From: a virus | Lineage: Duplodnaviria > Caudoviricetes | Length of the DNA stretch: 57,715 bases | Strand: one strand, 5' to 3' | Virus record (IMG/VR): IMGVR_UViG_3300030376_003804 | Location: 1-57,715 of that record | In this document: one piece after another, positions 1 to 57,715 of the stretch | How the letters are laid out: every line of letters starts with the position of its first letter | Numbering within the stretch: the first letter of the stretch is position 1 | Position numbers and translations under genes: made by a program | The notes under the pieces: generated by a model | The model's database searches: none | The model's input: the letters and a program-made list of their open reading frames with translations, nothing else | Told to the model about the DNA's origin: nothing

Positions 1-1005
1 ATCAGGGTCTAACTTTAACGCTGTAACTATATTAGCGCCACCAGCTGCTTTGAGTATATGTAATGGGGCGTCAGGTGTAATTGTCCCTATACCTACTCTT
101 TCGTTTGCACCATCAAAAGCAACATAAGTGCTACCTGCACTTTGAATAAATACATCATCATCTGCATTTAGAAATATATCATCATCTGCATGTATCATCA
201 AATCTTCAGGGTTGTCTGTATCTGCTTTGATAAAAGTATCTGCTGAATCAAACCTTAGCTCTTTGTTTTCAGCCACTGTTATGTGGTCACTGAACGTCGA
301 AGTTCCAGTTACAGCTAATGTACCTGTTATAGTTGTGTTACCTGATAAAAGTGAAGTTCCTTCTACTACTGTATTTCCTGATAACAACGTAGCTCCACGT
401 ACATCTAACTTTTGACTAGGTCCAGATGTGCCTATACCCACATTACCATTGAATGTTGTATTTCCTGCATCACCGTGATGCACTATCATTGCAGCATCAC
501 CAGCGGTACCTCCATTAGAACCAAATCTCAACTGAGAACTCAAAAGCCATATATCTTGAGTTTTATTATTTAAAGTATCCGTTAATCTTATTCTTGGATA
601 TTTTCGTTTACCTTCAAGAACATTATAAGTATTGTTACTATCACTACCTTCTACAAGTAAATAGTTTCCTGTGTCTGAACTATCACCAAGTAGTAATTTA
701 CTACCATCATATTTAAATTGAGCACTACCTTCTATACTGTCAGCTGTAGAAGCTCCTACAGCTATTTGGTTATCGGCAATAGAACCAGCGATACCACTAG
801 TTCCTGCAGTTACTAAATCTACTAAATTAACGTTAACCGCACCTAGCCCACCGTTACGAGCTAAAGAAAGGGTGTAATTAGGTGCACCACCTAATGTTGC
901 CCCAGTAACATAATAATTGTTTCCAGCTGGTGCTGCGGCCTCTATGCGTCTATTACCCACTGCATTATGGGCTAAACTTTTCAATACCTTTGTATAACGT
1001 GCCAT
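1..1005 (-). CDS. Partial virion fibre/structural repeat protein (runs off the left edge)
   Basis: ATG at 1005 (MARYTKVLKSLAHNAVG...) after a GGTGA SD-like motif; frame appears open to position 1; GNVGIGTSGPSQKLDV and ERVGIGTITPDAPLHI repeats typical of phage fibre proteins; absent from the ORF track because it has no stop in the window. Confidence 0.75.
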   Translation of the reverse strand, partial: MARYTKVLKSLAHNAVGNRRIEAAAPAGNNYYVTGATLGGAPNYTLSLARNGGLGAVNVNLVDLVTAGTSGIAGSIADNQIAVGASTADSIEGSAQFKYDGSKLLLGDSSDTGNYLLVEGSDSNNTYNVLEGKRKYPRIRLTDTLNNKTQDIWLLSSQLRFGSNGGTAGDAAMIVHHGDAGNTTFNGNVGIGTSGPSQKLDVRGATLLSGNTVVEGTSLLSGNTTITGTLAVTGTSTFSDHITVAENKELRFDSADTFIKADTDNPEDLMIHADDDIFLNADDDVFIQSAGSTYVAFDGANERVGIGTITPDAPLHILKAAGGANIVTALKLDPD

Positions 1006-1018
1006 CTATTCACCAGTT

Positions 1019-1048
1019 AAAAATGTTGGGGAGATTAAGGCTCTCCCC
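1019..1048 (-). terminator. Hairpin plus T-run terminator downstream of the major capsid gene
   Basis: GGGGAGA-N7-TCTCCCC stem followed by ACATTTTT on the minus strand. Confidence 0.6.
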
Positions 1049-1078
1049 GTACCTTTCATAAAAAACTATTAGAACAAT

Positions 1079-2170
1079 CTAAGCGTTAATTATTATTTGT
1101 CCAGCTTCTGGTCTGACGACTTTCAATCCATATCTCATAGACATGTATGAACCGACAATTCCGAAACCGGGGTTTGCTTCCTCAACCGTTAGAGGTCTTC
1201 TTTCTACGTAAGCCATTGGCTTAGCAGATAAATCGAAAACACCCATGCGGTCTTGTGGGACGTATGCGTTTACTACGACTTGTAAACCATAGATTTGTCC
1301 AGCTAAGCCACCGTTATTCAACATTCCGCTGAATGGGTTGCTTTCTGGAGCGGTAGGCATTACGTTTGCACCAGTTACTGCAGAGCCTGATACTGCCATT
1401 GTGTTTGTGAAAACACTAGCAAAATCAGCCATCTTTAGTAAGTTCTCGTAGTGAGCTGGGGAAATGAACAAGTGAGTTGCACTTGCCCCGTGCTTTGACA
1501 TACGAGAGATAGCAGCAGCAATATCGGATAATGCGATAGCTCCTGCGGTATCGTTGGTTGCGTTGTTGTAAGACTTAGCTCCTGAAAGGACAGCTATTGG
1601 TTGGTCTGCGTATTGGTCTAGACGACCAGCAAACGTTGCGTCTTTTCCTAAGAAACCACCTTGTGGGTTTGTTGAAAAAGTTGTGATAGTATCTTCAGCG
1701 GTTGTAGCACCAATAGCGATTGTACCGAAAGTGTCGTCTGCTGAGCCAGAACCAAAAATAACCTTTACTACGTGGTTAGTCATGTGTCTGTCTACAGCTC
1801 TGCGAGCTTCGTTCAATGCCATTTCAACTTCGTTGAATCTTGAATCTTCTATCATTCTTCGGGTTACACCTACTGCAAGACCCCACTCTTTGACTGCGAC
1901 TCTCTCGGAGCGTAGTTTTGTGTGTTGGTATTGAGGAGTTGTTCCTTCATCTATTTTTTCCATCGACATCGATGGTTTTGCGAAAGTGATATCAATATCA
2001 CCGCCTGTATCAGTCGTCATTGGGTCTGCAAAGAATTGCATTACTGGAAGGTCTGTGACTCTGTAATCACGGATTGCTTCTTTGTAATCAATGAGGACTC
2101 TTTCACCTGCACCGCCGTTGACGGAGCCTGTGTTCAAGCTTGTTAGTATACCGGGAGTTGCATCTACCAT
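1079..2170 (-). CDS. Major capsid protein, HK97 fold
   Basis: 363 aa; EG..P...........V.K.G....VTRRMIEDS motif, LFISP, GQIYGLQVVVNAYVP, C-terminal RYGLKVVRPEA; last gene of the terL-portal-protease operon. Confidence 0.92.
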   Translation of the reverse strand: MVDATPGILTSLNTGSVNGGAGERVLIDYKEAIRDYRVTDLPVMQFFADPMTTDTGGDIDITFAKPSMSMEKIDEGTTPQYQHTKLRSERVAVKEWGLAVGVTRRMIEDSRFNEVEMALNEARRAVDRHMTNHVVKVIFGSGSADDTFGTIAIGATTAEDTITTFSTNPQGGFLGKDATFAGRLDQYADQPIAVLSGAKSYNNATNDTAGAIALSDIAAAISRMSKHGASATHLFISPAHYENLLKMADFASVFTNTMAVSGSAVTGANVMPTAPESNPFSGMLNNGGLAGQIYGLQVVVNAYVPQDRMGVFDLSAKPMAYVERRPLTVEEANPGFGIVGSYMSMRYGLKVVRPEAGQIIINA

Positions 2171-2180
2171 TTAAATCACC

Positions 2181-2582
2181 TTAGAGTGTTTGGCACTTGT
2201 GTAATCCTGCGCCTGATGCTGAAGCAGCTGCTAAACATACTGCTTGTGCTTTTGGTTTGGTGGTTGCGTTGGTTGCGGCTAACAATTGACCGGGAGTTGT
2301 TCCCATCATCAATGCTGTGCCTGCAACTACGTCTGCAGTTTGAATATTCAAAATTACACCTACACCAGTTATCAACGAACAGACTCCACCTAAAGCGGCG
2401 TCTGTTAAAGCAATTCCAGCATAAGCAAAAGCTTGACCACCTGAGTCACCGCTGTCTGCTAATTGGACTTTACCTGTTGCATCGATAGTACATGCTTCTC
2501 CGGCGGAAATAGCTTCAGCTGCTATATATGGAAGTATACGTGCTGGAGCTCCTCCGTCATTTACTAAAATTTCTGTTGCCAT
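2181..2582 (-). CDS. Capsid decoration/cement protein
   Basis: 133 aa, Ala/Gly-rich, AAEAISAG...A.GIAL pattern; lies between scaffold and MCP. Confidence 0.7.
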   Translation of the reverse strand: MATEILVNDGGAPARILPYIAAEAISAGEACTIDATGKVQLADSGDSGGQAFAYAGIALTDAALGGVCSLITGVGVILNIQTADVVAGTALMMGTTPGQLLAATNATTKPKAQAVCLAAASASGAGLHKCQTL

Positions 2583-2584
2583 AT

Positions 2585-3082
2585 TTAGTTACCTCTATAG
2601 TAGTCTTGGTCAATTTTTAATTTACCATCTACCATTTTCATACCGAATTTTCTTTCTGTTGGTTCTGGTACTTCACCTTCGTCAGCTGATTTACCTTTAC
2701 CGAAAGACCTTTCGACATCGTTGCTTGGCTCTGGCATTGCTGCTAGAGCGTCGCTGAATCCAGTCAATCTGGACTCATCCCATGCAGAGAGTTCCTCTAC
2801 ACGAGCATCCTTCTTTTCTTCTTCGACTGAGCCGAATAAGATTTCTTTGGATATAATTGCTTCTACAGTTTCTAACTTTCGTGCTTCTGCTTCCTTAGTT
2901 AGTCTTTCTTCCTCTGCTTCTTTGAAAACTTCTAATTCTTTCATAGCTTTCTTGAATTCAGATTCGATTTCTTTCTTGGATGCTTCTGCAGCTTCAAGTT
3001 GTGAACGTAGAGAAGCGAACTCGCGTTCGACAATGTTCTCTGCCTCGGATTTTACAGTTGTTTCTTTTGTCTCTTCTGACAT
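2585..3082 (-). CDS. Probable nested in-frame scaffold protein (internal start)
   Basis: GAGGT SD 8 nt before the in-frame ATG of MSEETKE, at the start of the coiled coil. Confidence 0.5.
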   Translation of the reverse strand: MSEETKETTVKSEAENIVEREFASLRSQLEAAEASKKEIESEFKKAMKELEVFKEAEEERLTKEAEARKLETVEAIISKEILFGSVEEEKKDARVEELSAWDESRLTGFSDALAAMPEPSNDVERSFGKGKSADEGEVPEPTERKFGMKMVDGKLKIDQDYYRGN

Positions 3083-3847
3083 ATTTTCTACCTCTGTTTT
3101 CCCGTCTTCACATCCACATGAATCCTCATGGCCACCACAACCACAGTCGTGGTCGTCTTCAGATTCTTGTGAATCACATTCATTTCCATCTATTGTACAT
3201 TCTTTACAGACGGGGTCCATTTTTTCATTGTCAATGAAACTTACCTCTGTGGGACGAATGTTAGTGGCATATGTGTCACCCATCACATCAATATCGTTGG
3301 AAAACCAATCAATACTAACATGAGTCATGTCCCCGTCCTTGACTTTGTTCATCACTTCTTGACCGCGGCCATATTTGTTAGATACTGTTGCCAACATCTT
3401 AACTGCGGTCTTTCCATTATCCATCTCGATTAGCTCAGGTTTCGTTGCCATGCCGATTAAATCCTCAGCTGTTCTTTGATGGTCAATATAAATCGGGAGT
3501 TCTGAGAACTTCTCAAGGTTGTCCTTCAACATACCTCCTTCAATATAAACTTTATGTTCTTCTCCTTCTACCTCATATTCATGGGGTCCGGATGTAATAG
3601 CGATAACCGGGAATGTAACAGAGTCAATTCCCTCATCACTGGAAAATGTAATATCGTCTCCTTCCGCTACATTCATCCCGAATGTTCTGCGTGTAGGTTC
3701 TGTAGACTTACCCTCTGCAAACTCCCGCTCTACGCCGTTCTCTTGCGCCCACATGCTACACATGCCAGCTGCAATCTCTTCTGGGTTATCAAAACCCCTC
3801 TTCTTCAGGTTTGATTTAGTTTGTATCATACATTTTTCAAATGTCAT
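2585..3847 (-). CDS. Prohead protease fused to a coiled-coil scaffold
   Basis: LPIYIDH, HVSIDW and EVSFID motifs of HK97/herpes-type maturation proteases; acidic coiled-coil C-terminus; position after portal. Confidence 0.82.
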   Translation of the reverse strand: MTFEKCMIQTKSNLKKRGFDNPEEIAAGMCSMWAQENGVEREFAEGKSTEPTRRTFGMNVAEGDDITFSSDEGIDSVTFPVIAITSGPHEYEVEGEEHKVYIEGGMLKDNLEKFSELPIYIDHQRTAEDLIGMATKPELIEMDNGKTAVKMLATVSNKYGRGQEVMNKVKDGDMTHVSIDWFSNDIDVMGDTYATNIRPTEVSFIDNEKMDPVCKECTIDGNECDSQESEDDHDCGCGGHEDSCGCEDGKTEVENMSEETKETTVKSEAENIVEREFASLRSQLEAAEASKKEIESEFKKAMKELEVFKEAEEERLTKEAEARKLETVEAIISKEILFGSVEEEKKDARVEELSAWDESRLTGFSDALAAMPEPSNDVERSFGKGKSADEGEVPEPTERKFGMKMVDGKLKIDQDYYRGN

Positions 3848-5148
3848 GCTCTATCTCCTGTCGCGTTTGCGGAGGGCTGATTGCCCCTGTTTTGTGCTCT
3901 AGAGGACTCTTCTCTTTTGTCTTGGTCCTTTCCTCCAGAAATATTCACATTCTTATCACTTTGTTCTTGTGTTATAGGAGAAGCTTTGATATCTTCAGAT
4001 GTTTCCATATCTAATGTGGCTACACCTTCTGGATTCAAACCTCTTTCCTCTCTTACTTCACCGGGTGATAAAACTCCTTCTGATAAATATATCATATCAG
4101 TCTTAGCTTTAGTGAATGCGTCATCAACGTTAATCTGCCTAAACTTAAACTTTGCTTCTCCACTATTTATTTGTGGCATCAGCTGGGCGTTAAGTGCACC
4201 CTCTACCATTGTTTGTAAATATCTTACATATGGTTCAAAAATTGGTCTTGCTTTTTCTGGGTCTGTCCACATAGTGCGTGGTGTTTTCAAAGCTACGTGT
4301 ATTTTATCTAATATATCATCTGTATATTTACCATACTCAAAAGCTCGTTGAGTACCTTGTAGTTCTTTAATAACAATGTCGTTACCATGTATAATGTCTT
4401 CGCCCGGAGCTAAAGTATTAAATGCATCTACTATTTCGTTAATCTTATCAGGACCATAAGGCATATCTGGTAAACCAGCACTGACATCAAAACGACTTGA
4501 AGCATATTTATTTAAAGCAGCACCAATATCTCTTTCTGCATAATCTTTTAAATCTACCAAATATAAAATAGGATGTATATCTGATAAACCATATGCTAAA
4601 TCATCGAAAGAATTATTATTTAGTGCTATTACCTCATCTTCTTCAAATCTTACATTCTCTTCGTCGTCTCCAACTTTTTGATAGTAATATTCTATTTGTC
4701 CATGCTCGTTCCTTTTGACGAACATATTTTGACTTGAACGTAAAACTAAATTATCTCCAGTCCATTCTAAATATCCACTACCAAATATTCTTGCATTTCT
4801 TAACCACCCGTATAATATATGTTCAATATTGATATCTCTAAACATTCCTTCAACCTCTTCTCTAAGATTATCATCATCAGTTACAATATCAAAATTATCT
4901 TTTACAGCGTATAAACAAGGTAAATCAATGAGTGTTCTAACTATAGGGTCAGAAAGATAAACATTCATATAAGTTCTGTTTTTACCTATATGTGGTTCAT
5001 AATCTTTTTCTTGACCTACACTAAAACCACGATTGATTTTTAGTCTTTGAATGACTCCTTCTCCGTAACTACGAGGGTCGTCTTTTTTGTACGAAGGGTT
5101 GCTCCCAATTGATGCAAACCTGCGTCTAACATTATCTATAAACGACAT
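3844..5148 (-). CDS. Portal protein
   Basis: 434 aa directly after terL; YGLSDI motif, GVLSPGEVREERGL C-terminal motif. Confidence 0.88.
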   Translation of the reverse strand: MSFIDNVRRRFASIGSNPSYKKDDPRSYGEGVIQRLKINRGFSVGQEKDYEPHIGKNRTYMNVYLSDPIVRTLIDLPCLYAVKDNFDIVTDDDNLREEVEGMFRDINIEHILYGWLRNARIFGSGYLEWTGDNLVLRSSQNMFVKRNEHGQIEYYYQKVGDDEENVRFEEDEVIALNNNSFDDLAYGLSDIHPILYLVDLKDYAERDIGAALNKYASSRFDVSAGLPDMPYGPDKINEIVDAFNTLAPGEDIIHGNDIVIKELQGTQRAFEYGKYTDDILDKIHVALKTPRTMWTDPEKARPIFEPYVRYLQTMVEGALNAQLMPQINSGEAKFKFRQINVDDAFTKAKTDMIYLSEGVLSPGEVREERGLNPEGVATLDMETSEDIKASPITQEQSDKNVNISGGKDQDKREESSRAQNRGNQPSANATGDRA

Positions 5149-5174
5149 GGCTTTAAATAATTAATCTTGATGAG

Positions 5175-5188
5175 TATATAAAGTTTTT
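5175..5188 (-). promoter_or_regulatory. Archaeal BRE/TATA promoter for the portal-capsid operon
   Basis: AAAAAC-TTTATATA-C, 34 nt upstream of the portal ATG. Confidence 0.65.
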
Positions 5189-5189
5189 G

Positions 5190-6857
5190 TTAGATTCCCC
5201 TTAAAGAATGTTTATTTAGCTGTGGTTTTCTCATAGTTGTACTAAAAACTGGTCTTCTGGAGTTACTTTGATATGCTCTATCAGGTTTATTGATAGGTCT
5301 TGAAATAATTGATTGTCCAAAATTACCAGTCATAGGCAACATACTAAGAGTTGCATGTATCCCCATAGCCGAACTATCACAATAATCATCATGTTTACCA
5401 CTAGGTGCTGCAATCTTTTCTGTTTTATTTGCTGCATCCATAGTATATTCTAATTCTATGTGCTCTTTTACCCACTTGTTAACTAATTTAGCAATGTTTG
5501 GTTCTAAATTGTCTGGATTAGGTATTTTTACTCTTCCTTGTTGTATGTAAGAAACGAAGTCTCTGTACATTTGCGTTTTAGTACCTTTAGGACCACCCGT
5601 AAAAACGAAAGGAACGAAATGAACATTAGCATCTAAACACGCCATCCGTAAGTCTTGTTCAACCGCACCACCAATACCAGTACAGTCAACAATGAGGCGA
5701 CTAGCACCAAGCTGATTGGTAATATCCATAATACGTTTACGTTGGTATGGAATATCGTGTCCTCCAGTTCTAGCATTGATTTCTTCAATGTATACAAGCC
5801 GTGCAATATTTGCATCATCAGTTTTATCAAGGGACCATGCACTAATAACAGTAGAGTTAACAGATTTACCAATGTCAACCCCAACAGTAATATTGCTTCC
5901 TCTCTCGAATCCATGCTCATCCAATCTAGTAATTTTGTAATCATCATAACACCTTTTAATTTTTTCTGGACTAAAAACATTCGCTACCGACTCTACAAAC
6001 TCACATTCATACTCTGTTCTCCAGTAAATAGAGTCTTCACCCCACTCTGTCATTTTATCTAACATTTCTTCTTCAGTATAAGGTGCTGAATAGGCTTCAC
6101 CTTTGTTCACGGCATCTCTCCATGTGTAATGTAATCTAGTAAAGGTATCTGCATAGTTGTCGTCATACAAATATCTCCACATATGATTATCCTTTGACTT
6201 TGGTGTTCCAAGATTAATAAAGGGTGCTTTATTAGAAACTATAGAAGGTTCTACATTATCAATGAATAATTTATCGTCGATGAGTGGAGACTCATCAACT
6301 ACTAAGAATGTAGGGTGTTGACCCCGTATAGCTTGTCCTTGGTTACTAGGCGCTAACGGAGCTCTTCTCATAACTGTGCCCCCCTTAAGTGTTATGTTGG
6401 GCTTATTATGAAATCTATAATTTGCTACTAATCCATTTAAAAAAGTGTTGTCAGCAAAGTGTCTATAAACATAATTAAAAATTAAAGCAGCTTGGTCTTC
6501 TGTAGGAGCCAGTATAAATACTAAATCTCTAAACCTATTAAAAAACATATATATAGTTACCGCTACTGATAAAGCGAAAGATTTTCCGCTTCCTCGTGGT
6601 GCTAATATAGCTAACTTTTTTTGTTTATCATCTTTACGATTTGTTAAACATTCTAATACAATGTCCTCTTGCATAGGTCTCATGCGTAGAGGTCTCTGTT
6701 TATTATCAATTAAGTACGCTGTACAGAACGCACGTACTAATTTACGCATCTTTTCTTTGTCGTCTCTACATTTAGCGAAAATTTTTTCTAATTGTCGTGA
6801 ATCTACTCCACCTTTACCTGTCAACAGGCTTTTTAGGTGTTTCTCGTTTTTCATCAT
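5190..6857 (-). CDS. terL: Terminase large subunit
   Basis: Walker A APRGSGKS, Walker B LVVDE, LGTP coupling motif, RNase H-like GVDIG, VDCTGIG and HDDYCDS. Confidence 0.95.
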   Translation of the reverse strand: MMKNEKHLKSLLTGKGGVDSRQLEKIFAKCRDDKEKMRKLVRAFCTAYLIDNKQRPLRMRPMQEDIVLECLTNRKDDKQKKLAILAPRGSGKSFALSVAVTIYMFFNRFRDLVFILAPTEDQAALIFNYVYRHFADNTFLNGLVANYRFHNKPNITLKGGTVMRRAPLAPSNQGQAIRGQHPTFLVVDESPLIDDKLFIDNVEPSIVSNKAPFINLGTPKSKDNHMWRYLYDDNYADTFTRLHYTWRDAVNKGEAYSAPYTEEEMLDKMTEWGEDSIYWRTEYECEFVESVANVFSPEKIKRCYDDYKITRLDEHGFERGSNITVGVDIGKSVNSTVISAWSLDKTDDANIARLVYIEEINARTGGHDIPYQRKRIMDITNQLGASRLIVDCTGIGGAVEQDLRMACLDANVHFVPFVFTGGPKGTKTQMYRDFVSYIQQGRVKIPNPDNLEPNIAKLVNKWVKEHIELEYTMDAANKTEKIAAPSGKHDDYCDSSAMGIHATLSMLPMTGNFGQSIISRPINKPDRAYQSNSRRPVFSTTMRKPQLNKHSLRGI

Positions 6858-7149
6858 CTACTAGTTCCTCTAAGAATGAACCAAAACCTTCTGCACTCTT
6901 TTCCATTTCAGTAGGTACTTCAATATTCAATGCTCTAAATTCTGTATGGATATCTCTTACTATTTGGTTTCGTTGTCGCAATAACTCTGTTCTAGCGTTA
7001 ACATCCCGAATACATATAAGAATTTCTTCCCACAACACGTCTTCCAGCGCAAGATTACGTGCCAAAAGGCGAACAAGCTCTTTATGACGTACATATTCAG
7101 CTTCTCCTACCCTTTGACGTAATCGAGTCTCGTATTCCTCTACGTTCAA
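6814..7149 (-). CDS. Probable terminase small subunit
   Basis: 111 aa, predicted helical, immediately upstream of and overlapping terL. Confidence 0.55.
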   Translation of the reverse strand: MNVEEYETRLRQRVGEAEYVRHKELVRLLARNLALEDVLWEEILICIRDVNARTELLRQRNQIVRDIHTEFRALNIEVPTEMEKSAEGFGSFLEELVDDEKRETPKKPVDR

Positions 7150-7574
7150 AGTCCTTTCCCTTCATCAAGGGCGGATTTGACTTTAGACTTAACAAGACTA
7201 GCTAGCTCGTCATCTTTCTCATCCCAAGCTGTAATTAATACATTTCGGACTAAGGAATCTTTAACGTGCTTTTGTGCTGTTTCATCAAGCTTTTCAAAAG
7301 CTTTTATCTGGGCTTTAGATAGATTCTTATCTAGTAAATCCATTAGTTCAGCTTCGTTATTCTTTAAGTATTTAAAAACTAACTCTTTTACTGCAGGTAC
7401 GGTGTAAGCTACGTAAGCTCCTAAACCTAATACCAGTGCAGCTAATGCTGCTAATAATGGGTCGTCCATCAAAGCGTCTAACATTCCAGATTCTTCTACA
7501 GTATCTAAGATGGCAGTTAAGTTACCCTCTTCTGCTGTCTCATTACCTGCTGTTTCATTATTTGTATTGTTCAT
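7146..7574 (-). CDS. Single-TM membrane protein (start revised to 7574)
   Basis: GGAGA SD before MNNTNNETAGNE; hydrophobic LLAALAALVLGLGAYVAY; the longer ORF-track start overlaps another gene and a promoter. Confidence 0.65.
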   Translation of the reverse strand: MNNTNNETAGNETAEEGNLTAILDTVEESGMLDALMDDPLLAALAALVLGLGAYVAYTVPAVKELVFKYLKNNEAELMDLLDKNLSKAQIKAFEKLDETAQKHVKDSLVRNVLITAWDEKDDELASLVKSKVKSALDEGKGL

Positions 7575-7589
7575 ATGTTGATATCTCCA

Positions 7590-7660
7590 TATTGGGGCTC
7601 CCACGATGGCACTTGCGATAAGTAACCTATGGAGCAATGGCCCTGTGGCGGGTGCCCATA
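7590..7660 (-). promoter_or_regulatory. Structured 5' leader candidate
   Basis: GGGCACCCGC (7657-7648) pairs with GTGGGAGCCC (7604-7595); lies between the TATA box at 7680-7687 and the SD of the 7574 gene. Confidence 0.4.
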
Positions 7661-7679
7661 CATATTTAGAATGTGTGTG

Positions 7680-7691
7680 TATATAAAGCTT
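7680..7691 (-). promoter_or_regulatory. BRE/TATA promoter for the terminase operon
   Basis: AAGC-TTTATATA-C, the same pattern as other late promoters. Confidence 0.6.
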
Positions 7692-7977
7692 ACCATTTAA
7701 CTTTGTTAGCCCAATAAGCTGCAGACATCTTACCCTTCTTGATATTTTTAGCGTGGCGCGCTTTAAAACTCTTTCTTCGGGCTTTGGACTTTGGGTCCAT
7801 CTTCTTGCCTGCTGTGGTAACTCCTTGTTGGCCAAACCTAATTAGTTTAGTCTTCGTTCCTTCTTTAGCTACCACTACGTGTGACTTCTTGGGATGATTA
7901 GGTGTTCTTTTTGGTTTGTTGTAACCTGCTACACCTGCTCTAACAAGCTTTGGGTCTTTTTTCTTTTTCGGTGCCAT
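7690..7977 (-). CDS. Small Lys/Arg-rich conserved phage protein
   Basis: RRKSFKARH...SAAYWANKVKW motif seen in many marine phage proteins; TAATG coupling. Confidence 0.75.
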   Translation of the reverse strand: MAPKKKKDPKLVRAGVAGYNKPKRTPNHPKKSHVVVAKEGTKTKLIRFGQQGVTTAGKKMDPKSKARRKSFKARHAKNIKKGKMSAAYWANKVKW

Positions 7978-8159
7978 TATTTACCTGCCTTCTTCATAGC
8001 AGTTTTATGAGATTGAGCAAAGGTCTGCCCCCTTTTCATAGCAACTGCCATTGCTCTAATATGTTTTGCTGTGTGGTGCTTACTATGTCTTTTCATAGCA
8101 GTTATCTGACGTTTATTCAGACCTGCCATACTTACACCTTTAACCTTCTCAGTAGCCAT
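7977..8159 (-). CDS. Small basic protein
   Basis: HSKHHTAKHI...GQTFAQSHK.A motif; coupled to the next gene. Confidence 0.7.
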   Translation of the reverse strand: MATEKVKGVSMAGLNKRQITAMKRHSKHHTAKHIRAMAVAMKRGQTFAQSHKTAMKKAGK

Positions 8160-8202
8160 ATCTCTTTTTACCTTTTTTCTTTTTACCTTTTTTCATCGGC
8201 AT
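8149..8202 (-). CDS. 17-aa Lys-rich peptide MPMKKGKKKKGKKRYGY
   Basis: ATG overlaps the upstream TAA (TAATG) and fills the gap in the operon. Confidence 0.5.
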   Translation of the reverse strand: MPMKKGKKKKGKKRYGY

Positions 8203-8447
8203 TATTTCGCCCTCCTTACTGCTTTTTTAATTTTCTTCGAATACTTTGCTCTACTACCCACTCCACCAGCTTTACGTTTCTTGCGGTTCGTTGCTGCTTT
8301 CTGTCCTTTGGTTAGTCGAGACCTAACATTCTTTGGTAAGTATCTACCTCGTTTTGACTTTGGTTTTTTCTCATCACTTTTTGTGACATAGCCCCATTTT
8401 TGTTTACCCCATTTTTTCAGGGACTTCTGGGACTTTTTCAAAGCCAT
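8202..8447 (-). CDS. Small basic protein (KSQKSLKKW...GRYLPK family)
   Basis: Very K/R-rich; motif recognisable from phage DUF5872-like proteins. Confidence 0.72.
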   Translation of the reverse strand: MALKKSQKSLKKWGKQKWGYVTKSDEKKPKSKRGRYLPKNVRSRLTKGQKAATNRKKRKAGGVGSRAKYSKKIKKAVRRAK

Positions 8448-8683
8448 TAGCGGTATCCTCCACCGGCGGCTTTATATTGTTTTGCTAACATCTGAGCTTT
8501 TCTAGCTGACCATTGGCCCGGAGCTCCACCTTTACTTCCTGCTTTGATTTTATTAAACAACCTCTTTCTCATTGTAGGTTTGGTATAGTTACCAGCCTCA
8601 TTAACTCTAGACTTTGTCTTACGTTTTGTAGTTGTCTTTCGTTTTGCAGGTGCTTTGCGTTTAGTTGTTTTTCTAGGTGCCAT
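8447..8683 (-). CDS. Small basic protein (DUF5872-like)
   Basis: YTKP.MRKRLF..IKAGSKGG.PGQWSARKAQMLAK.YK..GGGY motif. Confidence 0.75.
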   Translation of the reverse strand: MAPRKTTKRKAPAKRKTTTKRKTKSRVNEAGNYTKPTMRKRLFNKIKAGSKGGAPGQWSARKAQMLAKQYKAAGGGYR

Positions 8684-8685
8684 GT

Positions 8686-8883
8686 CTATTCTCCGTATTT
8701 TATAGATTCAGATGCTCCATTAGCTCTAACTTTCTTAATCCACTCAACGTTAGGAATTTGGACTGCATCATTATTATCTGGTGCAATCTCTCCGTTTCCT
8801 TCTAGTTTAAGTAGTTTGAAAGATTTGCCAACGTACTCTTGTTGACCCATTTTGTCTGAGTCTTTCTTTATTATTTTATCCAT
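8686..8883 (-). CDS. Hypothetical protein
   Basis: GGAGA SD; tight operon packing. Confidence 0.6.
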   Translation of the reverse strand: MDKIIKKDSDKMGQQEYVGKSFKLLKLEGNGEIAPDNNDAVQIPNVEWIKKVRANGASESIKYGE

Positions 8884-8894
8884 AGTTTATCTCC

Positions 8895-9419
8895 TTACTT
8901 CTTTGATTCCATCTTATGTTCTTGTTCTTGCTGTTTAGCCTCTATCATCTGAGATTGTTTCTGTGCGTGGTCATTATAATCGATAACAGCTTGTGCTTTT
9001 ACCTTGTAGAATGCAGTTTTCTCAGCTTGTTCTTGTTTCCAAACATCTAAAGCATCTTTAATGATTAGTAGGGCTGGCCCACCTAATATAGCTATCAAAG
9101 TTGTATATCCTTCTATTTGCTCAAGAACAGAGTCGTCTTGCAGTCCACTGTGTATAACAAACCCAGCGAAACCAACCCAAAGTAGAACTAAAGGCACAGC
9201 TATCATAAACATGAAAATGTCATTGAATGTAACTCCTTCACTTGCGGTGTCTTTACTCATTATTAATTTCTCCTTCTGTTTTGTTGGTTCTAGTTTGGTA
9301 CTTGGTTCCTTTGGAATCATACGGCGCACAAATCCCACAAGTACCGCGAAAGCAATTACAACAGCCAGCGAGGCCATTACTACTGCTAACATTTCTAGTA
9401 TTTCTATCCACTCAATCAC
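8895..9419 (-). CDS. Membrane protein with three predicted TM segments (holin-like candidate)
   Basis: Three hydrophobic stretches and a charged C-terminal tail; GTG start overlapping the upstream stop. Confidence 0.6.
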   Translation of the reverse strand: MIEWIEILEMLAVVMASLAVVIAFAVLVGFVRRMIPKEPSTKLEPTKQKEKLIMSKDTASEGVTFNDIFMFMIAVPLVLLWVGFAGFVIHSGLQDDSVLEQIEGYTTLIAILGGPALLIIKDALDVWKQEQAEKTAFYKVKAQAVIDYNDHAQKQSQMIEAKQQEQEHKMESKK

Positions 9420-9538
9420 TCTTCCTCACCTACAAAATCTTCGTATGTACTTTCCTTCAACATTCCTTTGACATCATCCAATTCTGAGATTATTTTGGCT
9501 AACATATTTGTTAAAACTAGCATTTGCTGTGCTTTCAT
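9416..9538 (-). CDS. 40-aa hypothetical protein
   Basis: GGAGG SD, MKAQQMLVLTNMLAKIISELDDVKG..., GTGA overlap with the next gene. Confidence 0.55.
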   Translation of the reverse strand: MKAQQMLVLTNMLAKIISELDDVKGMLKESTYEDFVGEEE

Positions 9539-9592
9539 AAAATCCTCCAACTAATATGTGAGCGCGCCATGTATAATTTTACATGACGCTAG

Positions 9593-9605
9593 TATTTAAA
9601 GATTA
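9593..9605 (-). promoter_or_regulatory. BRE/TATA promoter
   Basis: TAATC-TTTAAATA-C directly after the nuclease stop codon. Confidence 0.5.
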
Positions 9606-9607
9606 CC

Positions 9608-10576
9608 CTAGTCGAAGTCAGGGAATTGAGATTGTGACTCTACATCTATATTTATTTTAGTTTTAGAATCTATATCTGCATAATTTTCTTTCTTACGCTT
9701 TTTGAAAGTAGGTTTCCAAGCTGGTATCTCTGCATCACAGGGGCCGCCCTGCGATTTGTGGAATGAGCACCACTTACACAGGTTTTGCGGCTTCTGTTCA
9801 TATCTATCTTCGTATTCCTCTCGTTCCTTTATACAGTCATGTACCATCTTGATGAGGTCCCTAGCCTCGTCAAGTTCGGACTGACCAACCTTTACAAAAA
9901 AGGTATCGTCAAATCGTAGATAGTTTACACCTACGAAGTTAGGCATCTCTCCCATCTCTAGTGTGTATAGGAAAGCGTAAATGATAAGTTGTCTGTAGTA
10001 TTCTTCTGGTAGGTATGGTCCGTATCTTTTAGATGTCTTGTAATCTAACAACGTTGTACCACCATCGAAATCATTACATACAACATCAATAACTCCAACA
10101 ATTGCATACTCTTTTGACTTAACCCACTTCTCAGCGTACTTAGGAGCTACTGCATTCCAAGCTTGCTGCTTGTTCTTGAATATCTTCCAGTCAACCATTT
10201 CAGTTAGTTTCTTATTTACAGAGTCAACGAAGTTCTGCAGTAATGCTTCTGTCTCTTTGTACATTGAATCCATCTCTTCTGAAGTGTGTACTTCCCACAA
10301 CCATTTGTGTTTAGCTATCTTCTCTTCCCATCCATCTTCGAACTGTCCTTGTACCCACAACTTAGGTATTCCTTTCTCCCACTGTGGTAGAGTCTTAAAT
10401 TGTTTTTTAAATAAGTCTTCAAGTATCTGATGTACTAACGTACCACGGAATAGATGTATAGTCTTTTTCTGAGGTAGCTTAGCTATGTAGTTGTAGTAGA
10501 ATTCGCGGGGGCACTTCAAGTAAGTATTTATTTTTGAAGGACTAAGCCTCATATGGCTAGCGGTCCACTTAGTCAT
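9608..10576 (-). CDS. Cas4/AddB-like PD-(D/E)xK exonuclease with Fe-S cysteines
   Basis: LSPSKINTYLKCP, GTLVH, GVID...LLDYKT, QL.IY, CKWC...C. Confidence 0.88.
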   Translation of the reverse strand: MTKWTASHMRLSPSKINTYLKCPREFYYNYIAKLPQKKTIHLFRGTLVHQILEDLFKKQFKTLPQWEKGIPKLWVQGQFEDGWEEKIAKHKWLWEVHTSEEMDSMYKETEALLQNFVDSVNKKLTEMVDWKIFKNKQQAWNAVAPKYAEKWVKSKEYAIVGVIDVVCNDFDGGTTLLDYKTSKRYGPYLPEEYYRQLIIYAFLYTLEMGEMPNFVGVNYLRFDDTFFVKVGQSELDEARDLIKMVHDCIKEREEYEDRYEQKPQNLCKWCSFHKSQGGPCDAEIPAWKPTFKKRKKENYADIDSKTKINIDVESQSQFPDFD

Positions 10577-11045
10577 TATCGCACATCTCCGACTTCTTTT
10601 CGATTGGCTTCATCTCGTCGCCGGGGTCTGAAACGAACACCCTAGGTGTCTCATGGCTCCACGGGGGTGCATAAGCTTCGCCTTCTATTGTGCCATCCTG
10701 TGGATTAAGCTCTACATGGCAAGCACAATTATGCCACCCGTGTTCACAATTACACGTGGTCCATACAGTCACCTTGCTGCCGCTACGCTCCCGCGCAATT
10801 TTGAGAAGTATCATGTAGCCTATGAGGTCATCAAGTGTATCCTCTGTCCTGTCGTCAAGCCCTACATTCTTTATCCTGCTGAGCTTGTCATCGATTCGTG
10901 CACAGATTGCCTGTGCTGAGTCGAGCTTACTAAAAATATTGTCGGGCTCTAATGCACTGTCGCCATACGCTTTGTTCTTGGCTAACAACAAATCCCTTAT
11001 TTCATTACATGTCCATCTTATGGAGTTTTGCGTACTTTTTGTCAT
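10569..11045 (-). CDS. DUF1599/Nmad1-like (MazG-fold) nucleotide-modification-associated protein
   Basis: KNKAYGDS...RIDDKLSRI...EDTLDDLIGY; start revised to the ATG at 11045, 24 nt after a TATA box. Confidence 0.75.
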   Translation of the reverse strand: MTKSTQNSIRWTCNEIRDLLLAKNKAYGDSALEPDNIFSKLDSAQAICARIDDKLSRIKNVGLDDRTEDTLDDLIGYMILLKIARERSGSKVTVWTTCNCEHGWHNCACHVELNPQDGTIEGEAYAPPWSHETPRVFVSDPGDEMKPIEKKSEMCDND

Positions 11046-11069
11046 ACGTATTATTTTACACAGAGGAAG

Positions 11070-11083
11070 TATATAAAAGTTTC
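11070..11083 (-). promoter_or_regulatory. Leftward BRE/TATA promoter at the strand switch
   Basis: GAAAC-TTTTATATA-C. Confidence 0.6.
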
Positions 11084-11107
11084 GCACCTATATCTATATT
11101 ATGCTAT

Positions 11108-11123
11108 GCTATATAGAGCTTAT
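11108..11123 (-). repeat. Dispersed ATAAGCTCTATATAGC element, copy 1
   Basis: Reverse complement is identical to 21503-21518. Confidence 0.7.
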
Positions 11124-11257
11124 TATATAGGGTTAGTAGTGAGCCTAGTAGAAAAGCATATTCAAAAAATCACTCGATTTGTTTAAGGGGGTAGTGAGCG
11201 ATTTGTGCCTATATACCATATAATTTTAGACGGGGGGTATACTGAAAAAATAACCAT

Positions 11258-11292
11258 AAATCTTTATAAAGCATACCCGTTAGGAGTGTATG
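11258..11292 (+). promoter_or_regulatory. First rightward leaderless promoter
   Basis: AAATC-TTTATAAA at 11263-11270; ATG 27 nt from the TATA start. Confidence 0.65.
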
Positions 11293-11490
11293 GTAAAAAA
11301 CCATTTAACTGATAGCGAGTTAATCCAAATTGGATTTGAAGAATCAAGCTTAAATCTTGATAAACTGCAAGAGTGCGAAGGGGCACCGTATTGTGAAGAA
11401 TGTGCCGAGAATCACATTATAGAACAAGCCACTAATATGTTATACGGTAGTCCATTATGTTATGATTGTTTTGGAGAGTTTCACGGATGA
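11290..11490 (+). CDS. Small CxxC...CxxC zinc-finger protein
   Basis: CEEC and CYDC motifs; leaderless start. Confidence 0.7.
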   Translation: MVKNHLTDSELIQIGFEESSLNLDKLQECEGAPYCEECAENHIIEQATNMLYGSPLCYDCFGEFHG

Positions 11491-11828
11491 ACTCAGATAA
11501 CAATAAATATTTTGTGTATCGATTAGCCCAACAAAAAGAAAAAACTTCTTATCATTTTGTAGATATCGATATGGATTCTGACGTGACTAAAAATTCTGTA
11601 TACTACGGCATAACTCAGGACCCACAAATGCGCTTATCTAAGCATCGACCCCGTAAGGGTCAAGATATCAGCCTTATTGTTATGGCTGAATTTGATAATG
11701 TATTTGAGGGATTAGCTCATGAAGCTAATTTAGTTTGGCAACACGTTCAACAGTTCGGCAGTGCACCAAAATTTCAAGGTATGGCCGGAGTAGGTAACGC
11801 TGGTTACAAATACGGAGGCAACAAATAA
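11487..11828 (+). CDS. GIY-YIG-like nuclease-domain protein
   Basis: YFVY...YYGITQDPQMRLSKH...E pattern; ATGA overlap sets the start at 11487. Confidence 0.6.
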   Translation: MNSDNNKYFVYRLAQQKEKTSYHFVDIDMDSDVTKNSVYYGITQDPQMRLSKHRPRKGQDISLIVMAEFDNVFEGLAHEANLVWQHVQQFGSAPKFQGMAGVGNAGYKYGGNK

Positions 11829-11889
11829 TTGGGGCTACGGCTGGTCTCCGGACCGGTCGGGCTAAACCAAAATATTGGAGTTTAAAAAC

Positions 11890-12123
11890 ATGGCAAAACA
11901 ACTAATAAAAAAGTATGTAGAAGCAAGAAAAAATAGTTCCTTCGGGACTATGGATGCATGGAGAGCAGAAGCAAATTTAGGTATGCAACTCGAATGCTTG
12001 ATAAGTGCATGGGCCTCTTTATCAAGCGAATGTAAAAATAAAAACGACTGGAATAATTTCGCAAAATATGTATTGAGCGAAGTTGAATCAATCGACAAAA
12101 TAATAAAGGAGGTGAATAAGTGA
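11890..12123 (+). CDS. Hypothetical early protein
   Basis: GGAG SD before ATG 11890. Confidence 0.65.
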   Translation: MAKQLIKKYVEARKNSSFGTMDAWRAEANLGMQLECLISAWASLSSECKNKNDWNNFAKYVLSEVESIDKIIKEVNK

Positions 12124-12257
12124 AATTCGAAATAAATATTTCTGATGACGATTGGAAATTAATGTTAAAGAATCGATACGGGCATAACGACGTTATAACA
12201 CGAAGTTATATGCTTGATATTGTCCACGACATTATCGACCAATTACACGACCAATAA
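12120..12257 (+). CDS. 45-aa hypothetical protein
   Basis: GGAGGTGA SD, GTGA overlap. Confidence 0.55.
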   Translation: MKFEINISDDDWKLMLKNRYGHNDVITRSYMLDIVHDIIDQLHDQ

Positions 12258-12265
12258 AGGCCGTG

Positions 12266-12310
12266 TTGGGGGGTATGGGAGGGCTCCGGCCCTCTCAACC
12301 TATACCCAAT
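12266..12310 (+). other. Long intergenic hairpin
   Basis: GGGTAT..GGGAGGGC-TCCG-GCCCTCTC..ATACCC nested inverted repeat. Confidence 0.55.
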
Positions 12311-12327
12311 AATGGAGGTAAAGCAAA

Positions 12328-12444
12328 ATGGATTTAAAAACCAAAATCGCAGTAGTTAGAGCCCTCAGGTATAAATTACTAAATCAAGATACCTGCAAAG
12401 TAAATCTACCTACACACATATACGCAGAAGCACTTAAGCTGTAA
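12328..12444 (+). CDS. 38-aa hypothetical protein
   Basis: GGAGGT SD; MDLKTKIAVVRALRYKLL... Confidence 0.55.
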   Translation: MDLKTKIAVVRALRYKLLNQDTCKVNLPTHIYAEALKL

Positions 12445-12473
12445 CGGCTTCCCAAAACATGGGATTTACCTGC

Positions 12474-12517
12474 GCGGGGTGAGAAACCCGCGTGGGTGAG
12501 AAAGTGAGAAACTGAGA
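12474..12517 (+). repeat. GTGAGAAA repeat cluster flanking the left side of the module array
   Basis: GTGAGAAA x3 plus CTGAGA within 44 nt. Confidence 0.65.
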
Positions 12518-12569
12518 TTTTCCACTCGCGTGAAAAAACCTTTATATAGAGGTTCTCAGTTGGTATAAT

Positions 12570-12680
12570 ATGACAGAGCAACGCTGTGAAGACTGTGGCA
12601 TTGAGGACATCGAATTATTCGGTGGATTATGTGAAGACTGCGATACACAAATGTTTATGACCTTTTGGTCAGAGGACTGA
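12570..12680 (+). CDS. 36-aa zinc-finger microprotein
   Basis: MTEQRCEDCGIEDIELFGGLCEDCDTQMFMTFWSED; ATG 29 nt from the TATA start. Confidence 0.7.
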   Translation: MTEQRCEDCGIEDIELFGGLCEDCDTQMFMTFWSED

Positions 12681-12716
12681 GAGAAACCCTTATATAGGGA
12701 CACTCAATAGGTAACC

Positions 12717-12800
12717 ATGAGAAAACTAACATTACGTGAGATTAAATTGCAGACCATCGCCCTGAGAAGAATAAGAAAGGAGATGGAACAGAATCTTTAG
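12717..12800 (+). CDS. 27-aa basic helical microprotein
   Basis: MRKLTLREIKLQTIALRRIRKEMEQNL; own promoter, ATG 28 nt from the TATA start. Confidence 0.6.
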   Translation: MRKLTLREIKLQTIALRRIRKEMEQNL

Positions 12801-12809
12801 ATTCCATGA

Positions 12810-13031
12810 GCCCCCAGCACTGTAAGATGTGGCCCAAGGAGTAGGTACACCTTTTGGAAGAGGCAAGTGTATGAGTTAGTCAATAAACTATCCAGCATGG
12901 GGGCAAGAGAGGTTGCCTGACAAGTGAAGGCGAAGGGCCAGCGACATAAGCCCGCCCGAACGTTAAACGTAGCGACGTGACCTCAGTCCGGTGAGTCAGC
13001 CACCCCTAGGTGGTGGGGCAGCCGGGCGCCC
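12810..13031 (+). ncRNA. Structured ncRNA candidate 1
   Basis: GC-rich with no ORF; GCCCCCAGC/GCATGGGGGC closing stem, TACAC/GTGTA, GGGC/GCCC, GCCCG/CGGGC and CCACC/GGTGG helices; ends at a T-run. Confidence 0.55.
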
Positions 13032-13082
13032 TTTTCCACTCATGTGAAAAAACCTTTATATAGCCCTACTCATTGGTAATGT

Positions 13083-13241
13083 ATGACTAGAAAACACTTT
13101 ATAGCCATAGCTAGAATACTAGCAAAGCATGACGCAGACCTGAGAATGGTCCGAGACTTCGCTGGGATGTGCGCCGAGCATAACCCACGCTTCAACAGAG
13201 AAACCTTTATAAAGGCCTCCTCAATGGTAAAGTATGAGTAA
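13083..13241 (+). CDS. 52-aa conserved phage early protein (MTRKHF...NPRF family)
   Basis: MTRKHFIAIARIL...NPRFNRETFIKA pattern common in phage early regions; leaderless promoter. Confidence 0.75.
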   Translation: MTRKHFIAIARILAKHDADLRMVRDFAGMCAEHNPRFNRETFIKASSMVKYE

Positions 13242-13443
13242 AATCCAAGACATGAGAAACGAGTTTCGTTTCCGAAGAGTAGCACGCAGAACCATGACCA
13301 AAAACCTAGTCGACTTAGGAATCCATGAGCAACTCATGGCTATCCGCATGGGCCTAACAGATGACCCACGCAACCCTTTGAAAATTGAGGGTGAGGACGA
13401 GGAGCAAATGTTCCTACACAATAATGTGAGTGTGTGGGAATGA
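13234..13443 (+). CDS. Hypothetical early protein
   Basis: Own promoter embedded in the upstream CDS; ATG 28 nt from the TATA start. Confidence 0.7.
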   Translation: MSKIQDMRNEFRFRRVARRTMTKNLVDLGIHEQLMAIRMGLTDDPRNPLKIEGEDEEQMFLHNNVSVWE

Positions 13444-13556
13444 AGAGCATCTTAGATATACTAGACGACATGGTTATATCTGGCATCGAAGAGGCAGGGG
13501 ACTATATAGTTCTCTGTGGGTGTGAAGATGCACCTTGCTGTGGTTGTAACTTATGA
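13440..13556 (+). CDS. 38-aa CEDAPCCGC-motif microprotein
   Basis: ATGA overlap; C-terminal CGCEDAPCCGC motif recurrent in phage small proteins. Confidence 0.7.
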   Translation: MKSILDILDDMVISGIEEAGDYIVLCGCEDAPCCGCNL

Positions 13557-13630
13557 GTTACGAAACGCCACTAAAACGCAGTTGGAAAAAAGAAACAAAT
13601 AAGATTATTAAAAAGGCCAGCACCAAATAG
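13553..13630 (+). CDS. 25-aa basic peptide
   Basis: ATGA overlap; MSYETPLKRSWKKETNKIIKKASTK. Confidence 0.45.
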   Translation: MSYETPLKRSWKKETNKIIKKASTK

Positions 13631-13650
13631 CTCGTTTGTTTTCAACCTCC

Positions 13651-13677
13651 GGGGGGTAGGGCCTCCCCCCACCTTTT
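13651..13677 (+). terminator. Hairpin plus T-run ending module 2
   Basis: GGGGGG-N8-CCCCCC followed by ACCTTTT. Confidence 0.55.
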
Positions 13678-13725
13678 CCACAAGAGTGAAAAAAGTCTTA
13701 TATAGGGTGGTGTTCTTGGTAATGT

Positions 13726-13968
13726 ATGAGCAAAGCAAATCCGTGTGGTAAGACCACATCAGTAGAAAAGCCTTATGAAGTATGGACAATGGACCATATG
13801 AACTTTGAATGGAGAGTATTAAAAAAATACCAAACTCCTGAGAATGAAGCAAAGAACCCATACGCCAGATGGTATTGTGCGGTGAAAAGTGACATGACCT
13901 ATGACATGTGGGAATACGGAGATGTTTATGTCTCTGAGATAAAACAAAACGGGGTAAAGCTTATATAG
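13726..13968 (+). CDS. Conserved phage early protein
   Basis: WRVLKKYQTPENEAKNPYARWYCAVKS...WEYGDVY; leaderless promoter. Confidence 0.78.
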   Translation: MSKANPCGKTTSVEKPYEVWTMDHMNFEWRVLKKYQTPENEAKNPYARWYCAVKSDMTYDMWEYGDVYVSEIKQNGVKLI

Positions 13969-13988
13969 GGTATCCCTAATGGTAATAC

Positions 13989-14325
13989 AGAGCGGGGAGC
14001 CCAAATTACCCCCGCTCACTTACAGTTACTGGCCGTAACATCGTATACGATTAGTGACCTGTGTATTAAGACAAGAATAGACCATACGCCAACAGACGAC
14101 AAGCAATAACAAACTCAAGCTGAACAAGTGCTGACCATTCCCTTTCCGGATGACGGCCGTTATAAACCATAACACATCGCGTAGCTAACAATTTGTATCA
14201 CCTTTTGCCTCACTGATTCCCTGTTATAAACTTAAGCGTCTACAGCTATGAAGTAATTCTCTTCATCTTTTTACTCCGCCTCTCGTGACGGATATCCGTT
14301 TGATTGGCGGCAGGTCACACCCCGT
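13989..14325 (+). ncRNA. Structured ncRNA candidate 2, with its own promoter
   Basis: Promoter at 13960 has GGTAATAC-AGA where its siblings have GGTAAT..-ATG; 5' hairpin GAGCGGGG/CCCCGCTC; long-range GTGACCTG(14054)/CAGGTCAC(14311); no ATG ORF over 12 codons. Confidence 0.68.
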
Positions 14326-14377
14326 TTTTCCACTTGTGTGAAAAAAGCTTTATATAGGGTCCCTCTCTTGGTAATAC

Positions 14378-14614
14378 ATGAGCCAAGCAACTCAGACTAA
14401 GACCAATCTTCCTTGGAAGAATGGAAGCAAGGAGGTCGACTACTTTGTAGAAATCGGCACGACTCCGTACGGTAAGTATGGATTATACAAAGAAATGATT
14501 CCTGTAGGCACAGGGTCCAGAGGGAGACATATGGAACTCGCTCGTGAGATTCGTCTGTCCAATCCGGAAATATTTGCGGAGTTAGAACTAAGACAAGTTG
14601 TCAGCAGGGGATAA
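14378..14614 (+). CDS. Hypothetical early protein
   Basis: Leaderless promoter; ATG 29 nt from the TATA start. Confidence 0.72.
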   Translation: MSQATQTKTNLPWKNGSKEVDYFVEIGTTPYGKYGLYKEMIPVGTGSRGRHMELAREIRLSNPEIFAELELRQVVSRG

Positions 14615-14644
14615 GTATAAATAGCTTGTCCTGTATGGAGTAGT

Positions 14645-14971
14645 ATGACTAAAGCAAAAATGGATTACCTTTGGGCACCAAAGTCTGAAGGTATTGTTAG
14701 CGACATACTTAACCAAATTGGTATCGAGAGGGTGGGTTCATCCGCTCGGTATCCAACCGGTGTAAAGTATGATACTCTGATTGCGATATCAGATGTGCTG
14801 CACAACAATGAAAAGTTTGCTAGTATGGTTGCATCAGCAACTCATGCTTACCAAAGCAAACGCAAAGTAGAAGGTCGAGCTCCCTCTGTTGATTCACTCG
14901 TCTCACAGATGGGTCGAATGACAGAAGCTGACCTGAAGAAGGCGATGAAAAAAGCTGGACTCATCAAGTAA
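14645..14971 (+). CDS. Hypothetical early protein
   Basis: TATAAATA at 14616; ATG 29 nt later. Confidence 0.72.
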   Translation: MTKAKMDYLWAPKSEGIVSDILNQIGIERVGSSARYPTGVKYDTLIAISDVLHNNEKFASMVASATHAYQSKRKVEGRAPSVDSLVSQMGRMTEADLKKAMKKAGLIK

Positions 14972-14979
14972 GACAAATG

Positions 14980-15268
14980 AAGCAGCTGGGCATCTCAGAA
15001 AACTGCCCACCTTATCTTTAACGGGGTAGCTCCCTGTTATCGGGTATGGCCGAATAAGTGTAGTCACGCACTAAGGCACACAAACGCACACCCAACGAGC
15101 AAGTGCTTGAGGGATGCGGGCGTGGTTGGACTGGATTACTACAAACTGTAGTGACATCTGGGCCTTGGGGGTAATACAGATATCCCCCTACCCACCTTAT
15201 AGTTATGTTCTAACAGGCAGCCACAGGCAAGCCAAACAGGAACTAACACGCCCCCTTCGAGGGGCACC
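14980..15268 (+). ncRNA. Structured ncRNA candidate 3
   Basis: Serial hairpins TGGGCA/TGCCCA, TAACGGGG/CCCTGTTA, TTACTACA/TGTAGTGA and GGGGG/CCCCC; long-range GGGCGTGGTTGG/CTAACACGCCC. Confidence 0.55.
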
Positions 15269-15278
15269 TTTTTTTTTT
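15250..15278 (+). terminator. Hairpin plus T10 terminator
   Basis: GCCCC-CTTCGA-GGGGC followed by ten T. Confidence 0.7.
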
Positions 15279-15309
15279 CCACTCAAGGGGAAATACTTTT
15301 CCACGCGTG

Positions 15310-15565
15310 TGGGCCTCAGCTCAACTAATCTTTTTTTCTCAGCTCGTTAGGGCTCAGTGAGAAACTTCTCAGCTTGCTCTATAAAACACTTACGGGAGCT
15401 CGGTAGGGCACGGTGAGAAAAAGCTCTCAGTTCGCCTAGTGGGCTCGATTGAGCACTTCGGTAGGCCAGAATGAGAAAATGCTTTGTGAAGCTCATCCCA
15501 AACCGGAACCAGTTCGGGTTCAGTAGAGCTTTGTTCGCAACGATATGTGTTCGTGAGAAAAAGGT
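15310..15565. repeat. TGAGAAA/CTCAG repeat cluster (iteron-like)
   Basis: GCTCGTTAGGGCTCAGTGAGAAA, GCTCGGTAGGGCACGGTGAGAAA and CTTCGGTAGGCCAGAATGAGAAA at about 57-nt spacing, plus inverted TCTCAG copies. Confidence 0.65.
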
Positions 15566-15569
15566 AGTA

Positions 15570-15770
15570 GTAATATGTTCTTAGCCTATATTAATAAGCT
15601 CTATTAAGAGCACTACTCAGCTCATAATATAGCTCTATAAGCTCTATATCGCAAAGCTCTACTGAGTAAATCTCTATTAATCTCTTTACTTACTGCTATA
15701 CTATACCATAATAGAGCAATACTTAATATAGTTAATATAGGGAGTACGAACTATATATAGTTTTGCATGA
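15570..15770. repeat. AT-rich tract with four AGCTCTA(T/C) repeats; candidate replication origin
   Basis: Copies at 15597, 15631, 15640 and 15655; palindrome AACTATATATAGTT at about 15749-15762; non-coding. Confidence 0.55.
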
Positions 15771-15867
15771 AAAAGCCCCCCGTTTTTTTACTCAGTACAT
15801 AATTTGAGCACGGTGTCTCAGCCCATAAGGGGTAACGCTTATATAGGGTTATATAGATGTAGATACG

Positions 15868-16164
15868 ATGACTATGACCGACATCAATTCAATAGCAAAA
15901 CAATTAAAAAGCCTGTCAGCCACAGAACTACAAAAGCTTCTATTGGCTACCTCGAACGTAGATGGTTCCGAAATAAGAAGAAAGCGTATCGCTCGAACTG
16001 AGAAGTATTTCGAACACGCTCCGAAACCACATCACTGTCTTACCTACGGTGTGTATTCAGACACAGTTGATTACATACATGAAATAGGTATGGACAAATG
16101 GTTATCTCAGAAGGTTAACAACCGAACTAAGAACGCTACCTTCGTTACAGTGAGGCGACAATGA
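15868..16164 (+). CDS. Hypothetical early protein
   Basis: CTTATATA at 15838; ATG 30 nt later. Confidence 0.7.
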   Translation: MTMTDINSIAKQLKSLSATELQKLLLATSNVDGSEIRRKRIARTEKYFEHAPKPHHCLTYGVYSDTVDYIHEIGMDKWLSQKVNNRTKNATFVTVRRQ

Positions 16165-16511
16165 ATAAAGAAACAGTAAACAAGTTTAACAATTACATGA
16201 CTCAGCACACAGACAAAGTTCCTTTGCTTAGTGTTCAGTCAGTTGAGGATAAACGTTTCAACGTGTTGAGAGAGTTTTTATCTCAGTGCTTCGATGATGT
16301 AGAAGACAATGCTTGGTCAGTCAGTATGAACTTAGGAAAGTTCGTCGACTCTCTCAGCACAATGGAACAATCAGACAGAGATGCTTTGTCTCGCTTAGTA
16401 TCTAAATACGAAGTGAAAGGCACAAGCAGTGGTATCTCAGGTGAGAGGACATACGGTTACGACCGAAGTAGAGTCGACCGTGCTCTCATCAGGCGAAGGA
16501 GGGCCAACTGA
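16161..16511 (+). CDS. Hypothetical protein
   Basis: ATGA overlap; GTGAGG SD. Confidence 0.7.
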   Translation: MNKETVNKFNNYMTQHTDKVPLLSVQSVEDKRFNVLREFLSQCFDDVEDNAWSVSMNLGKFVDSLSTMEQSDRDALSRLVSKYEVKGTSSGISGERTYGYDRSRVDRALIRRRRAN

Positions 16512-16512
16512 G

Positions 16513-17556
16513 ATGTTAAAAGAAACACCAACTGAGTGGCTAACAGGCTACACTGAGGATGCAACCGGAAAGCTTATAAAGGCTACCGAACATGAGGAAA
16601 TAATGAAGTCGACCGACACACATAGAGGACTCGAAGGTTTATTCGACCGAGACAGTCCCACGCCAGAAGAGGAACCTACCCCCGAAAAAGTGGTAGAAAA
16701 AGAGACAGTTATGTCCAAACTGAAAGGCTCAGTTAATGTGCCCGAAGAGTTTAAGTTCGCTGATGACATGACTTTCTACACTATGTTGAGGAACATATTT
16801 CGTGGTAAGAATATTCTCATCACGGGACCATCAGGGTGTGGTAAGTCTAGTCTCGGTAAGATACTAGCCGAGATTACATCAAAAGAATTCTACTCTTTCA
16901 ACTTCGGTGATACTATGAATCCCTCAGCTAAGTTGCTAGGTGATACTAAGTATGACAAGGAATCAGGCACATGGTTCAAGCCTTCTCGGTTTGTTAATGC
17001 AATACAAGCTGATTCATTCATTATGCTGGATGAGGTTACACGTGACCGAACAGGTGACTTAGCTAACATTCTCATGCCGGTATTGGATGGTCAGAAGTAT
17101 TTGGCTCTTGATGAGTCTGAGGATGCTGACAGTGTCTCAGTCCACAAAGGTGCCTTCTTCTATGCTACAGCCAACATCGGTCGAGAGTATCTCGGTGCGT
17201 CTCATGACTTAGACCGTGCTTGGAAAGATAGATTCACCGGAGGTATATACGAACTAGAGTATCTCCCTCCACAGAAAGAGAAAGAACTATTACAGAATCG
17301 TAACCCTCAGCTCGACGACTACAACGCTGACAAGATTGTAGACTTTGCTAAGAGAGTGCGTGACTTACACAAGTCAGACGAACTAGCTACAGCAGTATCA
17401 ACACGTATGTGTTTAGCATCAGCTGAGTTGGTTGTAGATGGGATGAGTTTGGAGGATGCATTGAAACATACCTGTTTACCTTTCTACCCTATTCAAGGTG
17501 GTGACGATACTGAGAGAGTTCGTATCATACAAGTTATTCAATCAATGGGTGAATAA
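16513..17556 (+). CDS. MoxR/CbbQ-NorQ-type AAA+ ATPase (start 16513 or 16603)
   Basis: Walker A GPSGCGKS, Walker B IMLDE, ATAN, LDRAWKDRF, STR sensor. Confidence 0.9.
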   Translation: MLKETPTEWLTGYTEDATGKLIKATEHEEIMKSTDTHRGLEGLFDRDSPTPEEEPTPEKVVEKETVMSKLKGSVNVPEEFKFADDMTFYTMLRNIFRGKNILITGPSGCGKSSLGKILAEITSKEFYSFNFGDTMNPSAKLLGDTKYDKESGTWFKPSRFVNAIQADSFIMLDEVTRDRTGDLANILMPVLDGQKYLALDESEDADSVSVHKGAFFYATANIGREYLGASHDLDRAWKDRFTGGIYELEYLPPQKEKELLQNRNPQLDDYNADKIVDFAKRVRDLHKSDELATAVSTRMCLASAELVVDGMSLEDALKHTCLPFYPIQGGDDTERVRIIQVIQSMGE

Positions 17557-17937
17557 ATGCCTAGAGTTCAAAAAAGAAAACATACATATTGGCATCAGTT
17601 GGCTAAGTTGTTAATCATAAATGGTTACAAACCAGCTCAGTGTGCAAAGGTTCTCAAGTCGGTATTCCCCGACACTGAGGTCAATGGTAGACACATCGGT
17701 GCATACAAACGTAGATTACTACAAGATGAGGACCTAATCATACCAGACAGAGCAACTATGCCACTCAATCAGATGACAGAGATGGCTCACGGTATGGTAT
17801 CAACTGAGGACCTATTCATATACAAGTGTGTAGTGGGTTCAGCTAAGAGAAGTCTCAAGTGCTTTGAGTTCAAGTTCAGAGCTGAGGACAAAGACCTAGT
17901 AAGTGAGGTAGATGAATGGATTACAAAACTACAGTAG
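17557..17937 (+). CDS. Hypothetical protein, possible N-terminal HTH
   Basis: Abuts the ATPase stop; basic helical N-terminus. Confidence 0.6.
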   Translation: MPRVQKRKHTYWHQLAKLLIINGYKPAQCAKVLKSVFPDTEVNGRHIGAYKRRLLQDEDLIIPDRATMPLNQMTEMAHGMVSTEDLFIYKCVVGSAKRSLKCFEFKFRAEDKDLVSEVDEWITKLQ

Positions 17938-20003
17938 ACGATTGGGCTGAGGACACAGATGACTTTTGTCATTACTGTGATGATTGGACTGATGCCGATG
18001 AACATAACAACTGTGCTGACTGTGGTATTGCATATAGTACAGTTGACCCTTTCCTCACTCCATCAGTAGCTAAGGTATACAGCTCACCTGCACCATCTAT
18101 CTCAGCACACGGTGACGTGTGGGGTAGAGGTGGTTCATACACATGGGGTGGTGTTGGTAGTGCAACAGCCTCAGCATGGGGTGGTTTCTCTACAGGCACG
18201 AGTTCATCAGCTCGTATGCTTAAACACAAAAGACACTTAGATTCTCTGTGTAAAGTAGTTGACCCTAACGTAAAGCATACACTTAACTTTGCTACTGAGG
18301 GTAGAAACTATTCTAACATGAGAACCGGTGCACTATTCGTTGACGGCACTCTCATCAAAGACAGTGATGCCAAACTAGATATTGTTGCTGGTCTCTCAAT
18401 ACACGAGAAGTTACACTTAGTTCATACTCAACCACTAGTTAAGTGGCAAAAGCAATATTCTTATGACAAACGTCTCAGCGACGCACAGACTGAGTTACTA
18501 CATAGTATTGGTAATATCATAGAAGATGAGTATATCGAGTCTCAGTTAGCTAAGACTCATGCTGGTTACGTTACATACATCGACAAAGTCAAAGAACACT
18601 TCTTTGCTAAGCATGACATCGGAACCATCAAGGGTAATGTTGTTGCTGATGTATTAAACACATTACTAGCTATGGTGAGGTTTCCTTCTAGCATCTCAGA
18701 TGAACGTAAGAAGAGACACGCCAAACACATTCAGTTCTTTGCTCGTGCTTTGAAGAATGCTTTGGTAAACAGAGAGTCAACACTAGTTGCCATTCAGTCT
18801 ATATACGAATACATCTATCAGTTGGCTGTGACTGAAGCTAAAAAGAAAGGTGACACTACTGAAGAAGAAATCCTAGAACGTGCTGAGACTAGAATGTCTG
18901 AGTTGATTAAAGAGTGGGGTGGTGACACTGAGTTAGATAGTGACGCACTAGCAAAAATCAAAGACAGACTGATAGAACAAGAACGTGATGATGCAGCACG
19001 AACTGATAGATACAGTAGTGAAACATTACTTAGGGAGTCGCTTGATAAGTCCGGAGCCAAACTAGCTGACTATGCTGCTGAGTCTGAGACTATTAGTGAC
19101 AGACTAGACAAGGCTATCAGAGACTTAGCTGACAGTGATTACTCTGAGGATGAGTGGGACAGTGGTCGTGCTCTCGGTTTGAGATATGGGACTAAGGTTA
19201 CATGGCGTAACCAACACGCTAGTGACTATGAAGGTCAATTGTATAATGAGACAGTCAAGAACATGAGACCATCTATCGGTCAACTAAAGCGTAAGATACA
19301 ACTTTATGGTGATACTAAGATACACACCATTCGCAATCAACGAAGAGGCAAACTAGACAAAAAGATGTTACATAAAATACCTCTCGGTCGACCCGACCTA
19401 TTTAAAAATGTCATCGTTGATGAAGACAAACCATTAGATGTGTGTCTCTTAGTTGATGAGTCCGGCAGTATGGGTTCATGGAAAATGAAGAAAGCCCGAC
19501 AGACTGCAATCGCTTTGCGTGAAGCACTTAAAGACAATCAGGCTCTCAACCTGTGGGTCTTTGGTCACACAGCTGATGGCTATGAATGGGGTAAGGAAGG
19601 TGAAACTAATATGTCAGTATATTGGTCACCAACTTATCAGTCAGATATCAGAGCCATCGGTGCAATGACTGCTCGTGCAGAGAACAGAGACGGCATGGCT
19701 CTCTTAGCATCAGCCGAGAGAGTCAAAGCTGAGTCACCATCCATAGGTAGTAACAAACTAATGATTGTTATCTCAGATGGTGAACCATCAGCCAACGGAT
19801 ATAGATTCTCAACCGGTGTACCTCACACCAAAAAGTGTGTCAAACACTTAGAGGGACAGGGTTGGAACATCATACAGGTTGGTATCAGTGGTGCACGTGA
19901 ACGTAGTATGCGTGAGATGTTTACTAACTACATGTTAGTAGATGACACCAACGAACTACCAGCTAAGATAAGTAAAATCATCAGGAAGGTGATAAAGGTT
20001 TAG
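17916..20003 (+). CDS. VWA-domain (CobT/NorD-like) partner protein with HExxH region and N-terminal Zn finger
   Basis: MIDAS LLVDESGSM and VISDGEP; RRGKLD motif; HEKLH...NIIEDEYIE; CHYC...CADC. Confidence 0.88.
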   Translation: MDYKTTVDDWAEDTDDFCHYCDDWTDADEHNNCADCGIAYSTVDPFLTPSVAKVYSSPAPSISAHGDVWGRGGSYTWGGVGSATASAWGGFSTGTSSSARMLKHKRHLDSLCKVVDPNVKHTLNFATEGRNYSNMRTGALFVDGTLIKDSDAKLDIVAGLSIHEKLHLVHTQPLVKWQKQYSYDKRLSDAQTELLHSIGNIIEDEYIESQLAKTHAGYVTYIDKVKEHFFAKHDIGTIKGNVVADVLNTLLAMVRFPSSISDERKKRHAKHIQFFARALKNALVNRESTLVAIQSIYEYIYQLAVTEAKKKGDTTEEEILERAETRMSELIKEWGGDTELDSDALAKIKDRLIEQERDDAARTDRYSSETLLRESLDKSGAKLADYAAESETISDRLDKAIRDLADSDYSEDEWDSGRALGLRYGTKVTWRNQHASDYEGQLYNETVKNMRPSIGQLKRKIQLYGDTKIHTIRNQRRGKLDKKMLHKIPLGRPDLFKNVIVDEDKPLDVCLLVDESGSMGSWKMKKARQTAIALREALKDNQALNLWVFGHTADGYEWGKEGETNMSVYWSPTYQSDIRAIGAMTARAENRDGMALLASAERVKAESPSIGSNKLMIVISDGEPSANGYRFSTGVPHTKKCVKHLEGQGWNIIQVGISGARERSMREMFTNYMLVDDTNELPAKISKIIRKVIKV

Positions 20004-20012
20004 GCAGTGACA

Positions 20013-20194
20013 GGCTATCAGTTGATAGTCGGTCATTAGCTGATAGCCCACTAGAGCGTGTGAAGTCTTGAGTTTTGAATCTCACAGGTGACTAACGGAT
20101 TGGTGTTAGTCGTAAAGAGAACCAATGAGTCAAAGATTTATCAGAGTCATGAACAGGAAAGCGAACCAAATGAGAAGCCGCTCTCACTTCACAC
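20013..20194 (+). ncRNA. Structured ncRNA candidate 4 with possible H-type pseudoknot
   Basis: 14-bp hairpin with 2 G-U pairs (20013-20048); GTGTGAAGT/ACTTCACAC closing helix; loop ATTGGT of the GACTAAC/GTTAGTC hairpin is complementary to ACCAAT at 20121. Confidence 0.62.
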
Positions 20195-20197
20195 ACC

Positions 20198-20212
20198 ATA
20201 ACCTTTATATAG
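20198..20212 (+). promoter_or_regulatory. BRE/TATA promoter
   Basis: ATAACC-TTTATATA-G. Confidence 0.6.
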
Positions 20213-20255
20213 ACATTTCAAATATATTGAAATATAATCAAATGGAATTGATATT

Positions 20256-20696
20256 ATGCAAACATTTCTACCAACAAGAAACTTTAGAACATCAGCCAAA
20301 CTACTAGACTATCGTCGTCTAGGTAAGCAGAGAGTAGAGGGGCTTCAGCTCATTAACTCACTCAGTCCAGACTATGATAAGAAAGGTTGGCTTAACCATC
20401 CTGCACGTTTAATGTGGGTTGGTTACGAGAACGCACTGAAACATTATACTAACATAATGATAGAAGAATGGGTTGCACGTGGATACAACAACACGATGCA
20501 GCTATACGACATACAAGGGCCAATAGTATATCCTCAATGGCTAGGCTATCCCGAATTGCACAAGTCGCACCGAATGAACCTTTTACGTAAGGACTACAAA
20601 TTTTATGCAGAACATTTCGGGCCAGATGCACAGACGGACCTCACAGTCATAAACGAGTATCCCTACTATTGGCCAACGGAGAACAATAATGATTAG
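20256..20696 (+). CDS. Pyrimidine-dimer DNA glycosylase family protein (MSMEG_6728-like)
   Basis: MQTFLP...LDYRRLGKQRVE..Q...GW.NHPA..MW.GYE.AL...SHR.NLLRKD...Y.WP. Confidence 0.88.
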   Translation: MQTFLPTRNFRTSAKLLDYRRLGKQRVEGLQLINSLSPDYDKKGWLNHPARLMWVGYENALKHYTNIMIEEWVARGYNNTMQLYDIQGPIVYPQWLGYPELHKSHRMNLLRKDYKFYAEHFGPDAQTDLTVINEYPYYWPTENNND

Positions 20697-20793
20697 AGAA
20701 ATACTAGTGTGGTTAGATAAGAAGTTTGGTATGAACCGAACTAAGAAACTTATGATAAGACCACGTAAATACGGAGCAAAGAAAAATGAGTAA
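20689..20793 (+). CDS. 34-aa hypothetical protein
   Basis: GGAG SD; overlapping operon packing. Confidence 0.45.
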   Translation: MIREILVWLDKKFGMNRTKKLMIRPRKYGAKKNE

Positions 20794-20950
20794 ATACACA
20801 GACAGACTGCTAACAGCAGTACACGAAGTAGCTGGAATAATATACTATCAGGCACCTATCGGAGAACTAGACGAGTGGTTGGCTAATATTATAGAACAAG
20901 GACTATGGGAAGTCCCACAGGAAGAGGGAGCTATGCATGGCTACCAATAA
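20786..20950 (+). CDS. 54-aa hypothetical protein
   Basis: Operon packing; GGAG upstream. Confidence 0.5.
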   Translation: MSKYTDRLLTAVHEVAGIIYYQAPIGELDEWLANIIEQGLWEVPQEEGAMHGYQ

Positions 20951-21209
20951 AGCTGAAGCAATTCACTTCATGAAGATTATACTAGATTGGTGTAGTCCGA
21001 AGGTAGCTCGTATGATGTTGGATGACTTAGACTTCTACATAGCTGAGACAACAGACAACGAGTCAATCAAGGAATCAATCAAGATGGTCCGAGAAATGGT
21101 TTATGCACGAGCTGAAGAAAACTTAGAGATAGCAGCTGAGGAAGAAGAATATGCTCAGGGAGTCTTAGTAGACCATATGAACAGACAAAGAGGGATGACC
21201 AAAGAATGA
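20937..21209 (+). CDS. Hypothetical protein
   Basis: GGGAG SD; 90 aa. Confidence 0.65.
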   Translation: MATNKAEAIHFMKIILDWCSPKVARMMLDDLDFYIAETTDNESIKESIKMVREMVYARAEENLEIAAEEEEYAQGVLVDHMNRQRGMTKE

Positions 21210-21328
21210 TGGACGATATATATTTTACTGAAATGAATTGGGCAACACCTGCTATGATAACGATTATAGTTATGGTTGGCTTAAGTTTTTGGTCAGGCTT
21301 GTTATGGTGGACATTTAAAAATACATGA
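21206..21328 (+). CDS. 40-aa membrane peptide
   Basis: ATGA overlap; one hydrophobic segment. Confidence 0.5.
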   Translation: MMDDIYFTEMNWATPAMITIIVMVGLSFWSGLLWWTFKNT

Positions 21329-21432
21329 GCCTAGCTTGGACTAAGTGTAATAAATGTGGTAAACGTATTTCCATAGCTGAAGATGGTTTAGGTAAAGGGT
21401 TTTGTATATTATGCAGTATGAAGACGATTTAG
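21325..21432 (+). CDS. 35-aa zinc-finger microprotein
   Basis: CNKC...CILC; ATGA overlap. Confidence 0.6.
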   Translation: MSLAWTKCNKCGKRISIAEDGLGKGFCILCSMKTI

Positions 21433-21502
21433 ATATAGGTACGACAGCAGCATTAACATTATGGGTTTTACTTATACTTATTATCATAAGATATATACAG
21501 CA

Positions 21503-21531
21503 ATAAGCTCTATATAGCAAAGCTTTATATA
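21503..21531 (+). promoter_or_regulatory. ATAAGCTCTATATAGCAAAGCT element fused to a TATA box
   Basis: 21/22 identical to 15637-15658; runs into TTTATATA at 21524-21531. Confidence 0.65.
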
Positions 21532-21550
21532 TCTCTTAAGGGGAGATATA

Positions 21551-21599
21551 ACTAAGCAATCTATACTAAGGTCTTACTTACCCTAGTTTATTGCTTAGT
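21551..21599 (+). promoter_or_regulatory. Long 5' leader hairpin
   Basis: ACTAAGCAAT/ATTGCTTAGT 10-bp stem plus inner helix, 8 nt before the resolvase ATG. Confidence 0.55.
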
Positions 21600-21607
21600 G
21601 ATGCCCT

Positions 21608-22111
21608 ATGGGAAGAAAAGATACAGGAAAGAACTTTGAAAGTGAAATCAGAAGAAGTTTAAAATCAAGCCGTCACATTTGGTGGTTCAGGATTCAAGAT
21701 ACAAATGACATCAACAGATTCGTTAAAATTGCAGTCGCTGAAAAGCAACCCGCCGATTTCTTTACAGTCTACAGAAGTCGACCAATTATGCTTGAGGCTA
21801 AAACTTCTAGGAATCTTACTTCTTTTCCTTTATATTATGGTAATACCCCTGCTATTGCTAAGCACCAAATAAGAGAAGGTGCAAAGTTAGAGAGAGCTGG
21901 TGGACTGAGCTTTATATTGATACGAAGAGAGGAATACAGAAATAAGAAAACTTATGCAATTACACCTAGTCAAGCGAAATATTTATATAGTAAGGCATAT
22001 GATAAGAAATCAGTTAAGTGGAAGTGGTTCGAAGAACACGCTTACATTGTTGAGCGATTGAAGGCACCACTACGATGGAACTTACAAAAACTATACGAAG
22101 AAGCATTATGA
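21608..22111 (+). CDS. Holliday junction resolvase (Hjc/RecU-like PD-(D/E)xK)
   Basis: GKNFESEI, PADF, LEAKT, HQI...GG.SFIL. Confidence 0.82.
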   Translation: MGRKDTGKNFESEIRRSLKSSRHIWWFRIQDTNDINRFVKIAVAEKQPADFFTVYRSRPIMLEAKTSRNLTSFPLYYGNTPAIAKHQIREGAKLERAGGLSFILIRREEYRNKKTYAITPSQAKYLYSKAYDKKSVKWKWFEEHAYIVERLKAPLRWNLQKLYEEAL

Positions 22112-22242
22112 AAAAGAGAGCAACTAAAGTACCATACGAAGGATATACTCTACCTCCCTCATCTGAGAGGGGTGGTAAGTTTGTAGACTTCAATAAAGTA
22201 ATGAATAGAAAACCAATAAAGAAAGTAAGGATAAAGAAATGA
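22108..22242 (+). CDS. 44-aa basic hypothetical protein
   Basis: ATGA overlaps at both ends. Confidence 0.5.
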   Translation: MKKRATKVPYEGYTLPPSSERGGKFVDFNKVMNRKPIKKVRIKK

Positions 22243-22844
22243 AAGAGATAATGGAAGAATACAGCACCACGTTCTTTGAATGTATGAGTGCATGGCCTAA
22301 TGATATCAAAGAAGATATATACAAATTGTACGCATACCTCAGAGTATGTGATGAGATGGTTGAAGGCGAGAAGGAAATACATGACTTCAAACAATGGAGG
22401 GAAGTTATAGAACAGTTCTACGAAGTGAGCGATAAGTATCAGTTCGAAGGTGAATGGCTCTCAGACTTTCACGTTAGTATGTATCAGGACATGGTGAAGA
22501 AAGAACACACTATAGTATCTATGTTAGAATATTGTAAGGGTTCAGCTGAGTCAGTTGGTATGATGATGTCAAAGATACTAGGCTGCCACCCACGATGTGA
22601 ACAACACGCCAGAGCTTTAGGTAGAGCATTCCAAATAATTAACTTTATAAGAGATTATGATGAGGATGTTTCAAAGGGTTACCATTACATCACAGATAAC
22701 TTTAGTGCATACTTAGAAATATTCTATCAAGATTTAGATAACGGTATGGATGGTATAGATTTTATACCAAAAGAATTACAACCACCTATCCTTATGGCTG
22801 TAGAAAAATATATGGCTGTAGCCAAGAAGGTGGATGAAGCCTAA
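22239..22844 (+). CDS. Compact phytoene/squalene synthase family protein
   Basis: YSTTF, LYAYLRVCDEMVE, EYCKGSAESVG, ARALGRAFQIINFIRDYDED..KG..Y. Confidence 0.85.
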   Translation: MKEIMEEYSTTFFECMSAWPNDIKEDIYKLYAYLRVCDEMVEGEKEIHDFKQWREVIEQFYEVSDKYQFEGEWLSDFHVSMYQDMVKKEHTIVSMLEYCKGSAESVGMMMSKILGCHPRCEQHARALGRAFQIINFIRDYDEDVSKGYHYITDNFSAYLEIFYQDLDNGMDGIDFIPKELQPPILMAVEKYMAVAKKVDEA

Positions 22845-23094
22845 TTATTATAATATGATGTGGCATAACTGTAACAGGTGTCACACACATTATACAAGTG
22901 AAGAGCCACACCTCAAAGCATACTTATGTGATGAGTGTTGGAGAGCGTTACCTCACTACAAACCACAACAAAGGAAGAAACAAATGAAAACGAAAGGAAC
23001 AATACCAGCAGAAGCATGGATACTATTTTACATGACAGCAGGTGCACTAATATTGATATGGGCACTGTTCAACATAATGGTGAATGAATTATGA
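22834..23094 (+). CDS. Zinc-finger protein with C-terminal TM
   Basis: CNRC...CDEC; hydrophobic tail. Confidence 0.6.
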   Translation: MKPNYYNMMWHNCNRCHTHYTSEEPHLKAYLCDECWRALPHYKPQQRKKQMKTKGTIPAEAWILFYMTAGALILIWALFNIMVNEL

Positions 23095-23186
23095 ACGAAT
23101 GTTATAGCTGTGGCAGAAGAGCATTTTTCGTAGGTCTAGAAGGAAAGAAAAGATGTGTACACTGCACAGCACCTAAGGAAGACTAA
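23091..23186 (+). CDS. 31-aa zinc-finger microprotein
   Basis: CYSC...CVHC; ATGA overlap. Confidence 0.6.
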   Translation: MNECYSCGRRAFFVGLEGKKRCVHCTAPKED

Positions 23187-23297
23187 TGGATAGCAATCCA
23201 CTAGACGAATGGGATATATTTTGGGTACACAAACCACTGTACCTACCCTCTCAGTATACAATTACGATTCTCATTTTACAGGTCTCAGTTTATGGAG

Positions 23298-23313
23298 CGA
23301 AAGCTTTATATAG
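23298..23313 (+). promoter_or_regulatory. BRE/TATA promoter for the replication operon
   Basis: CGAAAGC-TTTATATA-G. Confidence 0.65.
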
Positions 23314-23347
23314 TCTGTAGTTATGGGAACAACATAAGGTGATTAAA

Positions 23348-23653
23348 ATGGAAAGAACAGAACAAATCAACGCTTTGATGGATGCTGTAAAGCACTATCA
23401 AAAAACAGGAAAGCACAAGCAGGTCAGTATCAGATACAACCCTGCAAACAGAACTGATTTCAAGTTCAACTCATGGAAACATGAGGGTGATTCTCAGTCT
23501 GTAAGGAAAATCTTACCCGAAGATATACGTATGTCTTCAGAAGGTAAGTTCTATGTTATTGGTAAAGATAACAGGTACAACTTAAAACAATTTACTTCTC
23601 AGTTCAAGCAACACGCTAGAGCTTACAGGTTAGATAGATTGGTTGTGGAGTAA
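23348..23653 (+). CDS. Stand-alone WYL-like domain protein
   Basis: VSIRY...VRKILP...FYVIGKD...RAYRLDRL matches the WYL consensus; AGGTGA SD. Confidence 0.68.
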   Translation: MERTEQINALMDAVKHYQKTGKHKQVSIRYNPANRTDFKFNSWKHEGDSQSVRKILPEDIRMSSEGKFYVIGKDNRYNLKQFTSQFKQHARAYRLDRLVVE

Positions 23654-23655
23654 TT

Positions 23656-23991
23656 ATGAACGAACTAATAGAAGGCTTTCTAAAGATGGCAGAAGAAGAC
23701 GAAGCTGCACTCTCTGTAGAATCTTTGATGAACGAAGAAGAAAGATTTGAATGGGAGACTTTAGTAAAAGCATTTGACTCTATCGACGTTATGAACGTGG
23801 GTAGAGACTTAAAAAAGATTCATAAGACCTATAAACTAGAAAGATGGCAGGAAATGTCAATACTAGCATATGTTAAAATATTAGAGATGATGATTCGAAG
23901 AGCAAAAGAATCAGGTGCTATGGATTCATTGACTCCACCAGACTCAGAGCCACCGACTAGAGATGACTACAGTGGGAGTATGTTCGGATGA
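23656..23991 (+). CDS. Hypothetical protein
   Basis: GGAG SD; operon packing. Confidence 0.65.
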   Translation: MNELIEGFLKMAEEDEAALSVESLMNEEERFEWETLVKAFDSIDVMNVGRDLKKIHKTYKLERWQEMSILAYVKILEMMIRRAKESGAMDSLTPPDSEPPTRDDYSGSMFG

Positions 23992-24101
23992 ACTGCGGAC
24001 TGTGTAAATGTCTACTAGACGAGAGATACATCAGGTACAAAGACATGAATGGTAGTCCATATTGTCAACAATGTTATCAAGTTATTGGAGGTCAAATATG
24101 A
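23988..24101 (+). CDS. 37-aa zinc-finger microprotein
   Basis: CGLC...CQQC; ATGA overlaps at both ends. Confidence 0.6.
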   Translation: MNCGLCKCLLDERYIRYKDMNGSPYCQQCYQVIGGQI

Positions 24102-24424
24102 ATGAAAGATGGGAAGCCTTTGACCGTATATGGGCTAAGGGTAAAAACCACAAGATGGTTCAGCGACTAATGTCTAAGTGTCAACTTAGAGGATTAGAAC
24201 CAACTGAGGAAAACTGTCGTGACTATTGGATGGGTTACATCCGATACTATCAAGATGGTTGGACAGGACAGGGTTATCATGTGAACCCACGTAAGAACAA
24301 AATACTCATGAAACAATTGAAGAGGAATAAGAATGGGAATAAAAGAAGACAGAAAGGCGGAAGAAAACCACCACACAAGATGGGCGGAAGATATTCGCAA
24401 AAGAAACGAAACGTATCAAAATGA
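24098..24424 (+). CDS. Hypothetical protein with basic tail
   Basis: GGAGG SD before ATG 24098. Confidence 0.6.
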   Translation: MNERWEAFDRIWAKGKNHKMVQRLMSKCQLRGLEPTEENCRDYWMGYIRYYQDGWTGQGYHVNPRKNKILMKQLKRNKNGNKRRQKGGRKPPHKMGGRYSQKKRNVSK

Positions 24425-24599
24425 TACTAATTGGTTTCCTTTCGTTCAGAACGTGGAAGACATCCTAGCCCGTATGGATAAGATGTCACAACGGTTTGAT
24501 GATTTGGAAAACAAGATTGGAGAGACACAAGGAATGATAAAAAACCTAAGAAAAATACTAATCAAGTTGGAGGTAATAGATGACAGATTCATCTTCTGA
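24333..24599 (+). CDS. Coiled-coil hypothetical protein
   Basis: Heptad pattern; GAGG SD. Confidence 0.6.
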   Translation: MGIKEDRKAEENHHTRWAEDIRKRNETYQNDTNWFPFVQNVEDILARMDKMSQRFDDLENKIGETQGMIKNLRKILIKLEVIDDRFIF

Positions 24600-24840
24600 A
24601 CCACAACCTATGATGGCAGATATAGCAGCTGATTTGATGTCAGCTAAGATGGATGCAGCTAAGATGACACATCTATTACGCATCGGGACATTTCAACTAG
24701 AGATAAACCCTACATCAAATGTTGATGTAGAAAAATTCTTTAGTGAAACATTAGACAAATTAATCTCAGCATATGGTGAAAGACTATTAGAGATTGATGT
24801 CAAGGGGTTACCTGTGCAACCCCCATCAATGCACGGATAA
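24580..24840 (+). CDS. Hypothetical protein
   Basis: GGAGGT SD. Confidence 0.65.
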   Translation: MTDSSSEPQPMMADIAADLMSAKMDAAKMTHLLRIGTFQLEINPTSNVDVEKFFSETLDKLISAYGERLLEIDVKGLPVQPPSMHG

Positions 24841-24857
24841 AAAAAGGAGAAAAAAGA

Positions 24858-25067
24858 ATGGCAGAAAAAAGTGGATTAGAACTAAGAGCCGGATTGTTCC
24901 GGAACACAGATAAGAACGGTAACGTTTACTATTCAGGTAAATCTGAAGCTGGTGACGAATTCGTTATGTTCAGAAACACATATTGGAAAGAAGGTTCCAA
25001 CAAACCATACTTCAGATTAATGAAGCGTGTGTCTGATGGACCATCATCTTCCGCTATGGAGGACTGA
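24858..25067 (+). CDS. Small beta-rich protein (DUF736-like, possible ssDNA binder)
   Basis: GLFRNTDKNGNVYYSG...FRN..K.GSNKP.F pattern; acidic tail. Confidence 0.55.
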   Translation: MAEKSGLELRAGLFRNTDKNGNVYYSGKSEAGDEFVMFRNTYWKEGSNKPYFRLMKRVSDGPSSSAMED

Positions 25068-25069
25068 GT

Positions 25070-25441
25070 ATGTATGGAAGAGACGCAGATAGAATGTTAG
25101 ATATGTGGATGGACTTACTACATCAGATAGAACAAGTCCCGTCAGGCAGACACGCTATATCTACATTAGGTCGTAAAGATGTCTCAGTTAATGAAGAGAA
25201 TGGAACTATCACAATCACAGCAGAACTAGCTGGTTTGGATAAAGAACAAGTCGATGTAGAGGTAAGTAGTAGAACTGTAAGTATTGCAGCTAACTCAGAT
25301 AGAAAGAACTTTAGATGGGAAGAAACATTTAAGTTCGAACTAGACCCAGAGTCAACCAAAGCTACTATGGTAAACGGTATACTCGATTTAGTTATTGAAA
25401 AGAAAGAGAAGACCTCAGCAAAGAAAATAGAGATAGAATGA
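25070..25441 (+). CDS. Small heat-shock protein (Hsp20/alpha-crystallin)
   Basis: AELAGLDKEQVDVEV...ATMVNGILDLVI.K...KKIEIE. Confidence 0.88.
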   Translation: MYGRDADRMLDMWMDLLHQIEQVPSGRHAISTLGRKDVSVNEENGTITITAELAGLDKEQVDVEVSSRTVSIAANSDRKNFRWEETFKFELDPESTKATMVNGILDLVIEKKEKTSAKKIEIE

Positions 25442-26109
25442 GTAACTATGATGATTGGATTCAGTCGCCAAAGAGTCAAAGAGTATGGTTAGAAGATTCG
25501 ATGACAGCATTGGGGCAATTTGCTTTTATAGCACCAATCCACAGAGTTAAACATTGGAATCCCACAACGAGGCGTAGAAACAAATGCTGGGCTAAGGAAG
25601 GTGAATGTGTGTTCTGTAAGAACGGAACACCTAAGATAAATGAGTTTACCTACGGTGTGTATATATCAGAACAAAAAGAAATAAAATATCTAACACTAAC
25701 TGTAGCATCACACACCCAAGCTCAGCGTTTGTTCTCTACTATAATTGACAATGGTATGAACCCAACAGATTTAGTTTTTGAATTTAAAAAAGGTAAAGTC
25801 AAGACTACGTTTGGGAGGTCAGCCAACGGTTACATAATAGAACCAACTGAGATAGAGGCTTACGTAGCTGAAAAGTTTAGACCTAGTCTAACAAACAGCG
25901 ACGAGCAGTCCTTCAAGTGGTCTGTCCCTGAAGAGATAGTAGACTTCTTAAAAGATAAGAATGGTGACCCTATTACTATGATAGATTTATTCTTATTGAT
26001 GAAAGAACAGTTTCCTGCTATACCAGAAAAAGACTTAAAAAAGTATGCAGTTAAGTTATGCGAACATAATGTTCTGAACTTAAATAATGCTAGAGAGAAA
26101 TGGATATGA
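25438..26109 (+). CDS. Putative ssDNA-binding protein (gp32-like Zn site)
   Basis: H-W...C.....C..C motif; precedes the helicase-like gene. Confidence 0.5.
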   Translation: MSNYDDWIQSPKSQRVWLEDSMTALGQFAFIAPIHRVKHWNPTTRRRNKCWAKEGECVFCKNGTPKINEFTYGVYISEQKEIKYLTLTVASHTQAQRLFSTIIDNGMNPTDLVFEFKKGKVKTTFGRSANGYIIEPTEIEAYVAEKFRPSLTNSDEQSFKWSVPEEIVDFLKDKNGDPITMIDLFLLMKEQFPAIPEKDLKKYAVKLCEHNVLNLNNAREKWI

Positions 26110-27578
26110 AAAAATTTGAAATACACGATTTGTTGAGATATTTTCACAACGCAAAAAAGCCAGACGGGACTCTTTTTCCTATACTAGGAGAAGATTCTTT
26201 AGCACTAACAGCTTGTTTATCATATATACTAGAGGACACTAACTTCTGTATCAAAGCATATAGTGGGACAGGTAAGACAGTATTGATGGAAGCCATTAGT
26301 GCTTTATTACCTGATAACTATATGTATACTGTAGAACATATGTCAGAAACAGCTATATGGTATGATGAAGAAAAAATAAACAAGGCACGTTTTGTAGCTA
26401 TTCCAGAAGCTCAGAAGATACCTGAAGGTGTTATGGAAATAATTAAGACATGGGCAGACGGTAGAACAGCTGAACGTAAGAAAACAGATGTTACCATTGG
26501 TGCTACTGTTGGTCAATGGCTACACCCTAAGTATGTTCTTATGGCTGTGGCTGTTGAGAACGATAAGGGTTCAGCTATGTTTGATACTGAATTAGAAAGA
26601 AGATGTATGATAATGCATACTAATCCAACAGTAAAACAAACAGAGTTAGTGGTTAGACACAAACTTCTCAATTCAGCTCTACCAAAAGCTACCATGTCTT
26701 CAATGACAGATAAAGAGATAAAAGGTTTGAAGAAACACTTAGAGGTAGCACTGAGAGATAGAGATGAAGATGAAGCAACCATCATAAAGAATCCTTGTGC
26801 ACCATTTCTGTTTGAGGCAATACCTAGTGCATTTCCTGTATCTAGGTCTAAAGTGCAATACCTTCTAAGACTTATCAACGCAATAGCTAGGTTCTATCCA
26901 GATGAGATAACACGAATTGAGAAAGATGGTATTAGGTATGGATTGGTAAGTCCCAAACATAATTGGTTAGGGTTAAGAATATATCTCAACTCTTTTGTTG
27001 AGGAATGTTTACATATGCCAAGCCATGGAACTGATATACTAAAACTATTTCCTGACACAAGACTAGATAAGTTTGGTTTTGCAGACAGTGAAACAGTAAA
27101 GATGTCTGAGGGTGAACTTAAGAAAGCAGCCAAAGCTGCTGGTTTACCTTTCACTAAACTAAGACCTGTATTGACAGGACTTCTTATGACAGGATTTTTA
27201 GAAGTAGAAGAAGAGGGTGGTAAGAAACTCTATTACAAAAGTCCACTTATCAACGAACCTGTATCAAAAATAAATTGGAGTGAGTTAATTGAAGAAACGA
27301 AAGACTTTATACGAAAAGAGTGGCCTGATGTGGCTGATGAATACATTGGGCGCAGCTGTAGCAATATCAAGATTGTTGACCCGTTTAGCGGGGACAACAT
27401 TGAATTGGGTGAGAGAGCAGAGACACCACTAGATGTGAGTGATGGTGATTACTCTGACATCTTTAAGTCAGCTAAGGATTCCAAACATAAATCATATGAG
27501 GAATTTTTACTTCATGCAGAAGGAGATTATAATGAAGAAGAATATGAAACCATCAAACAATTTTACGAAGAAAACTAG
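26100..27578 (+). CDS. AAA+ (MCM-like) putative replicative helicase
   Basis: Walker A AYSGTGKT, degenerate Walker B FVAIPE, ELERR arginine finger, C-terminal winged-helix-like region; located in the replication module. Confidence 0.65.
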   Translation: MDMKKFEIHDLLRYFHNAKKPDGTLFPILGEDSLALTACLSYILEDTNFCIKAYSGTGKTVLMEAISALLPDNYMYTVEHMSETAIWYDEEKINKARFVAIPEAQKIPEGVMEIIKTWADGRTAERKKTDVTIGATVGQWLHPKYVLMAVAVENDKGSAMFDTELERRCMIMHTNPTVKQTELVVRHKLLNSALPKATMSSMTDKEIKGLKKHLEVALRDRDEDEATIIKNPCAPFLFEAIPSAFPVSRSKVQYLLRLINAIARFYPDEITRIEKDGIRYGLVSPKHNWLGLRIYLNSFVEECLHMPSHGTDILKLFPDTRLDKFGFADSETVKMSEGELKKAAKAAGLPFTKLRPVLTGLLMTGFLEVEEEGGKKLYYKSPLINEPVSKINWSELIEETKDFIRKEWPDVADEYIGRSCSNIKIVDPFSGDNIELGERAETPLDVSDGDYSDIFKSAKDSKHKSYEEFLLHAEGDYNEEEYETIKQFYEEN

Positions 27579-27852
27579 ACTACCTACAAAAGACGAACAG
27601 TTTGCTGTTGTCATTGAAATGAGTGGTGGTTCTCGGTTGAGAGCCACCTGTGAGGATGGTAAGACTAGGATGATAAGAATAGGTGGTAAGCTAAAAAAAA
27701 GAATGTGGGTCAGAGAAAATGACCTCATACTAATTAAGCCATGGCCCATACAGGGTGACCAAAAAGCAGACCTAGTATACAGGTACTTACCAACTGAGAG
27801 AAACTGGGTCTTAAAAAGAAACATAATACCAGAGGAGATAAACATATGGTAA
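27532..27852 (+). CDS. eif1a: Archaeal translation initiation factor aIF-1A
   Basis: RLP...AVV..M.GGSR....C.DGKTR..RI.GKLKKRMWVRENDLILIKPW..Q.DQKADLVYRY; AGGAG SD before ATG 27532. Confidence 0.92.
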   Translation: MKKNMKPSNNFTKKTRLPTKDEQFAVVIEMSGGSRLRATCEDGKTRMIRIGGKLKKRMWVRENDLILIKPWPIQGDQKADLVYRYLPTERNWVLKRNIIPEEINIW

Positions 27853-28166
27853 AAGGAATAGAAACAACATACTTAGACTTCACAAGGAAGACAGCTAAGT
27901 ATCCAAAAAGAAGAGAGAAAGAATACCTAATGATAGGGTTGATGAATGAAGCCGGTGAAGTCGGTGGAGCATATAAAAAAGAAATCAGAGACAGAGTAGA
28001 CAATACAGAATTGATTATAGATGAACTAGGTGATGTATTGTGGTATCTACAAAGATTATGTGACGTGTATGATATTAAGATATCTGAACTAATGGTTAAT
28101 AACATGGATAAGTTATTTAATCGTATGGATAAAGAACAACTAGAAGTATTTAGAGATGAGTGTTGA
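27846..28166 (+). CDS. MazG-like nucleotide pyrophosphohydrolase
   Basis: GLMNEAGEV...KKEIRD...DELGDVLWY...N..KL..R. Confidence 0.9.
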   Translation: MVKGIETTYLDFTRKTAKYPKRREKEYLMIGLMNEAGEVGGAYKKEIRDRVDNTELIIDELGDVLWYLQRLCDVYDIKISELMVNNMDKLFNRMDKEQLEVFRDEC

Positions 28167-28437
28167 AATCAAAAAATTAACAATATCAACAGATGATGAA
28201 AGAAAACAATGGATGGAACTACTAATAAAGGCTAGTCACTATCATTATGATATGGCTGGTCAGTTCTCTCCTGAGATTTTAGGAGACACTGAAATGGAAG
28301 AAGTGTCTACTATTCATCGTGCATGGGGTAAAGCCATACAAGATGCAGTTTCTCTCATTGATATGTGGGAAGTCTCAGCTGATGATGAGATACTCACACC
28401 ACCTGATACTGTAAATGTAACGCCGGAGAAGGAATGA
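28156..28437 (+). CDS. Hypothetical protein
   Basis: Operon packing. Confidence 0.6.
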   Translation: MSVEIKKLTISTDDERKQWMELLIKASHYHYDMAGQFSPEILGDTEMEEVSTIHRAWGKAIQDAVSLIDMWEVSADDEILTPPDTVNVTPEKE

Positions 28438-30665
28438 AAGTACCACTTATAGCTAGTATTAACAAACGCACAATCAACTTAGAGACAAAAGAACTTATGG
28501 TCAAAATGTATAGGAATGGTCAGGCTATGGCTGTAAAGTCACCATTTGTACCATACTACTACACCGAGGACACCAATGGGGAGACAAAAAGATTGATAGC
28601 TTCTGATAAAACAGTCAATCTAAAGAAACACGAATATATACCGGGTAAAGACCATTTACCAAACTACGCACTCTTTGATGGTGGAAGGGAAGCATTACTC
28701 GAAAGGTTATGTATAGAACATCCAACGTTCTTTGCAGACTACCCTAACGACCAAGATGTAAAATGCCTTGTGTTTGATATTGAAACACACTCCCCCGATG
28801 GTACCTTTCCTTTTGGAGAGAAGTACCCTATCGTTGCCATTGGCATTGTAACTTCCACCGGAGAGCGCAAAGTCTTCCTATGGGATAATGAGACAGAAGA
28901 TGATAAGCAATTGTTATGGGACTTCGCTCATTTTGTACAGGACTATAACCCTGATATTATTGCGGGGTGGAATCTTGTGGGCTATGATATTCCACAAATA
29001 CTTCACAGAGTCCGTTACAATCATTTGAACGAAGCACAGTATAAAAAGTTTCTGAACCGAGACGGTTCGGACTGGGGGTTTGAACCTCCTAAAGATAACC
29101 GAGAACTTAAGATGAACGCTGGCGGGCGTATAATATTAGACCTGTTGCGTTGGGCTCGACTAGACTATTCGCTATCAGGATTACCACGTGGCCTGAAGCA
29201 AGTATCACAAGCATTCGGTCTAGACCCTATTGAGCTCGACTTCAGCACAAAAACCTTGATGGACTACTCTATTGAAGAAATCCACGACTATGTCTTGTCT
29301 GATGTGGATTGTACGTTGTTTATGTATAACCACTACTTTCCACAAATACAATACGTAGCAGAGGTCCTATGTGTACCCTTAGCAACCTATGTTAACGCCC
29401 CCAGCAGCTATATTACGAAAATATTGCAAGGGAGGAGCTTATTCGAGCAGGGCATAGTGGCGCTTGATAGAAACAAAGAGCGTCATCCTGATATCTTTAG
29501 ATTCGATAAAGGTAATTATCAGGCTGCCCACATAGAGCTTTATCAACAAGGATACCAATCTCAGAACATCAAGGTAGACTTTAGTTCTTATTATCCATCT
29601 ATAGCGATGGCTCTCAACTTAGGGCCAGATACAACTAAGATTGTAGGTTATGATGACTATACAGAAGATATAGAATTTAAGGACGGTATATTGTATGTGC
29701 CAGATAACAAGGTTGGTAAGCGTTTGATGCTACAAATAGATACAGATAAGAAAAGTTGTTTATATACTATGTGTAAAAACTTCAAAGAAATGCGAAAACC
29801 TTATAAACTTGGTAAAACTAAAGAGGACAAGAGTAAGTCTAATGCTCTAAAGATAATGGTGAACACATTCTATGGTGCAAATGCTAATCCTTATGTTTCT
29901 TACGGCGATATGGGCGTCGGTATTGCTATCACTGCAATTGCCCGTTGGCTCTTATTATCGGCTGTCGACATCATCCGTGCTAGACATGGGTCGGATTCTG
30001 TGGTATATGTACATACAGATGGGATTAATACTAATGTTGATGTGGACGTCGATTGGCTAACTAAAAGACTACAAGTCTTGATGAAACATCACATACCTTT
30101 TGCTGAATCAGAGAATATCACAATGGATAAAGATGTATTTAAGGAAGGTGTATGGATACAAGTTGGTAATTATATATTGCGTAACTTAGATGGTAGTGTT
30201 ACAAAGCATGGTAGTACATTCAAATCAAAGAGCCGCTCTATATTCTATAACAAGGTGTTAGATAAACTCTCTGACGCCAGATTAAATAACACCGTTACAA
30301 ATTCATTTGTAGAAAAATTATACGAGCTGGACGAGTATATATTAGAAGATTTTATAATGCGTAGGTCTACCAATAGAGGTTATGATGATTATAAATCTGA
30401 AACAGACTTGACAGTACAACTAATGAATTTAGGTAAACAGATAGGAATGGAACCTGCAGAAGGTACTACATACTTTTACGCTAAAACCAAAGAAGGATAC
30501 AGACTTAAAGAACAAATAAAGTCAGTAGATGAGATAGATATAACATATTATTGGGACACAATATCTAACCTACTTACAAAATTTGGTTTGAAAGAGTATG
30601 TTAAAAAGAAACCACCATTAACTATGTTAGATAAAAAACAACAATCATTAGCGGAGTGGATATGA
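28434..30665 (+). CDS. polB: Family B DNA polymerase
   Basis: ExoI FDIET, ExoII WN..GYD, ExoIII Y..SD, motif A DFSSYYPS, motif B K...N.FYG, motif C YVHTDG. Confidence 0.95.
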   Translation: MKVPLIASINKRTINLETKELMVKMYRNGQAMAVKSPFVPYYYTEDTNGETKRLIASDKTVNLKKHEYIPGKDHLPNYALFDGGREALLERLCIEHPTFFADYPNDQDVKCLVFDIETHSPDGTFPFGEKYPIVAIGIVTSTGERKVFLWDNETEDDKQLLWDFAHFVQDYNPDIIAGWNLVGYDIPQILHRVRYNHLNEAQYKKFLNRDGSDWGFEPPKDNRELKMNAGGRIILDLLRWARLDYSLSGLPRGLKQVSQAFGLDPIELDFSTKTLMDYSIEEIHDYVLSDVDCTLFMYNHYFPQIQYVAEVLCVPLATYVNAPSSYITKILQGRSLFEQGIVALDRNKERHPDIFRFDKGNYQAAHIELYQQGYQSQNIKVDFSSYYPSIAMALNLGPDTTKIVGYDDYTEDIEFKDGILYVPDNKVGKRLMLQIDTDKKSCLYTMCKNFKEMRKPYKLGKTKEDKSKSNALKIMVNTFYGANANPYVSYGDMGVGIAITAIARWLLLSAVDIIRARHGSDSVVYVHTDGINTNVDVDVDWLTKRLQVLMKHHIPFAESENITMDKDVFKEGVWIQVGNYILRNLDGSVTKHGSTFKSKSRSIFYNKVLDKLSDARLNNTVTNSFVEKLYELDEYILEDFIMRRSTNRGYDDYKSETDLTVQLMNLGKQIGMEPAEGTTYFYAKTKEGYRLKEQIKSVDEIDITYYWDTISNLLTKFGLKEYVKKKPPLTMLDKKQQSLAEWI

Positions 30666-30994
30666 TATTTTATTTTGCACGTGTACAAGATACTGATGGT
30701 AAGTGGCATCGAAAGGTTGGTAAGACATCAAATCTAGATAAAAGATTTAGTGATAAACGGTTATACTTAGGGTGGGAATACATAGCTACTAAACAATATG
30801 ATAAAGATGACATCAAAGAGGTAGAAAAGCAATTTAAAGATATGACCATAGGTAGAGAACATATAAATATGAACATACCACCACACTTTATGGGTAAAAC
30901 AGAAATAATAAAAAAAGATGTTACTGATGAAGCAGTCATACAGAGAATGGAAGAAATAAAAATACCAACTAAGACCACATTGGAGGACTTTTAA
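30656..30994 (+). CDS. GIY-YIG-like (T5orf172-type) protein
   Basis: FYFA...KVGKT.NLDKRF...E...K...TE. Confidence 0.6.
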   Translation: MDMIFYFARVQDTDGKWHRKVGKTSNLDKRFSDKRLYLGWEYIATKQYDKDDIKEVEKQFKDMTIGREHINMNIPPHFMGKTEIIKKDVTDEAVIQRMEEIKIPTKTTLEDF

Positions 30995-31000
30995 TGCCAC

Positions 31001-31013
31001 AAACTTTATATAC
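31001..31013 (+). promoter_or_regulatory. BRE/TATA promoter
   Basis: AAAC-TTTATATA-C. Confidence 0.6.
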
Positions 31014-31057
31014 TAACTTAAAATATAATTATATATACCCTTCGGGGAAGTGATAAA

Positions 31058-31252
31058 ATGGATGAAAAAGAAATTAAACCATTGTCTGCATTTTTGTCAG
31101 ACGCTGAAGTCAAAGTGGTTTGGCGTGAAGAAGAAAGAACAAAGGTAGGAAGAGGAATGATAACAAATGATGATGAGAATTTTGTATACCTTACTGGAGA
31201 TAAGGGAACCGTTATTGTCAACAAGCGTGATATCATTGCTATAAAACAATAG
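31058..31252 (+). CDS. Small Sm/LSm-like fold protein
   Basis: 64 aa; V.V......G.I...D.NFVYL.....VIVNKRDIIAI resembles Sm1/Sm2 motifs. Confidence 0.55.
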   Translation: MDEKEIKPLSAFLSDAEVKVVWREEERTKVGRGMITNDDENFVYLTGDKGTVIVNKRDIIAIKQ

Positions 31253-31260
31253 AGGTAATA

Positions 31261-32751
31261 ATGAAGCAGTTTAGTCGCAACAGTGAGGAGACAGTAGGTC
31301 GAAACTCCGATAGTTTAGAGTTTGACAGACCTAAAAAAGGCAAGTTAAGAATAATGCCAGTATCAGATAGCCCATGGGCACCAACTGGTTTTGGCACGAA
31401 CACTAAAAATATTAGTGCTATACTACATAATGAAGGACACCATATAGGTTATGGTGGATGTCAAAATGCAAAACACAGTAAATGGTATACACCTTGGCCG
31501 CTAGGTCAAACTGAGACGGAAGTGTATTTTGAAAACCTTCCTTTAATGTTTCCGGGCCAAGAAAGATTTGGTGAAAAGTCTTTTCCACAATGGATAGAAA
31601 AATTTAAACCAGACTTAGTCTTAGCACATTTAGATTTTCAGATGTTTAAACACATGACTGATATGAAAAAACCCGGAGCTTTACAGCTACCTTTATATAA
31701 TAATGAAGGAAAACTTTTGAATAAAAAAGAAAGAATGGCCATAATGAATCAAGCTTTCAAAGAAGTACAAAAAGGTACATTATGGAAGTTAGGTGTAATT
31801 ATACCATATGATGGAGAACCATCCATAGCTGAGTGGCAATTACAATTAGATAATATAGATTATGGCGTAGCTATGTCAAAATATGGTCAACAGGGATTGA
31901 AAAAGGATTTTGGTATCGATACTACCTATATACCACACGGGGTTGATACAAACCTTTTTAAACCAATTATAAAACCTATGTATGGTAGTCTACAAAAACC
32001 AGATTGTTTTATAGTAGGTTGTGTAGCTCGAAACCAACATAGAAAAAATATACCAAGACTCATCAAAGGATTTGCTCAATTTGTAAAGAAAAATAAACTA
32101 ACACCAAAAGAAGCAAAACTTATATTACATATGGATTGGGTAGATGCTATGGGTTGGAAGTTCCCTGAGTTTGCTGACCAGTATGGAGTTGGAGATTATT
32201 TAATGCCACCTCTTATGGGAGTTCTAGACCATGGGGAAGCAGCCACGGAAAAAGAAATGGCTCAAATGTATAACTGTATGGATGTCTTTGTTTTACCTAC
32301 AGCTGGTGAAGGGTTTGGTATACCTACTTTAGAAGCTATGTCTTGTGGTGTCCCTATATGTGCAACTAATTACACAACTAGTTATGAATTAATAGCGTGT
32401 AATGATGCTGAGAACGAGGAAGTACCAATGTTCCCACTAGGTGGACACTTTAATGACCCAAGTCCTAATGGTAGAGACCACTTAGAAGAATCAGATATTT
32501 GTGAAAGAGGTATACTATTACCATACAAAGATATGTGGTGGGACACACCTAATAGGGCAGCACCTCAGAGAGCCATATGTAGTGAGAACGCCATATCTGA
32601 AGCTCTAGAATATTATTACAATAATCCTGACAAGAGAATTGCAGCAGGTAAGGCGGCTCGTAAGCATGCTGTAGAAAAATATAGTTGGGATGTAATAGGA
32701 AAGAAATGGATTGATTGGTCTGAAAAGATTAATAAGGAGATAAATAAATGA
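31261..32751 (+). CDS. GT-B glycosyltransferase (GT4-like)
   Basis: SDSP..PTGFG, IPHGVD...F.P, VARNQ.RKN, EGFGIP.LEAMSCG.P, YSWD. Confidence 0.9.
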   Translation: MKQFSRNSEETVGRNSDSLEFDRPKKGKLRIMPVSDSPWAPTGFGTNTKNISAILHNEGHHIGYGGCQNAKHSKWYTPWPLGQTETEVYFENLPLMFPGQERFGEKSFPQWIEKFKPDLVLAHLDFQMFKHMTDMKKPGALQLPLYNNEGKLLNKKERMAIMNQAFKEVQKGTLWKLGVIIPYDGEPSIAEWQLQLDNIDYGVAMSKYGQQGLKKDFGIDTTYIPHGVDTNLFKPIIKPMYGSLQKPDCFIVGCVARNQHRKNIPRLIKGFAQFVKKNKLTPKEAKLILHMDWVDAMGWKFPEFADQYGVGDYLMPPLMGVLDHGEAATEKEMAQMYNCMDVFVLPTAGEGFGIPTLEAMSCGVPICATNYTTSYELIACNDAENEEVPMFPLGGHFNDPSPNGRDHLEESDICERGILLPYKDMWWDTPNRAAPQRAICSENAISEALEYYYNNPDKRIAAGKAARKHAVEKYSWDVIGKKWIDWSEKINKEINK

Positions 32752-33104
32752 ATTTAGTATTTGGAATGGATGGGGTTATATGTACCCCTTGTAAGGACTA
32801 CCGTGAAGTAGAAAGAGCCAAACTATTAACTAACGTTAGAGAGTTTATAGGGTGGTTAAAACAGAAAGAACATCATATAACTATATGGTGTAAAAGGCCT
32901 AACTCATTAGATTGGGTTATGGCTACAAAAGAATGGCTAGCAGATAATAGAGTACCATACGACCGGTTATTGTTTGATAAACCGTATAATCCAATCATGG
33001 TAACCGAAACACCCCCTAACACTAAATATTATAAACACGATACAGATTTAGCTATGATAGCAGATATGTTCGAGGAGTGGAAAGATGACCAAATTAAAGG
33101 ATAA
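32748..33104 (+). CDS. HAD-like protein (degenerate motif I)
   Basis: FGMDGVI, ITIW..R, T.EWL....VPYD.L.FDKP. Confidence 0.65.
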   Translation: MNLVFGMDGVICTPCKDYREVERAKLLTNVREFIGWLKQKEHHITIWCKRPNSLDWVMATKEWLADNRVPYDRLLFDKPYNPIMVTETPPNTKYYKHDTDLAMIADMFEEWKDDQIKG

Positions 33105-33438
33105 AAAAATAAATACAAGAAGTGGAAATATGGTAGACAACACAGCTAGAGAAGCAGAGACATTGGGTACAGTAGGCCCTATAGTAAAGGTAACTTGGTA
33201 TGACGCAGCTACTACATTTAAGACATACCGTATAAATCAACAAGACCCTACAGAACATCTTACTGTATGTGAAACTGTAGGTGAAATGGTGGCACAAGAT
33301 GACAAAGCCATAGTATTAGTTATGCATGGTTCTCAGTGCGATGGTGCAGATATATTCGCCATACCAAGAGATTGGACACAAACTATAGAAATATTAAAAG
33401 AATGTACTTCAGAGAATTTGGAATCCCCGCAAGAATAG
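33085..33438 (+). CDS. Conserved phage protein (V.W.DA...C.TVG family)
   Basis: VKVTWYDA...CETVG...IP...I motif. Confidence 0.65.
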   Translation: MTKLKDKKINTRSGNMVDNTAREAETLGTVGPIVKVTWYDAATTFKTYRINQQDPTEHLTVCETVGEMVAQDDKAIVLVMHGSQCDGADIFAIPRDWTQTIEILKECTSENLESPQE

Positions 33439-34469
33439 CTAGATGTTTTAACGTCGAACAGCTAGAAAAGAAGATAGCTGAATTTAACGGTAAGAAAAAC
33501 TGTTACACTAGTGTATATGTTTTTGATGATACTAGTGATAAGACTGAAAGTAAAACTAATTACGATTCAGCTGTCTTAAATACTATATGGTTTGACTTTG
33601 ATGATGAAAAGGATGTTAAAAAATGTTTGATGGACGTAAGAAGATTTATAAGGCAATACTGCAAACCGAACGGAATTATCCCAAGGATATATCTTACAGG
33701 GGGCAAGGGCTTTCAAATGAATATAGACCTATACTCCCACGTGGACTTATCCGATACACTGAAAAGAGACATGTTAAGAAACTACTTGACATTCTTAAAA
33801 AAGAAATACAAACTTAAAACGTTAGACCAAGCCTGCATAAACAATAGCGTAGCATGTTTACGAAGGATACCTAACACTAAATATATTTCTAAAATAACAC
33901 AAGAACCTACAGGTGTGTGGTGTATACAACTTACTGTGGACGAAGTAATGAAGATGTCTATAGAAGAAATATATGGTATGGCTGTAGAACCAAGAGAAGA
34001 AAAGATTGATAGTAACAAGAGTAAGAAAGCTTTTAGACACTTTGTTGAATATATATGTGACGAAATGGAAGTCAAACATAATGTATCATTAAGCATAGCT
34101 TACCTACTAGATAAAATTAACAATAATATAAGCCCTATTAAGCATACCTCTATACAGCATGATTATATTATGCCCCCTAGAAAGTGTATAATAGAGCTTA
34201 TAGAGCTTAATATAGAGCGTGGACATAGCTCCCACGAAGAAAATAAAATGATAGGTATGGAGTTAATTAATGCTGGTTACTCCAACTGTGACATTCACTT
34301 TGTATTTGAAAGTATATATAACGAACCCGGCCGGGACTGGGGTTGGTATACTGATAATCCTGATAAAGCTGGACACATCATACATAATATGAGAGAGAAA
34401 GCTTTAAATAGATATTCAAAGGATAAGTTAATACAAATGAACATATGTAAGGACAATTGTCCTTGCTAG
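33402..34469 (+). CDS. Archaeo-eukaryotic primase, PriS-PriL-like fusion
   Basis: FDFD, TGGKGFQ and RRIPNT catalytic motifs; C-terminal PP.KCI..H..H..C..C region resembling the PriL Fe-S domain; start revised to 33402. Confidence 0.85.
   Translation: MYFREFGIPARIARCFNVEQLEKKIAEFNGKKNCYTSVYVFDDTSDKTESKTNYDSAVLNTIWFDFDDEKDVKKCLMDVRRFIRQYCKPNGIIPRIYLTGGKGFQMNIDLYSHVDLSDTLKRDMLRNYLTFLKKKYKLKTLDQACINNSVACLRRIPNTKYISKITQEPTGVWCIQLTVDEVMKMSIEEIYGMAVEPREEKIDSNKSKKAFRHFVEYICDEMEVKHNVSLSIAYLLDKINNNISPIKHTSIQHDYIMPPRKCIIELIELNIERGHSSHEENKMIGMELINAGYSNCDIHFVFESIYNEPGRDWGWYTDNPDKAGHIIHNMREKALNRYSKDKLIQMNICKDNCPC
34191..34218 (-). repeat. AGCTCTATA repeats embedded in the primase CDS
   Basis: Reverse complement of 34191-34207 equals 15631-15647 exactly (17 nt). 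Confidence 0.6.
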
Positions 34470-34480
34470 GAAAAAGAAAT

Positions 34481-34834
34481 ATGGCAACATTGAAAAGATT
34501 AGAGAAACGTATGAACGATGTAGAAAGTTGGGTAAAAGAATTCGAAAAGGGTTCAGGACCAACGCAAACAATGGATAACTTAAACTGGTTAGTCGGACAA
34601 ACAAAACAATTGGGAGAAAGACTACAAGGTACAGAACAACAGGCAATGGCAATGCAGAATGCTTTAGAGCAGAACGCAAAGATTGTTGAAGGTTTTGTAG
34701 AGAAACATGAGTTAGTTCATGATTGGCAATCCTACCTAGCTGAACTACAAAAAGAAGCAGAGGAAGAAGATGCCGTTCAAGAGTCAAGCACAGAGGAAGT
34801 ATCTGTACAAGAACAAACCGAAGATAGCTCGTAA
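34481..34834 (+). CDS. Coiled-coil hypothetical protein
   Basis: ATG 34481 (MATLKRLEKR); heptads; acidic tail. Confidence 0.65.
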   Translation: MATLKRLEKRMNDVESWVKEFEKGSGPTQTMDNLNWLVGQTKQLGERLQGTEQQAMAMQNALEQNAKIVEGFVEKHELVHDWQSYLAELQKEAEEEDAVQESSTEEVSVQEQTEDSS

Positions 34835-34919
34835 GTTTGAAAAAGAAACAAAGAAAGGTAGTAAACTGCCTAAACGAGTTAAGAAAAGAGCAACGAAAAG
34901 AAAAGCAAAGCGCAAATAA
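34770..34919 (+). CDS. 49-aa basic protein (MPFKSQAQRK family)
   Basis: Motif recurrent in phages; GAGG SD; overlaps the upstream tail in another frame. Confidence 0.65.
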   Translation: MPFKSQAQRKYLYKNKPKIARKFEKETKKGSKLPKRVKKRATKRKAKRK

Positions 34920-34949
34920 TATTGGCGAAGACAAAAAAGGTGAAATATT

Positions 34950-35291
34950 ATGAGTATAAAAACTATAACTGTTTCTGGAAATGCTGGATGTTCAGCAGAC
35001 GTATACGTAGCACGCTACGAAGTATACCCTAACGTAGACCCGACTGGTGTATGTGTAGGATTACGCACTGTCTGCAGTCCAAACGGTCTTTCTGGATATT
35101 GGGACACTGTTGTCCCTAACACAGATATCGCAGAGGGTGCAACCCCAGATGATATCGTAGGATTAGCATGGAGTGGCGCAGAAAGTGTTACTGCATTGTC
35201 AGGAACTATTGTTCCGTGGGCAGAGACCGAAATGGTCAAAAGTACAATCATTGGTGAACAATTCGCTAAGATTGAAGAGGATGGTAATTAA
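34950..35291 (+). CDS. Hypothetical protein
   Basis: AGGTGA SD. Confidence 0.65.
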   Translation: MSIKTITVSGNAGCSADVYVARYEVYPNVDPTGVCVGLRTVCSPNGLSGYWDTVVPNTDIAEGATPDDIVGLAWSGAESVTALSGTIVPWAETEMVKSTIIGEQFAKIEEDGN

Positions 35292-35293
35292 AT

Positions 35294-35347
35294 ATGTGTG
35301 AATGTTGTGATTGCAGTTGCGGATGTGACTGCTGCAAAGAGGATTAG
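35294..35347 (+). CDS. 17-aa metallothionein-like peptide MCECCDCSCGCDCCKED
   Basis: 8 Cys in 17 aa; fills the operon gap with 2-nt spacers on both sides. Confidence 0.55.
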   Translation: MCECCDCSCGCDCCKED

Positions 35348-35349
35348 TT

Positions 35350-35493
35350 ATGGCTAAGAAAGATAAAATTGTCAAAAAAGTAATCGAAGAACAAGAAGTT
35401 AAGGAAGAAGTCAAAGAAGAATTTACCATTAAAGTTATTAAAGGGTTTGAGTGGAAAGTCGACAAAGACGGAAAATTATTAGAGAGGTTATAA
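35350..35493 (+). CDS. 47-aa charged protein
   Basis: GAGG SD; operon packing. Confidence 0.55.
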   Translation: MAKKDKIVKKVIEEQEVKEEVKEEFTIKVIKGFEWKVDKDGKLLERL

Positions 35494-35495
35494 GT

Positions 35496-35681
35496 ATGGC
35501 AACAAAAAAGAAAACAACAAAAAAGGCTGAGCCTAAAAAGGTAGCAGCACCAGCTAAAGAGATGGTTAAAGTAATGCGCTTTAACGTCAAAAATGGTGAA
35601 AGATATCCAATGGAAGTTGAGAAGTCAGAAGTTTTGACTCATATCAACGGTGATGTTGGGTTAAAAGATATAGTCCTATAA
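35496..35681 (+). CDS. Small protein with Lys/Ala-rich N-terminus
   Basis: GAGGT SD before ATG 35496. Confidence 0.6.
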   Translation: MATKKKTTKKAEPKKVAAPAKEMVKVMRFNVKNGERYPMEVEKSEVLTHINGDVGLKDIVL

Positions 35682-35770
35682 TGGGTCTATTATCTACACA
35701 ATCACGCTGTAAGTGTAAGGATGATGAACCTTGCACTTGCGGCAAACGAGTTTTAACAAACTTTAAATAG
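35681..35770 (+). CDS. 29-aa CxC...CxC peptide
   Basis: TAATG coupling; CKC...CTC. Confidence 0.4.
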   Translation: MGLLSTQSRCKCKDDEPCTCGKRVLTNFK

Positions 35771-35843
35771 TATTTTTTAAAATTAGAAAAAGGCTTATAT
35801 AGTAGCTCAAACTATAAAATGAAACCGCAATTGGAGTGGTAAA

Positions 35844-37709
35844 ATGTTTAAGAACGAAGTAGCAGAATTTATATATAAAAGAACGTATTCACGTTGGTTA
35901 GAAGAGGAAGGTCGCAGAGAAGATTGGCCTGAAACAATAGAAAGATTAATAGGTTTTTTAATTTCAAAAAGACCAGATATACCAGAAAAAACAATAAACA
36001 AAATCAGAAAGTATATGACAGAGTTTGCAGTTATGCCCTCCATGCGGTTCTTATGGGCTGCTGGTCCAGCTGCTGAATTTGACAATACCTGTATATACAA
36101 CTGTGCTTTTGGGAAGATTAACACCGTCGAGGCTTTCGCCGAGTGTCTATACATACTGATGTGTGGAACGGGGTATGGCTTTTCAGTGGAACAAGAAGAA
36201 GTAGAGAAATTGCCTGAAGTGCCTGAAATAAAAAGTGGCCAAGGTTTGCCTAAAGTTATCATAGAAGATTCTAAGGCAGGCTGGGCTGACTCAGTAAAGA
36301 CACTTATGGGAAGCCTCTATGACGGCCAGAACTTATACTTTGATTACAGTGCTATCAGACTAGAAGGAGCTAGACTCATGACTATGGGTGGACGTGCTTC
36401 AGGTCCAGCACCATTAATCAAGTTGCATGATTTCATACGTGAGACCATGCACAACGCCCAAGGTAGAAAGCTCACAACATTAGAAGCTCACGATATATGT
36501 AATCAAATTGCAGAAATAGTAGTTGTGGGTGGAGTTAGACGCAGCTCACAAATCTCTTTGAGTGACCTTGATGACAAAGACATGCGTCACGCTAAGGAGT
36601 GGCCTTTCCCTATTAAACGTGCTATGGCAAACAATAGTGCGATATTTAGGGAAAAGCCTTCCGCAGCACAATTTTTAAAAGAATGGGCCTCATTAGCTTT
36701 ATCAGGCACTGGAGAAAGGGGTATATTTAACCTCAGTGCTGCACAGAGCAGAGCACCATCGAGACGTTACGCTCCTCTTATCCAAGGGACAAACCCTTGT
36801 GGAGAAATAATGTTACGAGATATGGAATTCTGTAACCTTTCAGAGGTAGTTGTAAGAGAGGACGATGACCTTGATTCATTATTAGACAAGGTAGAGACAG
36901 CAACATGGCTTGGCGTAATACAATCAACCTTTACAGACTTCCCATATCTAAGAAAAGAGTGGAAAAAGAACTGTGACGTAGAACGTCTGTTAGGCGTTAG
37001 TTTGACAGGTCAAATGGATAACCATTCCATATTAACATCGGAGGCCTTAAAAGCGCTTAAATCGCGTGTTTTACGCATATCTCGCAAGGCAGCTAGTATA
37101 TTGGGTATAAATGTACCTGTTGCTACTACTTGTGTGAAGCCATCCGGTACTGTTTCACAGCTTGTTGATTCTGCTTCCGGTGTACATCCAAGATACTCTC
37201 AATACTACATTCGTCGTTACAGGATTGCAGCCCGTGACCCACTGTTTATGATGATGAAAGATGCAGGCATAAAGGCACATCCAGAAAATGGTCAAACAGA
37301 AGAGGACGCCACTACATGGGTACTAGAGTTTCCAGTTAAATCACCAGAAGGTTGTATGACACGTAAAGATGTCTCAGCTCTTGACCAACTGAGCCATTAC
37401 AAAAATTTACAGCATAATTGGTGTGAACACAACGCTAGTATGACTGTGTATGTCAGAGATGATGAATGGTTTGAAGTAGGTAATTGGGTATATAAAAACT
37501 GGGATATTATTAACGGTGTGTCTTTCTTACCATATGATGGCGGTAAGTATGAATTAGCCCCATATGAAGAAATAGATGCCAGAACCTACGAAAGGCTTAT
37601 AAAGAAACTACCCGTAATTGATTATACACAACTCTCCAAATATGAGTTAGAGGACAACACTCAAGGTAAGAGTGAGTTCGCTTGTGTTGGAGATAAGTGT
37701 GAAATCTAA
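35844..37709 (+). CDS. nrdJ: Class II (B12-dependent) ribonucleotide reductase
   Basis: YNC, VV.GGVRRS, TNPCGEI, CNL, VKPSGTVS, C-terminal ACVGDKC; no beta subunit gene nearby. Confidence 0.93.
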   Translation: MFKNEVAEFIYKRTYSRWLEEEGRREDWPETIERLIGFLISKRPDIPEKTINKIRKYMTEFAVMPSMRFLWAAGPAAEFDNTCIYNCAFGKINTVEAFAECLYILMCGTGYGFSVEQEEVEKLPEVPEIKSGQGLPKVIIEDSKAGWADSVKTLMGSLYDGQNLYFDYSAIRLEGARLMTMGGRASGPAPLIKLHDFIRETMHNAQGRKLTTLEAHDICNQIAEIVVVGGVRRSSQISLSDLDDKDMRHAKEWPFPIKRAMANNSAIFREKPSAAQFLKEWASLALSGTGERGIFNLSAAQSRAPSRRYAPLIQGTNPCGEIMLRDMEFCNLSEVVVREDDDLDSLLDKVETATWLGVIQSTFTDFPYLRKEWKKNCDVERLLGVSLTGQMDNHSILTSEALKALKSRVLRISRKAASILGINVPVATTCVKPSGTVSQLVDSASGVHPRYSQYYIRRYRIAARDPLFMMMKDAGIKAHPENGQTEEDATTWVLEFPVKSPEGCMTRKDVSALDQLSHYKNLQHNWCEHNASMTVYVRDDEWFEVGNWVYKNWDIINGVSFLPYDGGKYELAPYEEIDARTYERLIKKLPVIDYTQLSKYELEDNTQGKSEFACVGDKCEI

Positions 37710-37711
37710 AC

Positions 37712-37987
37712 ATGGAATTTGAAAAAGATATTACTGGCTATGGACGCAAGATGGGTAGAGACGCAGGTCTAAATGCAGAAGGTCGTATGGAATCCGTACA
37801 TAAATTAGGTGATGGTGAATATGATGGAATGCAACCATCAGGCACTATAGCTGTGAGAACAATAAACCCCGGCGGTTCAGAAGCATCAGGCGGGCAAGGT
37901 AACCTTGGAGATTACGCACCTACATACGGTCGTGATGATGGTGTTACTGGAAACCCACGTGGTCCACCAAACATGAACACACCTTAA
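37712..37987 (+). CDS. Gly-rich hypothetical protein
   Basis: Follows nrdJ by 2 nt; its stop overlaps the convergent stop. Confidence 0.55.
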   Translation: MEFEKDITGYGRKMGRDAGLNAEGRMESVHKLGDGEYDGMQPSGTIAVRTINPGGSEASGGQGNLGDYAPTYGRDDGVTGNPRGPPNMNTP

Positions 37988-39033
37988 TTATCTTGACGAC
38001 TTATAAACTCAGTTAATGTAGGTGGTTTCTTATTTATGTTAAGTCCTACTGTAAAGGAGTTTGGTCCAAAAGATATTTTCTTTCCACGCACTCTATAATT
38101 ACCAGAAAAACGAGGGTCTTCTGTTTCTACTCTGATAACGTCATTCTCCATTAAATATATTCCATTTGGAGAACTAATACTATATTCATATTGAGTAGTC
38201 AAATTAGCCCTAAATATTTTCTGTGCAAAGTCTTTACATTCTGCTGGAGATTTTAAATTGTTATTGCTAATTTCTAAAAAGTTTTTATCAAGAGCATCTA
38301 TAGCACTCTCATGTTCAAACTTACCAGATACACCATCTCCATTAACAATTATTATAGTTGGTGTTTTTTTATTAACAATACGCAAATCACTTATGTTTGA
38401 ATATTCATTAAATACATATTTAATATCTGCACTATCTAAATCTTCTTCTAATTCTATACTCAGCTGAGAAGTAGTACCATTATCTATAATTTTAATAATA
38501 TTGCTGCGTGGTATACTTCCTGTATCGTCAACTGCTCTTCCCATCAATTCTTCTATTATATCTTTTAATCCTAACGTACCTCTTAATGGTGGTCGTGATG
38601 AGGACACCAATGGTGCAGTATCTCCTATGTAGTCTGTATTTATTTTACTATCTAGATTAGCTAGTTTTATTGCTTTCCTGATAGCGTTTCCTATAGTTAA
38701 TCCATCTATATTTTCTCTATCAGTAAGTGATATTACTGCTTTTTGGCTATCTCCACCCAAAACCATATATCCAATTACATCTTGAGCATACAAAGTTATA
38801 TCATTGAAATCTTCTTTCATACGTTTAACATAACCTCTAAATATAGGTTTGTTATCATATTTGTTAGCATATAGTGTTATTTCTTTATTCCAATATTTTT
38901 TAAAACCACCATAGGTTGATGGTAGTGTAAACTCTAAAGTAGCAGCAGTAAATCCTCCTGTATTGGTGTACGCACCTCGTGTAAACGGAACTACTCTCCC
39001 CTCTATTCTAATCTCAGGAATAATCTCGGTCAC
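37984..39033 (-). CDS. Baseplate hub/tail-tip protein candidate
   Basis: Last gene of the tail operon; IFRGYV...LYAQD and DVIRVE...GNYRV patterns of gp27/gpD-like hubs. Confidence 0.6.
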   Translation of the reverse strand: MTEIIPEIRIEGRVVPFTRGAYTNTGGFTAATLEFTLPSTYGGFKKYWNKEITLYANKYDNKPIFRGYVKRMKEDFNDITLYAQDVIGYMVLGGDSQKAVISLTDRENIDGLTIGNAIRKAIKLANLDSKINTDYIGDTAPLVSSSRPPLRGTLGLKDIIEELMGRAVDDTGSIPRSNIIKIIDNGTTSQLSIELEEDLDSADIKYVFNEYSNISDLRIVNKKTPTIIIVNGDGVSGKFEHESAIDALDKNFLEISNNNLKSPAECKDFAQKIFRANLTTQYEYSISSPNGIYLMENDVIRVETEDPRFSGNYRVRGKKISFGPNSFTVGLNINKKPPTLTEFISRQDN

Positions 39034-42000
39034 TCTTTATTCCCCCTAATGCAAATCTATCTGTCATTAGTTTACCATCAACATCTATAAGGGCAATATC
39101 TTTTACTATCATATTACAAGTATAGGAAACTACTGCTTGTGGACCACCAAGTCCACGAGTTTCATTCAAATTAGCAATGACACCCCACAATCTTATAAAC
39201 GTACCATCCTTTTGTGGTTCGTCCCAATAGACTCCTACTCCTTCTTCTTGTAACTTTCTTATCTTGTGTAGGTGTCCATATAATGTAGATGGTCCATGGT
39301 CTGCAAAAGCAGTAGAACTTTTTTCATCTCCTAAAGCTTTACTACTGAAACCTATTTGTTCTAAACCTACACCAGTTTTAGCTATAAAAGTTTTACCCTT
39401 TCTTGTTATAGCTCTATAATATATACCACTTCTACTCATGGCAACGTCACTAGTTATTGGTAGTGAGTTCAGATTGTAAGCAGAATCATCTATAGATTTA
39501 ATTATTGTAGTATCTGCTGATGTAGCATCAAACACATTCCATATTTCTGGACATGGAGTGCTTGCAGAGCTACCAGCATTAGTTGTACCACTTAAAGTTA
39601 TCTTCAATACAAACTTATCATTTTGTGCCCATGAAGAACCTGTAAATATAGCATCACGTAAATTATATTGGTTTGGGAACCAAACATTTGCTGCTGAACC
39701 ACCATTATTTTTATAGTATTGTGATTGTGCAGGCATCAGTTTAGCAGCGTTTAAGTTAGCTATACCCGGACCAGCACCACCATCTTGGAATACTTTAGGC
39801 GTACCACTAACTACATCATATATATTTATTCTTCTTACAGCACCAGTTATAAGACCATTGGGTATTACTAAATTAGGATTACTAGAGGACGTACCTGTAG
39901 TACCTATATTAAGAATCATTACACCGTTACCGGTAGTTGAATCAAATCCGTTAGAACCACCGCTAGCTATCCAATTCATAGAACCAGATGCAGTACCAGC
40001 AGTAACTATAAAAGCATACTTATAAGCACCTATATCGTCATCAGAACCTATCGTTTGCATAGCAGTCTTGTCTGAGGCAGCATTAAGTACTACTCTAACT
40101 AACCCATCACTATACCCAGTCCCTCCAGCAATATTAGTTGCGGCACCAGTAATTATCACATCATCTTGACCAGCAGCAATGCAGGCACTATGAGTACCAC
40201 TAGCAGTATTATATTTACCACCACACAATTTTGCTATAGAAGTTGCTTGCCAATCTAAAGGCATATCAAAACTAATGTATCCAGATTTAGCAAAAGAAGT
40301 TTCAAATGTATCATATTTTTTATTAGAGGTACTTCTTTCTCTAGTTATTTTAGTAGTGTCAACAAAATCGACAGACTTCCAATATGCATTTTGTTGTTTA
40401 GTTCCCGCATCATCTATATGCAGATATTCAACTCCTGCTATCTTTAAACCAGCAGTGCTAGCATAACCAGACAAATCAGACATCAATCCATTAGCATAAT
40501 TAGTTGCATTGAAAAATATTTTATTTGTCTTACTATCAAAAGGTAGCAATATATATTCGGCAGGTTGTGTATCAATAGCTACACCTTTAATATCTTTAAG
40601 AGTAGTGGTGTTTACTGAATCTAATTTAAAAACATTACCACTGCCGTTATTTAACATAGCTGAACTATAATCTGTCACAGGAGTCTCACTAGCAGTTTCT
40701 GCAGTAGTCCAACTAGGAGCCTGTCTAACTCTTAATACTTCCGGTTGATTACTATTAATTAAACTACCAGACGTAGAGGATGCTTCAACTGAGGTTCTTG
40801 TACAATAATATTGTTCATAAAACCTACCATAATCATCAAGCGCTACTGAGTCTTCCCTTATGTTGCCAGAAGTGGTACCTGTAATGTACCAAGTAAATGC
40901 AGTAGCTCCCCCAGCACCAAACAGTGCAGAAGCTGATTGATTATTAAGACCTATAGGATTAGTTAAGTAAGAGTAATATTGAGCTGTTGTAGGGGAGGTC
41001 TGTTTAGTACCTGTGCCTAGTGTCTTAGTATCGCCTGATACTGTCTCTAAATCCCATTGGTTTACAGGGCTTAACCAACCTTTACCATTGTCATATCTAT
41101 AATTAGAGATAGTCTTATTAGATGCAGCAGCCCTACTTTGTCCCATGTCTAGCACACTATAACGCTCTATGTCTCTTGCAGTTTTAACTGGAGACCCAGC
41201 ACTAACGTAACTTATAGGATAATATTTGCCATCCCTAGCTTTGGTAACCAAAAATATTTTTAATCTATTAAATATCTCATTAGTAGTATAGTCAGTTTCT
41301 AGAGCTGTAGCTGTAGTACCAGTTGCTTTACAACTTAAAAATTTAAACTTTAATATTTGTGAAAATAAACCTATTTCATCTTCATTATCTGCTCCATAAA
41401 AATCATACAATCCATATTGGTTAGCGGCGGTGGTAAGATTTATATCAAATTCGAATGTTTTTAATTTAGCGTAAGAAGATACATTGAACTGTGCTTCATC
41501 ATCATCTGTACTAGCAGTAGTCAAAGTATTTGCATAAGCTATACCTTCAACTGAGAGAGTGACTTGTTTAATAGTTCCCGTTAACTCAGGTCGAGATACG
41601 GTAGGAGCTATAGCAATGTACAATCTTTTAGGCCCTTCAACTTCCATAATACTATTATCTATACCAGAATTGTTAGAGGTATTTTCTACTTTCATTATAG
41701 CACTAGGGGCTATATCAGATATACGTGCGACTGCTATACCTGAGTTAGAACTATATGGAACAACATCTGTGTTACTAGCAGGACGACTATAATATCTTGA
41801 CACGAAACCGTCTGAATTAATTGTTTGTATTAGTGGGTTAAAATCTCCTGCTTTATTATATGTATGTTTTACTGTTATACTTTTTTTAGGTTCTGTTAAT
41901 TGAACCCATTGATAATTTGCTTCATCTTTTTTATTACTAGCCCCATCATCCCAATCAATATACACTGCTCTTACATCACCATTATCGAATGTAAGAGTTG

Positions 42001-42064
42001 CAGTCTTCTCAGTGTTTACTGAACTAGTAGAGGGGTCATTACTATCTTCCCATGTTAAGCTCAT
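39014..42064 (-). CDS. Large tail protein with N-terminal PKD-like domain
   Basis: IDWDDG...HTY.KAG.F; Thr/Ser/Gly-rich; ATGA overlap favours a start at 42064. Confidence 0.7.
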   Translation of the reverse strand: MSLTWEDSNDPSTSSVNTEKTATLTFDNGDVRAVYIDWDDGASNKKDEANYQWVQLTEPKKSITVKHTYNKAGDFNPLIQTINSDGFVSRYYSRPASNTDVVPYSSNSGIAVARISDIAPSAIMKVENTSNNSGIDNSIMEVEGPKRLYIAIAPTVSRPELTGTIKQVTLSVEGIAYANTLTTASTDDDEAQFNVSSYAKLKTFEFDINLTTAANQYGLYDFYGADNEDEIGLFSQILKFKFLSCKATGTTATALETDYTTNEIFNRLKIFLVTKARDGKYYPISYVSAGSPVKTARDIERYSVLDMGQSRAAASNKTISNYRYDNGKGWLSPVNQWDLETVSGDTKTLGTGTKQTSPTTAQYYSYLTNPIGLNNQSASALFGAGGATAFTWYITGTTSGNIREDSVALDDYGRFYEQYYCTRTSVEASSTSGSLINSNQPEVLRVRQAPSWTTAETASETPVTDYSSAMLNNGSGNVFKLDSVNTTTLKDIKGVAIDTQPAEYILLPFDSKTNKIFFNATNYANGLMSDLSGYASTAGLKIAGVEYLHIDDAGTKQQNAYWKSVDFVDTTKITRERSTSNKKYDTFETSFAKSGYISFDMPLDWQATSIAKLCGGKYNTASGTHSACIAAGQDDVIITGAATNIAGGTGYSDGLVRVVLNAASDKTAMQTIGSDDDIGAYKYAFIVTAGTASGSMNWIASGGSNGFDSTTGNGVMILNIGTTGTSSSNPNLVIPNGLITGAVRRINIYDVVSGTPKVFQDGGAGPGIANLNAAKLMPAQSQYYKNNGGSAANVWFPNQYNLRDAIFTGSSWAQNDKFVLKITLSGTTNAGSSASTPCPEIWNVFDATSADTTIIKSIDDSAYNLNSLPITSDVAMSRSGIYYRAITRKGKTFIAKTGVGLEQIGFSSKALGDEKSSTAFADHGPSTLYGHLHKIRKLQEEGVGVYWDEPQKDGTFIRLWGVIANLNETRGLGGPQAVVSYTCNMIVKDIALIDVDGKLMTDRFALGGIKSDRDYS

Positions 42065-45000
42065 ATTGGCGTTGTCCTCCATGATATATTTTTACTAGAG
42101 CCGACTTCTCTGTAAGTCTTTCCTCTAATGTTATGATAATCAAATACAAATAATTTAGCTGACCATGTATTAATTGATGATGATGTTAAATCATCTAAGT
42201 CTGCCGTATTATATATGTATTCATTACCGTTAGCAACAATGTATTGTTTGTCCCAAAGCACAAACTCTTCTATTCTACCTTGGAAATAATTTGTACCACC
42301 CGGTAGTGATGCTGTATAATATCCTAAATCAAAGTTATCTGTGCTAGTTGACTGAGACACTGCGTCTGTTACATATCCATCTAATGTTCCATCGACAAAC
42401 AATTGTAAATCAGGACCAGCTTCACTTTGATATTTATATGTTACTATAATTGAATATACTGTTTTACCATCACATCTTATTACTGTACTACCTGTTGCAG
42501 TACTACTTTGACTACCGTTGCTGTGTTGGAATTCTATGATATCGCTACTATTTTTTCGTAATGCAATAAGATGATTAAACACACCCTGTCCTAAGACTAT
42601 GGTATTAGAACCCTTTTCAGAACTATCAAATGTTACATGGACAGACATAGTATACTCAGTTAAATCTTTAAAGGCATTATTATCACCATTTGCGATTTGA
42701 ATAGATTGAGTACCTGCAGAGTTACCACTTATCTTTGGAGAATATCCTTGTACACCATCTATAAAGCTTCTTACATTAGCACCAACTGTAGCAGTGCCAC
42801 TTGTATTAGCTATTTGATTGTACCAATTTATAGTTGGCTTAGTTGTCAATGTAGTTGGTTCTTCATTACAAGGAATCCACAATTTAGCATTTTGATATTT
42901 GTTTTCGATTGTACCATTATTATCTATAAAAATTATCTGATACCATATATCATCATCTTCCATATCCCATTTAAATTTAACAGCATTCAAGTTTTCAGTT
43001 CCTAAATCATACAAGTTGGTATTACCATCAAGTATGCTATACGCTGGTTCAACTGAGAAGCTATTAACAAATGGAGTATCGTCTATATATTCGAAAATGT
43101 AAGTCGGTTTGAATTGGTCTGTGTTAGTAGAAGAATATTCATCTCCTATTAATTTTACATTGGTTGGATAGTTTGAGGGTATTTGTCTTAATAAAAGATT
43201 GTAAGTACCCCTCTCTTGTACACTTCTATCTACTAGTAAAGAACCAATATCCATATAATTGTAAGTGTCAATTGCTGGAGTACAGTAACTTAAATAACCA
43301 CCCGTTTTAGTTTCAACATTGTAAGCACCATAACCAAAGTCTTGTTTTAATATCATGGCACTTTCTGAATCTGGGTCAAATAAAAATTGCCACGCATTTT
43401 CGTATGGAGCAGACAAACCAACACTACCTGTATTAGAGTTTTTCCACGTATAAACTGCTTCATTATAAGTAGTGCCTGTAATACTAGATGGTGATGCGCT
43501 AGCACCAGACATATTATTGTTGACTAATGTAACTCCTGTGTATGTTCTAGGTTTATAATCTTGGTCACCTTTAGTATTTAAATTAATCCAGTATTTGTAA
43601 GGCGATAAGTATAAGTATGGTAACATAGTTTCTTGCCCTATTGGTTGTGTTGTACTTCCCGAAACTACACTTTCATTAAAAGTAACTACATTGTTTTCGT
43701 CAACACTAGACACACCATCTCTTAACGTCAATATTCTATAATATGCAGTACTGACAGGAAAACCAACTATAAATAAAATATATTGTTCATCTTTATTATA
43801 CGGATTCAAAACTGTAGGGTCTGCTATTTGTAACTGATTACTATTTAAGGAGTTACCACCACGTGCAACATCTGTAACTTTAGTAGAGCATAATATATTT
43901 TCTCGTTTACCCCAATTAGCATATGCGTCAGATGTAGCATTACCTGCATTAGATATGTTTATGTTTACAAAACCCTTCTGTGTAAAACCGTCAGTAGATA
44001 AAAAGTTATTATTAGAACCAGTACCGACACACACTTTAGTAGCTACATCTTTACCACCAGTAACTGCATATTGATTGTTACCAACAGCAGGGTCAAAGTA
44101 GTGTGTACCTACAGTACCACTAGCGTATGTACTTCCGCTCATTTCTACACCTAATCTATCGTTCTGTAGTCCACCAGCATAATTACCATCAGATAAACTT
44201 ATTGTTGCCCCACTATATAAATCAGGCACTATATTTTCTAACTGACTAAAAGATGTAGTATAAAAATCACTTAATAAAAGGTAACCTCTACGCGCCGTAG
44301 AAGAACCACTAATTGGTAAATCTAATTTACTGTCAAATCCAACACTAAAATAAGATGCAGGAGAATAGCTTCTAATTGTTGTGTTAGCTGCAGTTGCACT
44401 CTGAGCAACTCCAGTATTAAAAGATGTTATATCATAAGTACTGTCCTCTATAAATGTTATAGGACTATCTGCATTTTCCCCCTGCGGAAATTGAAGAGGA
44501 GCAGGCATTTGTCCTTTAGCTGTAGTACTTGCTAAAGTTTTATAAAAATCAACAGCTTGAAAATTATCCACATAAACCTCTGCTTCAATAGCAGAACCAG
44601 AAGCAGTATCAATAATATCATTATCACCAAAAGCAAACTGAGCTTCTGCACTGCTTACAAATCTATAATTTTGAACCCAAATAATCATGTGTTTTGGGTA
44701 CTTTGGAGTTATATTGTCAGTAGTTACGAACCTATCTGAGAAGGAAAAAGATGGAGTATCTCCACCAGTAGCATCACCACTTCCTCCACCAGTGGTATTA
44801 CCACCAGAGATAGAGAAATTTAAATCTAAGAAAGGCATGTCAGTATATAAATCTTCACTATCAGAATCTTGATTTATGGTATCTGTTTCAAACACACAAC
44901 GCATACCTACACCCTGAGTACTGGTAGGAAAAGAAGAATATGGGTTTCTACTACTGATGTTAGAGCCTTGTCTAGCTGAAGCATCGACATAAAACTTCAT

Positions 45001-47160
45001 ATTAAAGAATTGATTCATAGGTAACTTAACCACTCTAGGTGTATTTTGATTAGAAGCTGAATATGTATTGTTAATATTAGCGGCTTTCATTAGCATTTGT
45101 TGTAATTTGCCATCACCAGAACCACTTTGTATGGTAACTAAACCAAAACCTTTGTTGGTCTTACCCGCATCTCCAGCAAACTGTTCAGCATAATCCATAG
45201 TGGTTGAGTCTTTAACTATAGGCAAAGCTTCAGCATATATAAAGTCATTATCAATATCAGCACCATCCATACCTAACCGTGTTAATACAATACCACCTAC
45301 AATAGATTCATCATTTTGACTACCACCATAAGCATTATCAAGTCCATATTTTAAGAATTCTTCTAGAGTAGTATGAGTATCGAGAGGTTTGTAATTAGAA
45401 AAAGTAACAACTACACTTCGTAAAAAGGTTCTAGCCTTAGTTCTAATAGCAGAAGTATCACCAAACCTAGCACTTGTAAAATAAGAAGCACCTGTTGTTG
45501 TATTCTGTGGGTCATTTACTAAGTTACCACTTGAAGTAGGTTTAGTAGTTCCTAAGTAGTTTTGTATGTCATATAAAACATTTGGTTGTAACTTAGCAAT
45601 GTTCATATCTAAACTTACATAAGGCATATACGTTCGTCTATCACCTAATCTATTCAAAGACATATCTTGAATTATAGGATAAGGTAAATTATATTTAGCC
45701 ATGTATGCAGTTTGTGGATTTAAAGAATTTTCTCTACCAAAATATTTTTCTATATCTGCATTATCTGGTGAAAAGTCCCATAAATGGTACAAACGAGCTG
45801 CGTTTGCGCCAGAATTTACTACGTCAGACTGCAATTCTACAGTAGAACTTACTATAGGTACTTCTGTACTTGCAGTAAATGGATTATTAAATGTCATTGT
45901 ACTATATATTTTATCAAATAAAGTATTGTTTTTTGTAGTATTTACTGTGTTTTCAGGGTCAGGATTAAAAGTTTGTGTTGAATCATATCCAACCATTGCC
46001 ATATCAAGTGCACCTAACGATATACCATATCCACATGATTTACCCTGCCTATTTAATATAGAGTAGAAACCACCACCACCATCATAAGAAGCATATTTAG
46101 CAATATAAAGTCTACCATTAGCAAGGCCCGGTACTTCAGTATATTTACCACTACTATCTTTAGCATATCTATTAGGGTTTAAAGTTCCATACCGTACAGT
46201 TCTAGCTTGTATACCTTCACCCATAGCGGTAGCATAACCATCAGGTGTTGATAAATCATACGCATTTCTGGCTGGGAAAGGGTAGTAACAGTTTTGCTCC
46301 ATAAGCATTTTAACACGTTCAGTTCCTATAGGACCCATATGGCGAAATGAGGCTTCGGCTTTAACTTTATACTTAAATTCATCGTAATAACTACATACTA
46401 TAAAAGGGTGTCCTTTTTTAACCACAGCATTAGCACCCTCTCTTACAAACTCAGTCACAGTAGAAAGTTTTGCATCTAAACCATCAAAATTTTCTTCTAT
46501 GTTGATATTTGGTCCAGTGTAAGCACTTAAAAAACTAGTAATACTAGCTCCTATACTATCATCTAATTGCAATTGTGTAGTAGATGTAGTAGTTCCAGTA
46601 TAGTTAGATGTTAATGTAAGGGATGTATCACTTGCTATACTTGCTACTTCGTATTTTTCTCTAGAACCTACAGGCCCTATCCAAACAAATGCACCACCTT
46701 GATAATTACTACCATTGAAAAAATCACCAAAAAATCCGTCTGCTCCATCAAAATCAGTAGAAGCACCTCCGATTGTAGTAGAACCATTAGTTGCAGTAAT
46801 TGTACCTGCTGCTGTTTTTCTAGCAAACTTCATACCACCTTCAGTAATATCATAATCGTTATGTAAAGCGTATAATTGTAAAGTAGGAACTGTAGAGTCA
46901 CCGTCTACTACACTGACCCCAGACACATAAGTTCTTAAAAAACCACCAGCTAAGTTGTAACGACCTCTATCTACATGTTCAGTAGTGTCTACACTACCAC
47001 TTAAAACTAAACTATTAGGTGTTTTACCAGTTGATATGTCATAGTGGTAGTCAGTTGCATTAGAAAAATCACCGTGTTCGTCAAACACCATCTGCCCATT
47101 TGTTACTTGACTCTCTACATAAAATTTATTAGGTTTAACTTTAAGAGTTTTGACTGGCAT
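42061..47160 (-). CDS. Very large tail/receptor-binding protein with C-terminal LamG-like domain
   Basis: 1699 aa after the TMP; LFVDG...FQGRIEEFVLWD. Confidence 0.75.
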   Translation of the reverse strand: MPVKTLKVKPNKFYVESQVTNGQMVFDEHGDFSNATDYHYDISTGKTPNSLVLSGSVDTTEHVDRGRYNLAGGFLRTYVSGVSVVDGDSTVPTLQLYALHNDYDITEGGMKFARKTAAGTITATNGSTTIGGASTDFDGADGFFGDFFNGSNYQGGAFVWIGPVGSREKYEVASIASDTSLTLTSNYTGTTTSTTQLQLDDSIGASITSFLSAYTGPNINIEENFDGLDAKLSTVTEFVREGANAVVKKGHPFIVCSYYDEFKYKVKAEASFRHMGPIGTERVKMLMEQNCYYPFPARNAYDLSTPDGYATAMGEGIQARTVRYGTLNPNRYAKDSSGKYTEVPGLANGRLYIAKYASYDGGGGFYSILNRQGKSCGYGISLGALDMAMVGYDSTQTFNPDPENTVNTTKNNTLFDKIYSTMTFNNPFTASTEVPIVSSTVELQSDVVNSGANAARLYHLWDFSPDNADIEKYFGRENSLNPQTAYMAKYNLPYPIIQDMSLNRLGDRRTYMPYVSLDMNIAKLQPNVLYDIQNYLGTTKPTSSGNLVNDPQNTTTGASYFTSARFGDTSAIRTKARTFLRSVVVTFSNYKPLDTHTTLEEFLKYGLDNAYGGSQNDESIVGGIVLTRLGMDGADIDNDFIYAEALPIVKDSTTMDYAEQFAGDAGKTNKGFGLVTIQSGSGDGKLQQMLMKAANINNTYSASNQNTPRVVKLPMNQFFNMKFYVDASARQGSNISSRNPYSSFPTSTQGVGMRCVFETDTINQDSDSEDLYTDMPFLDLNFSISGGNTTGGGSGDATGGDTPSFSFSDRFVTTDNITPKYPKHMIIWVQNYRFVSSAEAQFAFGDNDIIDTASGSAIEAEVYVDNFQAVDFYKTLASTTAKGQMPAPLQFPQGENADSPITFIEDSTYDITSFNTGVAQSATAANTTIRSYSPASYFSVGFDSKLDLPISGSSTARRGYLLLSDFYTTSFSQLENIVPDLYSGATISLSDGNYAGGLQNDRLGVEMSGSTYASGTVGTHYFDPAVGNNQYAVTGGKDVATKVCVGTGSNNNFLSTDGFTQKGFVNINISNAGNATSDAYANWGKRENILCSTKVTDVARGGNSLNSNQLQIADPTVLNPYNKDEQYILFIVGFPVSTAYYRILTLRDGVSSVDENNVVTFNESVVSGSTTQPIGQETMLPYLYLSPYKYWINLNTKGDQDYKPRTYTGVTLVNNNMSGASASPSSITGTTYNEAVYTWKNSNTGSVGLSAPYENAWQFLFDPDSESAMILKQDFGYGAYNVETKTGGYLSYCTPAIDTYNYMDIGSLLVDRSVQERGTYNLLLRQIPSNYPTNVKLIGDEYSSTNTDQFKPTYIFEYIDDTPFVNSFSVEPAYSILDGNTNLYDLGTENLNAVKFKWDMEDDDIWYQIIFIDNNGTIENKYQNAKLWIPCNEEPTTLTTKPTINWYNQIANTSGTATVGANVRSFIDGVQGYSPKISGNSAGTQSIQIANGDNNAFKDLTEYTMSVHVTFDSSEKGSNTIVLGQGVFNHLIALRKNSSDIIEFQHSNGSQSSTATGSTVIRCDGKTVYSIIVTYKYQSEAGPDLQLFVDGTLDGYVTDAVSQSTSTDNFDLGYYTASLPGGTNYFQGRIEEFVLWDKQYIVANGNEYIYNTADLDDLTSSSINTWSAKLFVFDYHNIRGKTYREVGSSKNISWRTTPI

Positions 47161-49739
47161 TATACTAATCCTCCGAACGAATCTATACCAATTGTAACAT
47201 TATTGAGCTTCATACCACTACCTATAGTATTTTCAGTGGCTCCATTATTTAAAAGTTTGCCTGATGTCTCTGGCATAAACAACTCAGGACCTTGTTCTCC
47301 TACAAGATATGGAGCACCACCACTTGGGAATCCTCCCTGTGCCATTGGAGTTATGTAACCACCACCAGCCTTCTCTGTAGCATGTTTATATAACATATAA
47401 CCACCAAGTATAGCTGCTGCAGGTAACAGACCACCACCTAACATCATTGCACCTCCAGCCATCATACCACGTCTACCTACAGCACCACCCATAGTTCTCA
47501 TTAGTGCTCCTTTAGTTTTGAAACCGGGACCTTTCATACCGGCTGTTTTGAATCTACCACCTGCTGTTGTATATATTCCACCGCCTGCAGCACCCGCTAA
47601 AGTTGTAGCGTAGTAACCAGCTGCAGCGACTGTAGCTCCTCTCCACATCATACCTAAACCAGCGACCGCAGCAGCCTGTATGGGTATTATACTATTAATA
47701 AGTTTGAATTTAATATATAGTTCTAATAAACTACTTTGTCCAACTCTGATTCCAGCCATAGCATCTATTATATCTAATGTAAGTTGCAGAGGTATGGCTA
47801 ATGTTCTAAGAGCTCCTGCGTAACCCTCAGTATCTTTAGCTAAATCTTGTAATAAAGCTACAGTTTTGTCGGCTATAACATTAAATTCTTTAACTGCCTC
47901 TACTGCAAAATCTTGTATACCTTGTCCTAATTCTGTTAGTTTCTGGTCAGCTCCTTCTCCTTCAACCAACAAGTCCCTAAATCCTTGTACAGTTTCTACA
48001 ATAGACTCGTGGAATGCATTCAAAAATCCAGTACCTTCATATGCTGCATCCCTAAAAGCAAATATAGAAAGAACGTTTGTTTTTAAAATTTGTACTTGAG
48101 CAGATAAAGATTTATTCTGCTCTTCAATCATAGCGTCTAATTGACCACCAGCATTTTCAGTTTCGCGAACTGCTTCAGTAAACTCATCTGAGGCTTGAAC
48201 TAAGTGGATAAACGCAGTAGCACCACGCACATTCAAGTCTTCTATCAGAGTAGTTAGTAACTCTGTATTAGATGCAGTATCTGGCCCAACAGCAGCAGCA
48301 AAATCAGCTGCTATTTCAGTCAATTGTTTCATTTCACCCTCTGCGTTGAGAATCTCAACACCCATTTTACGGAATCCTACCTCAGCATCAAGCGCACTCT
48401 CAGCAAACTCTGCGACAGCCTGTCTTAAACCACGACCTGCAATACCTGCCTCTAAAGCACGGTTAGTAAGCACAGCTAATGCCCCCAACAGCTGGTCTAA
48501 GCTTTGACCTGTAGAGGTAAAGAAAGGTAAAGCGAACTTAACAGCGCTTGCTAAATCTTGATATTCAATCAAAGATTTCTGAATAGCAAAAGCAAACTTA
48601 TCTGTAACAGACCCTGCTTCTTCCATTTCCATGTTAAAACCAAACAAAGTCTGTGCAGTCAATTTAGAAATAGTATTGTGGTCACCTTGTACAGCCATAG
48701 ATAACTTCAAAGTCTCAGGTAATATAGCAAGTGCTTCGTTAGCGCTTACACCAGCCGATGCAAGTTGGTACATACCTTCTGCACCATTTTGTACAGCTAT
48801 ACCGAACTCGTTACCAAACTTCATTATTTCATTACCTATGTTAAATAAGGTGTCATGTGTCAAGTTAAATACAGAGTTTGCATTGATAAGTTCACGTTCA
48901 AACTCCATCACTGAGGTACCTGCTCTATGAAGTTGAAAACCAAAAGCGGTTAAAATAGCTACACTATTTCTTAAAGCGTCGTTAAAATTAGTTCTAAGGG
49001 TATTAGCTGCACCAGCGAACTGAGCACCTATGTCTGCTCCCTCATCATCCATTTGGTCCATCTCTCGGTTTATAGCATTTAGTTCACCATCGATTTGTTG
49101 TAACGTCTGTAATCTTCTTTTTTCCTGACGTACCGTTTTATCTAGAGATTGTAGTTGTTCTCTTAATTTTTGAGCTTGTTTGGTAGATAACGTTTTACCT
49201 TTAGTTTGGTCTAATAGTCTTTTCTTTTCTCGTTCTGCAAGGCGCGTTGTGCTTTGTAATATATTATTTTGATGTCTAATTTGCTCAGCTCTCTCCATTT
49301 TATTCATTCTTGCCATCCTTGCAGCCATTTGTTGCATGGTACGCATACCTTGAGATGTTTGGAAAGTACCTAAATCACGTTGAGCAAACGGTTTATTCAT
49401 CTCTTTTGTTAATCTTTTGTATTCTTTACTATTTTGAGCGTATACTCTACGTGTATTACGTATAGATTTTTTACTCATTTTGTCTAAATTTTGCTCTAAT
49501 TTAGTAGCAATAAAGTTAGAAGTACGTTGAGCATTACTACGTGTGGCTTGATTTAACCGAGCTAGCTTTTTTCTATACTCATCACTTAAATCTGCCCCTT
49601 TAGCAGCCATCTGAATACGTTTATGTATACCTTTTACACCTTGGGCAAGCATACTGCCGGTCTTACTGAGAGCCTTTGGGCTCGGAACAGCTAAACCTAT
49701 CGCGACACGCGCTGCAAATACTTGTCCGGCGAAACCCAT
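47160..49739 (-). CDS. Tail tape measure protein
   Basis: TP901-type core (A.GMYQLASAG, AG..AGRGLR), C-terminal YLVGEQGPELF.P; follows the chaperone pair. Confidence 0.92.
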   Translation of the reverse strand: MGFAGQVFAARVAIGLAVPSPKALSKTGSMLAQGVKGIHKRIQMAAKGADLSDEYRKKLARLNQATRSNAQRTSNFIATKLEQNLDKMSKKSIRNTRRVYAQNSKEYKRLTKEMNKPFAQRDLGTFQTSQGMRTMQQMAARMARMNKMERAEQIRHQNNILQSTTRLAEREKKRLLDQTKGKTLSTKQAQKLREQLQSLDKTVRQEKRRLQTLQQIDGELNAINREMDQMDDEGADIGAQFAGAANTLRTNFNDALRNSVAILTAFGFQLHRAGTSVMEFERELINANSVFNLTHDTLFNIGNEIMKFGNEFGIAVQNGAEGMYQLASAGVSANEALAILPETLKLSMAVQGDHNTISKLTAQTLFGFNMEMEEAGSVTDKFAFAIQKSLIEYQDLASAVKFALPFFTSTGQSLDQLLGALAVLTNRALEAGIAGRGLRQAVAEFAESALDAEVGFRKMGVEILNAEGEMKQLTEIAADFAAAVGPDTASNTELLTTLIEDLNVRGATAFIHLVQASDEFTEAVRETENAGGQLDAMIEEQNKSLSAQVQILKTNVLSIFAFRDAAYEGTGFLNAFHESIVETVQGFRDLLVEGEGADQKLTELGQGIQDFAVEAVKEFNVIADKTVALLQDLAKDTEGYAGALRTLAIPLQLTLDIIDAMAGIRVGQSSLLELYIKFKLINSIIPIQAAAVAGLGMMWRGATVAAAGYYATTLAGAAGGGIYTTAGGRFKTAGMKGPGFKTKGALMRTMGGAVGRRGMMAGGAMMLGGGLLPAAAILGGYMLYKHATEKAGGGYITPMAQGGFPSGGAPYLVGEQGPELFMPETSGKLLNNGATENTIGSGMKLNNVTIGIDSFGGLV

Positions 49740-50030
49740 CTAAATACCTTTGAATGTTACTTTTCGTTTTATACCTACCATTTCCTCATATTTTCGTTTC
49801 TTTTCCATATATTTGGCATATTGTGACCTAACTTCAGGCTTATTCTTAGCCATTTCACTAATATCTTTGTCACTATACCCATCCATTGAGTGTAATGAAT
49901 CATATTCATGACTAGCTATTAGTAGTCCCTGTAACTCATGGTTAGGCGTATGCTTAATTTCATTCCAACTCATCCCTAAATTCTTCATCAAGGGGATGTA
50001 CAACAGTACCGCATCAGGCGATTCTAGCAT
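49740..50030 (-). CDS. Tail assembly chaperone, downstream (T-like) part
   Basis: In the -1 frame relative to the upstream chaperone; directly before the TMP. Confidence 0.75.
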   Translation of the reverse strand: MLESPDAVLLYIPLMKNLGMSWNEIKHTPNHELQGLLIASHEYDSLHSMDGYSDKDISEMAKNKPEVRSQYAKYMEKKRKYEEMVGIKRKVTFKGI

Positions 50031-50392
50031 CAGTCGCGAAAATTTTCTTTCGTTTCTTCCTCTACGCCCAATATTGAATTAGATATGGCATATCTTAATG
50101 TTGTTGGTAAAAGTACCCATTGTTCGGCTGTAATTACAGGTCCATCAGGGTTCTTTTCATTGGCTTTTTCTAACATTTTTACCACTCTGTTAGAGCCTAT
50201 TTCTTGATAAATAGCCAATTTTTCTTCTTCAGGCATATCTTCCGATACTCCAGTGAATTTTGGCTCTTCTTGTTCAGTTAGTTCACAAAATTGAAAGTGA
50301 ACCATCTTTTTTCTATATTCTACTTCGTTTTCTTGCACCTCATCAGTGAGTGCTACTAATTCGTCCATTGACCAAATTTTCTTTTCTGTCAT
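50030..50392 (-). CDS. Tail assembly chaperone (G-like)
   Basis: Between tail tube and TMP; GGAGA SD before ATG 50392. Confidence 0.75.
   Translation of the reverse strand: MTEKKIWSMDELVALTDEVQENEVEYRKKMVHFQFCELTEQEEPKFTGVSEDMPEEEKLAIYQEIGSNRVVKMLEKANEKNPDGPVITAEQWVLLPTTLRYAISNSILGVEEETKENFRD
50039..50045 (-). other. Programmed -1 frameshift slippery site A AAU UUU
   Basis: X XXY YYZ heptamer two codons before the stop; a -1 slip reads ...ENF-SRL-MLESPD into the downstream ORF. Confidence 0.72.
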
Positions 50393-50402
50393 TATTATCT
50401 CC

Positions 50403-50427
50403 TGAAGGGGGCTCATGCCCCCCTCAA
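50403..50427 (-). other. Hairpin between the tail tube and chaperone genes
   Basis: GAGGGGGGC-ATGA-GCCCCCTTC. Confidence 0.5.
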
Positions 50428-50439
50428 ATCTTTAAAACC

Positions 50440-51036
50440 TTACAGGATTGCTGTTGTTATAGCTGTACCGTACTTGGTATCTCGATAAACTGGTTCAATA
50501 TATGTCATCAATTCTAATGTTTCATCCATTGTACCGTCTGTATTCATAGTCACAGTGTGACTTTGTACACAACATCCCATCAAAGTAATAACTTCATTAG
50601 AAGCGTTTCTTGTGCCGGGTTCTATAGTTATAAAAATCCTATAACCTTTAGTAACTGATGGCTCTTCCAATCCATCTAATACAGCGTTGGAACCGTCACC
50701 ACCAAATCTAGCATCATTAAAAATTACATCCCACTCATTGTTTACCTTTTTACGAGTAAAAGTGACTGTGGTATCCTTTTTTATTTCTGCTTTTGTTTGA
50801 GAACGCATACCAAAGTATGAAATATCTTCATCCATAGCTCCAATATTTAATTCTACACTTGTAAGTTGATTCCAGCTACCAGTTGCTCCAACCGGAGTGC
50901 TTGTATCCAAAGCATCAGCAAAACCAGTAGCTACATCATCGAAAGCGACTGTACCGTTTACTCCTACTTGTATTCCATCAGCTGTATTTTCTGTAGAACA
51001 TGCTACAGTTACGTCTTTACCTAAGAAAAATGCCAT
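50440..51036 (-). CDS. Tail tube protein, paralog 2
   Basis: MAFFLGKDV..., HTVTMNTDGTMDETLE; position before the chaperones. Confidence 0.7.
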   Translation of the reverse strand: MAFFLGKDVTVACSTENTADGIQVGVNGTVAFDDVATGFADALDTSTPVGATGSWNQLTSVELNIGAMDEDISYFGMRSQTKAEIKKDTTVTFTRKKVNNEWDVIFNDARFGGDGSNAVLDGLEEPSVTKGYRIFITIEPGTRNASNEVITLMGCCVQSHTVTMNTDGTMDETLELMTYIEPVYRDTKYGTAITTAIL

Positions 51037-51040
51037 ATTA

Positions 51041-51814
51041 TCAGAGCTCTCCTGTAGGTGTCATCGTTGTATCAAAACCAGTTGGTGCACTAGCCGCACT
51101 GGTGTTGGTTGGTGTAGACTCTGTTGGAGCTACACTGCTTGTAAATTCGATAGTTTCTTCTGTAACGCCGTCTGCATTGAGTGTTACCGTGTGACCAGTC
51201 ATTACTGCGTTTCTTACGGTAAAAATTTCACCCGGATTAGCTGAGCCATCGGGTCTATTACCGATAACAAGGTGTACTCTATATCCGTAGCAACAGCTTG
51301 TTGATGCTCCAGATTCAACTACACTATGCATAAACGTACTACCGTCATTAATATAATATTTATTATCTGTGGTGTCTGAAATTACACCAAATCTTGCGCC
51401 CATTCGGTGGTCGTCCACCTTGTCGCCGCCAAATTCTGCTGCTACGCTTGGTCCGTTGTATAAAACGTCAAAGAAATTGTTACTCTTTTTACGTGTTATA
51501 GTGACAACGGTTTCTTTTCTAAGTTCCACTTTTTGCATTATCTGTGGTTTACCTACAAAAGGTCCTACGTCTTCGTCAGAAATACTTATTGACAGGTCAA
51601 TACCTGTCGTGTCGCTTATAGAACCACTTAAAACAGCTGCATCGTTAGCCATACGAGGTATCATGTTGCCAGAAGTCAAACCAGTGTGTGTTAAAGTAGC
51701 TACATTACTAACTACTCCAATACCATTATCACCGTCTGTGTCTCCTGAACCTCCGTTTAGCTTAGATTCTGTTGTGATGTATAAGTCAACATCTCTTCCT
51801 AGGAAATATGCCAT
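51041..51814 (-). CDS. Tail tube protein, paralog 1
   Basis: MAYFLGRDV..., HTVTLNADGVTEETIE; own promoter and AGGAG SD. Confidence 0.7.
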   Translation of the reverse strand: MAYFLGRDVDLYITTESKLNGGSGDTDGDNGIGVVSNVATLTHTGLTSGNMIPRMANDAAVLSGSISDTTGIDLSISISDEDVGPFVGKPQIMQKVELRKETVVTITRKKSNNFFDVLYNGPSVAAEFGGDKVDDHRMGARFGVISDTTDNKYYINDGSTFMHSVVESGASTSCCYGYRVHLVIGNRPDGSANPGEIFTVRNAVMTGHTVTLNADGVTEETIEFTSSVAPTESTPTNTSAASAPTGFDTTMTPTGEL

Positions 51815-51891
51815 ATTTTTTATTCTCCTTTTTTTGTCTAGACTTTCTATTCAGACATTCCACTCGTTACCATTATTTTACATTTACTTAG

Positions 51892-51906
51892 TATATAAAG
51901 CTTTTG
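51892..51906 (-). promoter_or_regulatory. BRE/TATA promoter for the tail operon
   Basis: CAAAAGC-TTTATATA-C. Confidence 0.65.
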
Positions 51907-51907
51907 C

Positions 51908-53701
51908 TTATCTATCGTCTTGGAATCCTCCATCTCTCCAATTCGCTACTTTTTGTCTTCGTGCTATAATAAACGGAGCCATAGATATGTTTTCACCTAC
52001 ATCTCCTTTCCATGCACCCATACCACCTTGATTCCATACACCTAAGAATCTTTTGTTTGGGTTTCCTTTATCATCCCCAAACTGAAATTCTTTTGACATA
52101 GATTCTCTCATACCATGTGGCATTCGGTCATACCATGCCTGTGATAAATCATTAGAACTAGTAATTAAACGTTGAAACCATCTCTGCATAGCTGGTTTAC
52201 CACCGCCTTTGTTTATGTTAGCTATTATTTGGTCATATAAATTTTTAGCTATTTCTGTAGGAACCAGAGACACAGTAGAGTTTATACCTCCTACTCTTAA
52301 ATCATATATCCCTTGTTCTAAATTGAAAGTTGCTCCAGTCATAGCTTCTTCATTTATTAACTCATCACGTCCTGCACCCAATATAGCTTGACCGTAAGCA
52401 TCACTATATGCTGTGTTCATCATCTCCATAGCTGCATCTTGAGTATCAAATATACCCTGAGAACTACCCCACAAGGCCATAGCTTCTCCCAGAGTACCTG
52501 TAGCTCCTCCTTGTAACGCCATAACATCACCAGCAAGTGGTGCTTCAAATTTGGGAACTACTCTACCTTTTACCCTTTGTGTACCGCTCCTTATTATAGT
52601 TAATCCTATAAAACCATTCGGCATTGTATTCTGATACACATGCGAAACAGCGTTTTTAGCTAATCCTAACTCAGCAGACATACTCTCATTACGTCGACCT
52701 CGGTCTAGAAATTGTTTCAACGCAGTCCACTCTGCTGGTCTATACATATGTTTAAATAAGTTATCATCCATTGATTCATTTAATACACCCCCTCTACGTA
52801 ACGTTGAATCTATTGTAGTACGTAATGCACCAAACGAAGAACCCATAGTACCTAAAGATTGTTCGAATTTCTGTTGTTGTTCTGGGGTCATTCTATTTAC
52901 AAAGTCGACTATCATTCTATTTAACTTACTTGTAACACCCTTTACATGATTTCTAAGTGACTCTGTTTCTTTGTCTGGTTCTGCATTCTTCATGTTCATC
53001 ATAGCTTTATCTGCAGCTTTTGATGTCCTAGCTTGTGTAACTTCCATACTTCTTACTGTTTCATCAAAGTTTCTCAGTTCGTTTGATAAAAAGCTTGCCA
53101 TACCTCTATGTTCTTCTAAGTGTAAATCAAAACCTTGCGAAGAAAATCCAACACCACGTTGTAGCTTTCGATTTACTTCACCTTCAAATATATCTTGTGG
53201 CGTTTTTTTCTTAGCAATCATTTCATCATCTAACATCCTACTAAGATTAGCTAACCCTATCTCATCAACAATACGTGACGGAACTGGACTACCTATCATC
53301 TCACCAACTGCAGTTCCTCCATTAGTCTCTAGAATTCTTTTAAAATCCATAGCACCTTGAGCAGCACGGGCTGCACTTTGTTGAGGTGCTACTTGATTAG
53401 CTATACCCCATCTTCCTCTAGCACCATAATATTTACTCATATGAGCTAGTCTATCTTCACCTAGTCCCATGTAAACACTACGCCTTACATCCCAACTATA
53501 ACCAGTCGCTTCTGCTCCAGCATCTCCAGTGTCGTGTGGACCATAAGCCATATATCCCGTACCTCTACCTGCAAAATCAGAATTCATATCTAATCTATAC
53601 TTCTGTGTAAAAGGCATATAAGGAGTAAAACCAATCGCAACGTTTCTTAAAATTTCTTGCTTGTAGAATGGCTCTGCCATCACATATTCATTAGTCGCCA
53701 T
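51908..53701 (-). CDS. Large unknown protein in the neck/tail module
   Basis: 597 aa between the tail terminator candidate and the tail tube; no motif recognised. Confidence 0.65.
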   Translation of the reverse strand: MATNEYVMAEPFYKQEILRNVAIGFTPYMPFTQKYRLDMNSDFAGRGTGYMAYGPHDTGDAGAEATGYSWDVRRSVYMGLGEDRLAHMSKYYGARGRWGIANQVAPQQSAARAAQGAMDFKRILETNGGTAVGEMIGSPVPSRIVDEIGLANLSRMLDDEMIAKKKTPQDIFEGEVNRKLQRGVGFSSQGFDLHLEEHRGMASFLSNELRNFDETVRSMEVTQARTSKAADKAMMNMKNAEPDKETESLRNHVKGVTSKLNRMIVDFVNRMTPEQQQKFEQSLGTMGSSFGALRTTIDSTLRRGGVLNESMDDNLFKHMYRPAEWTALKQFLDRGRRNESMSAELGLAKNAVSHVYQNTMPNGFIGLTIIRSGTQRVKGRVVPKFEAPLAGDVMALQGGATGTLGEAMALWGSSQGIFDTQDAAMEMMNTAYSDAYGQAILGAGRDELINEEAMTGATFNLEQGIYDLRVGGINSTVSLVPTEIAKNLYDQIIANINKGGGKPAMQRWFQRLITSSNDLSQAWYDRMPHGMRESMSKEFQFGDDKGNPNKRFLGVWNQGGMGAWKGDVGENISMAPFIIARRQKVANWRDGGFQDDR

Positions 53702-53702
53702 A

Positions 53703-54278
53703 CTATCTACTATTCTTGAACACTACAACCATACTAGCAGTAGCCATCCATAGGTCTAGTTCAGGATTATAAGCTAAATCTCTGAAACCACTAAACATAC
53801 GTTGGTCTACCTCAGTTGCGGCTGGTGTTCCTGTAGCCCCCTTTGTAATATTAGAAAAATCAAGGTCCATAAGAACATTAGCGCAATTAAGCATGAGATA
53901 ATTAAGCAACCTTCTCTCCCTATAGGGCTGTGCTACTTCTCCCCCTGACGTAGTATTGGTAACCGTAATAGAGCTTTCACTATCTACCATTATATGTATA
54001 TTAAAGCCTACTCCATAAAGCTCCCCTCGTGCATCTGTTCCAGCATTGTTTGTTAATTTCTGGCCCATAAATTGCTGTTCCATCCCATTAGCGACCATTT
54101 CTGTTATTATGGATGGGTAGTGTACGTCATCCGTTGTAGGGTATTGGCCATATACTTCAACATCTCCACTAGACCATGCCGTAGCAGAGCCCGTAGTAGT
54201 GGTGTATGTGCCTGTACGGAGCTTGTCAATTAGAGCTCGCTCTATATTGTTTAGATGGTCTGGTGGATTAGTTGGCAT
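53703..54278 (-). CDS. Tail terminator candidate
   Basis: Size, position and P......YPSI motif. Confidence 0.55.
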   Translation of the reverse strand: MPTNPPDHLNNIERALIDKLRTGTYTTTTGSATAWSSGDVEVYGQYPTTDDVHYPSIITEMVANGMEQQFMGQKLTNNAGTDARGELYGVGFNIHIMVDSESSITVTNTTSGGEVAQPYRERRLLNYLMLNCANVLMDLDFSNITKGATGTPAATEVDQRMFSGFRDLAYNPELDLWMATASMVVVFKNSR

Positions 54279-55255
54279 TAGCTGTAAGCCCTCCTACGTG
54301 AATCGTTGCGTCCGCGTGTTCGAACACAATCAAAAATAATGTAACCGTCTGTCATATCTTTCAAGGAATGTACGTGCCATGATACTGATTTATAATACTC
54401 GACTTCTTTCAACTCGACTGTATCTGAATTGTCTGCAGAAAACATAATTTGAAACGCCTGTGCATTAGCTTCTACATTAAAACTAGAACCCGTAGTTATG
54501 GTCACACCATAACGACTGCCTGTTTGATAAATACTGCTACCTGTGGTCAACAGACTTCCTGTTAAAAAAGGTACGTCAACTGTAAGCCATGTATTATCTA
54601 TAGGAATAAAATTATCATTGTTATAATCTATATACTTAGTGCTGTCTTTATTGCCTCCATTGTAGCTTCTAAAATTATTCAATTGTATACTACCTGAACC
54701 TCTTATTTTAAATCTTATTCTATCTGCTTCTAAACTATTTGCATTACCTGTGTGTGTAAAAGATGAATCGCCGTTGACTGTAAGTTTTACTGATTCACCA
54801 TCAGAAGATATAACTCCAGAACCATTTTTTATCCATCCAGTGGTGCCACTAGTAGGAACACTATAAATAGTTCTATAGTTTGTAATTAATCTATCCCACC
54901 CTTCTATCTCATTGAAATTGGTATTGTTGTCTTGGTCAAAATTAGGAATGTTTTTTATAGTAGTTATATTTGGAGTGTAAATTCTAGCAGCTCCAATAAT
55001 GTTGCTGCCTTGCTTTTGTTGTTGATAATCTGCAGTTACTGCAGGTCTAATAATTGCAGGTAAATCTGGTATTAAAATTTCAGGTGAAGCTGCTGATGTT
55101 CCGGATGGAACTCCATAATCATCTGTATCGAAAATAGCTGGTCTATGATAAGTTACTTTTTGTGCCTGTTCGGTTCTATATCGTAGCGCGCGAAAAACTC
55201 TATTCATGTTCAAGGCACCGGGTCGGACACCTTGAGAACCAATCAGACCGGGCAC
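54278..55255 (-). CDS. Head-closure-like protein with inserted beta-rich domain
   Basis: DDYG.P motif near the N-terminus; position after the adaptor; GGAGGT SD before GTG. Confidence 0.5.
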   Translation of the reverse strand: MPGLIGSQGVRPGALNMNRVFRALRYRTEQAQKVTYHRPAIFDTDDYGVPSGTSAASPEILIPDLPAIIRPAVTADYQQQKQGSNIIGAARIYTPNITTIKNIPNFDQDNNTNFNEIEGWDRLITNYRTIYSVPTSGTTGWIKNGSGVISSDGESVKLTVNGDSSFTHTGNANSLEADRIRFKIRGSGSIQLNNFRSYNGGNKDSTKYIDYNNDNFIPIDNTWLTVDVPFLTGSLLTTGSSIYQTGSRYGVTITTGSSFNVEANAQAFQIMFSADNSDTVELKEVEYYKSVSWHVHSLKDMTDGYIIFDCVRTRGRNDSRRRAYS

Positions 55256-55737
55256 TAATAACCTCCACTTCCGTCACTAGTACCTTGAGGTACTGGATAC
55301 ATATTTTTAGTGGCATCATTACCTTTGACGTTTTTGTCCCAGTTGACATTACCTGTGTATGGGTCTGCATTGTAGCTAGTTGTTTTGATACTGAGTGCAT
55401 TTTTCATAACTAGTTGTTGTTCTGCTAGTTGTTTAAAATGTACATAAGCATCGTCTTCGTAATAAACAGCTAAGTCTCCAACTTGTATTCTTTCTATACC
55501 CATACCATTTTGTGCAATAGATGCTAGATAACAACTGTAATAACATACAGCCATATCATAAGCTGCTGCTGAACTAGTTACATCATAAGCTACTCCGATT
55601 TGTTCTTCAAACCATTCACTGGATATACTAATTAGAATATCTAAAGTATCATTATCTAATTCTTCTTGTTCAATACCAGCTAAGAGCCTAATACGGTCTC
55701 TCAGTCCGGCTAGTGTTGTTATACTTGTTATTGCCAT
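55255..55737 (-). CDS. Head-tail adaptor candidate
   Basis: LRDRIRLLAG...IQVGDLAVYY pattern; TAATG coupling sets the start at 55737. Confidence 0.6.
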   Translation of the reverse strand: MAITSITTLAGLRDRIRLLAGIEQEELDNDTLDILISISSEWFEEQIGVAYDVTSSAAAYDMAVCYYSCYLASIAQNGMGIERIQVGDLAVYYEDDAYVHFKQLAEQQLVMKNALSIKTTSYNADPYTGNVNWDKNVKGNDATKNMYPVPQGTSDGSGGY

Positions 55738-55943
55738 TACATCATCCCCCATGCACCTACACCTGTAGCTGCGGAAAGTGCAACACCAACAAGCCATCGT
55801 ACTTGTCTTTTTATATCTTCTTCCCACATCTCATGGTGGTGTAAGTGATTCGTAAAGAGTGTTTCGAATTTTTCCATTCTATTAAAAATGGTGTTGACGC
55901 GTTCGTCTATGCGAATCAGTAGTTCTTTATCTGTTGAGTCCAT
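55737..55943 (-). CDS. Small coiled-coil plus TM protein (holin/XhlA-like)
   Basis: LIRIDER..., NHLHH, C-terminal hydrophobic helix. Confidence 0.6.
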   Translation of the reverse strand: MDSTDKELLIRIDERVNTIFNRMEKFETLFTNHLHHHEMWEEDIKRQVRWLVGVALSAATGVGAWGMM

Positions 55944-55957
55944 ATTTAAACCTTTCC

Positions 55958-57715
55958 TTAAGAGTTAATCAACTCCGTATTTTTATCTAAATCACGACCT
56001 AATATTACATCTCTATCGTCTGCTGTATCGAAATCTAATTGTTGGTCGTGGTCAACTGTTGGAAACTGTTGATGTATTTCTCCTGTACAATTTATGACTT
56101 GTCCTGTAACTGACAGTTCTTCGTTTGTAACATTTAGGTTTTCTACTTTACCTACTATTACAAAGTTATTTTGAGATTCGAAAGTTGTAGCCGCTGAGGA
56201 ACCTAATATTGTAGTTCCCGGTCCTCCATCAATAGTAACTCCGCTCTCACTTGTTAAACCCGATGTGTGTGATAATACCAAAGTAGAACCAACTAGACTT
56301 AATGTACCTGTTCCCTTCATTTCAAGTAATTTTGATGTTATTGTATTACCACTAGCATTAAAGGTTGTACCGCTTCTTACTTCTAATTCTGTTGTAACTG
56401 TAAGGTCTCCTGTTGCTACTACTGTATTTCCTGAACCTACTTCTAAAAATACTCTTGGAGTAGTACAAGCTGGAAGATTTATACTTCCTGCCTGCCTAAA
56501 TCTTAAACTGTAAAGACCTGCTATGCCTGTTGCTGGAGTTCCAATCGTTATTACTGTATTAGAATTATCAGTTATTACTATTTGTTCTTGGGAAGTTGAA
56601 GACAATGTTTTAGAAGCTGCTACTGTAAAATCTCCTTTTGGCAGTAATCCATCGTCGTTTCCTGCTATGTCGTTTAACGTAACAGTTCCATTAATTATTA
56701 AATCATATACCGTTTCTTCACCAGTGTAATTAATCTTCTTACTAGTTCCCGTCATTGTAAGATTAGAAGTGCCTTGTGTAAATGTTCCTGCCCCTACCCA
56801 GTTTGGTGCAGCTCCGGGATTAGATAGTACACCATCTCTTGATGCCGTCCCTTCTTTGTTGTCAACAGTGTCACCAGCACCGCCTGTGCCTTCATCAAAC
56901 TGATACATCACTTGTAAACCTGTTGTGCTAGCCATATTGCCGTGCGTGTTAAACATATCAGCTCTAAGTTGTGCGGGTGTTCTTGCAGTGTTAAATATAC
57001 GATACATATAGAACTGTCCTTTGAATCCCATATAACCTGACCTGATAGTATCTTTAGCAGTGTTTTGCCAACTAATTCCTAAATCAGGGTCTGCCCCTAC
57101 AGTTCCTAAATCAACTCCAGTTCCTAATGTATTTTCACCAACTAATTTACCATCGTGATAAATCTGTAACAAGTTTTCACTGTCATCAAATACTAAAGCA
57201 ATATGATTCATTTTACCAATGTTAACTGGAAAGTTAATTGAACGATTATTCTCGTGTGAGTTAAAATTAAAAGTATCATTAGTAAGATGGTCAAGCTGCC
57301 ATCGGTTTGTCTGAACAGCATAACCGTTAATGACTCCTGCTATTTTAGCATCTCCAGATTTACTTTCAGGATTTATCCACATTTCAATAGTTGCATCTGA
57401 ATTTTGTAAATTTGACAAATCATACGGAACATCTAAAAATGTAAAGGGTGAAGAAGTTGCTGTGCTGCCATCAAAATCAAGCCCACTCAATCCAATAAGG
57501 CCACCACTGGTAGTAAAATCTCCTGATACGGTAAGTTCGCTTCCATTGGCTGTAAGGGTTCCTCCTGTAGCAATAGTCATATCCGAAGCATTAACATCAT
57601 AATTGCTAGCAGTTGTAGAAAGTGTACCTGCACCAATTATTACTTTTTTCATGTCACTATCTAAATCTTGGTTGCCATTTGCTGTGATTGTCCCAGACGA
57701 ATTGATTACTACATT
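55958..57715 (-). CDS. Partial LamG-domain virion protein (starts beyond the right edge)
   Basis: TIEMWI...HIALV...IYHDG...FKG....RIFN.AR and YQFDEG.G motifs; frame is open from 57652 to the window end. Confidence 0.8.
   Translation of the reverse strand, partial: NVVINSSGTITANGNQDLDSDMKKVIIGAGTLSTTASNYDVNASDMTIATGGTLTANGSELTVSGDFTTSGGLIGLSGLDFDGSTATSSPFTFLDVPYDLSNLQNSDATIEMWINPESKSGDAKIAGVINGYAVQTNRWQLDHLTNDTFNFNSHENNRSINFPVNIGKMNHIALVFDDSENLLQIYHDGKLVGENTLGTGVDLGTVGADPDLGISWQNTAKDTIRSGYMGFKGQFYMYRIFNTARTPAQLRADMFNTHGNMASTTGLQVMYQFDEGTGGAGDTVDNKEGTASRDGVLSNPGAAPNWVGAGTFTQGTSNLTMTGTSKKINYTGEETVYDLIINGTVTLNDIAGNDDGLLPKGDFTVAASKTLSSTSQEQIVITDNSNTVITIGTPATGIAGLYSLRFRQAGSINLPACTTPRVFLEVGSGNTVVATGDLTVTTELEVRSGTTFNASGNTITSKLLEMKGTGTLSLVGSTLVLSHTSGLTSESGVTIDGGPGTTILGSSAATTFESQNNFVIVGKVENLNVTNEELSVTGQVINCTGEIHQQFPTVDHDQQLDFDTADDRDVILGRDLDKNTELINS

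Follow-up and report, generated by a model that had tools for sequence, protein, structure and literature searches.

A tandem array of dyad-bearing promoters, microprotein genes and structured RNAs in an uncultivated marine tailed virus with archaeal-looking transcription signals

Layout and cargo of the array

The window analysed here, the whole 57,715-nt stretch of a record from an uncultivated marine tailed virus, carries a 2.8-kb array with eight promoters at the start of a rightward gene block, between the structural and the replication modules. The array is framed by four exact copies of an inverted repeat, TTTTCCAC-N4-GTGAAAAAA (hereafter the dyad), which lie on the plus strand like every feature described below and start at 12518, 13032, 13674 and 14326, and by two degenerate copies at 15275 and 15297; motif search and reading of the sequence recovered all six where a preliminary description of this DNA had reported them. 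Each of the four modules holds two promoters, as also reported, one fused to the dyad (P1 to P4) and a second one without it (t1 to t4). The eight TATA boxes lie at 12541, 12689, 13055, 13206, 13697, 13960, 14349 and 14615, the last of which had been placed at 14616 and the other seven correctly. Repeated modules are present as described, at spacings of 514, 642, 652 and 949 nt, so that the array is only loosely periodic.

In the first module, P1 (12518–12548, with the dyad at 12518–12538 and the TATA box at 12541–12548) precedes gene A (12570–12680), which is predicted to be leaderless (transcription would begin at its start codon) and encodes a 36-aa protein with a zinc-ribbon-like CxxC...CxxC pattern (Pfam zinc-ribbon matches are weak and below cut-off). 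The second promoter t1 follows with gene B (12689–12800; TATA at 12689, B at 12717–12800, 27 aa), and the module ends in a structured RNA, nc1 (12801–13031), about 230 nt that run from the stop codon of the preceding ORF to the T-run of P2. In the second module, P2 (13032–13062) is followed by gene C (13083–13241, 52 aa) and by t2 with gene D (13206–13443), the TATA box at 13206 lying inside the end of C; D itself (13234–13443) encodes 69 aa with an arginine-rich N-terminal part. Two further micro-ORFs (13440–13630), one Cys-rich (13440–13556, 38 aa) and one Lys-rich (13553–13630, 25 aa), are each joined to their neighbour by an ATGA overlap, and their region is 73–95% identical in the 16 relatives matching there; this module therefore contains four ORFs and not the two originally counted. 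It ends in a terminator-like G6...C6 hairpin (13651–13673, the hairpin proper at 13651–13670) that abuts the T-run of P3. The third module comprises P3 (13674–13705), gene E (13726–13968, 80 aa) and t3 with a second structured RNA, nc2 (13960–14325); the TATA box at 13960 has no ATG, and nc2 extends from about 13989 to 14325. The fourth comprises P4 (14326–14357), gene F (14378–14614, 78 aa) and t4 with gene G (14615–14971; GTATAAATA at 14615, G at 14645–14971, 108 aa), then a manA RNA and a terminator-like GC hairpin with a T9 run (15250–15278, the hairpin at 15250–15265). All four modules, as had been proposed, end in a GC hairpin or a structured RNA.

The array ORFs show coding conservation from codon 2 onward. 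Their products belong to no Pfam or PHROG family and have no significant match to PDB sequences, and AlphaFold modelled D and G with low confidence (pLDDT 61 and 53). When the array proteins were clustered, families from different modules did not group together, in agreement with the earlier view that the cargo is unrelated between modules.

One third of this cargo is structured RNA, and the structured RNAs suspected from the sequence proved real. Covariation in nc1 spans 52 pairs with 99.0% of cells paired, 21 pairs showing changes in both partners where shuffles give 9.9 (none of 500 as many as 21); nc2, which is 340–430 nt long and opens with a hairpin at the predicted start, has 58 pairs with 96.3% of cells paired and 26 changed on both sides against 11.1 (0 of 500 reach 26). 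Rfam returned no match for nc1 at E up to 10 and none for nc2, and both are genuine structured RNAs outside Rfam families. The third RNA (15019–15198) matches manA (Rfam RF01745) over the full length of the model (positions 1–192 of 192), at 56.6 bits against a gathering score of 55.2 (E 8e-12), and manA recurs at the same place in 6 of the 14 related loci scanned, at 62.6–69.2 bits. Weinberg et al. (2010, PMC2864571) reported this motif from cyanophages and gamma-proteobacteria, as a probable cis-regulatory element of 5′ UTRs and a candidate riboswitch. By its position relative to the neighbouring genes, the copy in the window does not lie in a 5′ UTR: G ends with its stop codon 47 nt upstream, the terminator-like hairpin comes next, and the following gene is about 670 nt away (ORF start at 15868) with its own TATA box at 15838.

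The array closes on the two adjacent degenerate dyads, neither of which has a TATA box (15275–15313); the first has three mismatches, and the second reads, by eye, TTTTCCAC GCGT GTGGG. Another motif, GTGAGAAA, which resembles the BRE or the right half-site of the dyad, occurs six times in the window and always flanks the array, with three copies directly upstream of the first dyad (12479–12511) and three at 15357–15560. The latter fall in a repeat-rich non-coding stretch (15314–15837), which also contains three 24-nt repeats spaced by 56–58 nt and an AT-rich part with inverted repeats, is 80% identical along its full length in one relative (L021), and is possibly an origin or a regulatory region.

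Promoters and the dyad

Transcription signals in this genome look archaeal, as the preliminary description held. The pattern RAAANNYTTAWAWA has 17 matches in the genome against 0.78 expected, all 17 co-oriented with the local genes; an RAAA-NN element is conserved before every TATA box; first genes have their ATG 24–34 nt after the TATA start, a leaderless pattern, and internal operon genes carry AGGAGG-type Shine–Dalgarno sites (e.g., at 12108 and 12313). Several genes share conserved sequence around a strong BRE/TATA core. These genome-wide BRE/TATA signals point to archaeal-type transcription, and from them we consider it likely that the virus is read by an archaeal-type machinery.

Within the genome, the array promoters form one special class. 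They combine a purine-rich BRE, a TTTATATA box and TTGGTA about 10 nt ahead of the start. The proximal element noted earlier in most of them extends to the whole class, GGTA lying 20–21 nt past the TATA start in all eight, while by eye none of the 11 other promoters matching the genome-wide pattern has GGTA at +20/21. A fixed distance to the ATG, which had been attributed to these promoters, holds at seven of the eight (28–30 nt past the TATA start) and has no meaning at 13960, where there is no ATG. In relatives, the distance between TTGGTA and the TATA box is unchanged even where a Shine–Dalgarno leader has been inserted ahead of the ATG, and the covarying 5′ hairpin of nc2 begins 1–2 nt past the predicted transcription start. 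A 300-nt metatranscriptome contig that covers 14025–14322 and ends just before the T-run of P4 gives a weak hint of transcription, and of termination before P4, being an assembled contig that may derive from DNA. The array promoters are not uniform in their BRE: counted from the TATA start, a strong BRE of crenarchaeal viruses reads G at −6 with A at −3 (PMC11065993), as do t1, t2 and most other promoters of the genome (GAGAAAcc, GCGAAAgc), and the four dyad promoters show A in either place. This A at −6 could mean that they need an activator, or it could have no meaning.

A search for the dyad with up to three mismatches returned 11 matches where 0.37 were expected, a number reached in none of 100 shuffles; five of the 11 are the same palindromes read on the minus strand, and one, at 31581, is an unrelated sequence with three mismatches. 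All four full copies are fused to a TATA box, with a start codon 28–30 nt downstream of the latter's start. The 21-bp dyad TTTTCCAC-N4-GTG(A/G)AAAAA occupies −52 to −32 of every other promoter in the array. Its left arm begins with a T-run and its right arm runs into the BRE, or is the BRE, the inverted repeat thus overlapping the BRE as in the SMV2 type discussed below. Across the window and 23 related loci we counted 78 dyads (65 unique), of which 47 unique ones are fused to a TATA box at a fixed distance, a feature that points to transcription. The dyad holds about 2 bits of information at all 17 specified positions and is near-invariant in relatives that elsewhere show 70–85% identity: 46 of the 47 unique dyads fused to a TATA box share one left arm, and their right arms take three forms, GTGAAAAAA (39 copies), GTGGAAAAA, which makes the palindrome perfect (seven copies), and GTGTAAAAA (one copy). 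Another 17 unique real dyads have no directly adjacent TATA box and occur in two conserved contexts, namely the first site of clade 2, where a 35-nt insert is found, and the terminal site, where a GTGAAAYTT-type dyad is conserved in seven relatives. That the dyad is kept in these two contexts suggests that it is a DNA site in its own right.

The sequence just ahead of the dyads tends to fold, with a mean free energy of −12.7 kcal/mol for the 45 nt upstream against −6.0 for random 45-mers, and 31 of 63 such 45-mers fall below the random 5th percentile. The T-run that follows comprises no more than four or five T at four of five sites, a short one by the standards of archaeal termination. A composite unit made of a hairpin or structured RNA, a T-run, the dyad and the BRE/TATA is conserved in the family.

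Conservation and exchange among relatives

A total of 20 related IMG/VR contigs carry the same array, in 23 loci that occupy the corresponding position in the genome, and the order A-B-nc1 / C-D / E-nc2 / F-G-manA is largely conserved among them, which argues against a freely shuffling cassette system. Exchanges nonetheless occur at promoters. In one relative (L011) the A-t1 unit is joined to D inside the promoter, with C occupying the place of B; an additional gene, k, stands in module 1 in three loci (L002, L023, L028) and between C and D with a promoter on each side in two others (L022, L029). Compared with L005, the window is 100% identical across P1-A-t1 up to eight codons into B, in whose place L005 has an unrelated ORF; the two differ further by replacement of the P3 spacer and, at the start site, of the nc2 5′ hairpin, and by an indel of 82 nt directly next to P4. 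Other indels abutting the dyad involve the 82–104-nt 3′ domain of nc2 at P4 and 46–49-nt inserts at P2. The nearest relative changes from segment to segment of the array.

The swapping of cassettes anticipated earlier is thus borne out in part: synteny comparison reveals exchanges at promoters in a largely conserved order, and of 112 block edges, which are not independent of one another, 37 lie in promoter or dyad zones (11–22% of the region) and 75 outside. The proposal that the palindrome itself is the recombination site finds no support, as the dyad-less second promoters are used as much and nothing singles out the palindrome; junctions are scattered among promoters, ORF ends and start sites, and the clearest fall not at the dyad but at start sites or within the second promoters that lack it. 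In these alignments the array is a syntenic block in which exchange is occasional, not a set of freely shuffling cassettes.

A candidate operator in a shared promoter class, and its closest known counterparts

Our preferred reading, to which we give a probability of about 0.6, is that the region represents a conserved, probably early, co-regulated promoter class of a marine tailed virus transcribed in the archaeal manner, with the dyad as operator. Transcription would begin right at the ATG where a microprotein is encoded and at the 5′ hairpin where the product is a structured RNA. A dimeric DNA-binding protein, viral or host, would use the dyad as its operator, which overlaps the BRE, and by promoting or preventing the binding of TFB it could toggle four or five units in concert. 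The upstream transcript would end at a hairpin or structured RNA combined with the T-run at the left edge of the dyad, and each unit would thereby be insulated. What we observe are the motifs and how well they are conserved, signals of coding and of RNA structure, and mosaic junctions; from these we infer protein binding, termination, early timing and the role of the cargo. Recombination among promoter units may occasionally swap, insert or replace cargo because these 30–50-nt units are repeated and near-identical, and such exchange would be a by-product rather than a dedicated mechanism.

The identity of the host bears on this reading. The gene content resembles that of marine phages (cobS/cobT, hsp20, denV, a RecU-like resolvase, class II RNR), TerL is 22–25% identical to TerL of bacterial phages among the matches listed, and its only close relative in genome bins (71% identity) sits on a contig of 2.7 kb assigned to a gammaproteobacterial MAG, which is weak host evidence. 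Gene content and this binned contig argue weakly for a bacterial host. Pfam scans of the ORFs scanned found PolB and no PCNA, RFC or MCM, and the MCP had no match in the phage collection. A magrovirus, a virus of Marine Group II archaea, would be recognised by an MCP or PolB that groups with reference magroviruses and by a near-complete archaeal-type replication apparatus.

It is rather unlikely, in our assessment, that the virus is a bacterial phage with PeSL-type cassettes, in which TTTATA would be a −35-like hexamer and TGGTAnnnT an extended −10 for a sigma-70 holoenzyme, with the hairpin and T-run as an ordinary intrinsic terminator and the dyad, as in lambdoid phages, as the operator of a repressor. 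P1 does fit TTTATA-N17-TATAAT with an upstream TG at 10 of 12 positions, the GC hairpin with its T-run resembles bacterial intrinsic terminators, manA is known from cyanophages and gamma-proteobacteria (PMC2864571), and the marine-phage-like genes, TerL matches and gammaproteobacterial bin fit as well, the last with the weakness already mentioned. However, only one of the eight array promoters passes a sigma-70 scan, which found 10 sites in all against 12.2 expected; a −10 ending at the ATG would place the start inside the ORFs, yet these are conserved as coding from codon 2, and such a start would cut the covarying 5′ hairpin of nc2. RAAA-NN before every TATA box, and leaderless first genes next to Shine–Dalgarno internal genes, are archaeal hallmarks.

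The dyad could also be the mere joint of an upstream T-run terminator and a long A-rich BRE, its symmetry being a side effect, or it could be a bidirectional terminator or insulator. The composition of the two arms, the structure ahead of nearly every dyad and the second promoters, which presumably work without it, all suit this idea; we judge it unlikely, as the CCAC and GTG(A/G) cores are invariant though needed for neither T-run nor BRE, the dyad persists at two sites that lack a following TATA (the terminal one and, in clade 2, the first one with its 35-nt insert), and the BRE elsewhere in the genome is GCGAAAnn, not GTGAAAAAA. A dedicated recombination site (integron- or attC-like) or nuclease target for cassette capture and shuffling is highly unlikely. 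Several indels abut the dyad, as described, a weak GIY-YIG-like ORF lies 700 nt upstream (E 0.0011, below cut-off), and the window encodes a PD-(D/E)XK nuclease and the RecU-like resolvase; against this stand the conserved module order, the position of the clearest junctions away from the dyad, the fixed TATA distance in 47 unique copies, and the lack of any integrase or recombinase family among the ORFs scanned in the window, a subset of all its ORFs. The marks of an integron-like cassette system, a site-specific recombinase beside the array and crossovers at one fixed point of the repeat, are not seen: the scanned ORFs include no integrase or recombinase family, and the junctions are spread.

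Precedents for such an array exist in the PeSLs of T4-like phages and in the shared early-gene regulatory sequences of crenarchaeal viruses (PMC11065993). As in the PeSL system (PMC2839356, PMC4122927), a region with many small ORFans contains repeats of a small motif that joins a terminator, here a putative one, to a promoter, and in some clear cases insertions, deletions and replacements between relatives end in motifs. Mini-circles formed by motif–motif exchange are a trait of the PeSL system. PeSLs, however, contain sigma-70 promoters of bacterial myoviruses, and their descriptions (PMC2839356, PMC4122927) offer no counterpart of the dyad; the present promoters are of BRE/TATA type, their order is mostly conserved and most breakpoints fall outside motifs. 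The T4-like cyanophage S-CREM1 likewise has a small RNA cluster with manA, in which wcaG, manA and abiF lie within about 800 nt; its host is bacterial, the partner RNAs differ, and a repeated dyad-promoter array does not figure in the account of that cluster (PMC9964418). With manA as originally defined (RF01745, PMC2864571) the window shares a full-length match above gathering score and a marine, viral setting, and differs in placing the RNA downstream of gene G in a virus with archaeal-type promoters.

There is also a close likeness to crenarchaeal viruses such as SIRV2 and SMV2, among others, in which early genes share regulatory sequences around the BRE/TATA (Nat Commun 2024, PMC11065993); the preliminary description had known of nothing comparable in archaeal viruses, and this case shows that a precedent existed. 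The SMV2 consensus has inverted repeats over the BRE, read as a repressor site for which a small helical protein was proposed as binder (PMC11065993). There as here, the genes are small ORFans, the shared sequence surrounds the BRE/TATA and an inverted repeat covers the BRE. Early timing and an anti-defence function were shown for some of those genes (PMC11065993), whose carriers are hot-spring viruses of Crenarchaeota with rod- or spindle-shaped particles and a different motif sequence. In contrast to what PMC11065993 describes, this marine tailed virus has its units in one tandem block that alternates dyad and dyad-less promoters, with an extra TTGGTA near −10, a putative terminator fused upstream, and structured RNA as a third of the cargo.

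The dyad-linked promoter array

Reading positions 12300-15600 alongside a motif search of the 57.7-kb window, we located four exact copies of the dyad TTTTCCAC-N4-GTGAAAAAA, a 21-bp inverted repeat whose right arm forms the BRE, at 12518, 13032, 13674 and 14326, and two degenerate copies at 15275 (3 mismatches) and 15297, when 0.37 matches would be expected by chance at that stringency; elsewhere in the 57.7 kb the motif matches only at 31581 (3 mismatches), outside any promoter context. A TATA box lies two bases 3' of every full dyad (4/4; promoters P1-P4), and a second, dyad-less one is found 148-266 nt beyond each of these (t1-t4). The ATG falls 28-30 nt past the TATA start at seven of the eight promoters, the eighth (t3, TATA at 13960) leading into non-coding sequence, and GGTA is found 20-21 nt past the TATA start in all eight. 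The array reported in the preliminary description (12518-15304), which lies on the + strand, is thus confirmed, with its four exact and two degenerate dyads and with each full dyad linked to a TATA box.

Across the window and its relatives we counted 78 dyad instances, 65 of them unique, and 47 of these 65 are fused to a TATA box. Another 17 are genuine dyads that lack a fused TATA box, at either the terminal site or the first site of one clade (where a third half-site and a 35-nt insert occur), and the remaining one is the unrelated match at 31581. The 17 specified positions of the dyad are near-invariant, against 70-85% identity in the surrounding DNA. In clade-2 relatives, for instance at 7532-7700 of locus L025 (oriented), the first dyad is followed by the third half-site GTGAAAAAAATTTTCAC with the 35-nt insert, after which come two TATA boxes in a row, and the A-like gene (e.g. 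in L025) is not leaderless but carries a 15-nt leader that contains GAGGA. A reverse-strand TATA ahead of the clade-2 first dyad was dropped, since it proved to form a GC-hairpin loop.

Recorded in IMG/VR as a linear virus sequence and estimated to be 82% complete, the window encodes TerL, portal, an HK97-type capsid protein and a tape-measure-like protein, as well as PolB, a class II RNR, CobS- and CobT-like proteins and a PD-(D/E)XK nuclease; no tRNA was found in it, nor any TBP. Since the leftward structural genes stop near 11 kb and the rightward genes begin there, the array forms the head of the rightward block. Auxiliary genes, all on the + strand, encode a denV-type pyrimidine-dimer glycosylase (20256-20696), a RecU-like resolvase (21608-22111), a squalene/phytoene-synthase-like protein (22239-22844) and Hsp20 (25070-25441). 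Some 700 nt 5' of the array, a 120-aa ORF (11466-11828, +) gives a weak GIY-YIG match (E 0.0011, below cut-off).

The array protein families, A to H, are coding, with conserved residues and synonymous nucleotide changes from codon 2 on, and none belongs to a Pfam or PHROG family; zinc-ribbon matches of A are weak and below the Pfam cut-off. When profiles of D, G, F and E were searched against PDB sequences, only noise came back, the lone low E-value being a designed repeat protein that we discarded for want of any aligned stretch, and AlphaFold2 models were poor for both G (pLDDT 52.7) and the arginine-rich D (pLDDT 61.1, a single long helix from residue 3 to 38). These searches yielded no candidate binder of the dyad among the array proteins.

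Promoter type and host

We consider the promoters to be of the archaeal BRE/TATA type, with a probability of roughly 0.75-0.8. This reading rests on the excess of the RAAANNYTTAWAWA pattern (17 matches versus 0.78 expected, 17/17 on the strand of the local genes), on first genes that start 24-34 nt past the TATA start without a Shine-Dalgarno site when internal genes have AGGAGG-type sites, and on relatives in which a Shine-Dalgarno leader precedes the ATG, where the TTGGTA-to-TATA distance is kept and the leader starts directly after TTGGTA. It also rests on the covarying 5' hairpin of the structured RNA nc2, which begins 1-2 nt past the predicted start, and on a sigma-70 scan that showed no enrichment (10 sites versus 12.2 expected) and in which P1 was the only array promoter to fit. 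T4-late-type promoters were dropped, as they would leave the conserved RAAA-NN before each TATA box unaccounted for.

Four features nevertheless count against the archaeal reading. The gene content resembles that of marine phages, and no listed isolate exceeds 25% identity in TerL; matching records are mostly of cyanophages, and the best-covered matches among those listed are to a Bacillus phage, to Thermus and Meiothermus phages and to a haloarchaeal virus. Moreover, the RNA manA, an orphan riboswitch candidate carried by the array, has so far been tied to cyanophages and gamma-proteobacteria in the consulted passages of PMC2864571. Finally, species genomes contain a single close TerL relative, 71% identical, and it sits on a 2.7-kb contig (L033) binned into an uncultured gammaproteobacterial (Ca. 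Ruthturnera) MAG, yet the binning of so short a contig is weak evidence of host, and this placement, the sole host hint from bins, is probably a mis-binning. The capsid protein had no match in the phage collection, a protein atlas search returned viral capsid clusters only and so no host clue, and no match to the dyad-plus-TATA pattern turned up in the collection of species genomes.

Within the archaeal-type set, the leftward structural genes have promoters that read TTTATATAC or TTTAAATAC (e.g. at 5182, 7687, 9600, 11077 and 51899, - strand), and those of rightward genes mostly TTTATATAG, a difference in sequence that may mark temporal classes.

Structured RNAs and cargo exchange

Three segments of the array, manA, nc1 and nc2, are real structured RNAs. 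The match to manA (RF01745, 15019-15198) is full-length at 56.6 bits for a gathering score of 55.2, and manA recurs at the equivalent place in 6 of 14 relatives scanned (62.6-69.2 bits). It lies here outside any 5' UTR, 3' of gene G and 5' of a hairpin with T9; its neighbours elsewhere, according to the part of Weinberg et al. (PMC2864571) that we draw on, include the ibpA chaperone and nucleotide-synthesis genes. In nc1 (12801-13031; 52 pairs, with 99.0% of cells paired), both sides changed in 21 pairs versus 9.9 +/- 2.1 in shuffles (slid controls 1-8), and in nc2 (about 13989-14325; 58 pairs, with 96.3% of cells paired) in 26 versus 11.1 +/- 1.8 (slid controls 2-7); 0/500 shuffles reached either value, counts which are not probabilities since these same alignments, of 13 related sequences, also served to predict the structures. 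Single-sequence folding was not clearly better than shuffles for either (z -0.89 for nc1, -1.80 for nc2), and the case for their structure rests on covariation. Neither has an Rfam family at E up to 10, and their conserved blocks occur in IMG/VR in this virus family only (16 and 13 loci, respectively).

Hairpin modules with invariant loops (one of 26 nt, one of 22 nt) and covarying stems recur at differing places among relatives, at the nc2 5' end, ahead of nc1 or as an extra module (L025:8304 and 9504; L002:3768 and 3808; L023:2558 and 2598; L015:1700 and 3036; L022, oriented, 10126 and 11559), and a third hairpin type occupies the nc2 5' end in the window (13990-14018). These modules resemble RNA plugs that can be interchanged.

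Scanning IMG/VR for the exact motif returned 32 loci: the array is present in 23 of them, spread over 20 contigs, and the remaining nine are single dyad matches without a TATA box. The canonical order runs dyad-A, t-B, nc1; dyad-C, t-D with two micro-ORFs, hairpin; dyad-E, t-nc2; dyad-F, t-G, manA; then one or more terminal dyads without TATA, a repeat-rich spacer, and H followed further on by the CobS-like gene. Module order is mostly conserved, yet the region is a mosaic in which the nearest relative of the window differs by segment. Locus L005, which lacks B and the nc2 5' hairpin, is 95-99% identical to the window in the upstream region, A, post-D and E, but only 80% in nc1; the window's nc1 is closest to that of L025 (91%) and its F to that of L012 (93%). 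At base level, the window and L005 are 100% identical through P1-A-t1 until 8 codons into B, whose body is replaced as far as the first base of nc1. Further on, the spacer within promoter P3 is replaced ahead of an E 96% identical, the nc2 5' hairpin is replaced starting within promoter t3, and an 82-nt indel adjoins P4.

Order itself varies in L011 (dyad-x, t-C, nc1, dyad-A, t1::D), where the t1/D junction lies within the promoter, and a gene k occupies module 1 in L002, L023 and L028 and a place between C and D, with a promoter on either side, in L022 and L029. When 91 pairs of loci were screened automatically, 56 blocks of replacement or indel emerged, many being repeat sightings of one event; 37 of 112 block edges fall in promoter/dyad zones that make up 11-22% of the region, an enrichment, although the majority lie elsewhere. 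Many breakpoints outside promoters are accounted for by D (window 13234-13443), which has three alternative C-terminal tails in relatives, one short and two longer ending VWE. Exchanges used the dyad-less promoters at least as much as the dyad. We regard recombination as a consequence of having eight near-identical 30-50 nt units within 2.8 kb.

RNA-library contigs lend transcription weak support. Small parts of the array region occur in four runs of marine metatranscriptomes, from three studies (sampled-word shares only 0.05-0.08), and 19 contigs, 85-99% alike, span parts of A/B, D, E, nc2, F and G, one of 300 nt (depth 23.6) covering 14025-14322 and stopping directly 5' of the P4 T-run; these are assembled contigs, for which DNA carry-over is possible. 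The stretches that such contigs leave uncovered (12400-12600, 12804-13207 and 15026-15400) are uninformative on expression.

Predicted regulation and known systems

We favour the dyad as a putative operator, overlapping the BRE, for a dimeric regulator, given its fixed fusion to BRE/TATA, its survival at two TATA-less sites and its invariant CCAC/GTG cores. Four or five units would then form one regulon under the predicted operator, and a special promoter class would be recognisable by its TTGGTA element. The 45 nt ahead of dyads have a mean folding energy of -12.7 versus -6.0 kcal/mol, 31 of the 63 stretches falling under the 5th percentile of random ones, a signal that higher G+C explains in part and that fits a predicted terminator-promoter composite, which would also act as an insulator. 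The window has six GTGAGAAA copies, all of them flanking the array and on the + strand (12479-12511 and 15341-15560); 3' of the array stand three 24-nt repeats (AGCTCGKTAGGGC..GTGAGAAA) spaced 56-58 nt, and 15580-15770 is AT-rich with many short inverted repeats. These flanking repeats could be a replication origin, or half-sites for the dyad's presumed factor.

More ambitiously, the array might be the immediate-early arsenal of RNAs and micropeptides of a marine archaeal virus, in which manA, nc1 and nc2 would act in trans, in host takeover or anti-defence, rather than in cis, the interchangeable 5' hairpins with invariant loops would be protein- or RNA-docking plugs, and the hairpin/T-run/dyad/BRE/TATA unit would be a portable boundary that expresses and exchanges cargo; that all of this holds jointly we think unlikely. 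Were it true, manA would be a viral RNA common to both prokaryotic domains. To our knowledge, the timing of gene expression in tailed viruses that infect marine archaea is little understood, and descriptions of structured RNAs encoded by archaeal viruses are very few. The locus offers a compact and testable regulatory code of dyad, BRE, TATA and TTGGTA element, together with two new RNA families with covariation support, and the new, possibly cross-domain context of manA outside a 5' UTR is relevant to the question whether manA is a riboswitch in the first place.

The natural, promoter-mediated exchange of cargo seen here is akin to that of the promoter-early stem-loop cassettes (PeSLs) of T4-like phages but operates on archaeal-type promoters. 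As far as the consulted parts of PMC2839356 and PMC4122927 describe them, PeSLs work alike but are sigma-70 based, a feature on which the array departs from them. The closest match, going by the consulted passages of PMC11065993, is to the early-gene regulatory sequences shared by crenarchaeal viruses, including the inverted repeats over the BRE in SMV2. The interpretation in the preliminary description, an archaeal-virus system for swapping cassettes, stands in part, and its claim to be without precedent in archaeal viruses is contradicted by these crenarchaeal sequences. By analogy, if the same logic holds, the shared promoter could serve as a handle for early (anti-defence) genes in marine archaeal viruses. 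What is new with respect to these systems is the type of virus and its habitat, the tandem alternating layout with a predicted fused terminator, the TTGGTA element, the promoter-level exchanges documented by our alignments, and a cargo of structured RNAs, two new families and manA outside a 5' UTR, in what is probably an archaeal-virus setting.

What the first reader, a model, noticed from the sequence alone, without database searches (positions are those of the whole stretch)
13960..14325. A cassette promoter that fires into a ~335-nt non-coding RNA instead of a start codon
Seen: the promoter CTTATATAGGGTATCCCTAATGGTAATAC closely matches its sibling at 14349 but is followed by AGAGCGGGG rather than ATG. 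The transcript would open with an 8-bp hairpin (13990-14017), then GTTAC/GTAAC and ATCGTATACGAT. An 8-bp long-range helix (14054-14061 with 14311-14318) encloses a large domain with ATGAAG/CTTCAT, CCGCC/GGCGG and ACGGATATCCGT helices. That domain also has an A/C-rich unpaired stretch with repeated ATTCCCT and GTTATAAAC words. No ATG ORF exceeds 12 codons. I do not recognise it as tRNA, SRP RNA, RNase P RNA or tmRNA. Inference: a stand-alone early viral ncRNA such as a decoy, sponge or guide carrier.
Basis: partly seen in the sequence, partly recalled or inferred. Interest (0 to 1): 0.85.

Follow-up and report, generated by a model that had tools for sequence, protein, structure and literature searches.

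The report
New structured RNA gene of marine viruses
The gap between two small virus genes holds a separately promoted, roughly 340-base folded RNA that matches no catalogued RNA family, recurs in over a hundred marine sequences, and carries loop sequences suggesting that copies of it stick to one another.

Summary
Window 13960-14330 (+) has a TATA-type promoter identical to its siblings, and it fires into an ORF-less stretch.

- **Conservation.** The stretch lies between the same two small genes in 144 of 166 related loci. Another 21 lack enough flank to tell. It is as conserved at nucleotide level as those genes.
- **Base pairing.** On 55 non-redundant sequences the proposed helices pair in 97-99% of cells, against 25-47% for slid controls. 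There are 199-207 doubly changed cells against 4-24.
- **Distant homologs.** A covariance model finds further copies, several on the strand opposite to the upstream gene. They keep the 8-bp closing helix with entirely different sequences.
- **Strand.** G·U 13 against A·C 0, plus UUCG/GAAA loops, name the + strand.
- **Expression.** An RNA-library contig of 300 nt covers 14025-14322.
- **Known families.** Rfam 15 has no match.

So this is a real, new, stand-alone structured ncRNA family. The window copy is a short form of about 340 nt. Most relatives carry an extra 3' module.

New here: two hairpin loops switch between many different perfect palindromes. That is the signature used to support symmetric kissing loops in OLE and GOLLD RNAs, so I infer self-association.

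The function (decoy, sponge, scaffold) is untested and the host is unresolved.

The parts
13960..13988 (+). Promoter of the RNA gene. The TATA box is at 13961-13968 and the spacer carries a small inverted repeat (TAGGGT.TCCCTA). It overlaps the stop codon of gene A (TAG, 13966-13968). It lacks the upstream TTTTCCAC....GTGAAAAA element that its siblings have.
   Evidence: A TATA motif upstream of the RNA was found in 146 of 147 loci.
13989..14329 (+). Predicted transcript, about 341 nt. The start is inferred from the TATA-to-ATG spacing of the sibling promoters. The end is inferred from the T5 run.
   Evidence: Spacing. T run. RNA-library contig on 14025-14322. Neither end was mapped.
13990..14017 (+). 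H0, an optional 5'-terminal hairpin (GAGCGGGG / CCCCGCTC).
   Evidence: Present in 93 of 155 loci. The stems covary, for example GAGAGAGTT/GACTCTCTC and GAGTGGGG/CCCCACTC.
14025..14039 (+). H1 hairpin (GTTAC loop GTAAC). In relatives the loop is usually one base plus a 6-nt palindrome. The window has only GGCC.
14040..14051 (+). A 12-nt perfect palindrome, ATCGTATACGAT. It is an insertion found only in the two H1 classes that lack a 6-nt palindrome in the loop.
   Evidence: 9 of 84 unique sequences.
14054..14061 (+). P1, 5' strand of the 8-bp closing helix. It pairs with 14311-14318.
14062..14148 (+). A/C-rich, G-poor linker of variable length with conserved blocks. It contains the 5' strands of P2 (14083-86) and of the tentative P2a (14106-11), and the first invariant UCCCU (14139-43).
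14149..14178 (+). P3 stem (14149-52 / 14175-78). It encloses the palindromic site 1 (ACGGCCGT, 14153-60) and a second small hairpin.
14179..14250 (+). C/U-rich conserved segment. It holds the second invariant UCCCU (14218-22) and the 3' strands of P2a (14222-27) and P2 (14247-50).
14276..14310 (+). P5, a three-tier stem-loop: 14276-80/14306-10, 14283-84/14302-03 and 14287-91/14296-300. The internal-loop letters C.UGA ... UUUG are invariant. The tetraloop is AUAU here and UUCG or GAAA in relatives.
14311..14318 (+). P1, 3' strand.
14325..14345 (+). T5 run, a likely archaeal-type terminator. It is fused to the palindromic TTTTCCAC....GTGAAAAA element that precedes the promoter of gene B (TATA at 14349, ATG at 14378).
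   Evidence: four perfect copies in the window against 0.07 expected.

Best explanation
Window 13989 to about 14329 (+) is an independent gene for a trans-acting, highly structured non-coding RNA. It belongs to a previously uncatalogued family carried by a clade of marine tailed dsDNA viruses whose promoters look archaeal (TATA box, leaderless mRNAs).

**Shown**
- A TATA promoter of the same type as the neighbouring small-gene promoters precedes it.
- It has no ORF.
- Its place is conserved.
- Several helices covary: a closing helix P1, a branched 5' domain (P2, P3) and a three-tier stem P5 with an invariant internal loop.
- The signal is specific to the + strand.
- RNA-library contigs lie on it.

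**Inferred**
- The RNA acts as a folded particle, not as a leader.
- Copies associate with each other through symmetric kissing loops. The loop of hairpin H1 and the small hairpin inside P3 stay perfect palindromes while their sequence changes freely.
- The A/C-rich, length-variable linker and the invariant unpaired blocks (UCCCU twice, ACCAUACGC, C.UGA/UUUG) would then be displayed on a dimer or larger assembly. There they could bind or sequester a viral or host partner during infection.
- The partner and the biological effect are unknown.
For: **Gene-like unit**
- Promoter and spacing.
- TATA upstream in 146 of 147 loci, and synteny A-RNA-B in 144 of 166 loci with 21 undecidable and 1 without.
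- Inverted relative to gene A in L038, L042, L047, L048 and L032. L042 has a TATA-like box upstream on the RNA's own strand.

**Spread**
- 115 of 115 metagenome pattern hits are true homologs by nhmmer.
- There are 84 unique cores and 55 representatives below 96% identity.

**Covariation**
- 98.8% of 1726 cells pair, against 26.8-46.3% when slid.
- 199 cells change on both sides, against 4-24.
- 16 pairs change on both sides, against 3-7.
- 0 of 500 shuffles reach the observed value on four of the five measures. One search is similar.
- RNAalifold finds 16 of 26 pairs with double changes.
- Distant homologs keep P1 as GGCACGCT/GGCGTGCC, GGGCCTGT/ACAGGCCC, GGACGGG/CCCGTCC and GGTCGG/CCGACC.

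**Strand**
- G·U 13 (plus an invariant G·U in all 55) against A·C 0, in 1485 cells of the well-supported helices.
- UUCG and GAAA loops occur on +.

**Conservation**
- The core is 63-85% identical in nucleotides, against 66-76% for gene A and 70-92% for gene B.

**Expression**
- X15 holds one 300-nt contig at depth 23.6 on 14025-14322.
- X17 holds contigs on 13929-14149, 14127-14205 and 14181-14289.

**Self-association**
- Site 1 is a perfect palindrome of 8 nt or more in 40 of 41 distinct variants. There are 16 different palindromes and 9 different central tetranucleotides.
- The P5 hairpin of the same RNA, as a control, is palindromic in only 4 of 14 variants and otherwise uses UUCG or GAAA.
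- The H1 loop carries CAGCUG, CUUAAG, CACGUG or GCAUAUGC in the main group.
- It carries GACGUC, GAGCUC, AUGCAU, UAGCUA or UGCGCA in all 7 divergent homologs.
- In one subclass a second 6-nt palindrome (ATCGAT, TGGCCA, AGCGCT, TTCGAA, CGGCCG) sits where no hairpin can form.
- The same argument, palindromic loop letters switching among palindromes, was used for OLE L9.3 and GOLLD L21a (PMC12286853, passages read).
Against: - Single-sequence folding of the + strand is no better than 6 of 100 shuffles. The - strand folds better.
- No 5' or 3' end, strand or abundance was measured. The RNA evidence is Logan contigs from libraries that can hold DNA.
- One X17 contig starts 60 nt upstream of the predicted start, and an X16 contig bridges gene A into the RNA. 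Read-through from gene A or DNA carry-over is therefore possible.
- X16 and X18 cover the flanking genes at least as well as the RNA.
- Self-association rests on sequence patterns only. The window's own H1 loop has just a 4-nt palindrome, one H1 class (TCGGCCA) has no 6-nt palindrome, and H1 in two classes can instead form a 7-bp stem with a 3-nt loop.
- RNAcofold's dimer gain (-13 kcal/mol) has no control.
- P2a is only 87% paired.
- No partner was found. Proteins A and B match no family and no fold.
- The host is unresolved.
Confidence: 0.6

Rival explanations
1. It is a cis-acting part of a neighbouring mRNA. Either it is a structured 3' UTR of gene A, or it is a leader, attenuator or riboswitch controlling gene B.
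For: - The order A-RNA-B is fixed in 144 of 166 loci.
- An X17 contig runs from 13929 across the promoter into the RNA, and an X16 contig joins gene A to the RNA.
Against: - The RNA has its own TATA box at the sibling spacing in 146 of 147 loci.
- A T5 run and a separate leaderless promoter stand between it and gene B.
- In five distant homologs the RNA lies on the strand opposite to gene A.
- At 340-450 nt with optional modules, it is unlike a leader.
Confidence: 0.08
2. It is an antisense, guide or sponge RNA. The long unpaired A/C-rich stretch would base-pair with a host or viral nucleic acid, and the folded domains would serve as a handle. It is compatible with the best explanation as its functional half.
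For: - About 85 nt are G-poor and largely unpaired, with conserved blocks.
- The RNA is transcribed on its own.
Against: - No complementarity to the other 57 kb of the window rises above chance. The longest antisense match is 11 nt at E 3.7.
- The linker varies in length and sequence between relatives, whereas a guide to a fixed target would be conserved.
- No guide-using protein such as Cas, TnpB, IscB, Argonaute or an IS110 recombinase turned up among the 28 proteins scanned.
- Host targets could not be searched.
Confidence: 0.15
3. It is a DNA-level element made of palindromes and inverted repeats: a replication origin, a packaging site or an array of protein-binding sites.
For: - Many perfect palindromes.
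- It lies about 1.2 kb from an AT-rich repeat region at 15580-15760.
Against: - G·U 13 (plus 55 invariant) against A·C 0 shows selection on one strand only.
- UUCG and GAAA tetraloops occur.
- There is a long-range 8-bp helix across about 250 nt.
- A promoter and a T-run frame it, and RNA-library contigs lie on it.
- Protein sites would conserve their sequence. These palindromes change sequence and keep only their symmetry.
Confidence: 0.04
4. It is a decayed or very small protein-coding gene. The sibling promoters run into ATGAGC, while this one reads ACAGAGC as if the T of the ATG had been lost.
For: The promoter is of the same cassette type, and the letters after it resemble the siblings' start.
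Against: - Stops stand in all frames.
- No ORF is shared among 18 relatives.
- Indels are not in threes.
- The pattern of change is compensatory pairing.
- Nucleotide identity equals that of real genes over 115 or more loci.
Confidence: 0.02

Closest known systems
OLE, ROOL and GOLLD 'ornate' large RNAs (Rfam families). ROOL and GOLLD are encoded by phages and prophages.
   Same: - Large, independently encoded RNAs with complex folds and unknown function.
- ROOL and GOLLD are viral.
- They have a poorly conserved linker.
- Symmetric kissing loops are supported by loop letters that switch between palindromes (PMC12286853, passages read). Here two loops do the same, with far more variants.
   Different: - No sequence or structure match: cmscan finds nothing at E up to 10 in the window or in two full-length relatives.
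- It is smaller, at 340-450 nt.
- It is not next to tRNAs in the window.
- Its promoter type points to archaeal, not bacterial, viruses.
- Multimer formation is only inferred here.
phi29 packaging RNA (pRNA)
   Same: A phage-encoded RNA with its own promoter that works as an oligomer held together by loop-loop pairing. I recall this; no call shows it.
   Different: - pRNA loops pair hetero-typically (right loop with left loop), not through palindromes.
- No Rfam match appears here.
- This virus has a terminase and a portal, and nothing ties the RNA to packaging.
HIV-1 dimerisation initiation site
   Same: A hairpin loop made of flanking bases plus a 6-nt palindrome that differs between strains. 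I recall this. H1 here is one base plus a 6-nt palindrome, with 9 different palindromes.
   Different: The HIV site belongs to a genomic RNA of a retrovirus, not to a stand-alone ncRNA of a dsDNA virus. There is no homology.
manA RNA (RF01745)
   Same: A structured RNA of marine viruses and bacteria with unknown role. A member sits 690 nt downstream in the same window, at 15019-15198 (56.6 bits against a cut-off of 55.2), and in 7 of 10 relatives' loci.
   Different: It is a different family. The finding's RNA does not match it, and the two share only a 10-nt word (E 15).

Membership tests
Any Rfam 15 family (4227 models, including ROOL, GOLLD, OLE, HEARO, pRNA, 6S, SRP, RNase P, tmRNA, IMES, manA) | A match to the family's covariance model at or above its gathering score. 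| tested here: not met
   - Window at gathering score: only manA, at 15019-15198.
- 13500-16000 at E up to 10: nothing credible in the region. The only match there is H19_2, 12.6 bits on the - strand.
- Full-length relatives L003 and L011: best matches are 14.9 and 14.1 bits, against cut-offs of 50 and above.
Structured ncRNA gene (generic) | Base pairs kept through compensatory changes, beyond controls. | tested here: met
   - 98.8% paired against 26.8-46.3% when slid; 199 doubly changed cells against 4-24; 0 of 500 shuffles.
- P1 and P5 pair with unrelated sequences in distant homologs. That alignment is fitted to the model.
Structured ncRNA gene (generic) | Own promoter and terminator; no conserved ORF. 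| tested here: met
   (TATA in 146 of 147). T5 run. The ends are predicted, not mapped.
Structured ncRNA gene (generic) | A discrete transcript on the predicted strand. | tested here: inconclusive
   Contigs from RNA libraries lie on 14025-14322 and its parts. Contigs show neither strand nor ends, and such libraries can hold DNA.
Homo-oligomeric RNAs with symmetric kissing loops (as OLE, GOLLD) | Loop letters that remain self-complementary while changing. | tested here: met
   - Site 1: 40 of 41 variants palindromic, with 9 central tetranucleotides.
- H1: 9 different 6-8-nt palindromes.
- Control hairpin: 4 of 14.
Homo-oligomeric RNAs with symmetric kissing loops (as OLE, GOLLD) | A multimer observed physically. 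| not testable with these tools
   Needs native gels, mass photometry or cryo-EM of the transcript.
Cis-regulatory leader or riboswitch | Lies in the 5' UTR of the regulated gene, on the same strand and without an intervening promoter. | tested here: not met
   Gene B has its own TATA box 28 nt before a leaderless ATG. The RNA is inverted relative to gene A in five homologs.

The most novel reading that the evidence does not exclude
This is the first 'ornate', self-assembling RNA of (probably archaeal) viruses. A 340-450-nt RNA would use two or more symmetric kissing loops to build RNA-only dimers or closed multimers in infected cells of abundant marine microbes. It would display an A/C-rich linker and invariant motifs that capture a host factor. 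That makes it an archaeal-virus counterpart of ROOL and GOLLD, evolved independently.
Probability: 0.3. Interest if true: 0.9.

Novelty: new variant of a known kind. Interest (0 to 1): 0.78.

Why it matters
Large structured RNAs of unknown function are rare, and nearly all known ones come from bacteria and their phages. This one is widespread in ocean metagenomes: 115 loci from a single pattern scan.

It sits in a virus group with archaeal-type promoters. Its covariation is unusually clear, and it comes in modular forms, with an optional 5' hairpin and an optional 3' module.

Its palindrome-switching loops give a direct bench test, monomer against multimer, that needs only an in-vitro transcript. 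If it self-assembles, RNA quaternary structure would extend beyond bacteria.

It would also give a handle on early infection in viruses of uncultured marine microbes. The same early region carries a manA-family RNA, so these viruses appear to invest in several structured RNAs.

Tried and rejected
- **blastn against GenBank phages:** no match.
- **Flanking proteins A and B:** no Pfam or PHROG family. The AF2 models have pLDDT 90.1 and 79.6. Foldseek against PDB gives nothing better than E 0.78 and 0.93; the top hits, SmF and ribosomal protein LX, are not significant. There is therefore no evidence that either protein binds RNA.
- **Host**
  - The best GenBank virus hit for PolB is about 23% identical.
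  - The RNA pattern occurs in 0 of the species-representative genomes.
  - The Atlas look-up of the phytoene/squalene-synthase-like gene returned only viral clusters.
  - Protein A relatives lie on 6 MAG or SAG contigs of mixed bacterial and archaeal labels, none with the RNA.
  - The gene set (CobS-like AAA plus CobT-like VWA) recalls marthaviruses as described in PMC7678222 (passages). I did not find radA among the ORFs scanned, so I leave the host open.
- **Complementarity of the RNA to the rest of the window:** nothing above chance.
- **Candidate helix 173-176/214-217 of A2:** no double changes, 93% paired, so dropped.
not conserved.
- **K-turn, C/D-box, H/ACA and T-loop readings** of conserved motifs were considered by eye and dropped, because the defining letters are not kept across variants.
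- **Read laying:** Depth cannot rank genes.
- **RNAcofold dimer energy** has no control and is not used as evidence.
- **Literature.** Five searches found nothing on this RNA:
  - 'magrovirus' or 'non-coding RNA' (useless because min_terms was 1);
  - 'marthavirus';
  - 'magrovirus';
  - 'archaeal virus' with 'structured RNA' and 'metatranscriptom' (0 papers);
  - 'archaeal virus' with 'ncRNA' (45 papers, of which I saw the 12 listed titles and abstracts).
- For these papers I saw only listings, except PMC12286853 and PMC7678222, where I read passages.
- Supplements were not opened. Supplementary tables of the magrovirus, marthavirus and Poseidoniales-virus papers could list intergenic RNAs that I could not see.
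Full report
**What is in the window**

Positions 13960-13988 carry the motif CTTATATAGGGT...TGGTAATAC. The 12-mer is exact at 13697, 13960, 14349 and 15838. TTATATAGGG occurs six times, all on the + strand between 11.1 and 15.9 kb.

In four siblings the TATA start lies 27-29 nt before an ATG that opens an ORF. This is a TATA box with a leaderless mRNA, the usual archaeal arrangement; that reading is my inference from established knowledge.

At 13961 the same spacing lands on A13989 of ACAGAG, with no ATG. No + strand ORF of 25 aa or more lies in 13990-14340, and every frame has stops.

The stretch ends in a T5 run at 14325-29. That run is fused to TTTTCCACttgtGTGAAAAA, followed by the TATA box (14349) and the ATG (14378) of the next gene.

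The palindromic element occurs four times perfectly in the window, at 12518, 13032, 13674 and 14326, against 0.07 expected. Three of them (12518, 13674, 14326) stand immediately upstream of a TATA box; the stretch after 13032 was not read. The RNA's own promoter lacks this element, because it overlaps the end of gene A.

**Is it known?**

Rfam 15 finds nothing here at gathering score or at E up to 10. It also finds nothing in two full-length relatives. There is no tRNA or tmRNA and no match in GenBank phages.

**Relatives**

- The flanking proteins A (80 aa) and B (78 aa) led to 77 IMG/VR loci.
- Where both genes are present, a gap of 422-543 nt separates them.
- The gap is 70.7-85.9% identical to the window over 217-382 nt.
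- It has no shared ORF.
- A pattern built from conserved letters found 115 metagenome stretches, all 115 true by nhmmer.
- The same kind of scan of IMG/VR gave 46 hits, of which 16 were true, all on contigs already known.
- The species-representative genomes gave 0.
- Of 155 loci with a full core, 84 cores are unique and 55 are below 96% identical.
- The order A-RNA-B holds in 144 of 166 loci; 21 lack flank and 1 has neither.
- The core is 63-85% identical to the window's, like gene A (66-76%) and gene B (70-92%).

**Structure**

RNAalifold on the 55 representatives gave 26 pairs, 16 of them with compensatory double changes.

I tested an explicit structure with the count of structure pairs.

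| Measure | Structure as given | Partner slid by 1-3 columns |
|---|---|---|
| Cells paired (of 1726) | 98.8% | 26.8-46.3% |
| Cells changed on both sides | 199 | 4-24 |
| Pairs changed on both sides | 16 | 3-7 |

No shuffle out of 500 reached the observed value for four of the five measures.

Well-supported helices, in window coordinates:

- P1: 14054-61/14311-18.
- P2: 14083-86/14247-50, with A-U changed to U-A in 6 sequences.
- P3: 14149-52/14175-78.
- P5: 14276-80/14306-10, 14283-84/14302-03 and 14287-91/14296-300.

P2a (14106-11/14222-27) is tentative. It is 87% paired, with U-A changed to C-G in 5 sequences. A further candidate helix was dropped.

That region comes in two alternative module types.

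A covariance model found divergent homologs in L038, L042, L047/L048, L016, L035, L032 and L264. Five of them lie on the strand opposite to gene A. They keep P1 and P5 with unrelated sequences and keep the invariant C.UGA/UUUG loop (an alignment fitted to the model).

In the well-supported helices G·U occurs 13 times (plus one invariant G·U) and A·C never, in 1485 cells. Loops are often UUCG or GAAA. The selected strand is therefore +, although the - strand folds better by energy.

**Modules**

- The 5' hairpin H0 is present in 93 of 155 loci, with covarying stems.
- The 12-nt palindrome at 14040-51 is an insertion.
- 117 of 147 loci carry a 3' module, a variable hairpin plus GGCRACCGCUCC...GGUGAAGUYGC. 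It has 57 distinct forms.
- The window and L044 lack that module, so the window holds a short form.

**Expression**

Six RNA-library runs hold part of the stretch.

- X15 has one 300-nt contig, at depth 23.6, on 14025-14322.
- X17 has contigs on 13929-14149, 14127-14205 and 14181-14289.
- X16 and X18 cover genes A and B and the next gene at depth 2-8. X16 bridges gene A into the RNA of a relative without H0.

Contigs cannot show strand, ends or level, and such libraries can hold DNA. This is supporting evidence, not proof.

**Palindromic loops**

Directly after the 5' strand of P3 stands an 8-10-nt perfect palindrome in 40 of 41 distinct variants. There are 16 different palindromes. Their central four letters are GCGC, GGCC, AGCU, UUAA, CUAG, UGCA, UAUA, AAUU or CAUG.

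As a hairpin, this is 2-3 bp capped by a tetraloop. Nothing within one molecule requires that loop to be self-complementary.

The P5 hairpin of the same RNA serves as a control. It is palindromic in 4 of 14 variants and otherwise uses UUCG or GAAA.

H1's loop is one base plus a 6-nt palindrome:

- In the main group: CAGCUG, CUUAAG, CACGUG, and GCAUAUGC as an 8-mer.
- In all seven divergent homologs: GACGUC, GAGCUC, AUGCAU, UAGCUA or UGCGCA.

The exceptions are the window class, the TCGGCCA class and one other class, which have only a 4-nt palindrome in the loop. Two of these three classes carry the inserted 12-nt palindrome instead.

One subclass has a second 6-nt palindrome inside P3, where no hairpin can form.

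H1 and site 1 do not covary with each other, as read from the rows. Each is therefore self-complementary on its own.

The cryo-EM study of OLE, ROOL and GOLLD used this pattern as evidence for symmetric intermolecular kissing loops, because neighbouring loop bases of one chain cannot pair with each other (PMC12286853, section 8, passages read). I therefore infer, but have not shown, that this RNA forms dimers or larger symmetric assemblies.

**What it does**

Nothing I ran reveals a partner.

- Proteins A and B have no family and no significant fold match.
- The RNA has no complement in the window above chance.
- The virus has TerL, a portal, an HK97-type capsid protein, PolB, class II RNR, CobS/CobT-like proteins, a PD-(D/E)XK nuclease and a phytoene/squalene-synthase-like gene.
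- The record is 57.7 kb and estimated 82% complete.
- The host is unresolved.

My best account is a trans-acting, self-associating scaffold or decoy RNA made from a promoter that escapes the operator-like element of its siblings. The cis-leader, guide, DNA-element and decayed-gene readings are weighed in the rival explanations.

**Verdict**

The 'stand-alone viral ncRNA' reading is supported, and the functional labels are untested. It is a new RNA family, of a kind so far known from bacteria and their phages.

Noticed in passing
window 15019-15198 (+); also L001, L003, L004, L007, L009, L016, L042: A manA-family RNA (RF01745) lies in the next ORF-less gap of the same early region, after the gene at 14645-14971. 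It scores 56.6 bits against a cut-off of 55.2. It recurs above the cut-off (55.5-69.5 bits) in 7 of 10 relatives' loci. I recall manA RNAs as known from cyanophages and marine bacteria; here the promoters look archaeal. No clear TATA box precedes it, so it may be a 3' UTR.
   Followed up: partly
window 12518-12537, 13032-13051, 13674-13693, 14326-14345 (and degenerate at 15275-15294): The palindromic element TTTTCCAC-4 nt-GTGAAAAA occurs four times perfectly, against 0.07 expected. At 12518, 13674 and 14326 it stands immediately upstream of an early-gene TATA box; the stretch after 13032 was not read. It looks like an operator or a combined terminator and BRE. The RNA's own promoter lacks it.
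   Followed up: partly
window 15300-15780: A long ORF-poor stretch with T runs and, at about 15580-15700, repeated AGCTCTAT-like words in AT-rich sequence. It could be an origin or a regulatory region. I saw this by eye only.
   Followed up: no
window 11122-11133: Another copy of the cassette TATA motif (ATTATATAGGGT) has no ATG at the usual spacing. It may drive a further non-coding transcript.
   Followed up: no
L042 3260-3390 (- strand): Downstream of the inverted RNA gene, a second CTTATATAGGGG promoter points into about 100 nt without an ORF. That stretch ends at a G+C-rich hairpin shared with the end of gene A.
   Followed up: no
L042 2099-2174; L035 395-470: Related viral contigs carry a tRNA-Glu (UUC) with an encoded CCA end. 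In L042 it lies near a manA RNA at 1587-1772.
   Followed up: no
window 22239-22844 (+), 16429-17556 (+), 17916-20003 (+): Auxiliary-looking genes: a squalene/phytoene-synthase-like protein (PF00494, E 3.6e-27), a CobS/CbbQ-like AAA ATPase, and a CobT-like VWA protein.
   Followed up: partly
L250-L255: Relatives of the small protein A (38-63% identical) lie on MAG or SAG contigs labelled Neomarinimicrobiota, Gallionella, Nanoarchaeia, Acidiferrobacteraceae and Rickettsiales. The family is widespread, and these labels give no consistent host.
   Followed up: partly
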